The position numbers and the translations under genes are program-made. A stretch of DNA of 63,985 nucleotides, counting the filler, from Lenisia limosa (Eukaryota > Protista > Breviatea): assembly GCA_001655205.1 (NCBI GenBank). It is 15 parts of 15 records of this genome, joined end to end, with 100 filler letters (N's around TTAATTAATTAA, not from the genome) between each part and the next. Parts side by side here need not be neighbours in the genome. Positions count along the whole stretch, not along the records: positions 24,127 to 39,593 come from LPNZ01009591.1; 14 more parts are not named here. One strand, 5' to 3'. This document shows, one piece after another, positions 1-63,985 of this stretch. The stretch's first letter is position 1, and each line of letters opens with the position of its first letter. The notes below the pieces were generated by a model. It saw nothing but the letters and a program-made list of their open reading frames with translations, did no database searches and had not been told where the DNA came from.

Positions 1-82
1 GGGGACGGAAACAGTCCACTCCATTAATGAATAATAGTTTCATAACAAAATCAAGCAGAACCATCACATGAATATAATACAA

Positions 83-745
83 TCAAGAAGAATCCGTCTC
101 ACATCCGTTGTTTACGGCGTCTCCACGGCCAAACTGCTGGTTCTAAACGGGTTTTAGTCCTGACTTTGGAAAAGTTGTAATTATGTAAGAAACACAAGGC
201 AAACAAAAAAAAACAGTGTCTACCTGAGGGTATACTTGCTGTTGGTTATAGCCTTGTTGTTGGTTGTATCCCTGCTGCTGGGGATACGCATTGGGAGGGG
301 GCTGGGCATATCCCTGCTGGAATGGTCAGTGATAATAATTAATCGTATAGTAAGACCATTGGCAATAGTCACCAAGCTCCATTATACCTGGTTTTGCTGG
401 GGAGGAGGGTATGTGCCGTTCTGCTGAGGATACGACACCTAAAGCGTGAGGTCTTCAGGTTTCATGTTGGGAATGCGTGTTATCAAAAAAGAAGGTTGTA
501 TCCTCATTACACCATTCTGCCGAGCTAAAATTGTAGAAAGGTGGTAACAAAAGCAAGAACTGAAGTTAAAAACGAAGCAACAATCCAAATACACATTCAC
601 AAAACAAAATTGGAACCGCAGAACTTACCTGGTTGGGGGGTGGCGAAGAATACTGGACCTGGGGAGGCTGTGGGCTCTGCTGTTGCTGGTTGTTCTGGGA
701 GTATTCACCGGGATAGAGGGGTGGGGGAGGGTCTTGAGAGGCCAT
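83..745 (-). CDS. Multi-exon Pro/Gln/Tyr/Gly-rich low-complexity protein
   Basis: Exons read MASQDPPPPLYPGEYSQNNQQQQSPQPPQVQYSSPPPNQ|gtaag, then PQQNGTYPPPQQNQ|gtata, then QGYAQPPPNAYPQQQGYNQQQGYNQQQVYPQ|gtaga. The 3' end is uncertain. Confidence 0.65.
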
Positions 746-968
746 TGTGCAGTTTGGCCGACTCAATGCAAGGCTGTCTTCTTATTCTTGTTGTCAAATA
801 TTCCTTTTTTACACAACACGTCTGTTTCTACAGCAAATATCAATGTTCGGCCAAATTTTCACAAATTTGAAAACTAAATGTAACTACGGCCGCGAAGTTG
901 CTTTTCAAAAAAAAGCAAGCTTGTTTCCAGTTCTTTTCAGCGTTTGTGTATTGTTTACTTTACATAAA

Positions 969-3120
969 ATGTCCACAATGGAGGCTGAGTCAGAAGCCAA
1001 ACCCGGTACACAGTACGTTATCAGGCCTACACCCCACAACCACAGGTTTGCAGGACCTATCTTGTGACTCTAACGAAACATAGATGGCCAAAAAAGAAGT
1101 ACGAGATGCGGTATCGCGACATTCGTAAAAGTATGCCTTGGTTTCTGGGATCATGCTAGTCCTGGATATCTGATATTAACTATCTCTCAGTAATTTTCGA
1201 GTATACTGTTTTGCTTCTCTTTTAATGAGCTGTTTTAGTTGTTATGTATTGCGGGTTATATTTGGGATTTTTTTGCATTTTGGTTTCCATTTGAATTCGC
1301 GTTCACCCTTACATCTGAACATAATCCAGTGAAAAAGGTCCCAATTTAAAATATGGAAGGAACATAAATTTCTATATGCATTTGTGTCATTGCCTCTACC
1401 GTCTTCTTTCTGTTATTCGAGTTTCAACAACAGCAAAACTCAAAATAACATAAAACCTCTCTGACACGACAGGGCTTAGGGCCATGCTGGGAGAGGAGAC
1501 TGAGTTCATGCATGACTACAATTGGCATGTGGCCAAGGTCCATGGACTGGAAAATGAAGAAATCGAAGAAATCCTAAAGGAGGTGAGGATTTTAATGGGT
1601 ATAGGTTTGGCAACTCCAAAGGAACATATTTCTCTTATAAACCCAGGGATTTTTCAAGTACATTTGATTTTGTTTGAGTTTCATTTCTTTCAGTAGAGTT
1701 TGCATACAAAAAACCCCAGAATCAACTGTTGGAGTGAAATAATGACAGGGGGGTCAAAAACACACATGGCACAAAAGATATAATTTTTTTGGGATGCGGN
1801 NNNNNNNNNNNNNNNNNNNNNNNNNNNNNNNNNNNNNNNNNNNNNNNNNNNNNNNNNNNNNNNNNNNNNNNNNNNNNNNNNNNNNNNNNNNNNNNNNNNN
1901 NNNNNNNNNNNNNNTTCTACCCTGGTACTGAGGTGGAGGAGTACTCTCTCGAGGGTATCAAAAAGACCATTCTCAAGGTGAGACCCTTTGCCCCCGGGGA
2001 CCCATAAATCCTGAAAGTATTTTTATACCCTAATCTCCGCAGATTCTGCCTGAGAAAGTTGGAGAGTTCTGCATCAACCAGCTTGTGGTTTTGGACAAAG
2101 AGCCGGCCTTCACCGGCAAAGACACACACGATCTCGTCAAGAAAGTCGTTGCCGAGGCCAGGTAACTGGTGCTACTGATGTAACTGATGTTTTCACGGGT
2201 GTTTTTGATGGGGCAAACCAATTTTTGTTTAACACCTTTCCTCCATAAGAGTGTCACACCGAGTTGATATTCGTCTTTTGTCCAACCCCCCCCCCCAGGC
2301 CGGGAGCAGAGTTCACCCGTCGCCCCACCTCCGACGATGTTGTGACGGTGTATCTTGACTGCGGCCCGCGGAGGTGTCTGGTGTCGTGCACCGCATCCTT
2401 CCCCAAGGTCAAGGAGCTCGATATGCGCCCCCGCCCCGTGAGGGGGGCTCATTGGGGGGGTTCTCTTTATTTGAGAAGCATTCTGTTGCTTTTTTAGAGC
2501 GGAAGGAGAGCAAGTTTATTATTGTATTGGAAGCCATCTGAGTACTCTTAATACTACAAAAACAGCGGGAGCAAGGATAAATATAAATGTACGTATAAAT
2601 GTCTTAGATTTCTTTCATGTACAATATGTTTGATTTCTTTCATGTACAACATGGTATATTCCCATCAATATTGTATCGTACTAACTTTTATAGGCCTTCA
2701 TTGCAAGCTATGGTGAATTATACGTCAAAAAGGGCAATCGTGACGCCCTCATCACTTCCCTTCTCTACAACATCCAAACCAAAATGGGAAGCGATATTGA
2801 GTCTGTGCGCTGGGCTATCTGCTGCGTTATTGCCTTGTTTTGCGATGTTCTTTTGCTTGTGATTGGTTCCATTTGTACCTTTGTTTCGTGTTTATATGTT
2901 ATCCGAAATGCTATCTTGGCGTAGTGTTCCACTACGTTCTCAAAGATCCGGTAAAATGTCGGTGTTTATCAAAGGATTCATCGGTATACCGTCTTCTGTG
3001 GACCGAAATGAAGTTACACTCTAGGTTGTGCGTGAAGACTTCCACTTTTCCATCATTCCCAAGGAAGGCATCGACCTTCAAGAGGTTCGCTGGTCTTCAA
3101 TCCCGCCGCCGCTTCCAATC
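969..3120 (+). CDS. Spliced ThiI-like/THUMP-domain protein, apparently with a duplicated NFLD-THUMP module (partial)
   Basis: GT-AG exons 969-1045, 1084-1130, 1473-1582, 1915-1977, 2043-2161, 2299-2437 and 2694 onward join in frame. AFIASYGELYVKKGNRDALITSLLYNI resembles the ThiI N-terminal motif YGEIxLKGKNR. The upstream part (EEIEEILKE..FYPGTEVEEYSLEGIKKTILK..VVTVYLDCGPRRCLVS) resembles NFLD plus THUMP. Confidence 0.5.
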
Positions 3121-3158
3121 AGCACTATTTCACTTTGTTTTTTCTAATTTACCCCCCC

Positions 3159-3258
3159 NNNNNNNNNNNNNNNNNNNNNNNNNNNNNNNNNNNNNNNNNN
3201 NNTTAATTAATTAANNNNNNNNNNNNNNNNNNNNNNNNNNNNNNNNNNNNNNNNNNNN
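3159..3258. other. Artificial scaffold-joining spacer (N44-TTAATTAATTAA-N44); first of 14
   Basis: The same six-frame-stop linker, embedded in Ns, occurs at 3203, 5685, 20278, 22175, 24071, 39638, 41642, 44432, 45874, 53875, 56458, 59322, 60700 and 62677. Confidence 0.97.
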
Positions 3259-3677
3259 GGGGGGGGGGGGGTTGAGAGTATGATAGTGAGGAATATGTAT
3301 GTTTTGGGTGAGAAAGGAATAAATTTATTGAGCCAGTTACATACATATACATATGGATTATGTAATTTTATACTATAGCCACTTTATAAGCGTGATGGGG
3401 TGGACGGCTACAGCCAGATACAACCTTATTATATTTTTATTCTCAATATTATTCAATCTTGCCGTGGGAGAGGGAGGGGGGGGGCTGATCCAGAATCTCT
3501 CTTGTACTTGATAAAGGATTGAAAAATATCGAATACCCCCCCCCCCCCNNNNNNNNNNNNNNNNNNNNNNNNNNNNNNNNNNNNNNNNNNNNNNNNNNNN
3601 NNNNNNNNNNNNNNNNNNNNNNNNNNNNNNNNNNNNNNNNNNNNNNNNNNNNNNNNNNNNNNNNNNNNNNNNNNNNN

Positions 3678-5454
3678 TCAGGTAAAACCGCCGCCTTCAC
3701 CCTCCCTGTTCTGGAACGTCTGCTGTATCGTGATAAGAGCGTGAGTTGTGGATATTACCTGCTATGCAGATTATACAATATTCTTGTTATATTATTAATT
3801 CTATGCTGGGGTAGGCACGCAGAGCTGTGTGTACAGTGTGTGAAGGCAATTGATTGGGTGAATCAGTCATTATTATACTATTAAAAAAAAACTAATATCT
3901 CTTATAAGCCTGTTTGTGTGGACGGCTTCGGTCAGATACGATCTTGTTTTATTTCGCATTTCTCTCTCGTATACTATTTCTCATTTACATACATATGGGT
4001 AAGTCTAAGTTATGAAAGGGTTGGTGAAATAATTAATACAAACTGTTTAGTATTTCCAACTGTTAATTCCTTTAATTTGCAGGGTTTTTTTTCTCAGTAC
4101 TTATTACCCAGGAGAAGTTCAGTCGTGTACTAGTTCTGACACCTACCCGCGAGCTTGCCATTCAGGTCTGTCTAGCGCTGTATTGTATAATATGAAGTAC
4201 ATTTACATATACTATATATACATGTATATACTTATCATTGTATGTAACATGATAGGTATATCATATGTCTTTCTAACGCATAATAATATGGTATAAACGG
4301 ACACCGTGTTATAGTTTTTTTGAATTCAATATATAATTAATAAAATATAAATTAAAGTGTCAGAAATATACCTCGTTACAATATGCCGTGTTTCAAATTA
4401 TTTACACGGACTCCTTTTAGATCTGTATCTGTCTAATGCTTGTAATTATGTAGTATAATAGCTTGATGGACAGGACTTGATGATTGTTGTTGTTGATGAT
4501 GATGAGGGTAGACCATGATTATGTTGTCGTTGTTTATTATGATGGATGGCTAGCAAATTTCTCACACGGAACAAGAGTTTTATTTTGGTCCAAAAAAAAC
4601 TGAATTTCTCGATAAATCCTCGAAAACTATCAATATTTTACTGGTCTTTTTGGAGTGAAGTGGACATCTATATGCAACAAATGGACTGACTCCCCAGATC
4701 GAGAGCATGATGAAGAACCTGGCTAAGTACACCGACATTACCTTCGGGCTTTGTGTTGGAGGTCTTTCAATTAAGGTTGCCTGGGGCGATAAACGATGAC
4801 TGATTTGCGGAGCCTTTCGCAATTTCGTAGTACACAGTTGTTGTATTCCTACATATGTATATATAACAACTCGCTCCCCCCATCAATAGGAAGCTAGTTG
4901 CTTGTCATTGTTTTAGTCACTCCCAAGGATAATATTTACAAGCAGTCATCAAAGTCACCATCCAGCAACCCCCCCNNNNNNNNNNNNNNNNNNNNNNNNN
5001 NNNNNNNNNNNNNNNNNNNNNNNNNNNNNNNNNNNNNNNNNNNNNNNNNNNNNNNNNNGATCATCTCACTAACTCGTCATTCAACCTTGACGCCATTGAC
5101 GTTCTTATCCTGGATGAGGCGGATAGGTGAGGGGTGGGTTTTTTTAAAAAAACAAAACAAAAAAAAACAGGATTATCAGGGGTTGGTTGGTGAGACTTTT
5201 GTTAACATCCACACCTCTCTCCCCCCTCTGCTCCTGTGTTTGTTGGCAATATTGCTTTCTTTTCCCGTGTTTGGGATAGTTTTAGAATGATGACCTATCC
5301 TCCCTTGTGATAATTCCCAATCCCCTAACATTACAGACTTCTTGACCTTGGCTTCCAAGACGAAATTGAGGAAATTGTCGAGCATTGCCCCCACAGCCGC
5401 CAAACTCTCATGTTTTCCGCTACCATGACCGAGAGGCTTTCGAGGCTCATGAAG
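3678..5454 (+). CDS. DDX27: DEAD-box RNA helicase DDX27/Drs1 (internal fragment, at least 5 exons)
   Basis: SGKTAAFTLPVLERLLYR (motif I), RVLVLTPTRELAIQ (Ia), GLCVGGLSIK, VLILDEADR|LLDLGFQDEIEEIV (II) and RQTLMFSATM (III), with canonical splice sites. Confidence 0.88.
3808..3960 (+). repeat. Interspersed intronic repeat family S (SINE- or Helitron-like, about 60-150 bp)
   Basis: Core ctcttataagcgtgatggtgtggacggcttcggccagatacaacc..tttctcatta is found at about 3384, 3898, 47803, 49355, 52998 (minus), 58779 and 59795. Longer copies share an upstream ggaggcacgca..aaggcaaatgattg. Confidence 0.85.
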
Positions 5455-5782
5455 GTTGGGTTTTTGTGTGTTTTGATTAGATTTGTTTTGGGGGAGTGAT
5501 TTAGAGCTTAACTTTCGGTTCCGAACACCTGTAAAAAATCGATATTTATGGAGGATTTATCGAAAATTCAGACTTTTTTGGAACCGAAGTGAAGGACTAT
5601 ATCGTTAGTGGATGTGAGTGTGTCCACTGGTGCCGGGACTNNNNNNNNNNNNNNNNNNNNNNNNNNNNNNNNNNNNNNNNNNNNTTAATTAATTAANNNN
5701 NNNNNNNNNNNNNNNNNNNNNNNNNNNNNNNNNNNNNNNNCTAATGCAAATGGTTCTAAAAGTGCTTGACTGATCTATTCAG

Positions 5783-6944
5783 GTCATCACTCATGCAGTT
5801 GCCGTGAACTCTGCTGCATTCATAAAGCCATTCTTGTTGAGCACAACGCTAACTATATCCTGGCAGATGACGAGTCCAGCTCAGGGTCGGGTTCTGGATC
5901 TGATGACGACAATGATGGCAATGATGAGGGTTTGGTTCTGTATTAACTTATTGTGTAGACAATCATGGCTATTTTGGTCTTTCTGTTGGTGCCACCCTTT
6001 CAGAAGCTGAAAAGGGGAGACTCGATATGGGTTGGTGCTTTACAGCTCAAACGGTTTAACTGTATTTTAGATCCATCTCGAGATAATGCCATCTTGGCTG
6101 AGAGTGAGTGCCATTGGTACCACTCAGAAGAGGTATGGCAAGGAAAATACAAAGATAGAAAGTGACTTATATGTATCTAGCTTGAACACAATTGTGGACG
6201 AAAGGGGTTTCTATTCACTACCAGCCTCTCTACACGCCATGTCACAAGTTAGTTGGTGTTTTTGGCGTACCTGAACTAAACATGTATCAGTTTTAACATT
6301 CCTTAGTCATTGATAGTGTGTGTGTCCAATTTGAGGTAAAGCCGATTCCAGACGCCCCTGATTGATTAGAAAACGGCAGATGGCAAACTATCATGTTTCT
6401 TTATAATAACAGACATTGGGGGGGAGGGGTGCTTCATCCTCTATGGCCAATATCGTAAATTTCCTTTTGTCTGATCTGAAATACGTTTTTTTTGTCTATT
6501 ATCTACCTGTGTACATAGTAGTATATATATATATATATTTTTGACAATGATGATGATTATGTATGAATAATGTCTGTATATTATGGGAAGGAGAGTTTAA
6601 AGTCCCCAAAAGTCAAAGAGATCATATTACACACAAAGTCACAGACCTTAACCTACATTGGGCAGAATCAAGGACACGCTACTCGACCGTCCTCCTGAAT
6701 GGCTTCGAAGAGAACGGAGAAGAGCGGGAAGTAGTGGCGGTGTCAGTGATGCGTCAAAATAATATTTCAAGGCCACTAAATAAAATAAAAATTGCTACAC
6801 CAGACCTTTGAGCAACACAGAATCCCGGGTCGCACTGCTTGGCGAAATTTTGCAGATGGCTTCTCTTGTTCGCTCCTCAATTCCACTTACTGGCTTCAAA
6901 AGTTCCATTTCTCCAGAACTGGTGAAGGACTGATATTAGTCAAA
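5783..6944 (+). CDS. Hypothetical multi-exon protein with a SWIM-like CxC..CxH motif
   Basis: Exon HSCSCRELCCIHKAILVEHNANYILADDESSSGSGSGSDDDNDGNDE|gt is followed by further AG/GT-bounded exons at about 6070-6135, 6181-6248 and 6668-6944. Later reading frames are uncertain. Confidence 0.35.
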
Positions 6945-7682
6945 AATAAACAAACCAAGACGAAATGGATAGCTTTAATTGTTTTGTAGCTCTCAATCAT
7001 TGGTTTTGTCATTGTAATTGATATTGATTGAATAACGTAGTTTTGGCCTTCTTTGAGATCATTCACATCTTAGAAAAGTCAGTTGTAATTTTTAATGTAA
7101 AACATACTGTCTAACAACACAATCGGCGGTATATTTCTAATTACATCTTCAACATCGCTTTCTAAGAGCTCTGAAAATTGGTGCAAGAATAAAGTTACCT
7201 GCTTTCGTTACTTCCCTTGTTAATTAAATAATAGTGTCGATTGAGAAGTTGTCAATATCGAACAAGTGAATATGTTCTCCAATATTTCCGACCTTAACTT
7301 TTAACCAAAAGAAATTCTTACTGTGGTTGAATAAGATACGGTCCGAAAATTATTTGATCAACAGAGACTTGATCTTGGTCTTCGATATTTCCTTGGAACC
7401 CGACCCTCCAGATTTCTTCAGGGACAAAAAATAAACTGTGAATAGAAAAAAAGTCAAATGTTATCATTAATCCACAAGCGATATGTATGACAGAATTTCA
7501 AGTGAAATGATAGACTTTGAGATAGTACAACAGTTTAGCCCGAGTGTCAAAGTTTCATTGAGACATGTCTATCAATCATCATAGGATTGGAAACGAGGTA
7601 TCATATCACAAAGTGGAAAACGATAGTTTATACATATNNNNNNNNNNGTTTAATGTAAAACATACTGTCTAACAACACAATC

Positions 7683-7900
7683 GAGAGAGAGAGGGAGAGA
7701 GGGGGGGACTGATAATCTGTCTCTACTAACTATAAACAGTAATAATAATAATTAATTAATCACAACCGATAGCAACAACGGGGAAAGGAATATAGAGAAT
7801 AGGAGAGCGGGAAGGGCGTAGGTTGAAGGCGGCGGAGACCCAGCATTTGCACATTCACCAAGTCAGATAATCCGCCATGAGATCTACGATCGCTTTACCT
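7683..7900 (-). repeat. Dispersed repeat, copy 1, ending in a (CT)n tail; probable 3' end of a non-LTR retroelement
   Basis: About 160 bp are nearly identical to 11972-12130 and the shared block agatctacgatcgctttacc follows in both. There is a (GA)n tract at the left edge. Confidence 0.7.
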
Positions 7901-8280
7901 CAACCGAGTTGGAGGAGTTTGCGGGTTTGTGCGAAGTGGCCCAATGCTTGGTGTTGGTGGCGCAAACCCTTTGGTCCCTGGCACAACACAAAGCAGTCGG
8001 AGGGACCAAACTAGGAGGATATATCATAAAAATGGGTTAAACCTTTGTCTTCNNNNNNNNNNNNNNNNNNNNNNNNNNNNNNNNNCATTATATGATAGAT
8101 ACTGTAATTCTCAACTTATTCTATCAAAATGTTCATTTGGCTTGTTTTCACAGAGAAAATTCACAGATATAGACGGTGTGATATATCTTAGAATATATAT
8201 CTGCCTCCCAACCTCTTAGGACCAAATGCCAAGAGAAGTTATAGCCTGAAATCTCATAAACAATAATATAAATCAGTGGA

Positions 8281-9650
8281 TTAGCGACGACGGGGTGGGG
8301 TTCTAGACCTGGATGGCGAACGAGAGCGCCTTACTCGACGTGGTGGCGAATATCTGATCGATCGCTCCCTTCTAACGGGAGAACGTGACCTCCTTCCCTT
8401 CTAAAAGGGTGAGATTCTATCAACCAATCAAAAGGGATTAGCACATGTCCTGTCTTGTTTATTGCACGTTCGATAGGACAAAATACAATGCAATGAGTCC
8501 AGTCCTACCGGGGACCTGACGGGAGATCTCTGTCGTCTCACTGGAGACCTCGAGCTGCTCTGTAAACATCAGCAATCCCTTCATATTCCACGCATCATCA
8601 GAACCCCACCTACAGGGGATCTTCTTCTGGGAGACCTCCTTGACACCGGGGACCGCGACCGGGGCCGTCTTCAAAAATCAGTGCCAATAAAGAATATACA
8701 GCATAGCATCACTTAACCACAAAACCCAAGTCATCAAAAAAAAAAAAAAAAAAANNNNNNNNNNNNNNNNNNNNNNNNNNNNNNNNNNNNNNNNNNNNNN
8801 NNNNNNNNNNNNNNNNNNNNNGATCAGGAGATCTGCGCCGGGGAGATCGGTTGCGGGGCTTCTTGAAGACAGGTGATCTTGATCTTGAACGGCCACGGCG
8901 ACGACGAGGGGCATCTTCCTAATGTTGTCAACATTTGGTTAAGGATACTCTCATTAAGAATATTTCAATGTTTATCGTTGCAAACCTCATCAGAAGACGC
9001 CACATCCCATCCGGCATTGCTTTCCTTCTTCGGCTTATCAACGCTCTCAATGTCAAGAACGCCTGCTTCAATCTTTTTCGTCCAACGTCTGCGGTCGCGG
9101 ATAGCCTCGCGCTCACTTCGTCGCTGTCTACGCGCGGCGCGTCGCTCTTCCTTCTCTTTCTTCTTCGCTACCTTGGTGTTCTGTTTTTGCTCTTTTGTGA
9201 TTCTTTTGGTCGCCTGCGATAATTACAGAAAAAGTACATTTAAAAATGCGGACTTGCGTTTGAAAACACAAAATGACTGTTAGTTTTCCCGCTCTCAAAG
9301 CCCCGCNNNNNNNNNNGTCAGTCCTTGGCAAACGGGCTTGCTTGAAAGACTCGTCACCTTTACCAAGCCCAGTCGTCTCCTCCTCATAGCCTTCATGCAC
9401 ATTGGAACGGGACATAAGCTGCAGGAAGTGAAATTGGCATTTCAATAAAAAAACTAAGAGCTAAATATTACATTTGTTGTTGATTTTATATTGATGATTA
9501 TTCTCCAAACAATTCGAGTCCATGGCTAGCCAAAATGGGAAGTCCTCCGGCTTACAGCGCTCATATCATTCTGAGATAGTTTAGCGTCGTGGTCTGAGCG
9601 GGAAGGAGGTTCGAGCCCCCTTGGAGGTGAGTTACAATGCAGGGCACTAT
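8281..9650 (-). CDS. Arg/Ser-rich (RS-domain) basic protein, multi-exon
   Basis: Exons: LMSRSNVHEGYEEETTGLG; KKKEKEERRAARRQRRSEREAIRDRRRW; APRRRRGRSRSRSPVFKK; RRPRSRSPVSRRSPRRRSP; final exon GRRSRSPVRRERSIRYSPPRRVRRSRSPSRSRTPPRRR* with its stop at 8281-8283. Confidence 0.72.
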
Positions 9651-11971
9651 TATACATTCTTTCTTTCATTGATATTCGCTTCACTGTAAATCGCCTAATA
9701 GATGGCGAAAACGACAAATATAAAAAAAATCATCTTCTACGCTATACAACAATCAAGGCCTCCTCTCCCCCGAGTTCATACTCTTTTTAATAGAGCAACA
9801 TGGTGCCAGTGTGTTCAAAATATTAGGTAACTGATTTTAATTACTTGTAACGTAAACCTTTTCAACTCTNNNNNNNNNNCTAATCTATGTATGATATACG
9901 TGTACGTGTATATGAATAGAAATTAACTATTGATCATGAAAGTAACCTGACCGAGAACAAAGCCTAGCTGTGAACATTGGACCATCTTTTCCCCCTCTTA
10001 AAAAAAACAATTCCTAAAATTATCAATGCATAATCAACCAAAGGACGCTTAATAGCCAGTAGAATTACCTTATGACAAAAACACAGTAAATTCACTGAAG
10101 CGAACTTTTTTCTGATCTCGCCCCGATTTCTATTTCAAGCACATTCAATGCCCGGGGTGGTATTGGTTAAGCCGAGATTGGAATGGTAAATTTTGACGTG
10201 TCTCAGTTCCTGCTCTTACCAAATTTCGCTATTCTTATTTTTACTGACAGCAGAACTTGCTTTGAATAAATGCTGAGATTAGATTTTGAAGGAGTTAGAT
10301 CTTTTTTAATGTAAAATCCCCTTAAGTTTGATGCCCATAGTTTTATTAAATGAACGGAAATAATAGTTTAAATTTTAGTAAAAAGCCATAAAGAGTGAAG
10401 TTGCTTTCCCTTGCCTTCGTTTAAACACTCTCTCTTTCTTACTCCCGAATCTACTATATATATTTTATGACAAGCATATTGTTCCTGAAGCAGGAACATG
10501 CTATATCGCTACCTCCCCTGGCCATTCCAATCTTGGTTTAACACTTGCGTTGTTTCCGGGCTCAAATCTTGATTCGTCTCTTTCCTCCTCATAGGGTGGA
10601 TGGTAAAATTCACCGTTTAGAGGTTGATTTTGACATAGGACAATTTTGGATACTGTGTAGTATTTTGAAATTTGGCCAAATTATCCCCCCGAAATCCGTG
10701 CTGTTGCTCCCCAATTATCTTCCAAAATGGGCTCGTGGTTCTGTCAGGTCGATTGATGACAACGAGACAGGAAACACAAAGAAACGCTGGTAAAACGAAT
10801 GTTGAACAAATAAAGAAGACGGGTGAGGTGGACCAGCAAAAGCAATAGAAATGATGATGAAGAAGGTTGAGGAAAGTGAAAGTAAAAAGTTAGAAGTTGG
10901 AGCTAGAATAGGAAGAAATTGTTGCTAAGACGAAAGAAGCGTGACAAAAGCAAAGGATGAAGTGGAAGTGGAAGGGAGAAGAATGTAATAACGTTTTCTT
11001 ATCAAAATTGTCTTTTGTTTTTTTTTGAAAATAAAACTGAACTATAACTTCTGTTTGTTCAATTGTTTTGATTATACGTCTGATTTTGTTAACAGTCATA
11101 TCAAGTTTTATTGTTTAAAAAATAAAAGATGGTCCTATGTTCACAGAGAGGTTATGTTCACGCTCTCTTATATATATACATATATATATAGTATATATAT
11201 GAAAATCATATACCTATATATTAGTAGAATAATTAATAATATCTCACTATTTTTCATATAATTATATACTACAATAGATAAAACGTTGTATGAGATTAAT
11301 ATATTGAGTACAGCCCTTTTGGAGATGATCAATTCATATGACTTAAAATTAATAATGCTGAAAAAGTGGATTTCCTCTCCAGCATAGGTAAAATCTGTTT
11401 CTATATCTCGGATAGCTTTCTCTTTTCTTTCATTTTGACTAAATGGTGAACCTGCTAGCTTCTCACAAACCCAGACTTCAGGAAGGAGCATACAGTTTCT
11501 CTCCAGAATCTCAGAAATAACATTACGAAGGGTATGCACATAGTTTCCACCAAAGAACTAAGAGATAACAACATATATACAATAACCACCAACTTTGTAA
11601 CATAGCGAGTACCAAAAACAGTTCCCGTCTCCACAGATTGCAACAAAATTTGGATGATCTTGACACCATCTCTAAACAGTGTTAACATCCAGGATGCTTA
11701 TTTGACAGCTTGCCTCACTTGTTGAATTAGTTCGTTTGAAATGGGGTGATAGGCGCTTGGGAGCTAGTTAAGATTAATAGTTTTGAAGAGACAACTCACA
11801 TCAATGGGGGCTTCCATTTGGCAGTGCNNNNNNNNNNTAAGTAAATCCCTAAAAAGTAAAATAAAATAATACAATACACGGGTTCAGGGTTCAGAGACAA
11901 CATTTTTTTTTCACTCTATGACATACCATGGTTGTTCAATCATAAGGAACGCGGAAGAGGTGAAGGAAAGT

Positions 11972-12150
11972 AGAGAGAGAGAGAGGGAGAGAGGGGGGGA
12001 CTGTTAATCTGTCTCTACTAACTATAAACAGTAATAATAATAATTAATTAATCACAACCGATAGCAACAACGGGGAAAGGAATATAGAGAATAGGAGAGC
12101 GGGAAGGGCGTAGGTTGAAGGCGGCGGAGACAAGATCTACGATCGCTTTA
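11972..12150 (-). repeat. Dispersed repeat, copy 2 (same family as 7683-7900)
   Basis: Near-identical sequence. It lacks the roughly 40-bp segment present in copy 1 before agatctacgatcg. Confidence 0.75.
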
Positions 12151-12249
12151 CCCCCACCTCAGTGGCCCCCTTGCGACTTGGGAAAGACGCAGAGTTGATG
12201 ACAGCCTTCTAACGTGCTTCTAACTCAGTCACATCTCTTATCTGCCTCA

Positions 12250-13340
12250 AGTTGAATTGTATTCAACAACCTACCTTTCATATTATGAATGATTTATCAG
12301 CACATATACTTTCACAATGTTTAACGATTCTCCGATTTCCAATTTCGTTGCGCTCTGACAATTACTTGCCAAAAAGAATGTGTAAACTTCCTGTTTGGCT
12401 TTTTAAAAAGAAAAAAAAGTTGCATGGTTTTGAGGAAAACCAGGAGTTGCTGAATTATTTAGTTTTTTGCTTGAGAGACAATTCTCTGATTTTGCACACT
12501 TTTCATTATTTTCAGCAATGTGAATTGGGATGTGTTAAATTGCTCGTACATCATCAGTTCTGCCAAAGGTATCTATTAAGCTGCTGTCAGAGTATCTTTT
12601 TTGAAGTCCAATTTGAAAAATCGGGGCTGTCAGGTTTTCAGAACACCATAATGAATTACTTATGGAAAGTTCAAGGTCACTATTTTATTACAGTTTCTGA
12701 TATTTTTTCACCTGGAGCCATCTTTTTTTATTGAAGAATGTTATTCTTTTTGGGGTATCAATGACATAATTTGTTATCCTGTTTCTATTCAAAATGCATC
12801 CCTATTAAGATCTTACTTGTTTTGGTTTTTTTATGACAGTAAAACAGTTTAGAAGTCTTCTGTGATCAATCTGTTACTCTGTTTTTGGAGCTCTCATCTG
12901 GGGTTACGATTGAGTCTTTTCTCCTTCTCAGCTCTTGCTGTTATGACTGTTTGTTTTTGCTGGAGTCAGCATCACTGAGTGAAGTCATTTGGCTTTTTGC
13001 AAATAGTTGTCATACTGCTCTTGGTTCTTTCTACATTCTCTCTAAATCTGTTTTGTCACAGTTTTTTTTTCTGACCGTTTTAATCTGTCATTCTATTTTT
13101 TTTGCAATTTCTCACCATTTCAATACTCCTGAACAGGTTTCAGTTTTGAATGAGATAGTTAATGTTCCTTTTCTCTATATGAGACAAAAAGTACGTTAAG
13201 CTGTTTTTCTTACTTCTACTACTTTTAACTCTGCTGGATTCCATTTCGATTATGCCCCTCACCCCATAGGTGTCACAGATATCATTTTCTCTTTTTTTTC
13301 CAAAATAAAAATCATCTTGGGTGAGGAGCAAACTTTGCTT
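12250..13340 (-). pseudogene. Highly decayed DNA-transposon ORF, possibly Sola-type
   Basis: Stop-riddled AT-rich fragments FYFGKKRENDICDTY, QEQYDNYLQKAK and DTPKRITFFNKKRW loosely follow the Sola-like order F..PKKDTC..C / Y..H..RA / PTP....FYKR.LW. Recognised by eye only. Confidence 0.3.
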
Positions 13341-14543
13341 TGAATAATCTTCTCAAGAATAAATAGTTTTTTTTTGAAAAAAGAAGTATTCTTTATTAAA
13401 ATTTTCCGTATTTTTGACTGGTTACAAACAGGTTTCAATTTATTTTTAAAAAAGGTCCACTATACTCAGTATAAATTAGAGTAATTGTATATTATAAAAT
13501 AAGTGCGTACTATGATCTATAATAAGTGCGTACTCTGATGTATAAGGCGAAATATTTAAAGTTAGAATGGAATACACTTTCTTTACAGCTTTGATCTGTT
13601 TAAAGAGATTGGGAAGAAAGACGATTGATATGTGACAGATAGTGCTCGATTTAAATATTGGCTTCCTATAATATGTATCATATAAGTGTGTTTTTTTGTA
13701 AACCCCCAAAACTCTGAGAAAATTACTGTATTTTTCCAAGAAAACCACTTGGCCCGGTGGAACGACAAATTGAACCGTAAACGAGCGTAACTTGCGTGAT
13801 TTATATTTAGTGTATTAAAAGTAAATATTATTGAGATAAGAGAACAATTATGACTTTCATAATGACCAATATTTAAGTTAAATTTTCGTAAAAAATAGTA
13901 TAATATGACGTCACCGGAAGTTTATGTTCAGATATCCGTGACAATTCTCTCCAACCGCAACCTACTTTAAAAGCATTTTGATATAGACTCATGAATATCA
14001 GAAAGGTGATCGATCGTTTCATCAGTGAGCTTTTCCATGAACAACTGAATTTTCTTGGTTCATTGCCAAACACATCCAAGACAAAATGCGCTCCTATGTT
14101 GAATAGAGTAATAGAGTAAAATTTATGATGTGTTTTTACGAAATAAAAAAAAAATATCAATTGTAATATCATAAAAGATCAGTGCATCAAAACGCTGAAA
14201 ATTTCTAGTACTTAAGTTGGCCCGCCCCCCTTGGTGGAGATGACAGCCTAAAACAACATCATGGTATTATGTCGAGGTGGTTTCAAAACAAGCAGATTGC
14301 TGCTTTTCCATCAAACCTGATAGAGGTGGATTTAAGGTGGTCCTTTGGTTAAAATGAATTCAGGTCTAGGCGGTCACTGTTTTTGCATTTTTTTAAAATA
14401 ATCGTCCAGTTTTCATGTAGGAAGGGTGGTCTTAAAGTTATGGTCAGAGAAGCAATTTTCAATCCCCCTCCCCTTGATTATATATTGTCCGTTTTTAAAT
14501 GATTTTGTGGTTCAATTAGTAAATACACGCCTTTAAGCTTATA

Positions 14544-15412
14544 ATGAGAATTATGTGTATTAATCCAAGTTCTTTTGTAAGAGAGTTCTTTACTCAAAGA
14601 ATCGCTGGGTGGGAATCGCCCTCCCCTGACGTTTACCTTGTAAATGAAGATGTTTGGGACGCGGAGTTTGTCATTTTCCTCCTTGAGGCTGATGAAGTCA
14701 AGGCACTCGTTCACCAAGGTATTCTATGGAGTTTCTATGCCGATTAACATATATATATGGTCAAAACCGCGAACATGATTAAAACCGCGAACGATTTTAG
14801 GCCCATAATCCATGTTTTTGATGTATTTTGCATACAATATTGAAGTGTCATGACGATGGTATCTTGCATGTATATTGGTACCCCTTCTATGCTTTTGAAT
14901 AAAACCCTGTATAAAATGAGTGTTTCGGGCGATAATTCTCAAACAAAGCGAAAGAGGGGTAAATAAGGAGCGTATTGGGTCGACAAATGAAAGAAAAGCC
15001 TCCTTTTTTGTTCGCGGTTTTAATCATGTTCGCGGTTTTAAACACCAACCTATTTATTATTGGTAATGTTAAGTTGAGTTGGAGGTTATATGGCGAAATA
15101 GAATCATATTTCTCAACTTTATTTAGGTTTCTTCTCTCATCGCACCTTTCGCTGCTCTCTAATCTGATTGACTCAACTGATCTGTGTGCTTTTCTTCAAG
15201 ATCGCCTTGCGTCGGAATACATCCGCCTTTTTGAGATTTTCTTGAGGTTTATATGTGCCAATTCCTGTAATCGTACCGACTCTTCCCACGACTGGACTGA
15301 CAAGGAGATGCGGTTTATCATCTATCGCTCCCTGAGTGAAGCCCTCGGGCTTTTGTCAAGATATCCTCTGCCAGCTCATCTTATTGATGCTGTTCGTGCT
15401 CGGTTTGAGTAG
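14544..15412 (+). CDS. KolX / P2X7-C-terminal-like accessory protein of the Kolobok element
   Basis: The C-terminus KEMRFIIYRSLSEALGLLSRYPLPAHLIDAVRARFE* matches the pattern R(Y/F)xxYR...G...RxxxPxxVxxxIRxxF. The ORF is interrupted by an inverted-repeat insert at 14759-15047. Confidence 0.6.
14759..15047. mobile_element. MITE-like insert of about 290 bp with doubled TIR motif
   Basis: aaaaccgcgaacatgattaaaaccgcgaac at the left; its reverse complement gttcgcggttttaatcatgttcgcggtttt at 15010-15039. Confidence 0.8.
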
Positions 15413-15529
15413 GATTTCGTTAATACATCTCTCTTTTGGCTTGATTAGTGATTAAATTTTACCCTCACCACATATAATACATTCCCGAAGAAAATACCAT
15501 AATTCACTTATCAACAGGTGCATAACCTG

Positions 15530-18520
15530 CACAATGACCTCTTCTTCCTCCATAGCTGGTATCAATACCCTTGCTCTTCACTTACTTTCTCTTCATCGTT
15601 CTAACTACATTTCTTCTCTCCTTAACTTTCTTCTCTCTTCTTCCTTGCAGATCTCGTTGCTCTTCTTCTCAACTTCAAGCACCGCATCATTGACGGGAAG
15701 GTCCAATTCAGATTAGTGTTCCGTGCGTTGGCAAACAACTGAACTTTGTCAATGGACGTCCATGGCTAAAATTATAAACAAATGACATTTGGTAAAAAGC
15801 ACACGAGAAGTTATCAAGATCTCAGTAATAGACATTGGTCATACTTTGACAGCAGCCTCCAGGGCAGGCTTGACATTCTTGCCAAGGTTGACCTTCAATA
15901 ATAAAAGAATGATAATTGAAAGTTACAAAACGATCAATAACAACCATTTCTACATGTTGCCTCAAAGCCTACTTTAAAACCACTGAAGGTGGGATTTGAA
16001 TTGTTACGCTTGCAGAGTGCGCTGGTATGCGTTCCTAAAAACTATCAAAAATGGTATCATTATGACATGGAGTACTCTAATTAATTCAAATAAAAGAGTG
16101 GCTAATCGGTCAGATGAGCAGGTGTCAAAAATGTCGCCGAAGACACAATGGCCGTAGGTCTTGACAGCCACTGGGACTACAATCATTTAAAAAAAGAGGG
16201 TTTTTGTCAGTGAAAAAAAAAAAAGCGGAATAGTGAAACCAAGTGAAACCGCAGACCCGTCATACCCGTCTTGCAAACCTATGCAACTGCTTTCACAATG
16301 CCTTGTCAAAACTCCGGGGGCCATGCCGAAGACACAACTCTTGCTTCATTGTCTTCGGCACCTTCAACTTATCCTAAAAAATGTGACTATTTGAGCTATG
16401 TCAAATACTGCTGTGTTAGCAATCTTTATTATTCTAACCTTTTTCCACTTCGGCATTACGTCGTCAATTGACTTCGTTTCGCAGGAGTCTTGATCATGTA
16501 GCTAAATAAAAGGTTAAATTCTTGTTGAGAAATAGAACGATACAAAATAAAACAACTTCAAACTCACCACGGTCGTCACGAAGAGCTTATGAGTTCGTAG
16601 CAGGTTCCCAATGATGCAGAAAACCAAAAGAAAACGTAGTAGAGTCCCAAAGAGTCTCACCATGGGGTTAAGGGACTTGGCACAAACATTAACAGTCGCG
16701 ATGGACTTGGACTAGGTGGGGGTTTGTCGGTGCAGGATTTCATAGCCATTGCAGAAACCAATTGTAAGGGCATTGGCTAATACGTTAATTTTGCCAAGAA
16801 TATGAAATTTTTTGCAAGGTAGCCCCCCCCCCTCAACCCTCACCTAAGACCATCGAGTGTCAAGAGACACAATGCAGCCCTTTTTGGGGTATCGGGGGAG
16901 ACTCTTAATGTCCTGGACCTCAACCTCCAGTTTGCAGTTCCAAACCTTGAAAAGTACAAACTCGTCTAAGGGTAGAGGATGCGGAATTAAAAACAAATAA
17001 AAGGTCTGGTTGGGGAAGGGGGGGGGGGTCTTCATATCACTATAAATAGAAGACACAACTCTTGCTTCATTGTCTTCGGCGCCTTGGTCGGGTTCTCGGG
17101 CCGGTGCTTGCGGGGGGGTTCGTGCTGATATTAAAATCAAACATTTGGGATCTCAACAAAAACCTCAAGTCCTAAATTGTCATTAATTGGAATTAGTGTC
17201 TAACATTATTTACATTTTTTTTATGAAAATGAAGTGAAGCCCTGTATTTTCTCCACACCTTATTATTGTTCGCAAGTCTCTCTTCAACGCTGATGTTGAC
17301 GTCGAGTTCTCCGATGACGACGACATCGAGGAAGAGTAAGAGGAGTTTGGGACCCCGTGAAGAATGACACAGAATATGATGTTGAGTCCAATGTTGAGGA
17401 TTAGTCTGTTTCTGTTTTACGTTTGTGCTAGGTTACCATTACCATTACCATTATCGTTATAACAGAATATTTGAGGAACAAAATCCAATAACAAGTGAGA
17501 GTATTGAATCTATTCGATATTCAGAGACAATGTTAATCAGCATACAAAAAATGAACTTCTTCTAGTGATACAATCAGGGAGAGTCACACACTGACAGGAG
17601 TTGTGGCAACTTCTTGGTACGTTACGAACCTCCTTCTTGTTTGTCCAAACATGGTTTCATCCATGAGGTCTCGGTTACGTAGCAAAGTGGGAGTCACTTA
17701 AGAAGTAAATTTTATTGTACACAACAGTATTAGCACTTTAGTGCACTTACAACCAGAGTTATGTCCCCACTTACGCATTCCTCTGACATGGTGGCCTAAT
17801 TCCTCATCTAGAGCCGCTGGACCAACAGCCTCAACAGCCTCAGCGCTGTGGAGGTGGTATATCGCCTCCAGTTGAGGAGACAATGTCTCCAGAGGCAAAA
17901 AGGCGCTCATTGAGCCACCTTAAAATATCTCACATTCAAGCTTGGTTGTTCAAATTTCGTTAGAGCAACAAAAGGGAGGTTGGAAAAAATGGGAGGTGCA
18001 CCCTCAGAAAACATGAAAATAGTATTCCCTGCATTTCTGTAACCTATTATTGGACCTTGTCATTGGTATTATTTTGTGTAAGTGCATAATAAAAATTTTC
18101 TGTCGGATTTTTGACAGTACTACCTAGGTAATCTTTCTAATGCTCTTTTTGAGCACCAAAAGCAGGTCTTTCTCAATGTAAACCACATGAAATTCCTCTT
18201 TCTCACTTTTTTATGCGGATCTACCATGAGCCTTGGAGTTAAAAGTAGCCACAGTAGCGAAACGTGATGACTTCATCATAAAAAGAGTGTGTTGGGTTTG
18301 TACTTTCCAAGAGTGTAATTTGGAGTTTTAGTTTTAAATCACAAACACAAATATATAAGCCCTATATTTAAAGCAGCTCCATGGGTCCAGTAGACGTAAT
18401 TGATCACTTATTGAAGTAAGGGGGGAAAGTCGCTTCTTTTGTGCACTTTTGGGTCTTAAGTAATAAGTAGAAATGTAGAAATGATTAAACAATATTTTGT
18501 GTTTTCTATCCTTACCTCCA
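15530..18520 (-). pseudogene. Decayed, intron-containing Kolobok-like transposase of element 1
   Basis: GCIVSLDTRWS (candidate first catalytic D, about 16845-16880). ANALTIGFCNGYEILHRQTPT*SKSIATVNVCAKSL is homologous to the + strand copy at 19660-19800. DNA homology of 18125-18520 (minus) to 19005-19435 (plus) is visible. Confidence 0.55.
17750..18124. repeat. Nested repeat inside element 1, homologous to 30202-30560
   Basis: Shared blocks gagttatgtcc, ctgtggaggtggtata, gctcattgagcc and gggaggtgcaccc. Ends gacagtac(t/c)acc, as at 25147-25158 and 30550-30560. Confidence 0.8.
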
Positions 18521-18984
18521 TCACAAACAGCTCATTAATACTATCCATATCTGCGGCCCGTTGCCACCACCTTAAAATGAAAGCGAAATTGAAACAATGG
18601 AAAATTGTGATAAAAATGATACAGTTAAGTTTGATTAAGACCCCCTTATCAAAAATAATAAAATATGAGTGTGTTTCAATTGTCACTATTATTGTCTAGA
18701 TAATCAAGAAAGAAATGGACTCGGCACTCATTTTTTCAGTGCTTGCAAATGGTGTTTTTCATGGTGACCTATTTTCTTTGTCTTTGTGTCAATGTTTTTG
18801 CGAACTCAAAAATTCACAGTTTGTCTTTTGTTTCAGGACAGTGTATCAAAGGATAATGGTTTATTGTTTAAAACATGTAATTTTTGGACTATTTGGATTC
18901 AATCAGGCTTCTCTCTTTTCCTGTGCTAAAATTTCAAATTGAAGAGGTTTGCTTTTATTCAATCACTCTTTTTTTTCTCTTTAA

Positions 18985-20233
18985 GGTGGTAGTTCATTAG
19001 CTGTTAAGATGGAGGTAACGATAGAAAACACTAACAATACACGGTTTTGTCGTTTTTACATTTCTTCTTAGTATTTAAGACCAAGAGCAGTCAAGAGTCC
19101 ACCAAAGAAGCGACTTTTTTTCCCAAACTCCTAAGGAAAGTAGTGATCAACTGCGTTTTCTTGGTCCCATTGGACTGCTATAAATATGGAATTTGTACTA
19201 ATTGTGTTTGTGTTACTAATACTCCAAATTGCACTCTTTCAAAGTACAGGCCCAACATACCCTTTTCATCATATTCCGCAACCGTAGACCCTTTTAACTC
19301 CAGTTTCGTTTTGGTTGAATGGATTCTTATAGGCTTTCCTTGGTAACTTTATCTGTATTTACCATGGTAGATCCACATACAAGTGAGAAAAGAACATCTT
19401 CGAGTACTCTTAAAGAGCGTTAGGAAGATCACTTACCCATGCTGCCTCAGTTCTTTTTGACGCGAAGCAGATGGCATCGTTAGCACGTAATAAGCAGTGC
19501 TGCAATCAATGCATGTCTACAAAAGTACCCGTGGTTTGCTTTAAATGTCATTATATCCTCTTCTTTATAGCAGCGCCACAACACCAAGCGTGCCTCCCAG
19601 CACATCTTCTAATTAAGTTGTTAATGTAAACTGAGTTTAGTGGTACGGTGGAAGTCAACTGATGCGCTTACCTTTGTCTGCTACAACGGCAAGATACTTG
19701 GATTGGAGATCCTTCGCCGCGACACCCCCTCCAGCTCGAAGTCCCGCAACGGAGTCCTTGTCCTCAATGTATCAGCAAAGTCTCTTGACTCCATCGGCAC
19801 CACTTGTGTCATCAAGCGTCTCTTTGCTTTGGGTATCGGCATTGAAACCACATTCAATTTCTGGGTTGAGTTTTTCAAAAAAAAAAATTTCATGCACAAC
19901 ATTTTGGATGAAAAAGTTAGTGGCCATTATAAACGACTCAAGTAAATTTAGTGAAATCCAAGGCTAAACAAGCAAGTTGTAGATAAAAATCAACATTTTC
20001 ATGTAACTACCGAAAGGACTTGCCTTATATGGAAAAACAACGGAAAATTCAAAAAAACCAGTATTTTATTAACATCTGACAGGTTTCGACTTTCAGGAGT
20101 TTACATAGCGGAAACAACTTTCTACAACTCGTAGCTATCGTTTGGTATGTTTTTCAAGCGAAATGGTCAAGATATCCGTATTCCTTTGCCATCCCGAGAG
20201 TTACTTTTGAAGAGGGGCTGAAGCGCCTCCAAA
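18985..20233 (+). mobile_element. Kolobok-like transposon 2 (5' part, cut by the scaffold end)
   Basis: TTAA|GGTGGTAG at 18981. Transposase exon TDALTFVCYNGKILGLEILRRDTPSSSKSRNGVLVLNVSAKSLDSIGTTCVIKRLFALGIGIETT at 19660-19850. Confidence 0.6.
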
Positions 20234-21174
20234 NNNNNNNNNNNNNNNNNNNNNNNNNNNNNNNNNNNNNNNNNNNNTTAATTAATTAANNNNNNNNNNN
20301 NNNNNNNNNNNNNNNNNNNNNNNNNNNNNNNNNTAATTGAATATTTAACTCAGATTGTCACAATGACGTGGGTGACGTAAACAAAAATAACATTGATAAG
20401 GTCCAATAATACGTTGCATGACAGAAAGCAGGGAGTAATATTTTCATTTTTGCTGATCCTGCTTATGATGGTTCAGGGAAGAATAATATCACCCCTCCCC
20501 CCCCCAAAAAAAAGCTGCTCAACCCGTGCTGGAGAGNNNNNNNNNNNNNNNNNNNNNNNNNNNNNNNNNNNNNNNNNNNNNNNNNNNNNNNNNNNNNNNN
20601 NNNNAAGGAGAAGCAGATGGGGAGAAGGGGGAATGAAAGCAACAGTTACGATATTAGAATCCCACGCACTTAAGTTTATCGAAGGAGGGGCAACCCTCCG
20701 ATTGCTCATGGACGTAATTGAATAGTTCGGGTCTTCTTTATCAATGGATGGGGAAGTGCTAGAATAGTGAGGGATTTTTGTACGACTCCCTGCAATTAAT
20801 TTTTTGAAGAAGCTAATTGATAAAACTGGAAATTAAAGTGTCTGAAATGGAGTTAACATTACACTATGTCGCACTTCAAATTCGGCAATTAGATTTCAAT
20901 AAATTCCATGGAGCTCTAGTAATTTGAGTGGGGAGAAGGTGAGGGGAGATAATAGTGAAACAATGAGTTATTGGATTGTTTGGATCTTCTTTTTCAATGA
21001 AAGGGGAACCACAAATCGAGGTGGGGTGGGAGTAAGTCGAATCAGATAATTTATGAAACAAAAAAAGCCAAAATCAAGGCTGACAACACACGATGGGGTT
21101 GATAAAAACAAAACGAACAAAGCTCAGGCCAGTATCCCATCACTTCAGCGTACGAGGGGGGGGGGAGGGGCGTA

Positions 21175-21335
21175 TATTTGTGTATTTGTGCGTATATTTG
21201 TGTTTTTTTGTGTATTTGTGGATATATTTGTGTTTTTTTGTGTATTTGTTTTTTGTGTATCTGTGTGTATTTGTGGATATATTTGCGTTTTTTTGCGTAT
21301 TTGTGTGTATTTGTGTGTATTTGTGCGTATTTGTA
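21175..21335. repeat. Imperfect roughly 10-bp tandem repeat (tgtgtatttg)n
   Basis: Directly visible. It explains the F/V/C/Y-rich and H/T/K/Y-rich ORFs in the track. Confidence 0.9.
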
Positions 21336-21499
21336 TGAGTCAAAAGTCTCAGGTCAAAAGTCTCCCCCCTTCTCCCACTGTAGGAAAGGCGTATTGAGCA
21401 TCAAGTCGAACTGCGTGTTTGTATTCGAGCTAGGTTCAGAGAGGAGCGTGACCAGTAGGCTGTTTACATTGGATCTTCCGGTTGAATGGCCAGAGTCAA

Positions 21500-21615
21500 C
21501 ACTGGATGATGGTGATGATGATGATGATGATGGAGATGGAAATGATGGTGATAATGTTGAAAGCGGTGATAATGGAGATGGTTCTGATGATATTAAAGAC
21601 AGTGATGATGATGGT
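21500..21615. repeat. (GAT/GGT)n trinucleotide low-complexity tract
   Basis: Directly visible. Similar tracts lie at 62980-63110 and 63355-63435. Confidence 0.9.
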
Positions 21616-22230
21616 GAGATCCCACCTTCCTCTTTCACTTATTGACCTTGCGGTGATGGGTTTGCCTGCGGGAGACACACGAACCACTGAAAATTGAGAG
21701 GAGAATAATGTCATTCACTGAATTTTGAAAGAATAGATATCACGTTAAATTGTTTCAAGTTGAATCGAGTAGACACACAAGTAGGGCTGCATTTCGGTTC
21801 GAAAAAGGACATTAAATATCGATAGTTTTCGAGGACTTATCGAGAAATTCTGTCTTTTTTTCGAACCGAAGTGAAGCATTACACAAACAATCATAGGCAC
21901 ACTCCAATATCACCCCCCCCCCCACGATCAGTCAGATAATCAGCAGAACAGTTACTCACCACACACACACAACCACTCAATCCCAAACAATCATACAGCA
22001 TGAGCCATCACCCCACGATCAGTTAGATCATCAGCAATACTCTCGGGGAAGTCGCCCCGTATTGGCCGCCGTATGTAATAGGCCAATTGCGGAAGGAGGA
22101 AGTCCACATCATAATCTGGGGGGGGGGGGGNNNNNNNNNNNNNNNNNNNNNNNNNNNNNNNNNNNNNNNNNNNNTTAATTAATTAANNNNNNNNNNNNNN
22201 NNNNNNNNNNNNNNNNNNNNNNNNNNNNNN

Positions 22231-23946
22231 GGACCCCACTGCCGTTAGTAACGAAATCTCGAGTTCCGCTATGCATGCATCTGAAGTCGCTGATGTGGGC
22301 AGGGTTATGGCTTATTTATAGGTTCTATAGTATATATTGAACATCTATTGCGTAATCGTGGGGATATCCATAACCACGCTTCCATTAAATGTTCTAATTA
22401 TATACTGGTATCCATAAAAAATATTCTTTGAGAAAAGTCATAAAAATCAGCCATTATATTTAAATCCCCATAATTACGCAATAACCCATCCAATCAGATG
22501 TTCTATATAGTATCCATAAAAAAAAAAATTTTTTTTAGAAAAGTCCATTAAATACGCCTTTATATTAAATAATTTATTGGCTGTCCAGAAAAGGACGGAC
22601 CACTCGAAAAATCTTCGAAGCTATTTTTGTTATTTTTTTTATTCTGGTCTTTTAGAAACATCATTTGACACCTTAGGCCTTAGACCACTTGACCGACTTT
22701 TCCCCTACTATCACAGCCTATTTATCCCAAGCCGTACATTTGGTGGGGGGGTGGGGTGTACATATATATATATATATATNNNNNNNNNNNNNNNNNNNNN
22801 NNNNNNNNNNNNNNNNNNNNNNNNNTATCGAGTTTTCGAGGATATATCGAGAAATTCAGTCTTTTTTTGAACCGAAGTCCTAATTGTTACTATGTACAAA
22901 GGAACACCGCGTTCTTTTTGTACCTTCTACCAACCTCAAACCCCCACACACATATACGCGTATGACTGAGGACGGGGTGTCGAATTGGACAATTTATATG
23001 GATTAAAAAGGGTAATATTGATGTTATATTACAAGTTAACCCATATCCACTAGTGATATGATCATATGATCGACTTTCAGTCGAAATGAATGACATGATA
23101 TTAGCTTTATAGTAGTCCATACCAAACAATGCACCCCCCCCCCCCCCNNNNNNNNNNNNNNNNNNNNNNNNNNNNNNNNNNNNNNNNNNNNNNNNNNNNN
23201 NNNNNNNNNNNNNNNNNNNNNNNNNNNNNNNNNNNNNNNNNNNCGACAGGAAGAGTTGATTTGGGCTTTTTGTTTTTCGTTTCAAGAATTAATACTTTCC
23301 ACACCTATTCTAATCCACCCTAGTTTGACAGTCGAAAAGAGGCCCGATTGAGTGCGATGGCTCGATCCGAGAAGGCGGATGAGTACATGCTTGCTGGGAA
23401 GGTGGGGGCTAAAGTACATGGTTGCTGGCAAGGTGGGGGCTAAAGCAGGTCTCCTAACGAGATTCATTACATAATCATGAATTTTGGTCAGAAGTAGTCA
23501 AAAGCTATACCCCAAATCCATGGGAATATTCCTACTCATCGGGTTTAATTCTAGCTCAGCGGGAGTGCCGAAAAATACCTGTAAAATATGGATAATTTTC
23601 GAAAATTTATCGAGAAATTTAGTCTTATTTCGAACCGAAGTGATTAGCGACCTGCTTGAAGTGGTGCTAAGAATTGCTTTGGTAAAAATATGACAAACTT
23701 CTTTTGACATGATGAAACATTTTTATTTAATTACTCACATAACTTATCCAGTTTTATTACAATACTCGCATAACGTCCCTTGTTTTATTAAGATATATCA
23801 CCTAACTTCCTCAGTTTCTATCGCATACACTGTGTGGGACTTCTCCAGTTATCTAACTACCTTCACCAGTTTGACAAGGCTGCCGAGGACCATCTTTTCA
23901 CCACCAATGTCTTCAGAAAGCAGCAGTGGCACACCATCCTTCAACG
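22231..23946 (+). CDS. Hypothetical helical-repeat protein fragment (TPR-like; TRAPP-subunit-like at best)
   Basis: AG/GT-bounded exons RKEARLSAMARSEKADEYMLAGK and LSNYLHQFDKAAEDHLFTTNVFRKQQWHTILQR. Confidence 0.35.
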
Positions 23947-25482
23947 TGCGTTTTTTTTTTGTTTGATATTACAGTATTTAGTTTATTGTTTTATTGTTAT
24001 TGTTTTTGTTTTGTTTGGTTTTTTTTNNNNNNNNNNNNNNNNNNNNNNNNNNNNNNNNNNNNNNNNNNNNTTAATTAATTAANNNNNNNNNNNNNNNNNN
24101 NNNNNNNNNNNNNNNNNNNNNNNNNNTATTATTATTATTATTATTATATATCATATACTGTATGACATATTATCATAAATCATATGATGTACTATGTACT
24201 ATGTACTATTGACGCACAAGTTTTTCTTTTAAAATAAAAAGAAGCGGGAAAAGAAAGAAGAGATCTCTCATTTTTCTATTTTGGGTGACAATTTCCTGAT
24301 CTTCCTGTTGTGCCTTCCCAGGAATGTAAGTTTATTTGATTGAACAGTTGTTTACATCTACTGGTAGCATTATCTCCAAACAGTAAATCTCTGAAGCGAG
24401 TCAAAAGCAAAAAGGGAATTCTCAGATTGTTCTCTGCAATTCTAATTATTTAAGAGGATCAAAAAGACCGCTGGGTGGTGTTACTTACCTTGTTAGAGTT
24501 GAGTCATCAATTGTTGCTGACATTAAAATGAGCCTCAAATTCAGCCTTACAGAAGATGAAAAAAGATCATGAAGAAGGGTTAAGACCAAGTCAACATCTA
24601 TTGTCCGTTCATGAATCTAAAATTATCAGTTATAGAAAGGATAAATGATAACATATGGAATCAGAAACCCATAAAATTGTTTGGGACCGAAAAAAAAAAA
24701 AAAAAACTTGAACCANNNNNNNNNNNNNNNNNNNNNNNNNNNNNNNNNNNNNNNNNNNNNNNNNNNAGGCAACCGAGAATGAGGTAAGAAACACGATTAA
24801 ACTGCAAGAGTATGGTTAGTATCCCTTTTATTCAAGATATCATAGTATATTATATACTAGTATATGGAACAACAAATAATGAAACAACCTTGGCATCAAT
24901 TTCTCAATTCCTCCTTATTATGTACTAAAGGGACACCAACAACAAAGAACTGTTTCCTATTTTCACAACGAAACATCTTCTTCAGTCTATGAGTATGGAA
25001 AACGTTTTGTAACAAACTACCTGTGATCATCGTTTTCTTCACTAGATCCAAGGCAAAATTGGTGTTTAGTGTGAAAAAGTTGGCATCTTTAAAACCTTCT
25101 CGTTGTACTCTAATTATAAATTATTGAAAATTATCCAAATGTGGCCGACAGTACCACCTTAATTGCATTAATTTGTTTTTTTGTTTATTAATTAGAGTAT
25201 ATCAATGATATCATGTCAGATAATGAATAATAATGATATGGATGAATACAGTGACTGAGGCAAGTCTGATCAATAAAACCCGATTTTTCTTGAATATAAT
25301 TAATCAACACTTATCAAATGTCTGAGTATACGATTTCAGAGTCCCAATCAATTGTAGTTCTTGGAATAACAAATAGTTTACGCGGGTTGGCAGTCTGTGT
25401 TTCAATGTTGAAAAGCCACATAAAAAATATATAACGTACTTATGCACACAATAATAACAAAAACAAGGTTCAATAATAGGTT

Positions 25483-26119
25483 GAAATTGGCATCTAACAA
25501 CGTGAAAATCCATTGAATGCCAAAAAAAAACTGAAACAAATACTAAATAATGACAAAATTGATAATTATCTTAAAATTCCAGGAAAATTTATACCTGGAG
25601 CCTGGGGCCCGGGATACCTTGAAAGACAGGTCCAAAAATCTTGCTGTTTTGGTGTTTTCCGTTTTTCTTTGATTCTGGAAAAAGTTTGCGGAAGTAACAT
25701 AACTTTTGTGATATTTTTGTGAATTTGACCCCAAAAGTTCCAGAAATTCTTTACTTGNNNNNNNNNNTTCGGTTTCTAACGTCATTTTAAAAGGATGTAA
25801 GATAAGAAAAGGCTGTTTTTTCGACTTTTAAAACCGTTTTTCCAATTAGGCAAGTAAGGAACTTTCTGGAACTTTTGAGGTCACATTCACAAAAATATCA
25901 CAAAAGTTTTGTTCCGCAAACTTTTCCCGAAATCTAAGAAACAGAAAACACCAAAAACAGCAAGATTTTTGAACCTGTCTTTCAAAAAAGGTACCCCGGG
26001 CCCCCCGATATGAATTTTCCTGCAATTTTAAGAAAATTATCAATTTGGTCATTGTTTAGTGTATTTGTTTCAGTTTTTGTGGCATTCAATGAATTTTCAC
26101 GTTTTTAGGGGCCAATTTC
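25483..26119. mobile_element. Foldback element: about 275-bp imperfect inverted arms with a spacer of about 90 bp
   Basis: 25483-25757 is the reverse complement of 25851-26119 (for example gaaattggcatctaacaacgtgaaaat versus ttttcacgtttttaggggccaatttc). Confidence 0.88.
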
Positions 26120-26859
26120 TAAGAACACCCAATAATCGGATATAATCGGATATATAATTATTGATTAAGATTATAAAATTAAATAATAGTATATCAGGCT
26201 ATAAACCTCTGGGCCGTGATATCTCTTGGTTGATCTGGACTTCTTCAATAAATTTTGGCGCCAGGTATTATAACAGTTTTAAGCTTAGGTGCCTGCTTGT
26301 AATTTTGGGCCATGTCTCTTCTAGTGAAGCTGTTATTTGTGCTTTTGGAGGTTTTACCCAATATTTAAAATCGATTTCCGTGTTATTTTCATCATCTGTC
26401 TTGTTCATGATAAGGCATTTATAAACATTTGCTAAAAGTAGATACAAAATTCTAAAACTGCTTAATTTAGAAAGTTCAGTTCAGTTCAGTTCATTTTTTG
26501 GAAAATAAAATCAAAAACATGAACTTGGGATCTATGGTGACAAATCTTCGTTTTTTCAAAAACAATTGAAGATAGGCTCGAAAACGAAAGCAAGACATTC
26601 CTTAAGCTATTTATCTGGAGGACGGGAAAAAAGGTCCAATAATTAAAAATATTTTACAATTTCTTTATTTTTTTGAATTTTCCAACCCCCCCTTCATTTT
26701 TATACATTGGTGGGGGTATTAAATAGAAATTTTGCACGGTCAAAATGAGTGAAATCTGGCTTTTTTTTGAAAAAATCAATTCTCGATTTTGCGATTTCTT
26801 TTTTTTCCATTCTGCTTGCATTTGCGATTTCTTTTTTTCCATTCTGTTTCGGTATTAAA

Positions 26860-27780
26860 AGATTTAGGATGGGGCGCTGTCGAAAACCAGCCCTGAATGT
26901 CGCTGACATAGATGTTGAGAAGACGTCTGGGAAAATCACCGATAATTGCTTAAAGCAGCCGCTGATATTTATAATCTTACTTCTGATTCGACATATGAAA
27001 TGTCCTCGTTTCAGGTATTTCCAACCCCAAGTGTGTTCATATCCCACACCACCCTCTCGTTGTCAATTGAAATCAAGAGGAAGCAGTATGTTGAAGTCAA
27101 GCTAGCTGGAGGAGTTCTCGAATACAAGTGAACTGGATTACCAGCGACAACGGGCAACAAATGTAGGATTTCATTCAATTGTGACATTTTCCTATCATTT
27201 TCACCTTTCCAGCCCGAAAATTGTGCAAAGAATTAAAATATCGATCTGCATTGAGAATAGCGGCCCACAAACTTCTGTTGAGTCTTCAAAATATCAAACC
27301 CAGAAATTCAAACAAAGTGGGTGTGTATGTAGGAGAGAGTCGCTCAGCAAATAATAATCAATACAAATTTGATTCTTTTCTAAAAGCTCTAGGGCATCTA
27401 TCAAGATGTTCAGTGTTGCAGGCACTGCGGAGTTGTGTGTCAGTCGAGTTATCACAATGACAAGATACGGATTTGATGAAGAATTTGAAAAAGGTTTGAG
27501 TGATGGGTCTTTTATTTGACAACAATTTTCAAAGCTTAATGTGTCTCATTTGTGTGGCAAAGGAATTTGGAAAAGAGGAACTGGATGGTTTTCAAACCAT
27601 TTAGGCACTATGCCTACCGCCTTCTGTTACCTGGCTTTACACTCATTTCTGATAGATGTTACAAAATAAGATCATTGTTTTGTTGACATTCCAGTTTTCA
27701 GTACTCATGCTGTCGGCGAAGTTGAAGGATATTTTGAAACGTGGGACCCAAAAGGCACCACAAGCCAAATAGGAAAATGA
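26860..27780 (+). pseudogene. Decayed Cys-containing ORF, possibly a KDZ-type transposase cysteine cluster
   Basis: Fragments VQCCRHCGVVC and GWFSNHLGTMPTAFCYLALHSF resemble the GWF..T..PxTAF...L..F pattern of KDZ-associated CxC domains. Many stops. Confidence 0.25.
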
Positions 27781-30700
27781 ATTTTCCGGAAACATGTGTA
27801 CAATACAGTTAATAGTATCCTAAGAAGGAAAAATAAACACCAGAAGGACAATAAAGAGGTTTAGTAAATAAAAAGAAGCAAATTTTGAAAACATTAATAA
27901 ATCCCAAGGTTTATGCGGAGCAGCATATTTGATAATAGTATATCATATGATATAATATACGATACAATGTATATTATATCAAATAATAACTATCCTGCGG
28001 AATTATCCCCAAGAGTTAATCTCATTACTTTTATGCATTTTTTGACAGAATAAAAAAAAAATGGACTGATCCACCTAAAGTAGAAATATTTGAACAAAAC
28101 CTCTGTTGGAAATGAAAACCATGCAAGAGCGTGGACCGGTTATCTTCCGCCCTGCTCCTTCTTAGTTATGGTTTTTGTCGGGCCAAGTTCCCCATCGTCC
28201 CCAAGACTGAGAGTAAAACAATAATGTATTTGACTTGGAGTACGTACCCTGACAATAAAAGAATGGAGAGTTACAAGGGAAATTAGAGATTTGACACAAT
28301 TGGGTGATGATAAACAGTACAACCAAAGATGCCGTTAACGTATCTTTGTGTTGGTATTCAAGACAGAATATGATAATGCAACGCGATATTCAGCTTTATT
28401 TGGGATGTCAGGGACAATTTTCAAAAAAACATGTACCACGAGAAATCAGCCCCGATAAAGTGATGAAGGGGAGACCTTAAAGACATGCCCTAATCCATCA
28501 AAGAAACCAACCATTAAACGTGGGTATTTAGGGTTTTACAAAAACTCTGAAAACAGTCAGACACCCTATCAAGAACCGCGTGGAGACACCCAACCTCAGT
28601 AAGGAAGCCTTGATGAAGGAGACCTTCCACTGCGTCTTCTCTGGATCTGCGTTCAATTCCTTTCGGTTTGTTGAACAATGTGTTCCGATAGATAGGAACT
28701 TCAGAATCAGGTCACCAGCGAAGGGAATTGTTTCCCCTGTTGCTGAAAACAATTTCTTACGGTGAGGTACTAACATACCACACTGTTGACCATTCATACT
28801 ACTTCTGACTTATGATATAGCAACCCCAGAATCCAACAACACATGGGACTTTCAAGTATAAAACCAATTAGCCCACTCCAGGTCAACATGACTATGCTTT
28901 CTTGGTCATGAGTTTCGCCGCGAAACTTGCTCTATCCAAAAGAAGTTGTCTGGATATTAGGTTTCTCTTATTTGATTTTTTTTTTTTTGATGTTATTTTT
29001 TTTGAATAAAAAACTCTTTTTGATGTTCATTGATTGACACACACCCACCACTACGAATAACACACTTCAACCACACACAATACCAAGTAAATGAAAGTGT
29101 ATTTCAGAAAAATTACACGTACACAGACCGGACAAAGTCTACAAGAGGAAGTGTAACCTTTTACCGACAACACCGAAAAACTCCACAGCCAACCAACGAT
29201 ACGCTACACTCATTGCAGATAAGGGTGGAAGGGGATGGAAGAGGCGAGAAGCTCACGCAAGGCAACATCCTCTAAAAATTGTAAATAAACTAACAAAAAC
29301 AAATCCTGAGGAAGAACCCTTTAACGCTCAAGTTCTCACCAGAAAATGCATCGAATTTGAGCTGGGATGCTGCAAAACTCTCCAAGACTTTGCCAATTTT
29401 CATCGTCATCGACAACGTATCCCTCTCCTCGCTTGTCCCAACAGTGGTGTCAAAGACTCATCGTTAACATGTTCAAGTCGTGTAAACTATCTAACATTGA
29501 CAGCTTTACTAAAGATGGGAAACCACATTTAGACACTTGTCTTCAAAAAAAGAGATGTATTTTGAAAAACAAAATATTCAAAAGGGATTCCATTTTATTC
29601 CGACAGCTTCTTGCTTACTTAACTAAAAGGTCAAAAAGGTTTAAATTAAATACATTAATTTTTAAATGTGAGTCCCATAACCAGTTTGCTTTCCTTGAAC
29701 GACCACCTTAATAGAGTTGTTAGAGACATAACATTTTGATAGAATATGGCAAGCTGCCCAAACCATGCATTACATTATTTTGGACCACTTATGGACATGC
29801 TGCCGTAATTGTACCAGTGTATATGCTCAAGGTCCAAAATTATGTCGATAATTATTTACCGTCGCCAAATCTCCCTTCAAAACTGTAATATATTTCTGCG
29901 ATATACACACTTTATTTGTTTATGAAAGGAAACAAAGAAAAAAATTAACCTTTCACAAGTTTTCTTTTTTTTTTTTTTTTGCAAGATCGGTTTCCGTTTT
30001 TGTTTTAACTGTTATCACCTTGAAGGACCAAACGACACCGCATCAACACCCTCACCGCTTGTCTCTCCGATACCCCAGTCAAGGCCGCTTCACTTGGCAA
30101 CATTTGAAAGCCTGCTGAGACTGTCTCCAAGAGCACCATGCATTCAAAAAATTTATCAAAAAGACCAGATATGGAAAAATTCCGATGAACCTCCACCTTA
30201 AAACAGAGTTATGTCCTTAGATGAGGAATTGGGCCACCACATAAGAGGAATGCGTAAGTGGGGACATAACTCTAGATGAGGAATTGGGCCACCACATAAG
30301 CCTTAGCACTGTGGAGGTGGTATACGTTGCCTCCAGATAAGGAGACACTGTCTCCAGTGGAAAAAAGACGCTCATTGAGCCAGCCTAAAATTTAATTATA
30401 GCAGAGGGAAAACAAAAAAAAACAATATTCGGGTTGATTAAAAAGGGAGGTGCACCCCAGCTTTTCTGTCACGTAACCTATTTTTGGCCCTTATCTGTTT
30501 TTATCGTATATGCTTTGTTATCAGTTTATATAGCATATTAAAATGTTTGACAGTACCACCTTAAAGCGGACCGCTAAACCAGAATGAAACCTCGGAGTAA
30601 GGATTTTTCCATGGATTTGGGTTACAAATTTGACTTCTTTTAACCACAATTCATGGATTTGGGACTCGGAAGATTACGTTATGAATCTGGTTTGGAGACC

Positions 30701-31441
30701 TGCTTTAATTGCACATTAATTGTCTAATATCATATAGATCCCAACATATTCAGTGCAGATAAAGGTTTTCTGACATTTGTGAGGCTGTTCTTTCCACTGG
30801 AACAGACGTCGTAGTCGCAAGGCTACGTTATCATAGCCCATTCATTTCCTTTAAATCATCACAAGAATATAGTTAAGTGATGACGCATGTGGCAGGTGTA
30901 CAGAGGGATTGGGGGTCACCTGTTTTGGGTGGCTGCAAGCCATTTTTTCCCTTTATAGAATTTTCATGTCTGGACTGTTTTATATGATAAACTACCTGCG
31001 GAATTATCCCGATTACAATTATTTACGCAATCATTTCCATATACTGTATACATATCATTAATTGTGTACAGCGCAGAATGTGACTGACCAAGGCTATATG
31101 AGGCCAAAATTGCATATAATATAAAAATGGAAGTGTTGGTTGCGCGTAGTTGCAATAGTCATTTAAATCCTCAAATATTAAGCTTAAACCCTAAAAGGAA
31201 AACAAAGCAAAATCTAAAAACCTCCAAAATTGGAACACCCGAAAAAATTACCCCGAAGTTTTGATGCGATATTTGGGTCATTAATTACTTAATTTTTGCA
31301 AAATCAAAAAAAAAGGACTGAACCACCTTAAAGTTAAAGGATGATCACGCAATATGATGCTATGAAAGGAAACGTTCCAAAAATTCAGTGCCTCAAGATT
31401 GATTACAGGTTTTCCCAGAAACAAAGCACAAAAACTCTTAC

Positions 31442-32690
31442 TTCATCAATAATCACATAATCATATTTCATCAGAGTTCTATCACTAAGAATCATTTGCC
31501 TCAGCACTCCTAGTTAATTAAAGATACGGAATCATACCTAATGTGACAACTAAAATAGAAGTTTGGTCCCAACAGGCTTTTCTTCCACCAATTTGAAATC
31601 CAACATCAGAGCCGAGTCTGACACCTTTCTGTTTCGCGATATGTCGTGCAACTGATACTGCTCCAACTCTCCGTGGTTGAGAAAGCAGAATTTTCGTGGC
31701 TTTATTTGTAGAGGCCTCAAGCAGATATTGAGCCACTGGTTAACCGTATTGAAAACCTTGTGTACTTTTACCAGAACCAGTTTCTCCAGCAATAATTACA
31801 ACCTGATTGTCTTGGATCAGTTTAAGAATGACATTTCTGTATTGATATATTGGCAATTGGGATCTTTCCTGAAAAGTGCCCTTGAGATATTTCAGTCTCA
31901 GTGCAAATTCAACTCTAAAAAAAACCTTCTCTTTTAACTGAAAGGCTAAATGTATCATTTATTAAAATTGCCTCTTTGCTCTCATTGCCTCATAAGACTT
32001 CTGAAAAATACAAGCCTTGTTGACAACTTCCATTTCATCAGATGATAATTTTGGAATTAAATGAGTTTCTTCAATCCTTCTAACTCCACCTTCTAACCTG
32101 ATGTAGATTTCACTCATTAAAAAATTACAAAAATACCGAAAACGATTTCGATGGTAAAGTGGGTAGCCATTTGATGAAATTTTTACAGCTCCAATTCTTA
32201 ACCATAGTACACATAATTCAACCCTATTTCCAAATTGTTTTAAAAAATCCTTATCCAGGTCATCTTCAACTGCAACAGGAATGAATATACACTCATAATC
32301 ACGAATAGGAGGCATATGTTCGTTAAAAACAGAATCAATTGCCTTTCTAGCCTCATCTTTATCTCTAAATCGAAAAGGTACACCTATTCAAAAACAATAA
32401 AACCACCTCGGACATAACCATCATCATTAACTCCAAATACAAGATCACCACCTTCAGTATTCGCAAAAGCGTTTCCAAAAATGGGAGTTATTTGCCGGAC
32501 ATAAGCCGAAATATCTTTTTCATATGCTGCAGACTATAACCATAGAAAGTAAAACCTTATATTCCATGTGCTTTGTTTCTTCAAACCCAAAAAAATGTCT
32601 TCTGACCAGCTTGGCTGGAATTAGTGGTTGCTGCCTTTGAAATTTAACTCTTGTAAGCAACTCTGGAGCATTTGGGAAAGGTATCTCCAT
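31442..32690 (-). CDS. Schlafen/AlbA_2 domain followed in frame by a DExH (DEAH/RHA) helicase N-terminus; truncated; ultrashort introns
   Basis: FFGFEETKHMEYK|22-nt intron|..GNAFANTEGGDLVFGVNDDGYVR|23-nt intron|GVPF is AlbA_2. ERSQLPIYQYR..IIAGETGSGKSTQ|21 nt|VAQYLLE..SQPRRVGAVSVARHIA..GSDVGFQIG..VTL|28 nt|GVLRQ..YDYVIIDE is DEAH. TAATAA at about 31959-31964 separates the two parts. Confidence 0.8.
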
Positions 32691-35600
32691 TTTGAATGTT
32701 GAATTGTGATTTTTTTTATTTTATGAGAAACATGTGTGGGGCTCTGGGTCAATCCGGCTCGTGTTACTTACTGCTTTTTGAACTAAGACAACGTGAAATT
32801 TAACACCTTTTTTCATGCGTATTTAGATAGTTGATTATTGTTAGCACATAATACCTGGTGCTGTGGTCTGACCTTTCATTTTTTTTCTATCGCACCTATC
32901 ACGGCCTATGTTCTTTCTTTTTTATGTGTTCTGTAAGGTACAACAAAAAGGCAAAACTCACCTCCAATGCAACTCAAACGGAAACGGTTGAGTAGAAATT
33001 ATTCCCCAAATTCACAGTTGCATCGGAGGACTTTGGCGGATTCATCTACGAATAATACTTTAGTCAGATTTGCGCCGATATGTTGGCCTTTTTTAAAGGG
33101 CTTGCCGGTTTTGTTAAAGGTTGAAAATTTGCAAAATGGTTGGCCTGGCTCATGTCTTTTGATTTGTGGGAAAAGACAATTCTTTCATTGAGAAGGATCA
33201 GAGTAATGCAGGGAGGCCAATAAACTAGCTACGTCCCGGCATTTCCCGTATATTATTATTTTTGTCAGAACTTTGTCTTTTATGAGCGAGCGAAGCAAGC
33301 GAGCGCAAATTTTGAGGTTAAAACGGGTGGATACCCTGTTCTCGTCAACAACGAAGCAATCTTGTCCTGCTAAGAACTTTCTTCAACACATTTGTGGCCA
33401 CAAGGAAGGGGAGGGACTTTCCTGAGCCTGGAGGGGTAAAGCCTCCCCAAAACATTTTTCTGGATATCAGAAAGTCTTTGGAGGACAAAGGACTCAAGGA
33501 GGGGGGGGGGGGATGGGAGGAAGAGCCGCNNNNNNNNNNNNNNNNNNNNNNNNNNNNNNNNNNNNNNNNNNNNNTAAACCGAAAATAGCACAATCCTCAT
33601 CTTCAGAGTCGGAGTCAAGCAGAAAAGTCTGACCAGACTGACCAACTGTTGTCATTCTGATATGCTGGCTAAGTGATGATGTTAAAAAATAAAATACTGT
33701 TTCAAAACATTTTTGTTTGAGAATTGGAATAGTATTCGAAAAGATAGGGCGAGTGAAGGTCAGACCCCCATCCCTGATCCTATTTTACCTCCATGAAAGC
33801 ACCAGCCAATTAGAGTGGGAGATCAGAATGCCGTCACAGGTTAGTGCATAATTATCCCGGTGTCTCCTTCCTTTCAGAGTACACTTAAAATCACCTTTAA
33901 ATTGTTATTTTCAGTAAATATTATGGGGGGAAAGGCTTGTTTCGCATTTGGGTGCAAGAACGACATCAAACAACGTGTTGGGCTCGGTATAAAGAAAACC
34001 ATTGACCAACTCTGAGAAGCGAATTGGTACCATCTGAAATGCGAACATATCATGGTACTTCGAACAATTTGTCGAGCCACGACCACGCTTCGGATCCATT
34101 TTCGCACGTTTTTGCAGCTAGCTGGGTAATCATTAGTCATGTTATTTGATGAATATTGAGATGTGTACTGTAATTGAATGAAACTCTCTTTTTGATTTTT
34201 TCTTCAGATGAGTTGTATGTAAATGTACTATGAATACGCAATATTCGTGGCATCATAATTTCGCCTTCCACACTCAACCTCGATCATTGGTGTTCGCTCG
34301 CCAAAATGCGAATGTTGCACCCTTGGCTGTTGCATTTTTCGCAGTTAATCAGGGCCTCTTCGAAAGATGCCTGAAGAGAGGCTAACTCCACCATCATGAC
34401 TTGTTGGCTGTAGTAATGAAGATGCTGCCATGTGATTTTACACTTTATTAGACTGGGTATCTGGAAACCACTTGTCAGTACCATATCAGATGAATAAAAC
34501 TCAAAATATATCAACACAATCATTAACACAGTAATGGATGTAAACAAGGATTTAGGTAGTTTATTAACTACTTTTGGAGGGGTTGCTGCAGATGAGTTCT
34601 CTTAATTGTGTAAATTTCATATATAGTATACCATATACTGTATGTATACGTGTAATATACCAAAAAATATTCGTGGTTAAAGTCTCATGGCACATAAAAC
34701 TGTTAAAATCTTAACAAACAGAGAACATACACATACATATTGAAGAAGCTTTGTGCAGTTTCTTCACCTGGCTGGTGAGTTGGTCTTCATGGAAGTCTGT
34801 CGCATTCGTCACGACAGGGTTGTGCATCGGAGTGACGTGGTGGATGTGGTAAGGGAGTCCTTTTTGCCTGGAACTGCTTTTGGTTTCTCCTTCTCCGGTG
34901 ATCTGAAAAAAGTTTTCCGAGGAGCTGCAACGGTTGGTGTTACAGTAGGAGCCTGGTTCTTGTCATAAAAAACAGACTTGTTAAACAATATAATCAGTCT
35001 TTGTTGAGAAATCTGGATATCACTGGACCTTATGGACAAAATGAAATGTTATTTCTAGAGTCTGTGATATCCAATTTACGTACGTGGATCTTACAATCCC
35101 TACGGAACCGCGTTTGTTTAAACAAAAACAAAGAGAAGAAGAGTGATATGATATGAAGAAGTCCGGAGGAGGGCAGATCTATCATATCTGAATGGAAAGG
35201 ACACAAATGGCGTGAACGTAATGCAAAGACAACAATTGAGGGATAGCAAATTGGCTGCTTTTTGGAGCATGGGGTGTATATACATTCTTTACATGGGGGA
35301 GCATTTTTTTCGGGTCAACCACAGAGTTTCTCTAGGTAGGTTGCACCAACTCACACTATACTAATAATTCAAATAGTTTATCTTTCCGCTTTATTATGGT
35401 GCGAAAAGCTTTATACAAGTTGTAAGTGTTGTTTGGATACTGGTTAGGCGACTGGCAACTCTTGAAAAGAAAAAGAAGGGTGCCCAAAAACAGTATTAAC
35501 CGTGTACACGAAACTTTTTCGGGAAACCTCTGGGAAACCTTACCTATACCCTTAAAACATACAAACTTCTGGTCAATGGAAATATTATTAACATAATTAT

Positions 35601-35813
35601 TAACCCTATTACCCCTATTTAAGGCGCCAAGGCGAAAGCTCTCGTTAGCTCCGCGACAGAAAAAACCCTCACCTTCGAACCTCGCCTTTGGCTTCGGGTT
35701 TTCCTTATAGGAAACAATTTTTAAGCAGAACTAGATGCAAACCCAGCCCTAGGCTAAAATGTAAATTGAAAACAAAAACATATATTAACTGGATTTTTCA
35801 AATGGTTATTTAT

Positions 35814-37005
35814 CTAAATAGGGAATAAATTCAAATTTGAAAAGTAGTCAATCATTTCAGTTATCCCATCTTCAGTAATCTGTGTTAATAATAATAGAAG
35901 CAAACTTCAGGATGGTCAAATTCAAAACCAGTCTCCTCTAGTCTTGAACCATCTACCGAGAGGGAATTATTCAACAGTAATTCAGTATCCAAATAAGGTG
36001 AAAGTGGTGTATTCAAGATATTAAAACGCTGATAAAGATATATAATAAAAAAACTTTACACATTTCTGACCAAGGTTGCATGTGCTTTTCATTAATAGAT
36101 TCAACAGTTTCAGCGAAAGAAAAAGTTTTAACAATATGACTCTTCAATAGACCCACACATGAGGCCTCAATATCAAAAACATTTTTTACAAGAGAACAAA
36201 TTTTTGATTGATCAAGTAAAAGTCACAATCAACCTAAATCAGAATGATCAACAATATTATATAAAATTTCTGAATTGTTAAGTGTGGTAAGATGCCAAAG
36301 AGCACGAACAACATCAAGGACATGAACACAGTTAACTTTAAGATCAGGCAACATCACATAAGAGAAAAAAACTGCCCAGAGAAATTTCATTTCTTCTTTT
36401 AATTCCTTGTAAACGGTGGCACAAATCAATCTTGGCACGGATTATATATAACATATACTTAAAGAGGATACATCTCCAGGTCCATAAATATAGGCAGGTC
36501 TCATTACCTTGTACCGCAAATTGGGGATGTTTTTTAATTCATTCTCAACTTTCATTTTTGCGATAGCAATATTAGTCCAAGGTTCAAGTTTGTCATTTTC
36601 ACAAGAAGGTTTCTTGTTGGCTGTATAGAGTTGACAGCTGGACATTTCAATGAACAACTCAACCCCACACTTTGCTGCCATTTCAGCACAACCAACAGAT
36701 AGATCTACTATCCCAGAGGCATAAACCGCATCACTCTGGGAGTACTTCATTTCACCTGCCAAATTAAAAACATATTTGAAATTCCCAATAAACACTGAAG
36801 AGACTGTAGCTGCTTGGGTTAGGTTTCCTTGGACAAACTCCACAGTTTCATCATTAAATGCTTCAATAAATTCCTCATTCAAATAGGCCATAGATGGGAT
36901 CACCTTATCTACAACTCTTATACGACTACAAATAGCAAGATCAACAAGATACTTCACCAAATGCCTTCCAACAAATCCCGTTCCTCCAAGTATCAAAACA
37001 TCCAT
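35814..37005 (-). CDS. NAD-dependent epimerase/dehydratase (extended SDR), with five 21-26 nt introns
   Basis: MDVLILGGTGFVGRHLV (GxxGxxG), MRPAYIYGPGD, PRLICATVYKELKEEMKFLW, NCVHVLDVVRALWH, EKHMQPWSEMC, NTPLSPYLDTELL and YFSNLNLFPI*. Introns at 36438-36458, 36349-36372, 36213-36233, 36029-36054 and 35880-35905. Confidence 0.88.
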
Positions 37006-37369
37006 TTTCAGATATATCTATATCAAATATCAAAATATGAGCAAAATCACACAGGCACTCTGGACCAGGGTGCCAGCGATGAGGGGTACCAGGCATGATC
37101 CCTGATCTTTAATAATTTTCGCTGATGTTTCCTGATGTAAATTTTTTTNNNNNNNNNNNNNNNNNNNNNNNNNNNNNNNNNNNNNNNNNNNNNNNNNNNN
37201 NNNNNNNNNNNNNNNNNNNNNNNNNNNNNNNNNNNNNNNNNNNNNNNNNNNNNNNNNNNNNNNNNNNNNNNNNNNNNNNNNNNNNNNNNNNNNNNNAGTT
37301 CGCACATCTCGCTTTAATACTGAGTTCTTGGCAGAGAGACAGAGCTTGTTCGTCTATATAATAGTTAAT

Positions 37370-38700
37370 GTCAACCAACATGGAGGGAAAGAACACCAGA
37401 GAGACTGGCCATGAAAGCCTCCGATGCAGCTGGTCCCTTAACCGAATGGTCTGTTCGGAGCTTCACCAGGGATCTATTCAATGCTCTTCCCCAAAACATC
37501 CTTTTGGGAATTGTCCATGTGATTCTTGATGTAACTAAACATATGGGGGTCAAAAACAAAACAAAATCGTGATGATTTGTCTAACATCAAAATTACTCAC
37601 CGTGGTATATGTCCTGGACAACTTTTAGGTTGGACGCTAGGTACCTAGCTTCCTGGGAGCTGCACCCACACTCTTCTAGTGCCTCCTCGGCTGCTCTTCG
37701 AATCCAATTCTGGTCGCCGGCAGCGTTGTCAGTATCTACCACCTAAAAGTAAACCACTCATTAACGTTCATACATCACCCTTGCAATTGTCGTACTAACA
37801 TACCAAGAGCGAGCCTTTTCTCTTCTCCTTAATGATCGACTTGAAAGTTTTTTCAGATGTGGCTTGAGTGGCGCCTCGGATTGATTCGGAACAGACACAC
37901 ATTTGAAAGGAATAGCTACAAAGTTAACAGAAGAAGTAAAAGTTACTATCACTGGGTATACTCTTATCGTTGATAGTCAATGCATAGCATGTTAGATATG
38001 CTGTTGCCGATTTTTTCTTGTTGTCCGGTGTATCTTCCTCATCACTGGAAGCAGTATCATCAGCATCTCTTTCTTCAGTGTAAAAGACGGATTGCTTGGT
38101 GATGGCTTCTGATACACTGTAAATTCCTTATACGCTTTCTCTCTCCCCAAGCGGAAGTGCCCTAATGAATTCCAAGAGGTTCTTTCGGACTTCTTTGTGT
38201 TCAAGTTTATCTGCTGTGAAGACCAAAGAGTCCTGGAGAAGCTTCCACTGTATGTAATCCCAGGAAAGCAGATCAAGAGGAACAAAGTCGGTTACAACTT
38301 CACCATCTCATCACAGTATGTCTTTCCACTTGTTGTGATACCTTTCTCTTGGTGAGTTACACTACTGCTCCTTACCTTGAACAATATCAACAGAAAATAT
38401 TTTTCAACTCAAAATGGCGTCAAATAGCGAGGCATAAGACTTTGCTTGTTCCTGGCTCTGAAATGTACGTTCTACTTGTGTCAAGCAATAGAAGAGATAT
38501 CTCATTCTTATGTCCAGGATTTAGTCTCATATTGGAGATTAGCGCATCTTCCAGTTGGCAATTATGTACTTCCATAACTCTTGTAAGGTTTGCATCTCTG
38601 CAAAACTTAAAGTTGTAAAACAAAACAGGGTACTCTACCTCTCTTTGAATTAAATTGATAATATCACCAGAGAAGAGATATTTACCTTGTTTTACCACGC
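37370..38700 (-). mobile_element. Spliced putative transposase, DUF6729-like, partly decayed
   Basis: ..SVPNQSEAPLKPHLKKLSSRS..WYV|DTDNAAGD..KVVQDIYH|VTSRITWTIPK..FMASLSGVL matches my recollection of the pattern LYVDxDCC..LDI(W/F)HxxxR..F..RLS. Confidence 0.45.
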
Positions 38701-39127
38701 TTGGTAAACCGGACAGGTGCAGCTCCGCACCGTCCGCCCATTTTGAATTTTCATGATTCTAGACAAAAATAAAAAGAAAAATAGTAAAAACAAACTGCCA
38801 ATTAGGGTACTCGTGTTATCCCAGAATGGGTGCATTATAGGCGCCGAATTTGAACAACCGCCGCAGTATCAATCCCAACGAAATGATAATAGTCAAATCC
38901 ATCCTTGAATATGTCGCAATCCTCCATGGGGTGGCCGCATGACTGGAACACAGTGGTATTGTAAGCATACTGAGAGAATGATTTTGATTTCAACTCAATG
39001 AAAGGAATGGTGAAGTGGTGAATCCAGTAGACTGAAACACTAATTGGCCAAATGTGTCCAGTTCGGTGAAGTTGATAGACTAGATCCATGATGAGCATCG
39101 ATCACAACTTGTGGTGAAGTTGATAAA

Positions 39128-39500
39128 CCCGACACCCGATTGTTTTTGTCGGGTCTAAATCGGGTTTCCTTGTCCACGCCCTTGTGCTCTCTTCCCCCAC
39201 CTTTCCAACACCTTTCGAAGCCAAATAGCCAAGTAGTAATATTTATTAGTGTAACGGGGATATATCGCGAAGAATCCAGTACATTGCCATGACGTCATGA
39301 TGTCGCCACCCACACCCGATTTTTTGTCGGGTTCAAGTTTCCTTGTTCACGCCCTGTTTTCCCCTTTCCCTTTTCCACCTTGAGAAGACAAATATTGATA
39401 ATTATTAGTGTAACGGCACTAGCTAGAGGGAGAGGTGACATGACGTCATGAGGTCGCCACTTTAACTCGTTCCCGGAGACAACACCCGATTTTTTGTGTC
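39128..39500. repeat. Three roughly 175-bp periodic subterminal repeats upstream of the DUF6729-like ORF
   Basis: cacccgatt(g/t)tttt at 39133, 39313 and 39483. The blocks attagtgtaacgg and catgacgtcatgaNgtcgccac each occur twice. Confidence 0.75.
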
Positions 39501-40299
39501 TTTCACCGGAGGTGAAATGTGTATGATGAAACTGTGAATCTGTGAATAATATATCATATATAGTATATAGCGGAAACCGTGGACATGCATAAANNNNNNN
39601 NNNNNNNNNNNNNNNNNNNNNNNNNNNNNNNNNNNNNTTAATTAATTAANNNNNNNNNNNNNNNNNNNNNNNNNNNNNNNNNNNNNNNNNNNNGGCACAG
39701 AGCGTCGCCACTCACAACAAAGTCCCTCCAGAGGGCTGGCCGGGACTGGGGAGGAGGTTAAGTAGGCTTGAGTAATAAGAAAAATGTCTCAGATGTTAAA
39801 AAAATTACGCAATTTGAAGGTGATTCGAGAATTGGTCAATTTTTACTTCTTTCAAAATGGAAACAAGGGTGGATATGGGAGACTGCTTTAAAGCAGGCTA
39901 CTAAACCAGAAACCTCAGAGTGTAAGGATTTTCCCATGGATTTGGGATATAGAAAGTGAGCAAATTCATTGATTTAGTGTTAAGAATACGTAATGCATAC
40001 GGTTTGGGGCCCTGCTTTAACTCCTGTACAAAACGCATTTCTATCGAAATTACACTCAACTCTCTTCTCATATCCACTCCTAATTGGACTTATTGAATGG
40101 AAAGATTGAATAAAATGTGTTGAATTGACTGATAAGGTAAAAAAGGCATATCATCTTATTTTCAATAATATGTATAAACTCCAATGAATTGTGAAATTAC
40201 CTAAATCGACACTTTATTTCAAATTTTCCCAAAAAATGAATGGCAATGAGTCGTTGTATAAATAAAAGAAAGCTTCTTCAGTATCCCACCCATTTCTGG

Positions 40300-41370
40300 G
40301 GCTGCATTGACGTCGGAACCGGCTCATTGAGAAATCGCAGAACCGGGCGAAGCAAAAAGTAGAACACAAAGACCAGCAGGATAAGGGGGCGGACAAATAT
40401 CTACAAAATTAACAAGGTTCAAGCAGGTCACTTCACACATCAGTGCATTAACTTGGTTTGCCATTTGGTAGATATGGGAATCCCATAAATTTCTTCAGGT
40501 CTTCATGTAATAAACGGGCTTCACTTTCGGTTCCAAAAAGACTGAGTTATTTCTCAATATATGACATACAGTAAGCGGATAAGTCTTGACTGTTTTGCTA
40601 TGTGATATATACATACATATCGATATTTTGTCAGTCTTTTAGAACCAAAGTGAAGCTCTTGTCGAAGCCTACCCTGAACATTGAAGAAAGAAGGAATTTA
40701 TTGGAGCGATTCCAGATTCCGCCGTCATGCTAAAAGGGTGAAACAAGTAGAGGTGACATGAAAGAGAAATTTGAAACAATCAGAGGTGAGATAAAAGAGG
40801 GATTTGAAACAAGGGATTTGAAACAATCAGAGGTGGTATGGGAAATTTGAAGTACTAGCTATAGTAGGAGCGAATTAAATCTATCACCCACTTTCAATCC
40901 AACCTCCCAAGTCCATACTCCCACCCCCCTCACCTTCAAGTCAATATCAAGCCAGCTTCGGACATCGGCTGAGGCACTGATGCGTTTTAGTGCCAGTTCC
41001 TGGGGGGGGGGGGGNNNNNNNNNNNNNNNNNNNNNNNNNNNNNNNNNNNNNNNNNNNNNNNNNNNATCACCAACCAAACAATCTGAAACTCCACACAAAC
41101 AAAAAAAGAAACAAGCAATAACAAACACTAGCAAGGGGAAAGATTAAAATTGGATTACCTCACAATATTATTGACCCTCCGAAAACATCAGCTATCAGCT
41201 CTTCAAAAAGACCCCATATCAAAACAACAACAACCAAACATAATTTTTTTAAAAAAACACTGACAAAACACCGAACATTCGCGCAGGTATTTCTAGTTCA
41301 GCCGCAAACCAAATTGGCGTTCGACTGGATTTTTGGCCGCAATTCTGAAGCGCGTTAAAACGATGATAAA
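40300..41370 (-). CDS. Hypothetical spliced protein with one hydrophobic segment
   Basis: Exons ELALKRISASADVRSWLDIDLK|gt, HDGGIWNRSNKFLLSSMFR|gt and ICPPLILLVFVFYFLLRPVLRFLNEP. Confidence 0.35.
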
Positions 41371-41697
41371 AAACATAAACATACACTTAAAGAGCTTCTC
41401 TTTCGCTTCTAAAAGACATATAAAATATTAAGTGTATTTATTGAGGATTTCTCCATGATTCTGTTTTGGACCTCTCAATTGAACTTAACATATTCTCTGG
41501 TTCTCAACCCCCCCTCCCCTCCCACGACTGGTTTCATCTTTTTGCAGTTTGAAAGGGAAAGAGGTAAAGTAGCGTGGGGATGACATCTCGGGGTATANNN
41601 NNNNNNNNNNNNNNNNNNNNNNNNNNNNNNNNNNNNNNNNNTTAATTAATTAANNNNNNNNNNNNNNNNNNNNNNNNNNNNNNNNNNNNNNNNNNNN

Positions 41698-44387
41698 CTA
41701 GGCAACAAACCCCCATGATGCTGCATAGCACGGCATACCTTGTGGACCGCTTCCTCGGCATCCTCATCCTGGGAAAAGAGACGGATGTCCTCGAGGTCCG
41801 GGACCACGTTCTCGGTCACCAGCGTCTTGATGTTCATAGGCTTCTGCAGGAATCCGTCAACGTAGCTGCGAGGGGGGGGGGGGTAAATTGGAAAATTTAT
41901 GAAAAGAGAAAAAAAAAAGAGGCCAAATCAATTCTGTTNNNNNNNNNNNNNNNNNNNNNNNNNNNNNNNNNNNNNNNNNNNNNNNNNNNNNNNNNNNNNN
42001 NNNNNNNNNNNNNNNNNNNNNNNNNNNNNNNNNNNNNNNNNNNNNNNNNNNNNNNNNNNNNNNNNNNNNNNNNNNNNNNNNNNNNNNNNNNNNNNNNNNN
42101 NNNNNNNNNNNNNNNNNNNNNNNNNNNNNNNNNNNNNNNTCAAATCCTCAGGTTTCAATCAATTCAGTCAATTCGTTGCTTCCTCATTCAACTACTCAAT
42201 GGTTTACTTTTATTGTTTTTGGTACTTTTTTGGTAAAAAAAACTCCACATCCCCACCAGTTCCCTCAATAACGTCAAACACCCACCAGTTTCCCTCAATG
42301 TAGTACTCCTCAAGTGACGTTGCCATGTTTCTCTTGTTCTCAACTGGGATGTGGTGCTTCCTGGGATGGATGAGACATCAAGAAAGGTGCATCAAAGGAA
42401 TCAAAGGAATCAAACTAGGGCTTCCCTTCGGTTCAAAAAATACCAGTAAAATATCAATAATCTTCGAAGATTTATCGAGAAATTCAGTCTTTTTTTGAAC
42501 TGAAGTGAAGCCCTAAATCAAACGACTGCCAAACCATTGACAAATCAAACCAATCAATAATGAAGCCCCCCCCCCCACNNNNNNNNNNNNNNNNNNNNNN
42601 NNNNNNNNNNNNNNNNNNNNNNNNNNNNNNNNNNNNNNNNNNNNNNNNNNNNNNNNNNNNNNCGCTAGGCAACGGCTTCTCCTTATCCGAGTCACTGTAC
42701 CTGGGGATGGGGTGAAACGAAGGAAATGTATGAAACAAAAATAGCCCAAAATCAACTCTATTGGCTAGGGGTGAAAATGGAAACAATAAAATAAGAATCA
42801 ATTTTGTTAGCTGGGGGGTAGGGTGGTTGAAAATGGAAAATTGCGAAACAAAAAACAAATTCTAGTATAAACCCATCACTAAACTGTCAACGGAAGTGGA
42901 TAACAATTTCAGGCAACAACAGACACAATCTCAACGAACTCACTTGTGGATGAGAAGCTCAGTGCTGATTCTTGGCAGCAGCTTGACAACGACCAAGTTG
43001 CGGGCTTCGTCAGAGGAGACAACCTGGGGAGGGGGNNNNNNNNNNNNNNNNNNNNNNNNNNNNNNNNNNNNNNNNNNNNNNNNNNNNNNNNNNNNNNNNN
43101 NNNNNNNNNNNNNNNNNNNNNNNNNNNNNNNNNNNNNNNNNNNNNNNNNNNNNNNNNNNNNNNNNNNNNNNNNNNNNNNNNNNNNNNNNNNNNNNNGTCA
43201 AAAACACAACAAGTATCAACACAATCCAAAAACCTGACATGTTTAACATGAATGGAACATGAGCTTCAGATTATTCGCCATCAAAAGCCCCTTTTGTTCA
43301 TCATCCAAGTATTAACAGCCCCCTCACCTGTCCAACATCATCCTTGTAAATGCCGCGCTTGCAGCGGACCCACTGTCCTGGCTCAAGCGGGGTGTCTTCC
43401 TTCAGCTACTAGGTGAGCTCAGTTGTCCTGACTACTATGATGTTCTGACCCCAACTTCTTCACTTTGCCAGACAAAGAATATTGACAATCCCAGTGCTTT
43501 TGAAGAGTGAAGAGTGAAGGGGAACAACAGTGAATAAATTTGATCGAGTTGGCCATATATGGGGACCGGGATAAGTCTTGACCGATTTACCATATGATTT
43601 CCTAGGAAAATCGGTCAAGACTTNNNNNNNNNNNNNNNNNNNNNNNNNNNNNNNNNNNNNNNNNNNNNNNNNNNNNNNNNNNNNNNNNNNNNNNNNNNNN
43701 NNNNNNNNNNNNNNNNNNNNNNNNNNNNNNNNNNNNNNAATACCTTGAAGTCCGTCAATAGCCTAGGCGGTGAGTTGCGGGCTTTTTGTTTTTTTGAAAC
43801 AAGAGAAATAATATACATTAGAAATCTAGGGGAACAAATAAACACATAGGGATACCATTAAAGTAACAGTTGGAGGTTTGGAAATAATGATAATAGGAGC
43901 ACCCAGGACATATAATAATCAACCAACCACCCCCCCCCCCCCNNNNNNNNNNNNNNNNNNNNNNNNNNNNNNNNNNNNNNNNNNNNNNNNNNNNNNNNNN
44001 NNNNNNNNNNNNNNNNNNNNNNNNNNNNNNNNNNNNNNNNNNNNNNNNNNNNNNNNNNNNNNNNNNNNNNNNNNNNNNNNNNNNNNNNNNNNNNNNNNNN
44101 ACCTGGAAAGGAGTAAAAAGGGGAAAGTAAAAGACGGGGGTAAAATTGAAACTGTGGAAATACAAAAGCCTGTGTCACGGTTTGAAAAAACACAACAATG
44201 GAGAAATAATTCCTGCTTCGGGAAGACACTACTGGAGGCCCCGATAAATCATTTTGGCAGATAAAGCAATGAGAATGTAAGAACCCCCATCCCACCTGCA
44301 GTATGCGGAGTGGATGAGGACAACCTTCGGCTCCCTCAGCTTGCGCACGAAGAGCTGGACACAAAGCTCAGACTCGCGACCGGACTA
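41698..44387 (-). CDS. SPT5: Transcription elongation factor SPT5 (NGN to KOW1 region, fragment)
   Basis: [13 protein letters not shown] (NGN), [20 protein letters not shown]|V (KOW1), [15 protein letters not shown] and [17 protein letters not shown]. Confidence 0.85.
42416..42515. mobile_element. MITE family A (about 96 bp, TA target duplication); representative copy
   Basis: TA|gggcttc(a/c)cttcggtt...aac(c/t)gaagtgaagccc|TA. Other copies at about 4579, 5503, 21782, 22825, 23560, 40514, 45578, 49859, 54121, 57163, 59920 and 63775. Confidence 0.9.
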
Positions 44388-44493
44388 NNNNNNNNNNNNN
44401 NNNNNNNNNNNNNNNNNNNNNNNNNNNNNNNTTAATTAATTAANNNNNNNNNNNNNNNNNNNNNNNNNNNNNNNNNNNNNNNNNNNNTTTATC

Positions 44494-45760
44494 ATAATCC
44501 CCCCCTGTCAACCTTGAGCCTGGCTCTGATGGAAGGTGTGAGCTTCTCGGTGGTGAAGGTCACAATAGAGCTAATGAAGTCCTCTCCTCTGATGATACTG
44601 CGAACCGCTGACCAGTCACCCTGGGGGTGAAATTGGAAACTTTCAAAAGCATAATCAACTCTGGTTCGTAACACACAAAGTTAGAAAACAATATAACAAT
44701 CAAAGCCCTGTAGTCGCTTCTGATGAGATGGATTTTTCGAGGAAGAATATTGTCACGAAAAGAACAAACAAAAAGCAGGAACCAACACAAGCAAAAGATA
44801 ACCAACATTAAAACTTGACCCCCCCCCCCTACAGTGTTCCTGTGTCCCAGAAGCGTAACAACGGCCTCCATTGTGAGCCTAACAGTTTCGGGGGGTTTGG
44901 CCAGGATACGGACTTCGTCCAGCTGGGGGGTAAGACCGATATTATATACATACTAGATGAGAAAAAAAAAAAAAAANNNNNNNNNNNNNNNNNNNNNNNN
45001 NNNNNNNNNNNNNNNNNNNNNNNNNNNNNNNNNNNNNNNNNNNGAAGCCGTCCGCAGCATCACGCTTTTAAGAAATATTGAAGACGGATATGATTTAATA
45101 ATCAAAAATGAACTATGGGGGTGCTACAGGTAACATTACCAACAGAATAGCTCCTGGATTGCCCACCTGCTGCTTCTTGATACTCCTGACAGACTTCTGG
45201 GCCTCCTCAATGGCGGGCTCGGCCTCGGCTAAATCGGCCAAAACCTCGCCTCTTCTCTTCTCCACTTCCGCATTCTGGACTTGCAGTTGCTGCTTCAGCT
45301 TCTCCGAGGCTGAATGGGGTGACATGGGAGAGCAAAGTTTCAAAGGTAAAACTGTCAGCATTTTTGAGTTATCTAATCTGGATGTTTCTTTCTTCGGTTC
45401 CCCAGTCACCCCCTGCCAACCCAGTTTCTTAGTCTCAGCGTTCTGTTGGTCAGAGACCATGAGCTGCAGCTTGGCACTTGCTTCTGCATCCTTACGCTCC
45501 AGTTCGCCCGACTTGACGCTCAGCTCACCACGTAACGCTGCGACCTCTTCCTGGGGAGGAGTAAGATGGTCAAGAATAAGAGCTTCACTTTCGGTTCCAT
45601 AAAAGATCGAATTCCCGAAAAATCCTTGGAAAAATCGACATTTTATCAGTCATTCGGAGTCGAAAGCGAAGCTCTAAAGAATAATGAAAGAAATACCCCG
45701 CGCGCACCTTGGTGTCACTGAGTTTGGCGAGGCCGACAGTCAAATGACGCTGGTGGTCCT
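44494..45760 (-). CDS. DYNC1H1: Cytoplasmic dynein heavy chain (AAA4-stalk-MTBD fragment)
   Basis: HLTVGLAKLSDTK, KLQLMVSDQQNAE, VLADLAEAEPAIEEAQKSVRSIKKQQ|LDEVRILAKPP, AMEAV and DWSAVRSIIRGEDFISSIVTF. Confidence 0.9.
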
Positions 45761-45929
45761 GTGGGGTAAGGCGGAGATAGAACACTGTTTTAGATTTGAA
45801 ATAAAATCAGAAAAAATACTGCAGATCCTNNNNNNNNNNNNNNNNNNNNNNNNNNNNNNNNNNNNNNNNNNNNTTAATTAATTAANNNNNNNNNNNNNNN
45901 NNNNNNNNNNNNNNNNNNNNNNNNNNNNN

Positions 45930-45983
45930 AAAGGCGCTTGACTACGGATCAAGAGACTGCAGGTTCGATCCCTGCCGTGCTCG
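45930..45983 (+). tRNA. tRNA-Arg(ACG), 5' end lost in the gap
   Basis: Anticodon arm CTTGA-CT ACG GA-TCAAG, T arm GCAGG-TTCGATC-CCTGC, and acceptor 3' strand CGTGCTCG. Confidence 0.9.
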
Positions 45984-45989
45984 TTTTTT
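45984..45989 (+). terminator. Pol III oligo-T terminator of the tRNA
   Basis: T6 directly after the discriminator base. Confidence 0.75.
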
Positions 45990-46010
45990 AATTATTTTGA
46001 AGTTCAACAT

Positions 46011-46070
46011 TTTTTTTGCTTGTTTGTTTTTTTGCTTGTTTGTTTTTTTGCTTGTTTGTTTTTTTGCTTG
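46011..46070. repeat. 15-bp tandem repeat (ttttttgcttgtttg)n running into a gap of about 335 nt
   Basis: About four copies are visible and a related sequence resumes after the gap. Confidence 0.85.
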
Positions 46071-48199
46071 NNNNNNNNNNNNNNNNNNNNNNNNNNNNNN
46101 NNNNNNNNNNNNNNNNNNNNNNNNNNNNNNNNNNNNNNNNNNNNNNNNNNNNNNNNNNNNNNNNNNNNNNNNNNNNNNNNNNNNNNNNNNNNNNNNNNNN
46201 NNNNNNNNNNNNNNNNNNNNNNNNNNNNNNNNNNNNNNNNNNNNNNNNNNNNNNNNNNNNNNNNNNNNNNNNNNNNNNNNNNNNNNNNNNNNNNNNNNNN
46301 NNNNNNNNNNNNNNNNNNNNNNNNNNNNNNNNNNNNNNNNNNNNNNNNNNNNNNNNNNNNNNNNNNNNNNNNNNNNNNNNNNNNNNNNNNNNNNNNNNNN
46401 NNNNNNCATTACTTGTTGGTTTGTTTTTACTTGTTTCTTACACTTCTCTTCTTTGTCAATTCTCAGATTCACAGTTGACTTTGATTGCTTTGTCAATCAA
46501 AATCATTCTGTTTTATTTTTGTTTAAGGTTTAGTTATTGTCAATTTCACTCTAGATATTTGTTTATGTTTTAGTTGTGAATAATAATAATAATAATACTA
46601 ATCAAAATATATTCAAAACAATAATAAAATCGAAAAACACATAACACAGAAACAATTGTCAAAAAAAATAATATCCTCATCACACAGGGCTCAGAAAAAA
46701 GAAGAGTCAAAATAGAGAGGAGGCAGGAATTTCTTTCGGGTTGCAAATGTTACTAATTGCACAGTTCCAATTGTCTTCAAAGGCTGTGGGCATGAAGGGA
46801 TGTGATGATGCATGTTTGTGAATTAACACTCTTAGCAATGTTTGTGAACTGAAATGATAATACGACACTCAGCGATTCGACTTAAAAGTCATCTGTTGCA
46901 TTTGGAATTCTCATAAATTCTTCAGCTTTCCATATTTGCATGGAATTCGTGTTGATATTAGATATGGGAATTAAAACTTAATATCATATACAATATAATC
47001 CCAAGTCAATGCTGTTCAGAAGTGCCAAATTGGGAATTGAAGTGTACAAAGCCACCAACCTTTTGACTTTAGTAGGGGTATGAAGTCTTTGTAGTTATCT
47101 AAAACTGTAAGAGTTTGAATAAAGGGGATAGTACCCAATTCCCAAAAGATTGAAAATCGATACCATGATAGTATGCCCCCTGCGGTGTCTAAAAAGACTG
47201 AATGTCTCAAAAATCCTTAAATATTGATATTCTATCTCTAATGATAATTATATGAGGAGTTATAAAATGCCAGAAAAAGAGAGTTCAACAAAAAGGACAA
47301 ACTTAACGCTGCCTTGTGCCCAACTGAATTACCACAATTAATAAAATTTCGATTCACCTTGCGACTTTTGCTAAGCCGTAGAGATGACAGTATAACACCA
47401 CTACGGCGTAATAATAAAGCCTCAATTGAGATTTCACTAATTTCTCAATATGTCCTATTTTTTACTTTTTATAACAGAATATTTCCGATATTTCGTCATA
47501 AAACCCCCAATTTCTTACTCGTGTTAAGTGCTGGGAAGCCTTCTGTGTAAAGCCGGTGTAGATAGTAGTACAAGACATGGGCCTTGTCGTGGTGTTTTGG
47601 ACAGTGATAGATTGCATCGAGGGTCTTGTAGTAGTCGCTGTGTAACTAGAAAAGTTAAAATAGCGTTAAATTGTGAACACGGAGTTTGAATACTTATGAG
47701 CACATAGTGCTCGAGTTGACGGTTTTGCATTGTCTTATTATGATCTAATGTATTATATGAAATTGATTGGGTAAATTGGTATTATACTATAATTCAATAT
47801 CGCTTATAAGCGTGATGGTGTGAACGGCTTTGGCCGGATACAACCTTATTTTTTATTTCTCATTACCATATTATATGATACTTACGCGTCATTATCCTCT
47901 CCCCTTACAAAGTTGGTATTGAACCTTGTCCGCACTCGCTGCTTTACAACCCCCCCAAAAGCATTGGGAATGTTGGAGACGATGACATCCTCAATAGCAA
48001 GGGGCGGGAAACCGGCCACTGCTTGTTGCATTGTTCCGGCTCTGGGCGGGTGAGTTTTAAGATTTTTTAGAAATTCTCCGCCAATCTATGGAAATATGGA
48101 AATGTCGTTTTTAGAGGAAATGTGGACTACTAGAGAGTGGGTACATAAATTGTTATTCACAAGAACTACTGTACTAAAGCTATTTTGCAATACCAAATT

Positions 48200-50965
48200 G
48201 GAAAAAGCTATGTAATTTCAAATATTATATAATTTTGCCAGTTGGTTATTTGATCCATACAATTTCATCAATACCAAAGTGACAGAATATCACTAATGCT
48301 GTGTCATATTCTTTCATATGATTTGTCAAGATTTCAAACAGTACATCCACTCCTTCATACATATAAAAGTGACCAGGGTGGTGGAGTTCTCCCCTTAACA
48401 GTAGAGCAGCATTTCGCACATGAGCTTTGAAAGCCTACTAGGTAAAATTTTCTCTTTTTAATATAGCTGAAACTTAAATTGAAGTTAACTCAATTGATAA
48501 TTCTCGAGGATTCAATGCAGTAACAAGTTGTTTTATATTCCACTGATTGTGATAAGTTATACTAATAGAATCAGATTTTCCTTCAGGAAAATTGGTCAAG
48601 AAAGACTTATTTATTACTCCCCTACATTACAAATATTTTATAAATACTAGAGTAGATATACTATATGTGATCAACATACGGGTTTGGCAGTTTCGAGCAT
48701 AGAACGGCTAAACATGAAGAAACTTCCATACATATATTGCCCAGCTACATGGGTGAAATGGAAGTTAAACATTGAAATCCTGAAACAAGCATGGCCACAT
48801 AGTATGTATTGCATATCATCTTAATGTGATGCATATCATATCAATCAGTAAAGAATAGCAAATTGTAAATATCATTCAAATAACTAACTCTTCACACTGT
48901 TATTCAACCAAAAATTCCCATTAAAAGTCAAGCCTTCCCAGTGTAATGTCGTCTGATTTCCCACTTGTTTGAAAGGGGAAAGCGTTGAAGTCAGCGTGGT
49001 ACCGATAGCGTTCTTCTCGACTCGGAATATCATACCTGAAAGAAATAAGAATATTTCCGAAATCTTGTTTTTTATTTCGGGAAATAAGAAAAAATTTTTG
49101 TATTTCTCAAGACATATGCAATGAATGTATAAGACTGAAAATGGCAAAGCACATACACTCCAGAAACAAACATGGTTACAATTCGAAAGTAAAAAGACGC
49201 TTGATACGTACGTATACATCCAGTTATATCCTTTTTTAGTGAACTATTATTTGATATGCGAGGGAGGCACGCATAAAGCGGTGTACACAGAGTTTTAAGG
49301 CAAATGATTGGGTGAATTACTATTAACTATCATCCAATATCTCTTATTGCGCTTATTGCGTGATGGTGTGGACGGCTTTGGCCAGATACAACCTTATTTT
49401 TTATTTCTCATTAATATATATATTATATCATATGTATATCATATAATATATTGGAGAAGATAAAATAGTGCATTGCCTGTATAACATCTGAGTGAAACTA
49501 TCTTTAATAGAGCTTACAGATGATGAAATCCTATCAAGGTGTCCTTGTGGTAATTCCCCGTCAGAATTGCTGTTAAAACTGAGGGCAAATCAACGAATAT
49601 ATCTGAGTCCATCTGAACAGTTATTTTTGCCGGGATATAACAGGGTACCACAATATATCATACTATTAGTAGCATGCCACAAGAGATTTGTGTTGTTTTG
49701 TCAAGTGATATGCTAAATTAATATTATTATGTCACTAACAAACCATTATTGGGACTATCTCGTAAATTACCTTCAGATAGTAGAGTGCTTCCGGATAAGA
49801 GTCACTGATTGTGGTGAACACGGCTGAAGCCTGATTCATTAGAATGAGTAAATTTGTGCTTCACTTCACTTTCGGTTCCAAAACGAATTACATGAAATAT
49901 CAATGTTATTAACGAATATTCTCCAGAAAAAAAACGTTTATAAATATTTTGGGTTCCTGGAAGTTTTTTCAGAGATAATAATATAAATAGCATAAGTACT
50001 TGTGGAAAGAAGCTACCAGTTGGTGTCAAAAATGTGAAAGTCACATCCTCACAGCAATAACCAAAAATGAGCCAACCTTATGGAGAAGGTATCCAGCCCC
50101 TTCCAGCATTTCAACTTGAACGATATCACCGTGTGTGTCCATTTCAATCTTTAAATCTCGCTGCATTTTTAGGCATTTCGGGTCCTTTGAGCCTGAAGGG
50201 TCAATGGTGACAGTTTTGTTTGAGTATGAATGGTTAATAAGGGTTATCTTTTGTTTAATAATATCTTTGCCTTGTTTTATTTCTCATCTTAATAATATCA
50301 TAATGTATAAATGTACCTACCCTACCATCCTGAAAACAACCATCTATAAAGCCTGTAACGAAGACGTAGTTAAAACAAAAACTGAAACGTAAGCCATTGT
50401 TAAGGCATGGTTGTTGAAGTGTTTGGCTATTAAAGACACATAGTTGAAACGTAAAGAGAAATACACATAGGATATTCGTTAAAGATTATACTATGCATAT
50501 ATATAGTATTTGATATGTATGCACTATTATGGTGGTAAAATGTCACGTAAATACAAAAAAACAGAACAGAATCCACACCCACTCGATTGAGCCCATTGAT
50601 AAAACAGTATCTCGGAGAATTTGTCGGGTCAAGGCGTCATCGGGGGTTGTGGGAATACCGATAGCAAACGGACAGTTGTTGTCATCATTTTCGTTCGCTT
50701 GCTTCCATGGACTAATGTCTGTTGCTGTTAAAATCCTGATCTCATCTAAAAAATCGGTGACCCACGGAACTCGTCAACTCGCAAGTGGACTTTCAGTGTG
50801 GTCCGAGCGATTTTGTACTTTTAAAAAGACAGTTCCCTCAATAATAATGCTATTCTCCAGCTTACAATGTGAATTATCTTTCATGAACTTCATGAGTGCG
50901 TTTTTGTTTTGGAAGAGCGGCCGATTTCGTGCTAAGAAGAAGTCAAATGAACACAAAAAACGCAA
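48200..50965 (-). CDS. GT31 (beta-1,3-galactosyltransferase-like) glycosyltransferase, copy 1, multi-exon
   Basis: CPFAIGIPTTPDDALTRQILRDT, LKIEMDTHGDIVQVEMLEGAGYLLHK, ALYYLK, YMYGSFFMFSRSML and SITYH follow the GT31 motif order. The DxD exon was not resolved. Confidence 0.55.
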
Positions 50966-51384
50966 TTAATTGTGTGAAAAAATTAAATAAAAAATTTGAA
51001 TAAGCTTCTGAAGCGGATTCTTGTTACAGTATGTCAAAGACAAATTTGGAAATTAATTTCTCAGTTAATTGCACAAAGTCAAAAAATTGAAATTAGAAGA
51101 TAACATAAAATTGAAAAAACAATATAACCTGTTATCGAAAGTAAGACTTTATAAATTGTATTTTACGATAAAAAGCAATTAATCTTGTTAACAACCCTTT
51201 CAAATGGATAGGAAACTAAATTCAACTTTGTGTCATTACTTGTACTAAAAAGACAAATATTTATGAATTGGTATTAGTTTCCATTCAAAGAAAGCCCAAC
51301 ATAAAATATGACTAATACACAAATCTCTAATTCGGTTCTCATTTTTCAATTCAAAAAATACGCAACCTAAGCCTATCTCTTACC

Positions 51385-53400
51385 AGTCCAAGGGGAAGCT
51401 TCCAGCCGGGGGATTGAGGAGACGAAAGTGGTCTCAATTTCTGTTATTGCAAGGTGGCTGATGCGATTGCTTCCCGCGCGATTCTGGCCTAAATCGTGAA
51501 ATTTGTTATCCAAATGAAAATAAAAAACCATAAGCTTCCAAAACCAACCTTTCATATTGAAGTACGTCTTGAGATTCGTGTAGAGATTTTTCTCTAAATC
51601 GGTAGAATTGAACTTTATCAGCTGTTGCACCTTGTCAGCATTGAATTTGACTCGTGTTAGAGGGTCGACAACAAAGTACATATGAGCCCAGTATATTTTG
51701 GCAATGGATGCGTGTGCTATCAGAGCGGTTTCTTCGTCATTCTAAAAAGGAGTGATGATCATTATAGTATTTTATGTTAACTAGCAAATGATTGGATGGA
51801 TTAATAATATTTTATATCACTACATTTTATAATACTAAATATTGGTAAACCATTTCACATGAATTAGTTTTCAGTTACCCAATATCAGCGAGGCTAACCT
51901 TGGAGTAAATCAGTAAAGCGGCCTGTTGTACACATTCCTGGATCAAGGAGTACTCTGAAGCAAACGGATATTTCTGGGGGGTCACATGATTCTTCATCCA
52001 AATTCAAATTTATTTCATAAAGAAAATGAATTCAATTACAAGTAGCCCGGTACAAATTGTTAGTGTGGATTTTTAAGATGATGAAATGAAGGATTTTTTT
52101 TCACAAAAATATTTGATACAAAGCTCCGTGTATTTAACATAAAGAAGTAAACTGAGCCTACATAAAGGCATTGCCTGATGGTTTCAGAAGGAATCATGGA
52201 TAAATATGATAAACTGCCCCATCCGTCGTTGAAAATAATCCTAAGAAAAATCAGAAACTGTAATAATCCAAAATGAAGAGGACACAATCACATTGATCAT
52301 TGAAAAGTATCCTTGGAAAATCAGAAATAGATTAATAGTGTAATCCAAAGTAATAAGACTTCAGAATCATATTGATAACAAATAGACAAGCATACGTTTT
52401 GGTCACATTGGAGAACTGCATTAAATATGCAGTATTGACCCATTGGTCACTACTTGCCTGAAGGATGAGATTGTACAATTATACAGCGTTATTTTGCTCT
52501 CAAATTTACAGATTATTTCATTATATAGAAACCAGCTACAAGGATATATGACAATCACCCCCTCACTGATATATAATTCTGCCAGGTGAATGCAAAATTG
52601 TCACTCAAAACTTTGTTGTGATAGCGAAGATCCTGTGATGTGAGTTTCAAAAAACAGGAAATATATTAATTTGGGAGAGCAAGATTTGTAAACAAATGTA
52701 AAATAATGGTATAAACAATTGCGGCATAATAAGGATGAATGAAAACGTATTTGTGAATGAAAAACGTTTTTATAAATGTGTCTAAAAATGTAATAAAAAA
52801 AACAGGGCATGGAAAAAATGACAAACAGCAGACCATTTCAAGGCTTGTATCGTGGTAATCTGGTGAGACCCATATATCGAAATGAATAGATTGCTCGCGG
52901 ACCAGATCTCCTTTCAATGATGAACACATTGTGGAGTTAACTGCGCTTTTAAGTTGTTTGAAATTAAGCCGAAAATTTGATTCCTTATTAATTACATGTT
53001 GTGCTGGCTGAAGCCGTCCACATCATCACGCTGATAAGAGATACTGGATTAGTTTATAATATTAATTCATCCTATTATTTGTGTTGCGACTCGGTGTACA
53101 CTGCTTTCGTAAACAAGGAGGTAATGTATCCACTGCACAAATTGACTTCCACAATAACATTCGTCACTGTAAACGTATATTGGGGATTTCAGTGGCACGA
53201 CAATGAGCGTAACAATATCATGACAAGTGTATATCCCCCTCACCATAACATTTCTTCGGAAGGCTAATGAGAAATACGTGTTGGGAAGATACGCCCTTCT
53301 GCTGAACACTTGCGTAGGTGTCTCTAATGGCCATTCGAACATGGAGCTCCTCGGCCGCTGATGTGATTCCTGAACCAGTGAAAGCCGGATAGATCATGAG
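51385..53400 (-). CDS. GT31-like glycosyltransferase, copy 2, multi-exon
   Basis: GITSAAEELHVRMAIRDTY, HVFLI, LVREQSIHFDIWVSPDYHD, CLYVG and KYPFASEY. Confidence 0.45.
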
Positions 53401-54029
53401 ATCAGGTAATAAAATATCGGTGTCATTTTGTTGTGTGTAACCGTCAGATTGCTATCTCTTCTATCCTAGGTTCAAAGACTGCAAAAATGGAAGTTCAAAT
53501 AAGCTGGTGAAATTCTAGACTAATTCACAATATACCCAGAATTCTATTTTGAATTAATGTAAGCTGAACCACATACCCAATAGAAAGTCAGTGTTTGTAT
53601 TTGCCGAGGCTTTATTAGTTGCAGCAAGTTGGGAATGCCCTAAATAGTTACTCAGGTGTATGATAGGTGGGAGAGACTAGGACCCATACACTCTGTTGAA
53701 GTATTAATATTTATCTAGACTTGAGTTCCCTTTTTCCCCTCCCCACAAAGATATCTGTCCCACTTCTCAATAACTCCAACCCTACAATCAACAAATCAAA
53801 ATCCCCCACAATGATGCCTGTCCTCGTGCCNNNNNNNNNNNNNNNNNNNNNNNNNNNNNNNNNNNNNNNNNNNNTTAATTAATTAANNNNNNNNNNNNNN
53901 NNNNNNNNNNNNNNNNNNNNNNNNNNNNNNGGGGGGGGGGGGGTCCTTCTTGTTTTTCTTCTTGTTGTTCTTGTTATTGATTGTTGTTCTTCTTCGTCGT
54001 CTTCTTTTGGGATCTTTAACCAGGCGTAG

Positions 54030-55955
54030 ATCCATGACATTTACGCCAAGTTCAAGGACACCATCACACCCCAGCAACTTCTCAAGTGAGCATGGGCAGA
54101 CAAGGATTTCAAGTTCTACCTAGGGCTTCACTTCGGTTCGAAAAAAGACTGGATTGCGTGATTAATCCTCGAAAACTATCGATATTCAACCATCCGTTTT
54201 CGAACCGAAGTGAAGCCCAAGCTCTACTCCTCCCAATTTACGTTTATTTCTCATCAATTTTCACTTTTCTCATTTTACTCCCCCCCCCCCCCAGNNNNNN
54301 NNNNNNNNNNNNNNNNNNNNNNNNNNNNNNNNNNNNNNNNNNNNNNNNNNNNNNNNNNNNNNNNNNNNNNNNNNNNNNNNNNNNNNNNNNNNNNNNNNNN
54401 NNNNNNNNNNNNNNNNNNNNNNNNNNNNNNNNNNNNNNNNNNNNNNNNNNNNNNNNNNNNNNNNNNNNNNNNNNNNNNNNNNNNNNNNNACCGAGAAATA
54501 ATATCTTAGAAATCTAGAATAAATAATACATAGGGATACCATAAACAAATTACCATGCCTCTGCCCACGCTCCTCGGCGTCCTCCGATTGTTTTATAACG
54601 TACCGAGTGTGATTGATTACTGCTCACACCTCCTCCAGACGAGAGAGATTTCTTCAAGGCTGACCTTTCTTGTGCCACCTTCCAAATGCTGCTCCTCGGC
54701 CCCGAAATGGTTGGAACCTTCCAAATATGGCAATTCCCAACTTTTAAATATGGCAGTTCTAATCTCTTCAGTCACGTGACACTGGAGGAGTTCCCGACCC
54801 CCGTGTGCCCTTCATTCCCGACGCCTGGCAGAGGAACCTCCTCGATTGTGTCGACAGTGGAAGATCCGCACTTGTTGTTGCCCCCACTTCTTCCGGAAAG
54901 ACCTTCATTTCTTACTATGGTATGCTTTAATGTGGCTGGTTAGGGTGAGGTAGGGCATGATGTGGATGTTGTATTGGGTGCGTACATTGAGCTAAAAGGC
55001 AGATGAGGAAATATCAAGACCATATCAAGTTGCATCGTTTCCCCACAGCATCGTTTTCCCCACATCATGTGGAACATTCCCGTTTCCCTTCCCTGACTCC
55101 TTTAGCCATGGAAAAGGTCATCCGTAACTCTCCCAATGACGTGCTTGTCTTTGTTGCCCCCACTAAGGTCGGAATTTGGTTTCATTGTTGCAAATGTTTT
55201 GGGATAGCTTCTTCTTCTTTTTTTTTTGTATCAAATGAAACAATCCTTTTCTATGACCCACAACACCCTTTGTGTTACCTTTGTTGTCCGTGTACCAAGG
55301 CGGCTCCATACTGTTGCTTTTTATTATTTTATTTTATTTTTCTCACAAAACTGTCGAATTGCTCTACTCCGTCTCTAATCCGCATAGGCCCTCATCAATC
55401 AAGTTTCTGCTGAAGTTTACGCTCGCTTCGGAGGAACTGTGTACAAAAATTGCCCGGGACGCACCCGTAAGAGGGGGGGTAAGGTAATAATACCCTGTAT
55501 TGTTTTATTTGCCCAACTTTCTGACTGTTTAGTGTTCGGCGTGCTGACGCAGGAGTACTCCTATGACACTGGAAACTGTCAGATCCTCATCACTGTGCCC
55601 GAATGCCTCGAAACCATTTTCATGTCCCCCCCTAGCAACGGTGAGGGAGGGACAAGAAAGTATATGCACCATAAATGTACATAGGGAGGGGGGTGGCATC
55701 CCTCACATTTTACTGAGTACAATTGTACTCTATAGTTTGGTTGTTTGTGGTGATGTGAATTTTTGTACACATGTACTATGTGCAAAAAAATCTTCTCCAT
55801 CCTCATACCCCCCCCCCCCNNNNNNNNNNNNNNNNNNNNNNNNNNNNNNNNNNNNNNNNNNNNNNNNNNNNNNNNNNNNNNNNNNNNNNNNNNNNNNNNN
55901 NNNNNNNNNNNNNNNNNNGATGAAATCCACTCCATTGCTGACGCCGAAACCGGTT
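54030..55955 (+). CDS. DDX60: DDX60-like Ski2-family DExD/H helicase (fragment)
   Basis: [42 protein letters not shown]|[14 protein letters not shown]|[26 protein letters not shown] and DEIH. Confidence 0.85.
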
Positions 55956-56734
55956 GGCGCAAGGGCTGCCTGTATTATCTTGTCCTTTTTAATATGGTGT
56001 ATTTTTTTTTGTTTCGCCTCACCATACGTAACTCAATTAACTTGTTTTTTCTTTCTATGTGCTTTATGTGACGGTGGTTAGACCGCAGCATTTTATTCCA
56101 GTGGTTATTGAGGTTTTGCAACTGATAACGTGTTGTTAGGTCAAAAACATTGATTTTGAAACATGTTATGTGTCTTGTATGAAAGTTTAAGAGATGGATT
56201 ATTTTATTTCTCTGTTGAAACCTATCACCTTCCTTTCTTCTTCGACTATGATAGTGTAAGGATATTGAGATCGGTATATTGAAAGCCAGGGTTGCAGTAT
56301 CAGGAGGACAACCATGTTGGACGATTGTGTATAGGGTTTAAACCCATAACACGTACCCTTCATGGAGCCCTATTGTGTATTGATTGAAGAAACATATATA
56401 GAGCCTAGTTTAGNNNNNNNNNNNNNNNNNNNNNNNNNNNNNNNNNNNNNNNNNNNNTTAATTAATTAANNNNNNNNNNNNNNNNNNNNNNNNNNNNNNN
56501 NNNNNNNNNNNNNAACATTGCCCCCTCCCCCCCCCCCGCCTTCAACCCCCATAATCTTCCAATTATACTCCCTCGCCTGGCCTTTGTTTGTTTTGTTGTT
56601 GTTATCAACCGTCGTGCATTACTAGCGAACAGAGTTGACATTGGGCTTTATTTTGTTAAGCAAGAAGATAGCAGCACACACCTGAATAGTCTTTCGCAAT
56701 AGCGTTTATACATTTCCCAATTTTACTCCACCAG

Positions 56735-58036
56735 GAAACGCAGCGTTCCATGATGACAGCCTCTATACGGCCCTTAGTGACGCAGCCGGCCCTTTGGCAA
56801 CCTGCTTGAGGGACGAGGACGAGAAGACCCGGGCTAATGCTGCTGGTGGGCGGTAAAATATAGTTTATTTCATTGGGGGGNNNNNNNNNNNNNNNNNNNN
56901 NNNNNNNNNNNNNNNNNNNNNNNNNNNNNNNNNNNNNNNNNNNNNNNNNNNNNNNNNNNNNNNNNNNNNNNNNNNNNNNNNNNNNNNNNNNNNNNNNNNN
57001 NNNNNNNNNNNNNNNNNNNNNNNNNNNNNNNNNNNNNNNNNNNNNNNGTGCCGCTTTGGCGTGGTTGAGGGCCTTGCAAGGACGTGTTTGCATGACAAGT
57101 GAGGGGTGTTTATACGAGGTTGTTTTGTGGGGGTGGGGGCGTATGCTGGGTATTATAAAGGACAAGGGCTTCTCTATGTTCCCAAAAAAAAGACTGAAAT
57201 TTCTGGGAAATCCTCGATAAATATCGATATTTTCGGACCGTAGGGAAGGACCCGTTTCAAGTGAAGGGTAATATTAATACACTTTCACATTTCTCACCCC
57301 CTCCCCCCTCAGGGTCGGCCCCGCTCGAATAGCCCTTTTTTCACTTGGCTCACTTGCCGCGTATAACTCCTCGAAAATGGTAGGACGCTGGCGCTGATGT
57401 TCTATTCTAAATAGTCTATGCTCTCAATCATCTTCAAATAAATTGCAAAAGCAAATATCATCAATATCTTCGAATTCTCAAATTTCACAAATATCTTCTC
57501 GTTCTCTAATTACAAAAAAAACATCAATATCTCCAAATTCTCAATAATTTCAAATATCCTCAGTGTCTCAAAAGTGACACTTTGACAGATCATGTCGGCG
57601 ATCAAAATCAAGGAAAGTGTGCCTAAAATCTCTGAGCTTCACCATGATACCCAAAGTGAGAGAGGAGGTATATTCTATATGGAAATAAAACAAGGTTATA
57701 TCCAGCCGAAGCCGCTCATCATCATGCTTATAAGAGATACTGTAAAACACCATAATTGTTTTTTTAGAAGGGTATGTAAGAAGAGGGGTATTAATATTTG
57801 GTATGGATTCGTACGAAATAGGGTCTTTCTCAAATGGTTCTTTTATTATCAACATGTAGTGTGGTAACTTTTTAAAAAACATAAATTTTGTATAAAAAAA
57901 AATATGAATAATTTCATTGTAAGTGGGATCCTTGACGATCCTCAACTCTTGGGGGAGGGGTGCCACGTCAATGAGTCTTAACGCTGTAGTTGATAAGTAC
58001 CTCCAGCGCCTTCTTCATAAGCTTGCCTCCGATTAA
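56735..58036 (+). CDS. STK36: Fused/STK36-family kinase, C-terminal HEAT/ARM region
   Basis: GNAAFHDDSLYTAL..CLRDEDEKTRANAA|G, ARIALFSLGSL and KYLQRLLHKLASD*. Confidence 0.72.
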
Positions 58037-59456
58037 GTTAAAGCCTTTTTGTATTTTAGAGTTACCCCGCTAAGATGATGTTTAGTATTTGTTGTTTCTA
58101 CTGTTTCCTTCTTTCTTATTGTATGATATAGCTGATCTCTCATTTTAATCAGAGATCTTTCCTTTGGTACTGTAATCTAAATCTACCCCTAACTTTACTA
58201 ACACGCCATATGTACAAATACTAACAACTTAACAATAACAATATTCCAATATTCAATATATCCATATCAGCATTTCAGCAATAGATGAAGCACTACACTG
58301 AGGCACAACCGAACTCAAATTCTTGGGTTTGCATTCCCCCAGATATTGATGCATCTAAGTTCAAAATTGAAAATCTTGAGAAAACCTCGATATCGATTTA
58401 TCTGAACCTTTAATTAATCATTAAACCATAATGTCTTGCTGCTTTGGTAAGAAGGGGTGAAGGGTGATGAGATCGGAATACTCTATGTTCTCGTCCTTTT
58501 CATATATACATTGATTTTACCAATAAAAATACGGTAAAGCGAGGTTCTGAGATGAAAATCGAGTTTTCCTACGTGTTTGTCTCATATCCGAGCATGATTC
58601 ACTTTCCCTAGCCAACTGTAACGCCTCTTCCTGCCCCGACTTCCTCGTGGAGGCAGCCATGGCTGTATGCTGGGATGTTGGGCGTCTTAAGGGGGAACGC
58701 CTGCTCTTCCTTCCCCTTCGCACCCATTTTGCTACACTCATAATGAAATGAAAACGTTTATACTACAATCCAATATCTTTTATAAGGGTGATGGTGTGGA
58801 CGGCTTCGGCCAGATAAATCTTGTTTTGTATTTCTCATTACTAATTATATAAAAAGTATCATACATAACTACTCCCTTTACTTTACCACCAATCTCATTC
58901 ATTCAGGTCAAGCCAGCTGTGGAGGCTCGTATGAAGGAGACTTTTGAGACTTACTCTCCTAAAACCTACGTGGAGGGCAGGTGGGGCTATATTTGAAGAA
59001 AAAAAGGGGGGGCACAAAGTTGTCATACCTTGTTCTATTGTTTTCAACCCTCGTGTGTTTCGCAAATACTTAGCCAATATATAGTTGAATTGGTTTCTTT
59101 TGTTTCTTGAAATTCTCCATTTTACGCACACTGGAGTGATGGAATGAGGTGCTGCAGAAGCCACTGGCCTGTGCTTTGTTTGTTCTGTTGTTATCAACCC
59201 TCTTGCGTTGTCAGCCAGCAGAGTTGATTTGTGCTTTTTTTGTTTCATTAATTTTCCAATTGTACTCCCCCCCCCCCNNNNNNNNNNNNNNNNNNNNNNN
59301 NNNNNNNNNNNNNNNNNNNNNTTAATTAATTAANNNNNNNNNNNNNNNNNNNNNNNNNNNNNNNNNNNNNNNNNNNNTCAAACATCCCCACACACTCCCC
59401 TCAGATGGCTTTTTTTTTATTTTATAGTTTTCAATTTATCCCACTCCCCTCCTTAG

Positions 59457-60655
59457 GCAGAAATTTTGCTGAAGTCCGTAAAAAGCTTGCCCACCCCTGC
59501 AAAGTGTTGTAAACTTGCTGCGGAAATAAAAATGCTCAAAGGTGAGTTTTAACGTGATTATTTTCCTCATTTACAGCGACCGGGATAAGTCTTGACCGAT
59601 TTGCTGTGTGATTTCCCAAAGATAATCGGTCAAGACTAACCCCGGTCACTGTATAGTTCTTTATAACTACTTTCATAATATTCATTCTATTCGCAATATG
59701 ATACTATGTATTATTATCTTATATCAATATAATACATGTATGCTGGGGAGGCACGCAGAAAGCTGAGTTGTAAGGCAAATGATTGACTACAATATCTCTT
59801 ATAAGTGTGATGATGTGGACGGCTTCGGCCAGATGCAACCTTATTTATTATTTCTCATTGCTATATTATATCTTATAATACTTGTATCATATGTATGATA
59901 TATTATTTATATTTATACATAGTGCTTCCCTACGGTCCGAAAAAAACCGGTAAAATATCGATATTTATCGAGTATTTATCGAAAAATTCAGTCTTTTTCG
60001 GGACCGCAGGGAAGCCCTATTTATACACATACACTGTATGATATTGTTATACAATAATATTATTAGTATATGATGTGTATTATTGTACTATGTACATCTC
60101 TTCATATCATATCATATAATTCCTGTGTAACTCCCCCCCCTCTCCAAACTGTAACACACTCACACGCTCTATATCACCCCCTTCAGAATGGGCACTGTCC
60201 CCCTGTCAGACCTACCTGCATGGCATGGAGCCGGATATGTCCGCCTTGAGCAGCACCGTAACATCAATGAATATGTCTCCTATAGCCAGGGTGGGTTTTC
60301 TTGTTGTTTTTTGGGTCATTTTATTTTCTTGTTCTTTTTTTCTTTGTTTTTTTTGTTTTTGTCTTTTTTTGAATATGTCTCCTAATGGGGTTTTTTTATC
60401 GAACCAAGTTTCGATTTAAGCATTCACATTTTTTTCACAGTTCCAAGCAATTATAGAAAGGATGTTTTTTTTATTTTAGGGGGGGGGGGTTACAGACATT
60501 ATTACCTAGATAATTTTCTGTGTTTATAATTTTTTTTTTTACATTTTCCAATTTACCCTCCTTCCAGGACCTCTGTGTTGAGGGTCTCCTATACGAATAT
60601 CGCAACGCCATTGGACCAGTAATCGACGAGAATACCATCCACAGACTCTACGGGG
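59457..60655 (+). CDS. Hypothetical spliced protein fragment
   Basis: AG/GT-bounded exons MGTVPLSDLPAWHGAGYVRLEQHRNINEYVSYSQ and DLCVEGLLYEYRNAIGPVIDENTIHRLYG. Confidence 0.5.
59572..59653. mobile_element. MITE family B (78 bp, TA target duplication, CAG termini; Tc1/mariner-type)
   Basis: TA|cagcgaccgggataagtcttgaccgatt...aatcggtcaagactaacccggtcactg|TA. Partial copies at about 43560-43622 and 40566-40600. Confidence 0.85.
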
Positions 60656-60756
60656 NNNNNNNNNNNNNNNNNNNNNNNNNNNNNNNNNNNNNNNNNNNNT
60701 TAATTAATTAANNNNNNNNNNNNNNNNNNNNNNNNNNNNNNNNNNNNNNNNNNNNA

Positions 60757-62590
60757 CCATGGAGTCTGTAGCATGCTCCTGTTCTGACGCAGTTGCCATT
60801 CGCCGTGCCCTCAGCTCCTCCAGCTCTTCATCCAAATGAAGCTCATCTTCACCCTTTGTTGTGAGGGTATGACACAATGGAATGCAAGAAATGCAAGCCC
60901 ACCTCTTCTTCCTCATAATCGACTGTCAGCGGAGAGGTATCAAGGGGAACAGGTTGCACGTTCAGTGGACTGAGGGGTGTTGTTGCGTTAATCGCGAATT
61001 AGGAAATGTTACATTTGCCAATATGATATCATGATAGTTTCAAATCATATCCGCGCTGTTTTTTTTCCCAAAGAGTTACCTCATTGTATCCGGGTGATAA
61101 CTTGCAGCTGTTTCATCTTCGTTGAGAATTTGACTTCTCATTTCTGCCGTATACTGCTGAAATCTAATATATTAGAGAAATGTTAAAGAGAAGTGAAGGC
61201 TAAAAAAATACTTCAGTTTTCCAGATTATACCATAAGATGTACCTTTTTTGATCGAGTATTTTCTGCTGCTTCCTTTGGGCAACTTGTTTCCTTTTTAGT
61301 TGGGCTATTTTGGTTTCCTGAGAAAGTTGGGGTTTATTTGGGGTGTTAAATAATGTTAATGTTGAACCAACTCGAGTAATTTTACTTTTAATAGCAGACT
61401 CGGCAAACCTGAAGGTCGCTCAATTGTCTAGTTTCAACGTTTTCTTCCATCCAGTTGTTTGAAACTGGGGGAGGGGGCTGAAGTGGGGTCAGAAATAAAA
61501 GGTATTAAACTATCTCTATTTACTCTAGTTTTTTTTTAAAAAAAATTATCACCCCCCCCCCCGCATACGTCGGTCACAAAAGGCACTTTATTCCGTTCTA
61601 AAGAGTTAGATTCGTCTTGGTCTCAAGGAGAAGACAAATATGTAATACCGAATTTGAAATATCATGAAAATGCTCATTCAACCAGAAGTATAATGGGAAA
61701 TTCTACCTTGATAACACACCATTCTGTGCAAGAGGGGATGGAGCAGCTTGTGGTGGTGGAGACGTTGCCATGTCCCTGGATACTGGGGAACTGTGGGCAG
61801 ATTCATCTGAAAGGTTGGTGAGGTGAAATAGGTTAGCTTAATTCAGTCCAAAATACGGAAATTCTTCAAAATATAATCCCTAAGTTAGGCTATTCTAAAG
61901 CAAAATAAGTAAATAATATATGCTGCAGATGTGGGTGTTTTAACAGGATCAAGATTAATCGTGTGTTGAAATCATAAACAAAACTGATATAGCAGAAGCC
62001 ATTAACTGATAAAAAGTTACAACATTGCCCTAATCTAAACTAAACTAAGAAGGGCTATGTTGTACCCACCGCTTGACACAAAGCAAAGACTTGAACCCGT
62101 CCTAGGGGCCTTTGATGCGAGGCTGCCCTTGACCTGCGTAATAAAGGTGTCATCCTGGTCCGCAGGCTCCTTTGAGGGATCTGACACCATTGGCTTGATT
62201 TGACGGCTTCCACCACTGCCAAAGTAAACAAAGATGTAAATAGAAAGGAGTTTGGTTACAATACCAAGATTGAAGTTGAATTATTACAATTGAAAATGCA
62301 AATGAAGCCACCTGTCAAACCCAGGAGCTCACCTCATGAGTCTTGAAAGTGACCCCTCCAGAGCAGAGGATAAAAGAGGCCTTGCGGTCATCTCTGAAGC
62401 CCTTAAGCGCAAAAGAGACATATACGTAACACACAAAAATGATTTTTCATATCAAATTGCAAATGTTTAGCGATTACAATAATTATAATAAAAAACCCTG
62501 ATTCGATAATGAGCCTACCATCATCAAGCTGGAAATGAACACTATCATAGTCTTTCTTGATCTGATTAATCTGTTCATCTGAAGATTTAG
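60757..62590 (-). CDS. Hypothetical multi-exon protein with a low-complexity/coiled-coil C-terminal part
   Basis: Exons EQINQIKKDYDSVHFQLDD|, LKGFRDDRKASFILCSGGVTFKTHE|, ETKIAQLKRKQVAQRKQQKILDQK|RFQQYTAEMRSQ and DEELEELRARRM. Confidence 0.55.
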
Positions 62591-63985
62591 TAAAACACGG
62601 AATAAAGCAGAAGTAAGATCCCCCCCCCCCCCNNNNNNNNNNNNNNNNNNNNNNNNNNNNNNNNNNNNNNNNNNNNTTAATTAATTAANNNNNNNNNNNN
62701 NNNNNNNNNNNNNNNNNNNNNNNNNNNNNNNNTATATAGGGGGGGGGAGTTGTACACAACATATGATAACAGGGTGGTTATAGGGGGGGGGGCTAACATA
62801 TATTTTTATCATTTGCCTTACAACTCTGCACACACAGCTTTCTGCGTACCTTCCCACCCTACATAGTAACTTCACCCCCCTTACACATCCAGAGCCTTGA
62901 CCTGAGCAGTGTCCAGAGCTTCATGACGCTGCTGAAGGAATGCTCGATCCGCAGCTAGAGTCTCTAGGCGCATTAGATGATGACAATGGTGGTGGTGGTG
63001 GTGATGATGATAATAATGGTGATGGTGATGATGATGATGATTATGATGATGGTGATGATGATGGTGGTGGTGATGGTGATGATGATGGTGGATGTGATGA
63101 TTATGATGATGGCGTAATACCCCACCTTCTATGAACAAAATTGTAAAAAGGTGAATTTTTGCAAATACAAAACTATTTACCCCCCCCCCCCNNNNNNNNN
63201 NNNNNNNNNNNNNNNNNNNNNNNNNNNNNNNNNNNNNNNNNNNNNNNNNNNNNNNNNNNNNNNNNNNNNNNNNNNNNNNNNNNNNNNNNNNNNNNNNNNN
63301 NNTTACCATTCGCTCCTCTAAAGATGACACCTGTGCAAGCCTGGGTGAATTAGTTGGTTGTTGATGGTGATAGTGGTGATGATGGTGGTGATGTTGATGA
63401 TTATTATGTTTTTGTTTTTGTTGTTGTTGATGATGGTACAGAGAATAGGTATATGAGGAAAAGAGGAGAGTCACCTGGGAAGGGGCAAGCTGCAGATATG
63501 GATATTATGAAAATCTCCAGATCTCCAAAAGATCTCTTTGCTATTTAGTAATTCGCTACTAGGGTATAATGGGTATTTTCGTTAAATGATCCGAAAGATC
63601 TCCGAAAAACAATATCAACATATCGAGATCTGAGGTCACAAAGAAAGGGTGAAACCTGCCCACCAAAGATTGTGTTTTTCTTCAAGCTCCGCCTCGAGCT
63701 TCTCAACAGTTTCCCACAAAACCTACAAATTAATTCGCTAAAAGCCCCAAAAGACAGGGTATTCACATGGGGACAAGGGCTTCACTTTAGTTCGAAAAAA
63801 GACTGAATATCTCCGAAAACTATCTTTAAAAATGGTCCACCCACAGGTAATCCCTTGAACTTGCCATCGGCTGATGTTCCTCCGACAACTACCGTATTAG
63901 GAATGTTGCCACTTTGGGAAGTTTGTTCCTAAATTGGTAAGTAAACCTTCCTAAATAGCATTGAAACAAGCTTTCCATTAAATTC

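Follow-up and report, generated by a model that had tools for sequence, protein, structure and literature searches.

Intron-like segments of 21-24 nt without a 3' AG in a conserved epimerase gene suggest spliceosomal introns that end in CG or TG

A conserved NAD-dependent epimerase/dehydratase gene is interrupted by three short segments, designated E1, E2 and E3, that start in GT and have CCG or TTG as their last bases, and comparison with homologues argues strongly that all three must be removed to yield the constrained protein. The segments are probably U2-type spliceosomal ultrashort introns, taken out of the pre-mRNA despite having no 3' AG. The gene lies in a window of 63,985 nt (the whole stretch of DNA that was analysed, from the Lenisia limosa assembly GCA_001655205.1), and its features are as follows, in window positions:

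35814..37005, minus strand: NAD-dependent epimerase/dehydratase (extended SDR) gene, recognised by Pfam PF01370 and by full-length homologue alignment
ATG 37005 and TAG 35816-35814, minus strand: start and stop codons of the epimerase gene
37005-36459, 36437-36373, 36348-36234, 36212-36055, 36028-35906 and 35879-35814, minus strand: epimerase exons
36458-36438, minus strand: E1, 21-nt intron-like segment GTATATGTTATATATAATCCG, GT..CCG, phase 1, with an in-frame TAA
36372-36349, minus strand: E2, 24-nt intron-like segment GTTTTTTTCTCTTATGTGATGTTG, GT..TTG, phase 0, no in-frame stop, 62% T
36233-36213, minus strand: E3, 21-nt intron-like segment GTTGATTGTGACTTTTACTTG, GT..TTG, phase 1, with two in-frame TGA
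36054-36029, minus strand: canonical 26-nt intron GTTTTTTT..TTTATCAG, removal of which restores the frame and the conserved C-terminal half
35905-35880, minus strand: canonical 26-nt intron GTTTGCTT..TTAACACAG, removal of which restores the frame to the conserved LFP C-terminus

Removal of the five short segments leaves a coding sequence of 1074 nt, or 357 amino acids plus the stop, where the preliminary description had counted about 370 undamaged codons. Unspliced, the frame from ATG 37005 runs for 187 codons to TAA 36444-36442 and then for 70 codons to TGA 36231-36229, meeting TGA 36225-36223 after one further codon before it continues. The N-terminal ORF matches PF01370 (E=1.6e-18; 67.4 bits, cut-off 20.9), its relatives in the PDB are UDP-sugar epimerases and SDRs, and the Rossmann GxxGxxG motif is present as GGTGFVG at residues 7-13. 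The full-length protein scores 477 bits against a profile of 53 homologues. An exhaustive search of 1.84 billion representatives returned 1223 relatives, the closest with 53% identity, and the closest relative in the JGI metagenomes also has 53% identity. The family is found in Drosophila, ticks, Rhodnius, Mucorales, Anaeramoeba and numerous unnamed metatranscriptome sequences, a spread too wide to help with taxonomy. In a single-gene tree the sister group of the epimerase, weakly supported (88/71), is an animal clade that contains arthropods. The genetic code of the gene looks standard, with Q always encoded by CAA or CAG and W always by TGG, and the terminal TAG falls at the point where the homologues end. 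A ciliate-type or other reassignment of stop codons was considered and rejected, the stops being confined to the segments and the TAG end being that of the homologues.

The three strings first reported for these segments are found exactly where they had been placed, on the minus strand, and the stops said to lie in frame in E1 (TAA) and E3 (both TGA) are those that interrupt the unspliced reading. The peptides said to be restored were also reproduced: SSL-M-PRLICA on removal of E1, SDL-D-QSKI on removal of E3, and LWAPDLKVN on removal of the in-frame, stop-free E2. Both 26-nt introns end in canonical CAG, as had been stated (TCAG for 36054-36029 and ACAG for 35905-35880). In a 16-homologue alignment the segments appear as clean gaps of 7, 8 and 7 residues, the remainder aligning end to end, and they are missing from all 53 full-length homologues. 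On this comparison, the segment pattern at the three sites exceeds chance.

The boundaries were examined with a profile HMM of the 53 full-length homologues, against which 3762 candidate in-frame removals around E1-E3 were scored (10 to about 100 nt, leaving at least 330 codons open). E1 as GT..CG came top of 1213 candidates at 477.2 bits, E3 as GT..TG tied for the top at the same score, and E2 as GT..TG (24 nt), also at 477.2 bits, lay at most 0.4 bits below the best removal. Each segment has just two or three equivalent boundary positions; the E3 boundary GT..TG, for example, is equivalent to GG..TT. No GT-AG, GC-AG or AT-AC removal that keeps the conserved residues was found in the in-frame scan around E1-E3. 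The closest removal with canonical-type ends at E1 is AT..AG, of 24 nt, which costs 13.5 bits and loses an invariant Pro-Arg. The closest GT-AG removals span 63 nt at E1 and 87 nt at E3 and are each 48 bits worse, and among the scanned candidates none exists for E2. No AG dinucleotide occurs inside E1, E2 or E3. The earlier remark that nearby AGs give stops or the wrong frame holds for the first three AGs 3' of each GT, which lead to a frameshift and an early stop with one exception, a 63-nt in-frame removal that loses 14 conserved residues.

The epimerase is clearly under purifying selection, as judged from its alignment to homologues. Of 52 columns in which at least 80% of homologues agree, it has the majority residue at 50 (47th of 54 in rank, the median homologue having 90%), and its terminal branch length is 0.89, the median being 0.96. 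With 50 of these columns kept and 357 codons free of stops and frameshifts, the gene is hard to square with random decay, as was argued at the outset. No paralogue or relative closer than 53% identity was found in 5.8 billion proteins or 1.84 billion representatives, and an intact paralogue with canonical acceptors, looked for as a refutation, did not turn up in the protein collections, which include the gene calls of the ENA metagenome assembly ERZ3820729. With the epimerase under constraint and no second, intact copy in those collections, the stops in E1 and in E3 have to be removed by some means. No transcripts of the source organism were found in any collection searched.

The contig that carries the epimerase has six canonical introns of 20-28 nt, all of which end in YAG. 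Two are those of the epimerase gene, and four belong to a neighbouring gene, the only other one recognised on the contig, that served as an internal control:

31442..32690, minus strand: internal-control gene with a weak Schlafen AlbA_2-like N-terminus and DEAH-helicase motifs I-II
32555-32534, minus strand: control-gene intron, 22 nt, canonical
32403-32384, minus strand: control-gene intron, 20 nt, canonical
31756-31736, minus strand: control-gene intron H3, 21 nt, canonical, in frame, contains TAA
31537-31510, minus strand: control-gene intron, 28 nt, canonical

H3 is placed between GETGSGKSTQ and VAQYLLE by PDB alignments to DHX16, DHX8 and Prp22. Read through, it encodes GFQY, which resembles VAQY of the next exon, and one PDB alignment paired H3 with the helicase VTQY; a tandem-duplication test of H3 gave 11 of 21 identities, only the 95th percentile of the background. 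The AlbA_2 match of the control gene (E=3.7e-5) is just under the Pfam cut-off, and no relatives of the AlbA_2-like ORF were found. Two long same-frame ORFs in this gene are split by TAA TAA followed by ATG (31959-31964, minus strand), and no GT-AG intron joining the two was found. The exon after helicase motif II (IIDE) ends at GTAAGAG, 31442, and the ~4 kb that follow yielded no other recognisable helicase exon. Either truncation of the control gene or a long intron in it could account for this.

The contig is gene-poor and repeat-rich, with a GC content of about 36%. It matches NODE_380 (26,627 nt) of the SPAdes assembly ERZ3820729, with a coverage of 36.8x, and sequences of its source organism turned up in this metagenome assembly only. 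No rRNA, tRNA or snRNA was found on the contigs by Rfam and tRNA scans, and ten other ORFs of the window had no Pfam matches. A pogo-like DDE element on the contig has relatives only on two other contigs, of the same sample, that hold nothing but transposable elements. Pogo/Tigger-like DDE copies with weak matches to PF03184 lie at L002:16605-17192, L003:5157-5552 and L004:330-1178, in this single sample only, and one such copy has an internal deletion. The other pogo/Tigger contigs are covered more deeply (53x and 70x) than the main one, which is what a genomic repeat should show. A short repeat with near-identical ORF-like stretches (…ERQVQKSCCF…, …RQVKNFWNFWGQIHKN…) is also present in several copies and in both orientations:

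window 25498-25719, plus strand: short repeat copy
window 25849-26055, minus strand: short repeat copy
L002:11083-11358: short repeat copy
L002:19522-19755: short repeat copy

The runs of N within the contig part are masked low-complexity sequence, such as poly(A) upstream of the epimerase. The run at 37149-37296 (L001:2374-2521), just upstream of the gene, is masked real sequence in which two poly(A) tracts (about 20 and 30 A) surround some 80 nt.

E1-E3 share several features with the canonical introns of the contig. Their lengths of 21, 24 and 21 nt fall within the canonical range of 20-28 nt, and their T content (43-62%) is that of the six canonical introns (33-62%), exon 1 having 32%. All three can be written as GT...G at a best-scoring or tied boundary; given the few equivalent boundaries, the chance of three GT starts is estimated at ~0.007 and that of three terminal Gs at ~0.006. 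The 5' ends are GTATATGT for E1, GTTTTTTT for E2 and GTTGATTG for E3, and the third base is T in seven of the nine introns. An A at position 17 of 21, four nt before the terminal G, is common to E1, E3 and the canonical 21-nt intron H3. More generally, an A precedes the terminal G by 4-5 nt in E1-E3 and by 3-5 nt in the six canonical introns; the chance of a spacing of 3-5 nt in nine of nine introns is estimated at ~0.02 in such AT-rich sequence, which is statistically weak, though suggestive. The lengths of E1, E2 and E3 are all multiples of three (chance about 0.04), and this is left unexplained by the spliceosomal model.

Signals of other kinds were also looked for in the three segments. 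E1-E3 have neither the U12-type 5' site /RTATCCTT nor, at 10-15 nt from the 3' end, a TCCTTAAC branch site, and there is no TCCTT motif. Tandem duplication of the flanking exon as the origin of the introns is not above the shuffled background, and no significant end-pairing structure was predicted (folding z of -0.3 to -1.5). At 36203-36243, minus strand, the exon that follows E3 begins with bases (UGAUCAAUC) able to pair with the 5' half of the segment (GUUGAUUG), at -7.5 kcal/mol; this is not significant (z = -1.46), 16 of 200 shuffles folding equally well.

E1 occupies a position at which other eukaryotes have an intron. The Drosophila biarmipes orthologue (L047) has a canonical intron at the homologous codon, TTA A/GTGAGT...TTTACAG/TG CCG, which has in common with E1 (TTA A/GTATATG...ATCCG/TG CCA) its position, phase 1 and the exon junction TTA A/TG CC. 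A TARA marine eukaryote (L007) also has an intron at this position, and so does a Logan contig (L005), in which it is 23 nt long and reads GT..CAG. Because position, phase and junction are as in Drosophila, there is a strong case from gene structure that E1 is an old spliceosomal intron whose acceptor is now CG. No intron is present at the positions of E2 and E3 in the three orthologues examined (Drosophila, L007 and L005). The proposal that three introns independently lost the A at -2 is thus favoured by the ancient position for E1 but does not extend to E2 and E3, which are not at shared positions and, by the same comparison, may never have had an AG. In Rhodnius prolixus, protein T1HA61 has about five extra residues near GDKTALGIKLTSARL, exactly at the E1 intron position. 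These look like a retained or mis-set intron boundary in the annotation, which hints that the E1 position is shared there too.

A similar gap was observed in the orthologue of L005 (ERR14789928), an unrelated eukaryote whose canonical introns are 22-25 nt long and whose epimerase groups with Mucorales. At L005:995-1027, and identically in L006 (ERR14822394), the gene has a 33-nt in-frame gap containing TAA, GTTTTATGTTCTTAAACTAGATTGAATAGCCGT. Both GT-AG choices in this gap (20 and 29 nt) shift the frame, and the only in-frame GT..G removal is one of 24 nt that ends in TTG. Alternatively, removal of the 20-nt intron followed by a +1 shift at GAA TAG also restores the frame.

The 3' AG is almost universal in introns. 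In the second catalytic step the terminal intron G pairs with the first intron G, and in spliceosome structures the A at -2 pairs with the branch adenosine; because of this contact, a pyrimidine at -2 should impair the second step. In the mechanism proposed for E1-E3, the 5' GT would be recognised in the normal way, and the putative branch adenosine would lie just 3-5 nt from the 3' end. This would leave so little slack that 3' cleavage could be fixed by the distance from the branch point or from the 5' end, as by a ruler, with essentially one nucleotide able to reach the active site. The terminal G alone would still be required at the 3' end. Since distance would set the 3' site and only that G would be needed, the -2 position would be free to be a pyrimidine, as in CCG and TTG, instead of A.

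The suggestion that the spliceosome accepts GT-YYG introns draws on features of the DNA, namely the need for removal, the likeness of E1-E3 to introns, the position of E1 and the lack of a canonical alternative. From these features we infer that the spliceosome takes the segments out of the RNA, where the branch point lies and where exactly the 3' boundary falls, the last to within 1 nt for E2 and E3. It counts against spliceosomal removal that the three odd introns are all in one gene and that the four introns of its neighbour are canonical. More tentatively, the lineage, probably one of parasitic animals with ultrashort introns, could have a whole class of AG-independent GT..YG introns in which the 3' cut is measured and only the terminal G is needed, a view held with less than even confidence. 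The nine introns are too small a sample for the frequency of the non-AG type.

Several other explanations would also leave a conserved gene with such interruptions. Introns that cannot be spliced would be expected if the gene were recently inactivated, if this were a silenced allele with mutated acceptors, or if its transcripts were only substrates for nonsense-mediated decay. The AG is normally indispensable, and all three lesions fall within a single gene, the other six introns of the contig being canonical, as such an account would have it. It is nevertheless unlikely, given the open and conserved reading frame, a branch length that is not raised, the lack of an intact paralogue in databases that contain this assembly, and the improbability of three precise hits at -2. 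Neutral decay is contradicted because decay that struck the acceptors (three of the five, at -2) would have erased the conservation. It is scarcely credible that AG is truly present at all three sites and was lost as an assembly or base-calling artefact. The contig does come from a metagenome SPAdes assembly, but at 36.8x coverage such an artefact would take three independent miscalls exactly at -2, with none detectable elsewhere in 1074 coding bases, and the comparable case in the unrelated organism (L005/L006) is identical in two independent runs. Removal at the DNA level, with the contig representing germline DNA and the segments being short germline-limited sequences like ciliate IESs, is very unlikely. 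The sizes of the segments are near those of the smallest ciliate IESs, and DNA elimination has reportedly been found in dicyemids. Against it stand the lack of TA or direct-repeat boundaries (compared by hand, the longest repeat is a single G at E3), the GT at all three starts, the spliceosomal position that E1 shares with Drosophila, and a gene that is animal-like rather than ciliate, with a standard-looking code.

Retention of the segments in the mRNA, by stop reassignment, readthrough or ribosomal bypass, would be eased by lengths in multiples of three, which preserve the frame. In-frame stops, however, occur in none of the 357 conserved codons as against three of the 22 segment codons, the gene ends at TAG as its homologues do, and glutamine and tryptophan have their usual codons. 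As for bypass, E1 and E2 lack matching take-off and landing codons, and folding gave no sign of a stable structure (z -0.3 to -1.5). The alternative to a tolerant spliceosome that had been offered earlier, editing of the acceptor to AG, would need C-to-A and U-to-A changes, for which we know of no editing system or mechanism. Retention and editing together are given hardly any probability. A more limited alternative concerns E2 alone, which might be a translated lineage-specific insertion of eight residues (VFFSYVML), being in frame, without a stop, and at a position where Drosophila, L007 and L005 have no intron. There is a minor but appreciable chance that this is so. E2 is missing, however, from all 53 homologues, it is 62% T as against 32% in exons, its start GTTTTTTT is identical to that of the canonical intron at 36054, and it ends in TTG as E3 does.

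Read as spliceosomal introns, E1-E3 can be compared with the shortest introns of animals. Myxobolid Myxozoa, with a median of 22-27 nt, and Dicyema, with about 26-27 nt, have ultrashort GT-AG introns (PMC13644364, PMC6543705, PMC2222250, PMC4986447), and among animals introns of this kind are known only from myxobolid myxozoans and dicyemids (PMC13644364, PMC6736024, PMC4986447, PMC2222250). These resemble the introns of the contig in their 20-28 nt size, their reduced 5' signal (GT plus little else), the lack of a polypyrimidine tract and the A residues shortly before the 3' end. The Dicyema japonicum genome (36.7% GC, 49% repeats; PMC6736024) is, like the contig, repeat-rich and gene-poor, at ~36% GC. 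Base composition, repeat load and intron sizes of the contig are compatible with a dicyemid and with a myxobolid myxozoan alike. The myxobolid and Dicyema introns are described with an AG end, whereas three of the nine here have none, and their 5' end is described as 'GTa', whereas the third base here is mostly T (7/9). A recent survey of ultrashort animal introns, with annotation by BRAKER3 and long-read transcript evidence, found AG 3' ends (PMC13644364). A BRAKER3-type pipeline would be expected to miss introns without AG.

Tiny introns are also known from Paramecium (about 25 nt), Stentor (15-16 nt) and chlorarachniophyte nucleomorphs (18-21 nt), and among these ciliate and nucleomorph introns lengths of 3n with in-frame stops occur. 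Their length is comparable to that of E1-E3, but they obey GT-AG, and, in distinction to ciliates, the epimerase gene keeps to the standard code and clusters with sequences from animals. U12-type introns have their 3' site chosen by its distance from the branch point, and they tolerate variation in the 3' terminal dinucleotide. This resembles the proposed model, although RTATCCTT and TCCTTAAC are missing here and, to our knowledge, E1-E3 are far shorter than any U12 intron. Appendicularians (Oikopleura, Fritillaria) and euglenids have many non-GT-AG introns, which are removed by the major spliceosome or by unknown machinery. Their variation is mostly at the 5' end or at the two ends together, whereas the 5' GT is intact here, and euglenid introns rely on an end-pairing structure, none of which is predicted for E1-E3. 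The bypass segments of T4 gene 60 and the mitochondrial byps combine matching codons, a stop and a hairpin at take-off, and E1-E3 do not show this combination. TG sites in human introns are said to be minor, close to a normal AG and in introns of ordinary length. TG has been reported as the 3' splice site of 36 human U2-type introns, which are GT..TG introns of the major spliceosome that keep the terminal G and have a pyrimidine at -2, like E2 and E3, and which show that this spliceosome can use YG (Szafranski et al. 2007, PMC2374985). The human TG sites are described there as alternative 3' splice sites, whereas those of the epimerase gene would be constitutive, with no AG partner; the segments here also differ in being 21-24 nt long and in that one of them ends in CG.

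Searches of the literature on myxozoans, dicyemids and short-intron organisms brought up no ultrashort introns with constitutive acceptors other than AG. The 3' AG is among the most invariant signals of eukaryotic gene expression and is read by RNA-RNA contacts in the catalytic centre, and a conserved gene that needs three non-AG introns removed suggests that this rule can be relaxed. In introns reduced to about 21 nt, part of what the sequence normally signals may be supplied by geometry. If confirmed, E1-E3 would be a variant of the spliceosomal intron and not a new kind of element. Pipelines that accept only GT-AG, or that call gaps of ~20 nt deletions, would then miss GT..YG introns, and genes of this type in the genomes of myxozoans, dicyemids and the like would be broken by annotation and spliced-alignment software that presupposes GT-AG or a minimum intron length. 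The gene models of these genomes would be faulty in a systematic way, which could be part of the reason for their low completeness scores.
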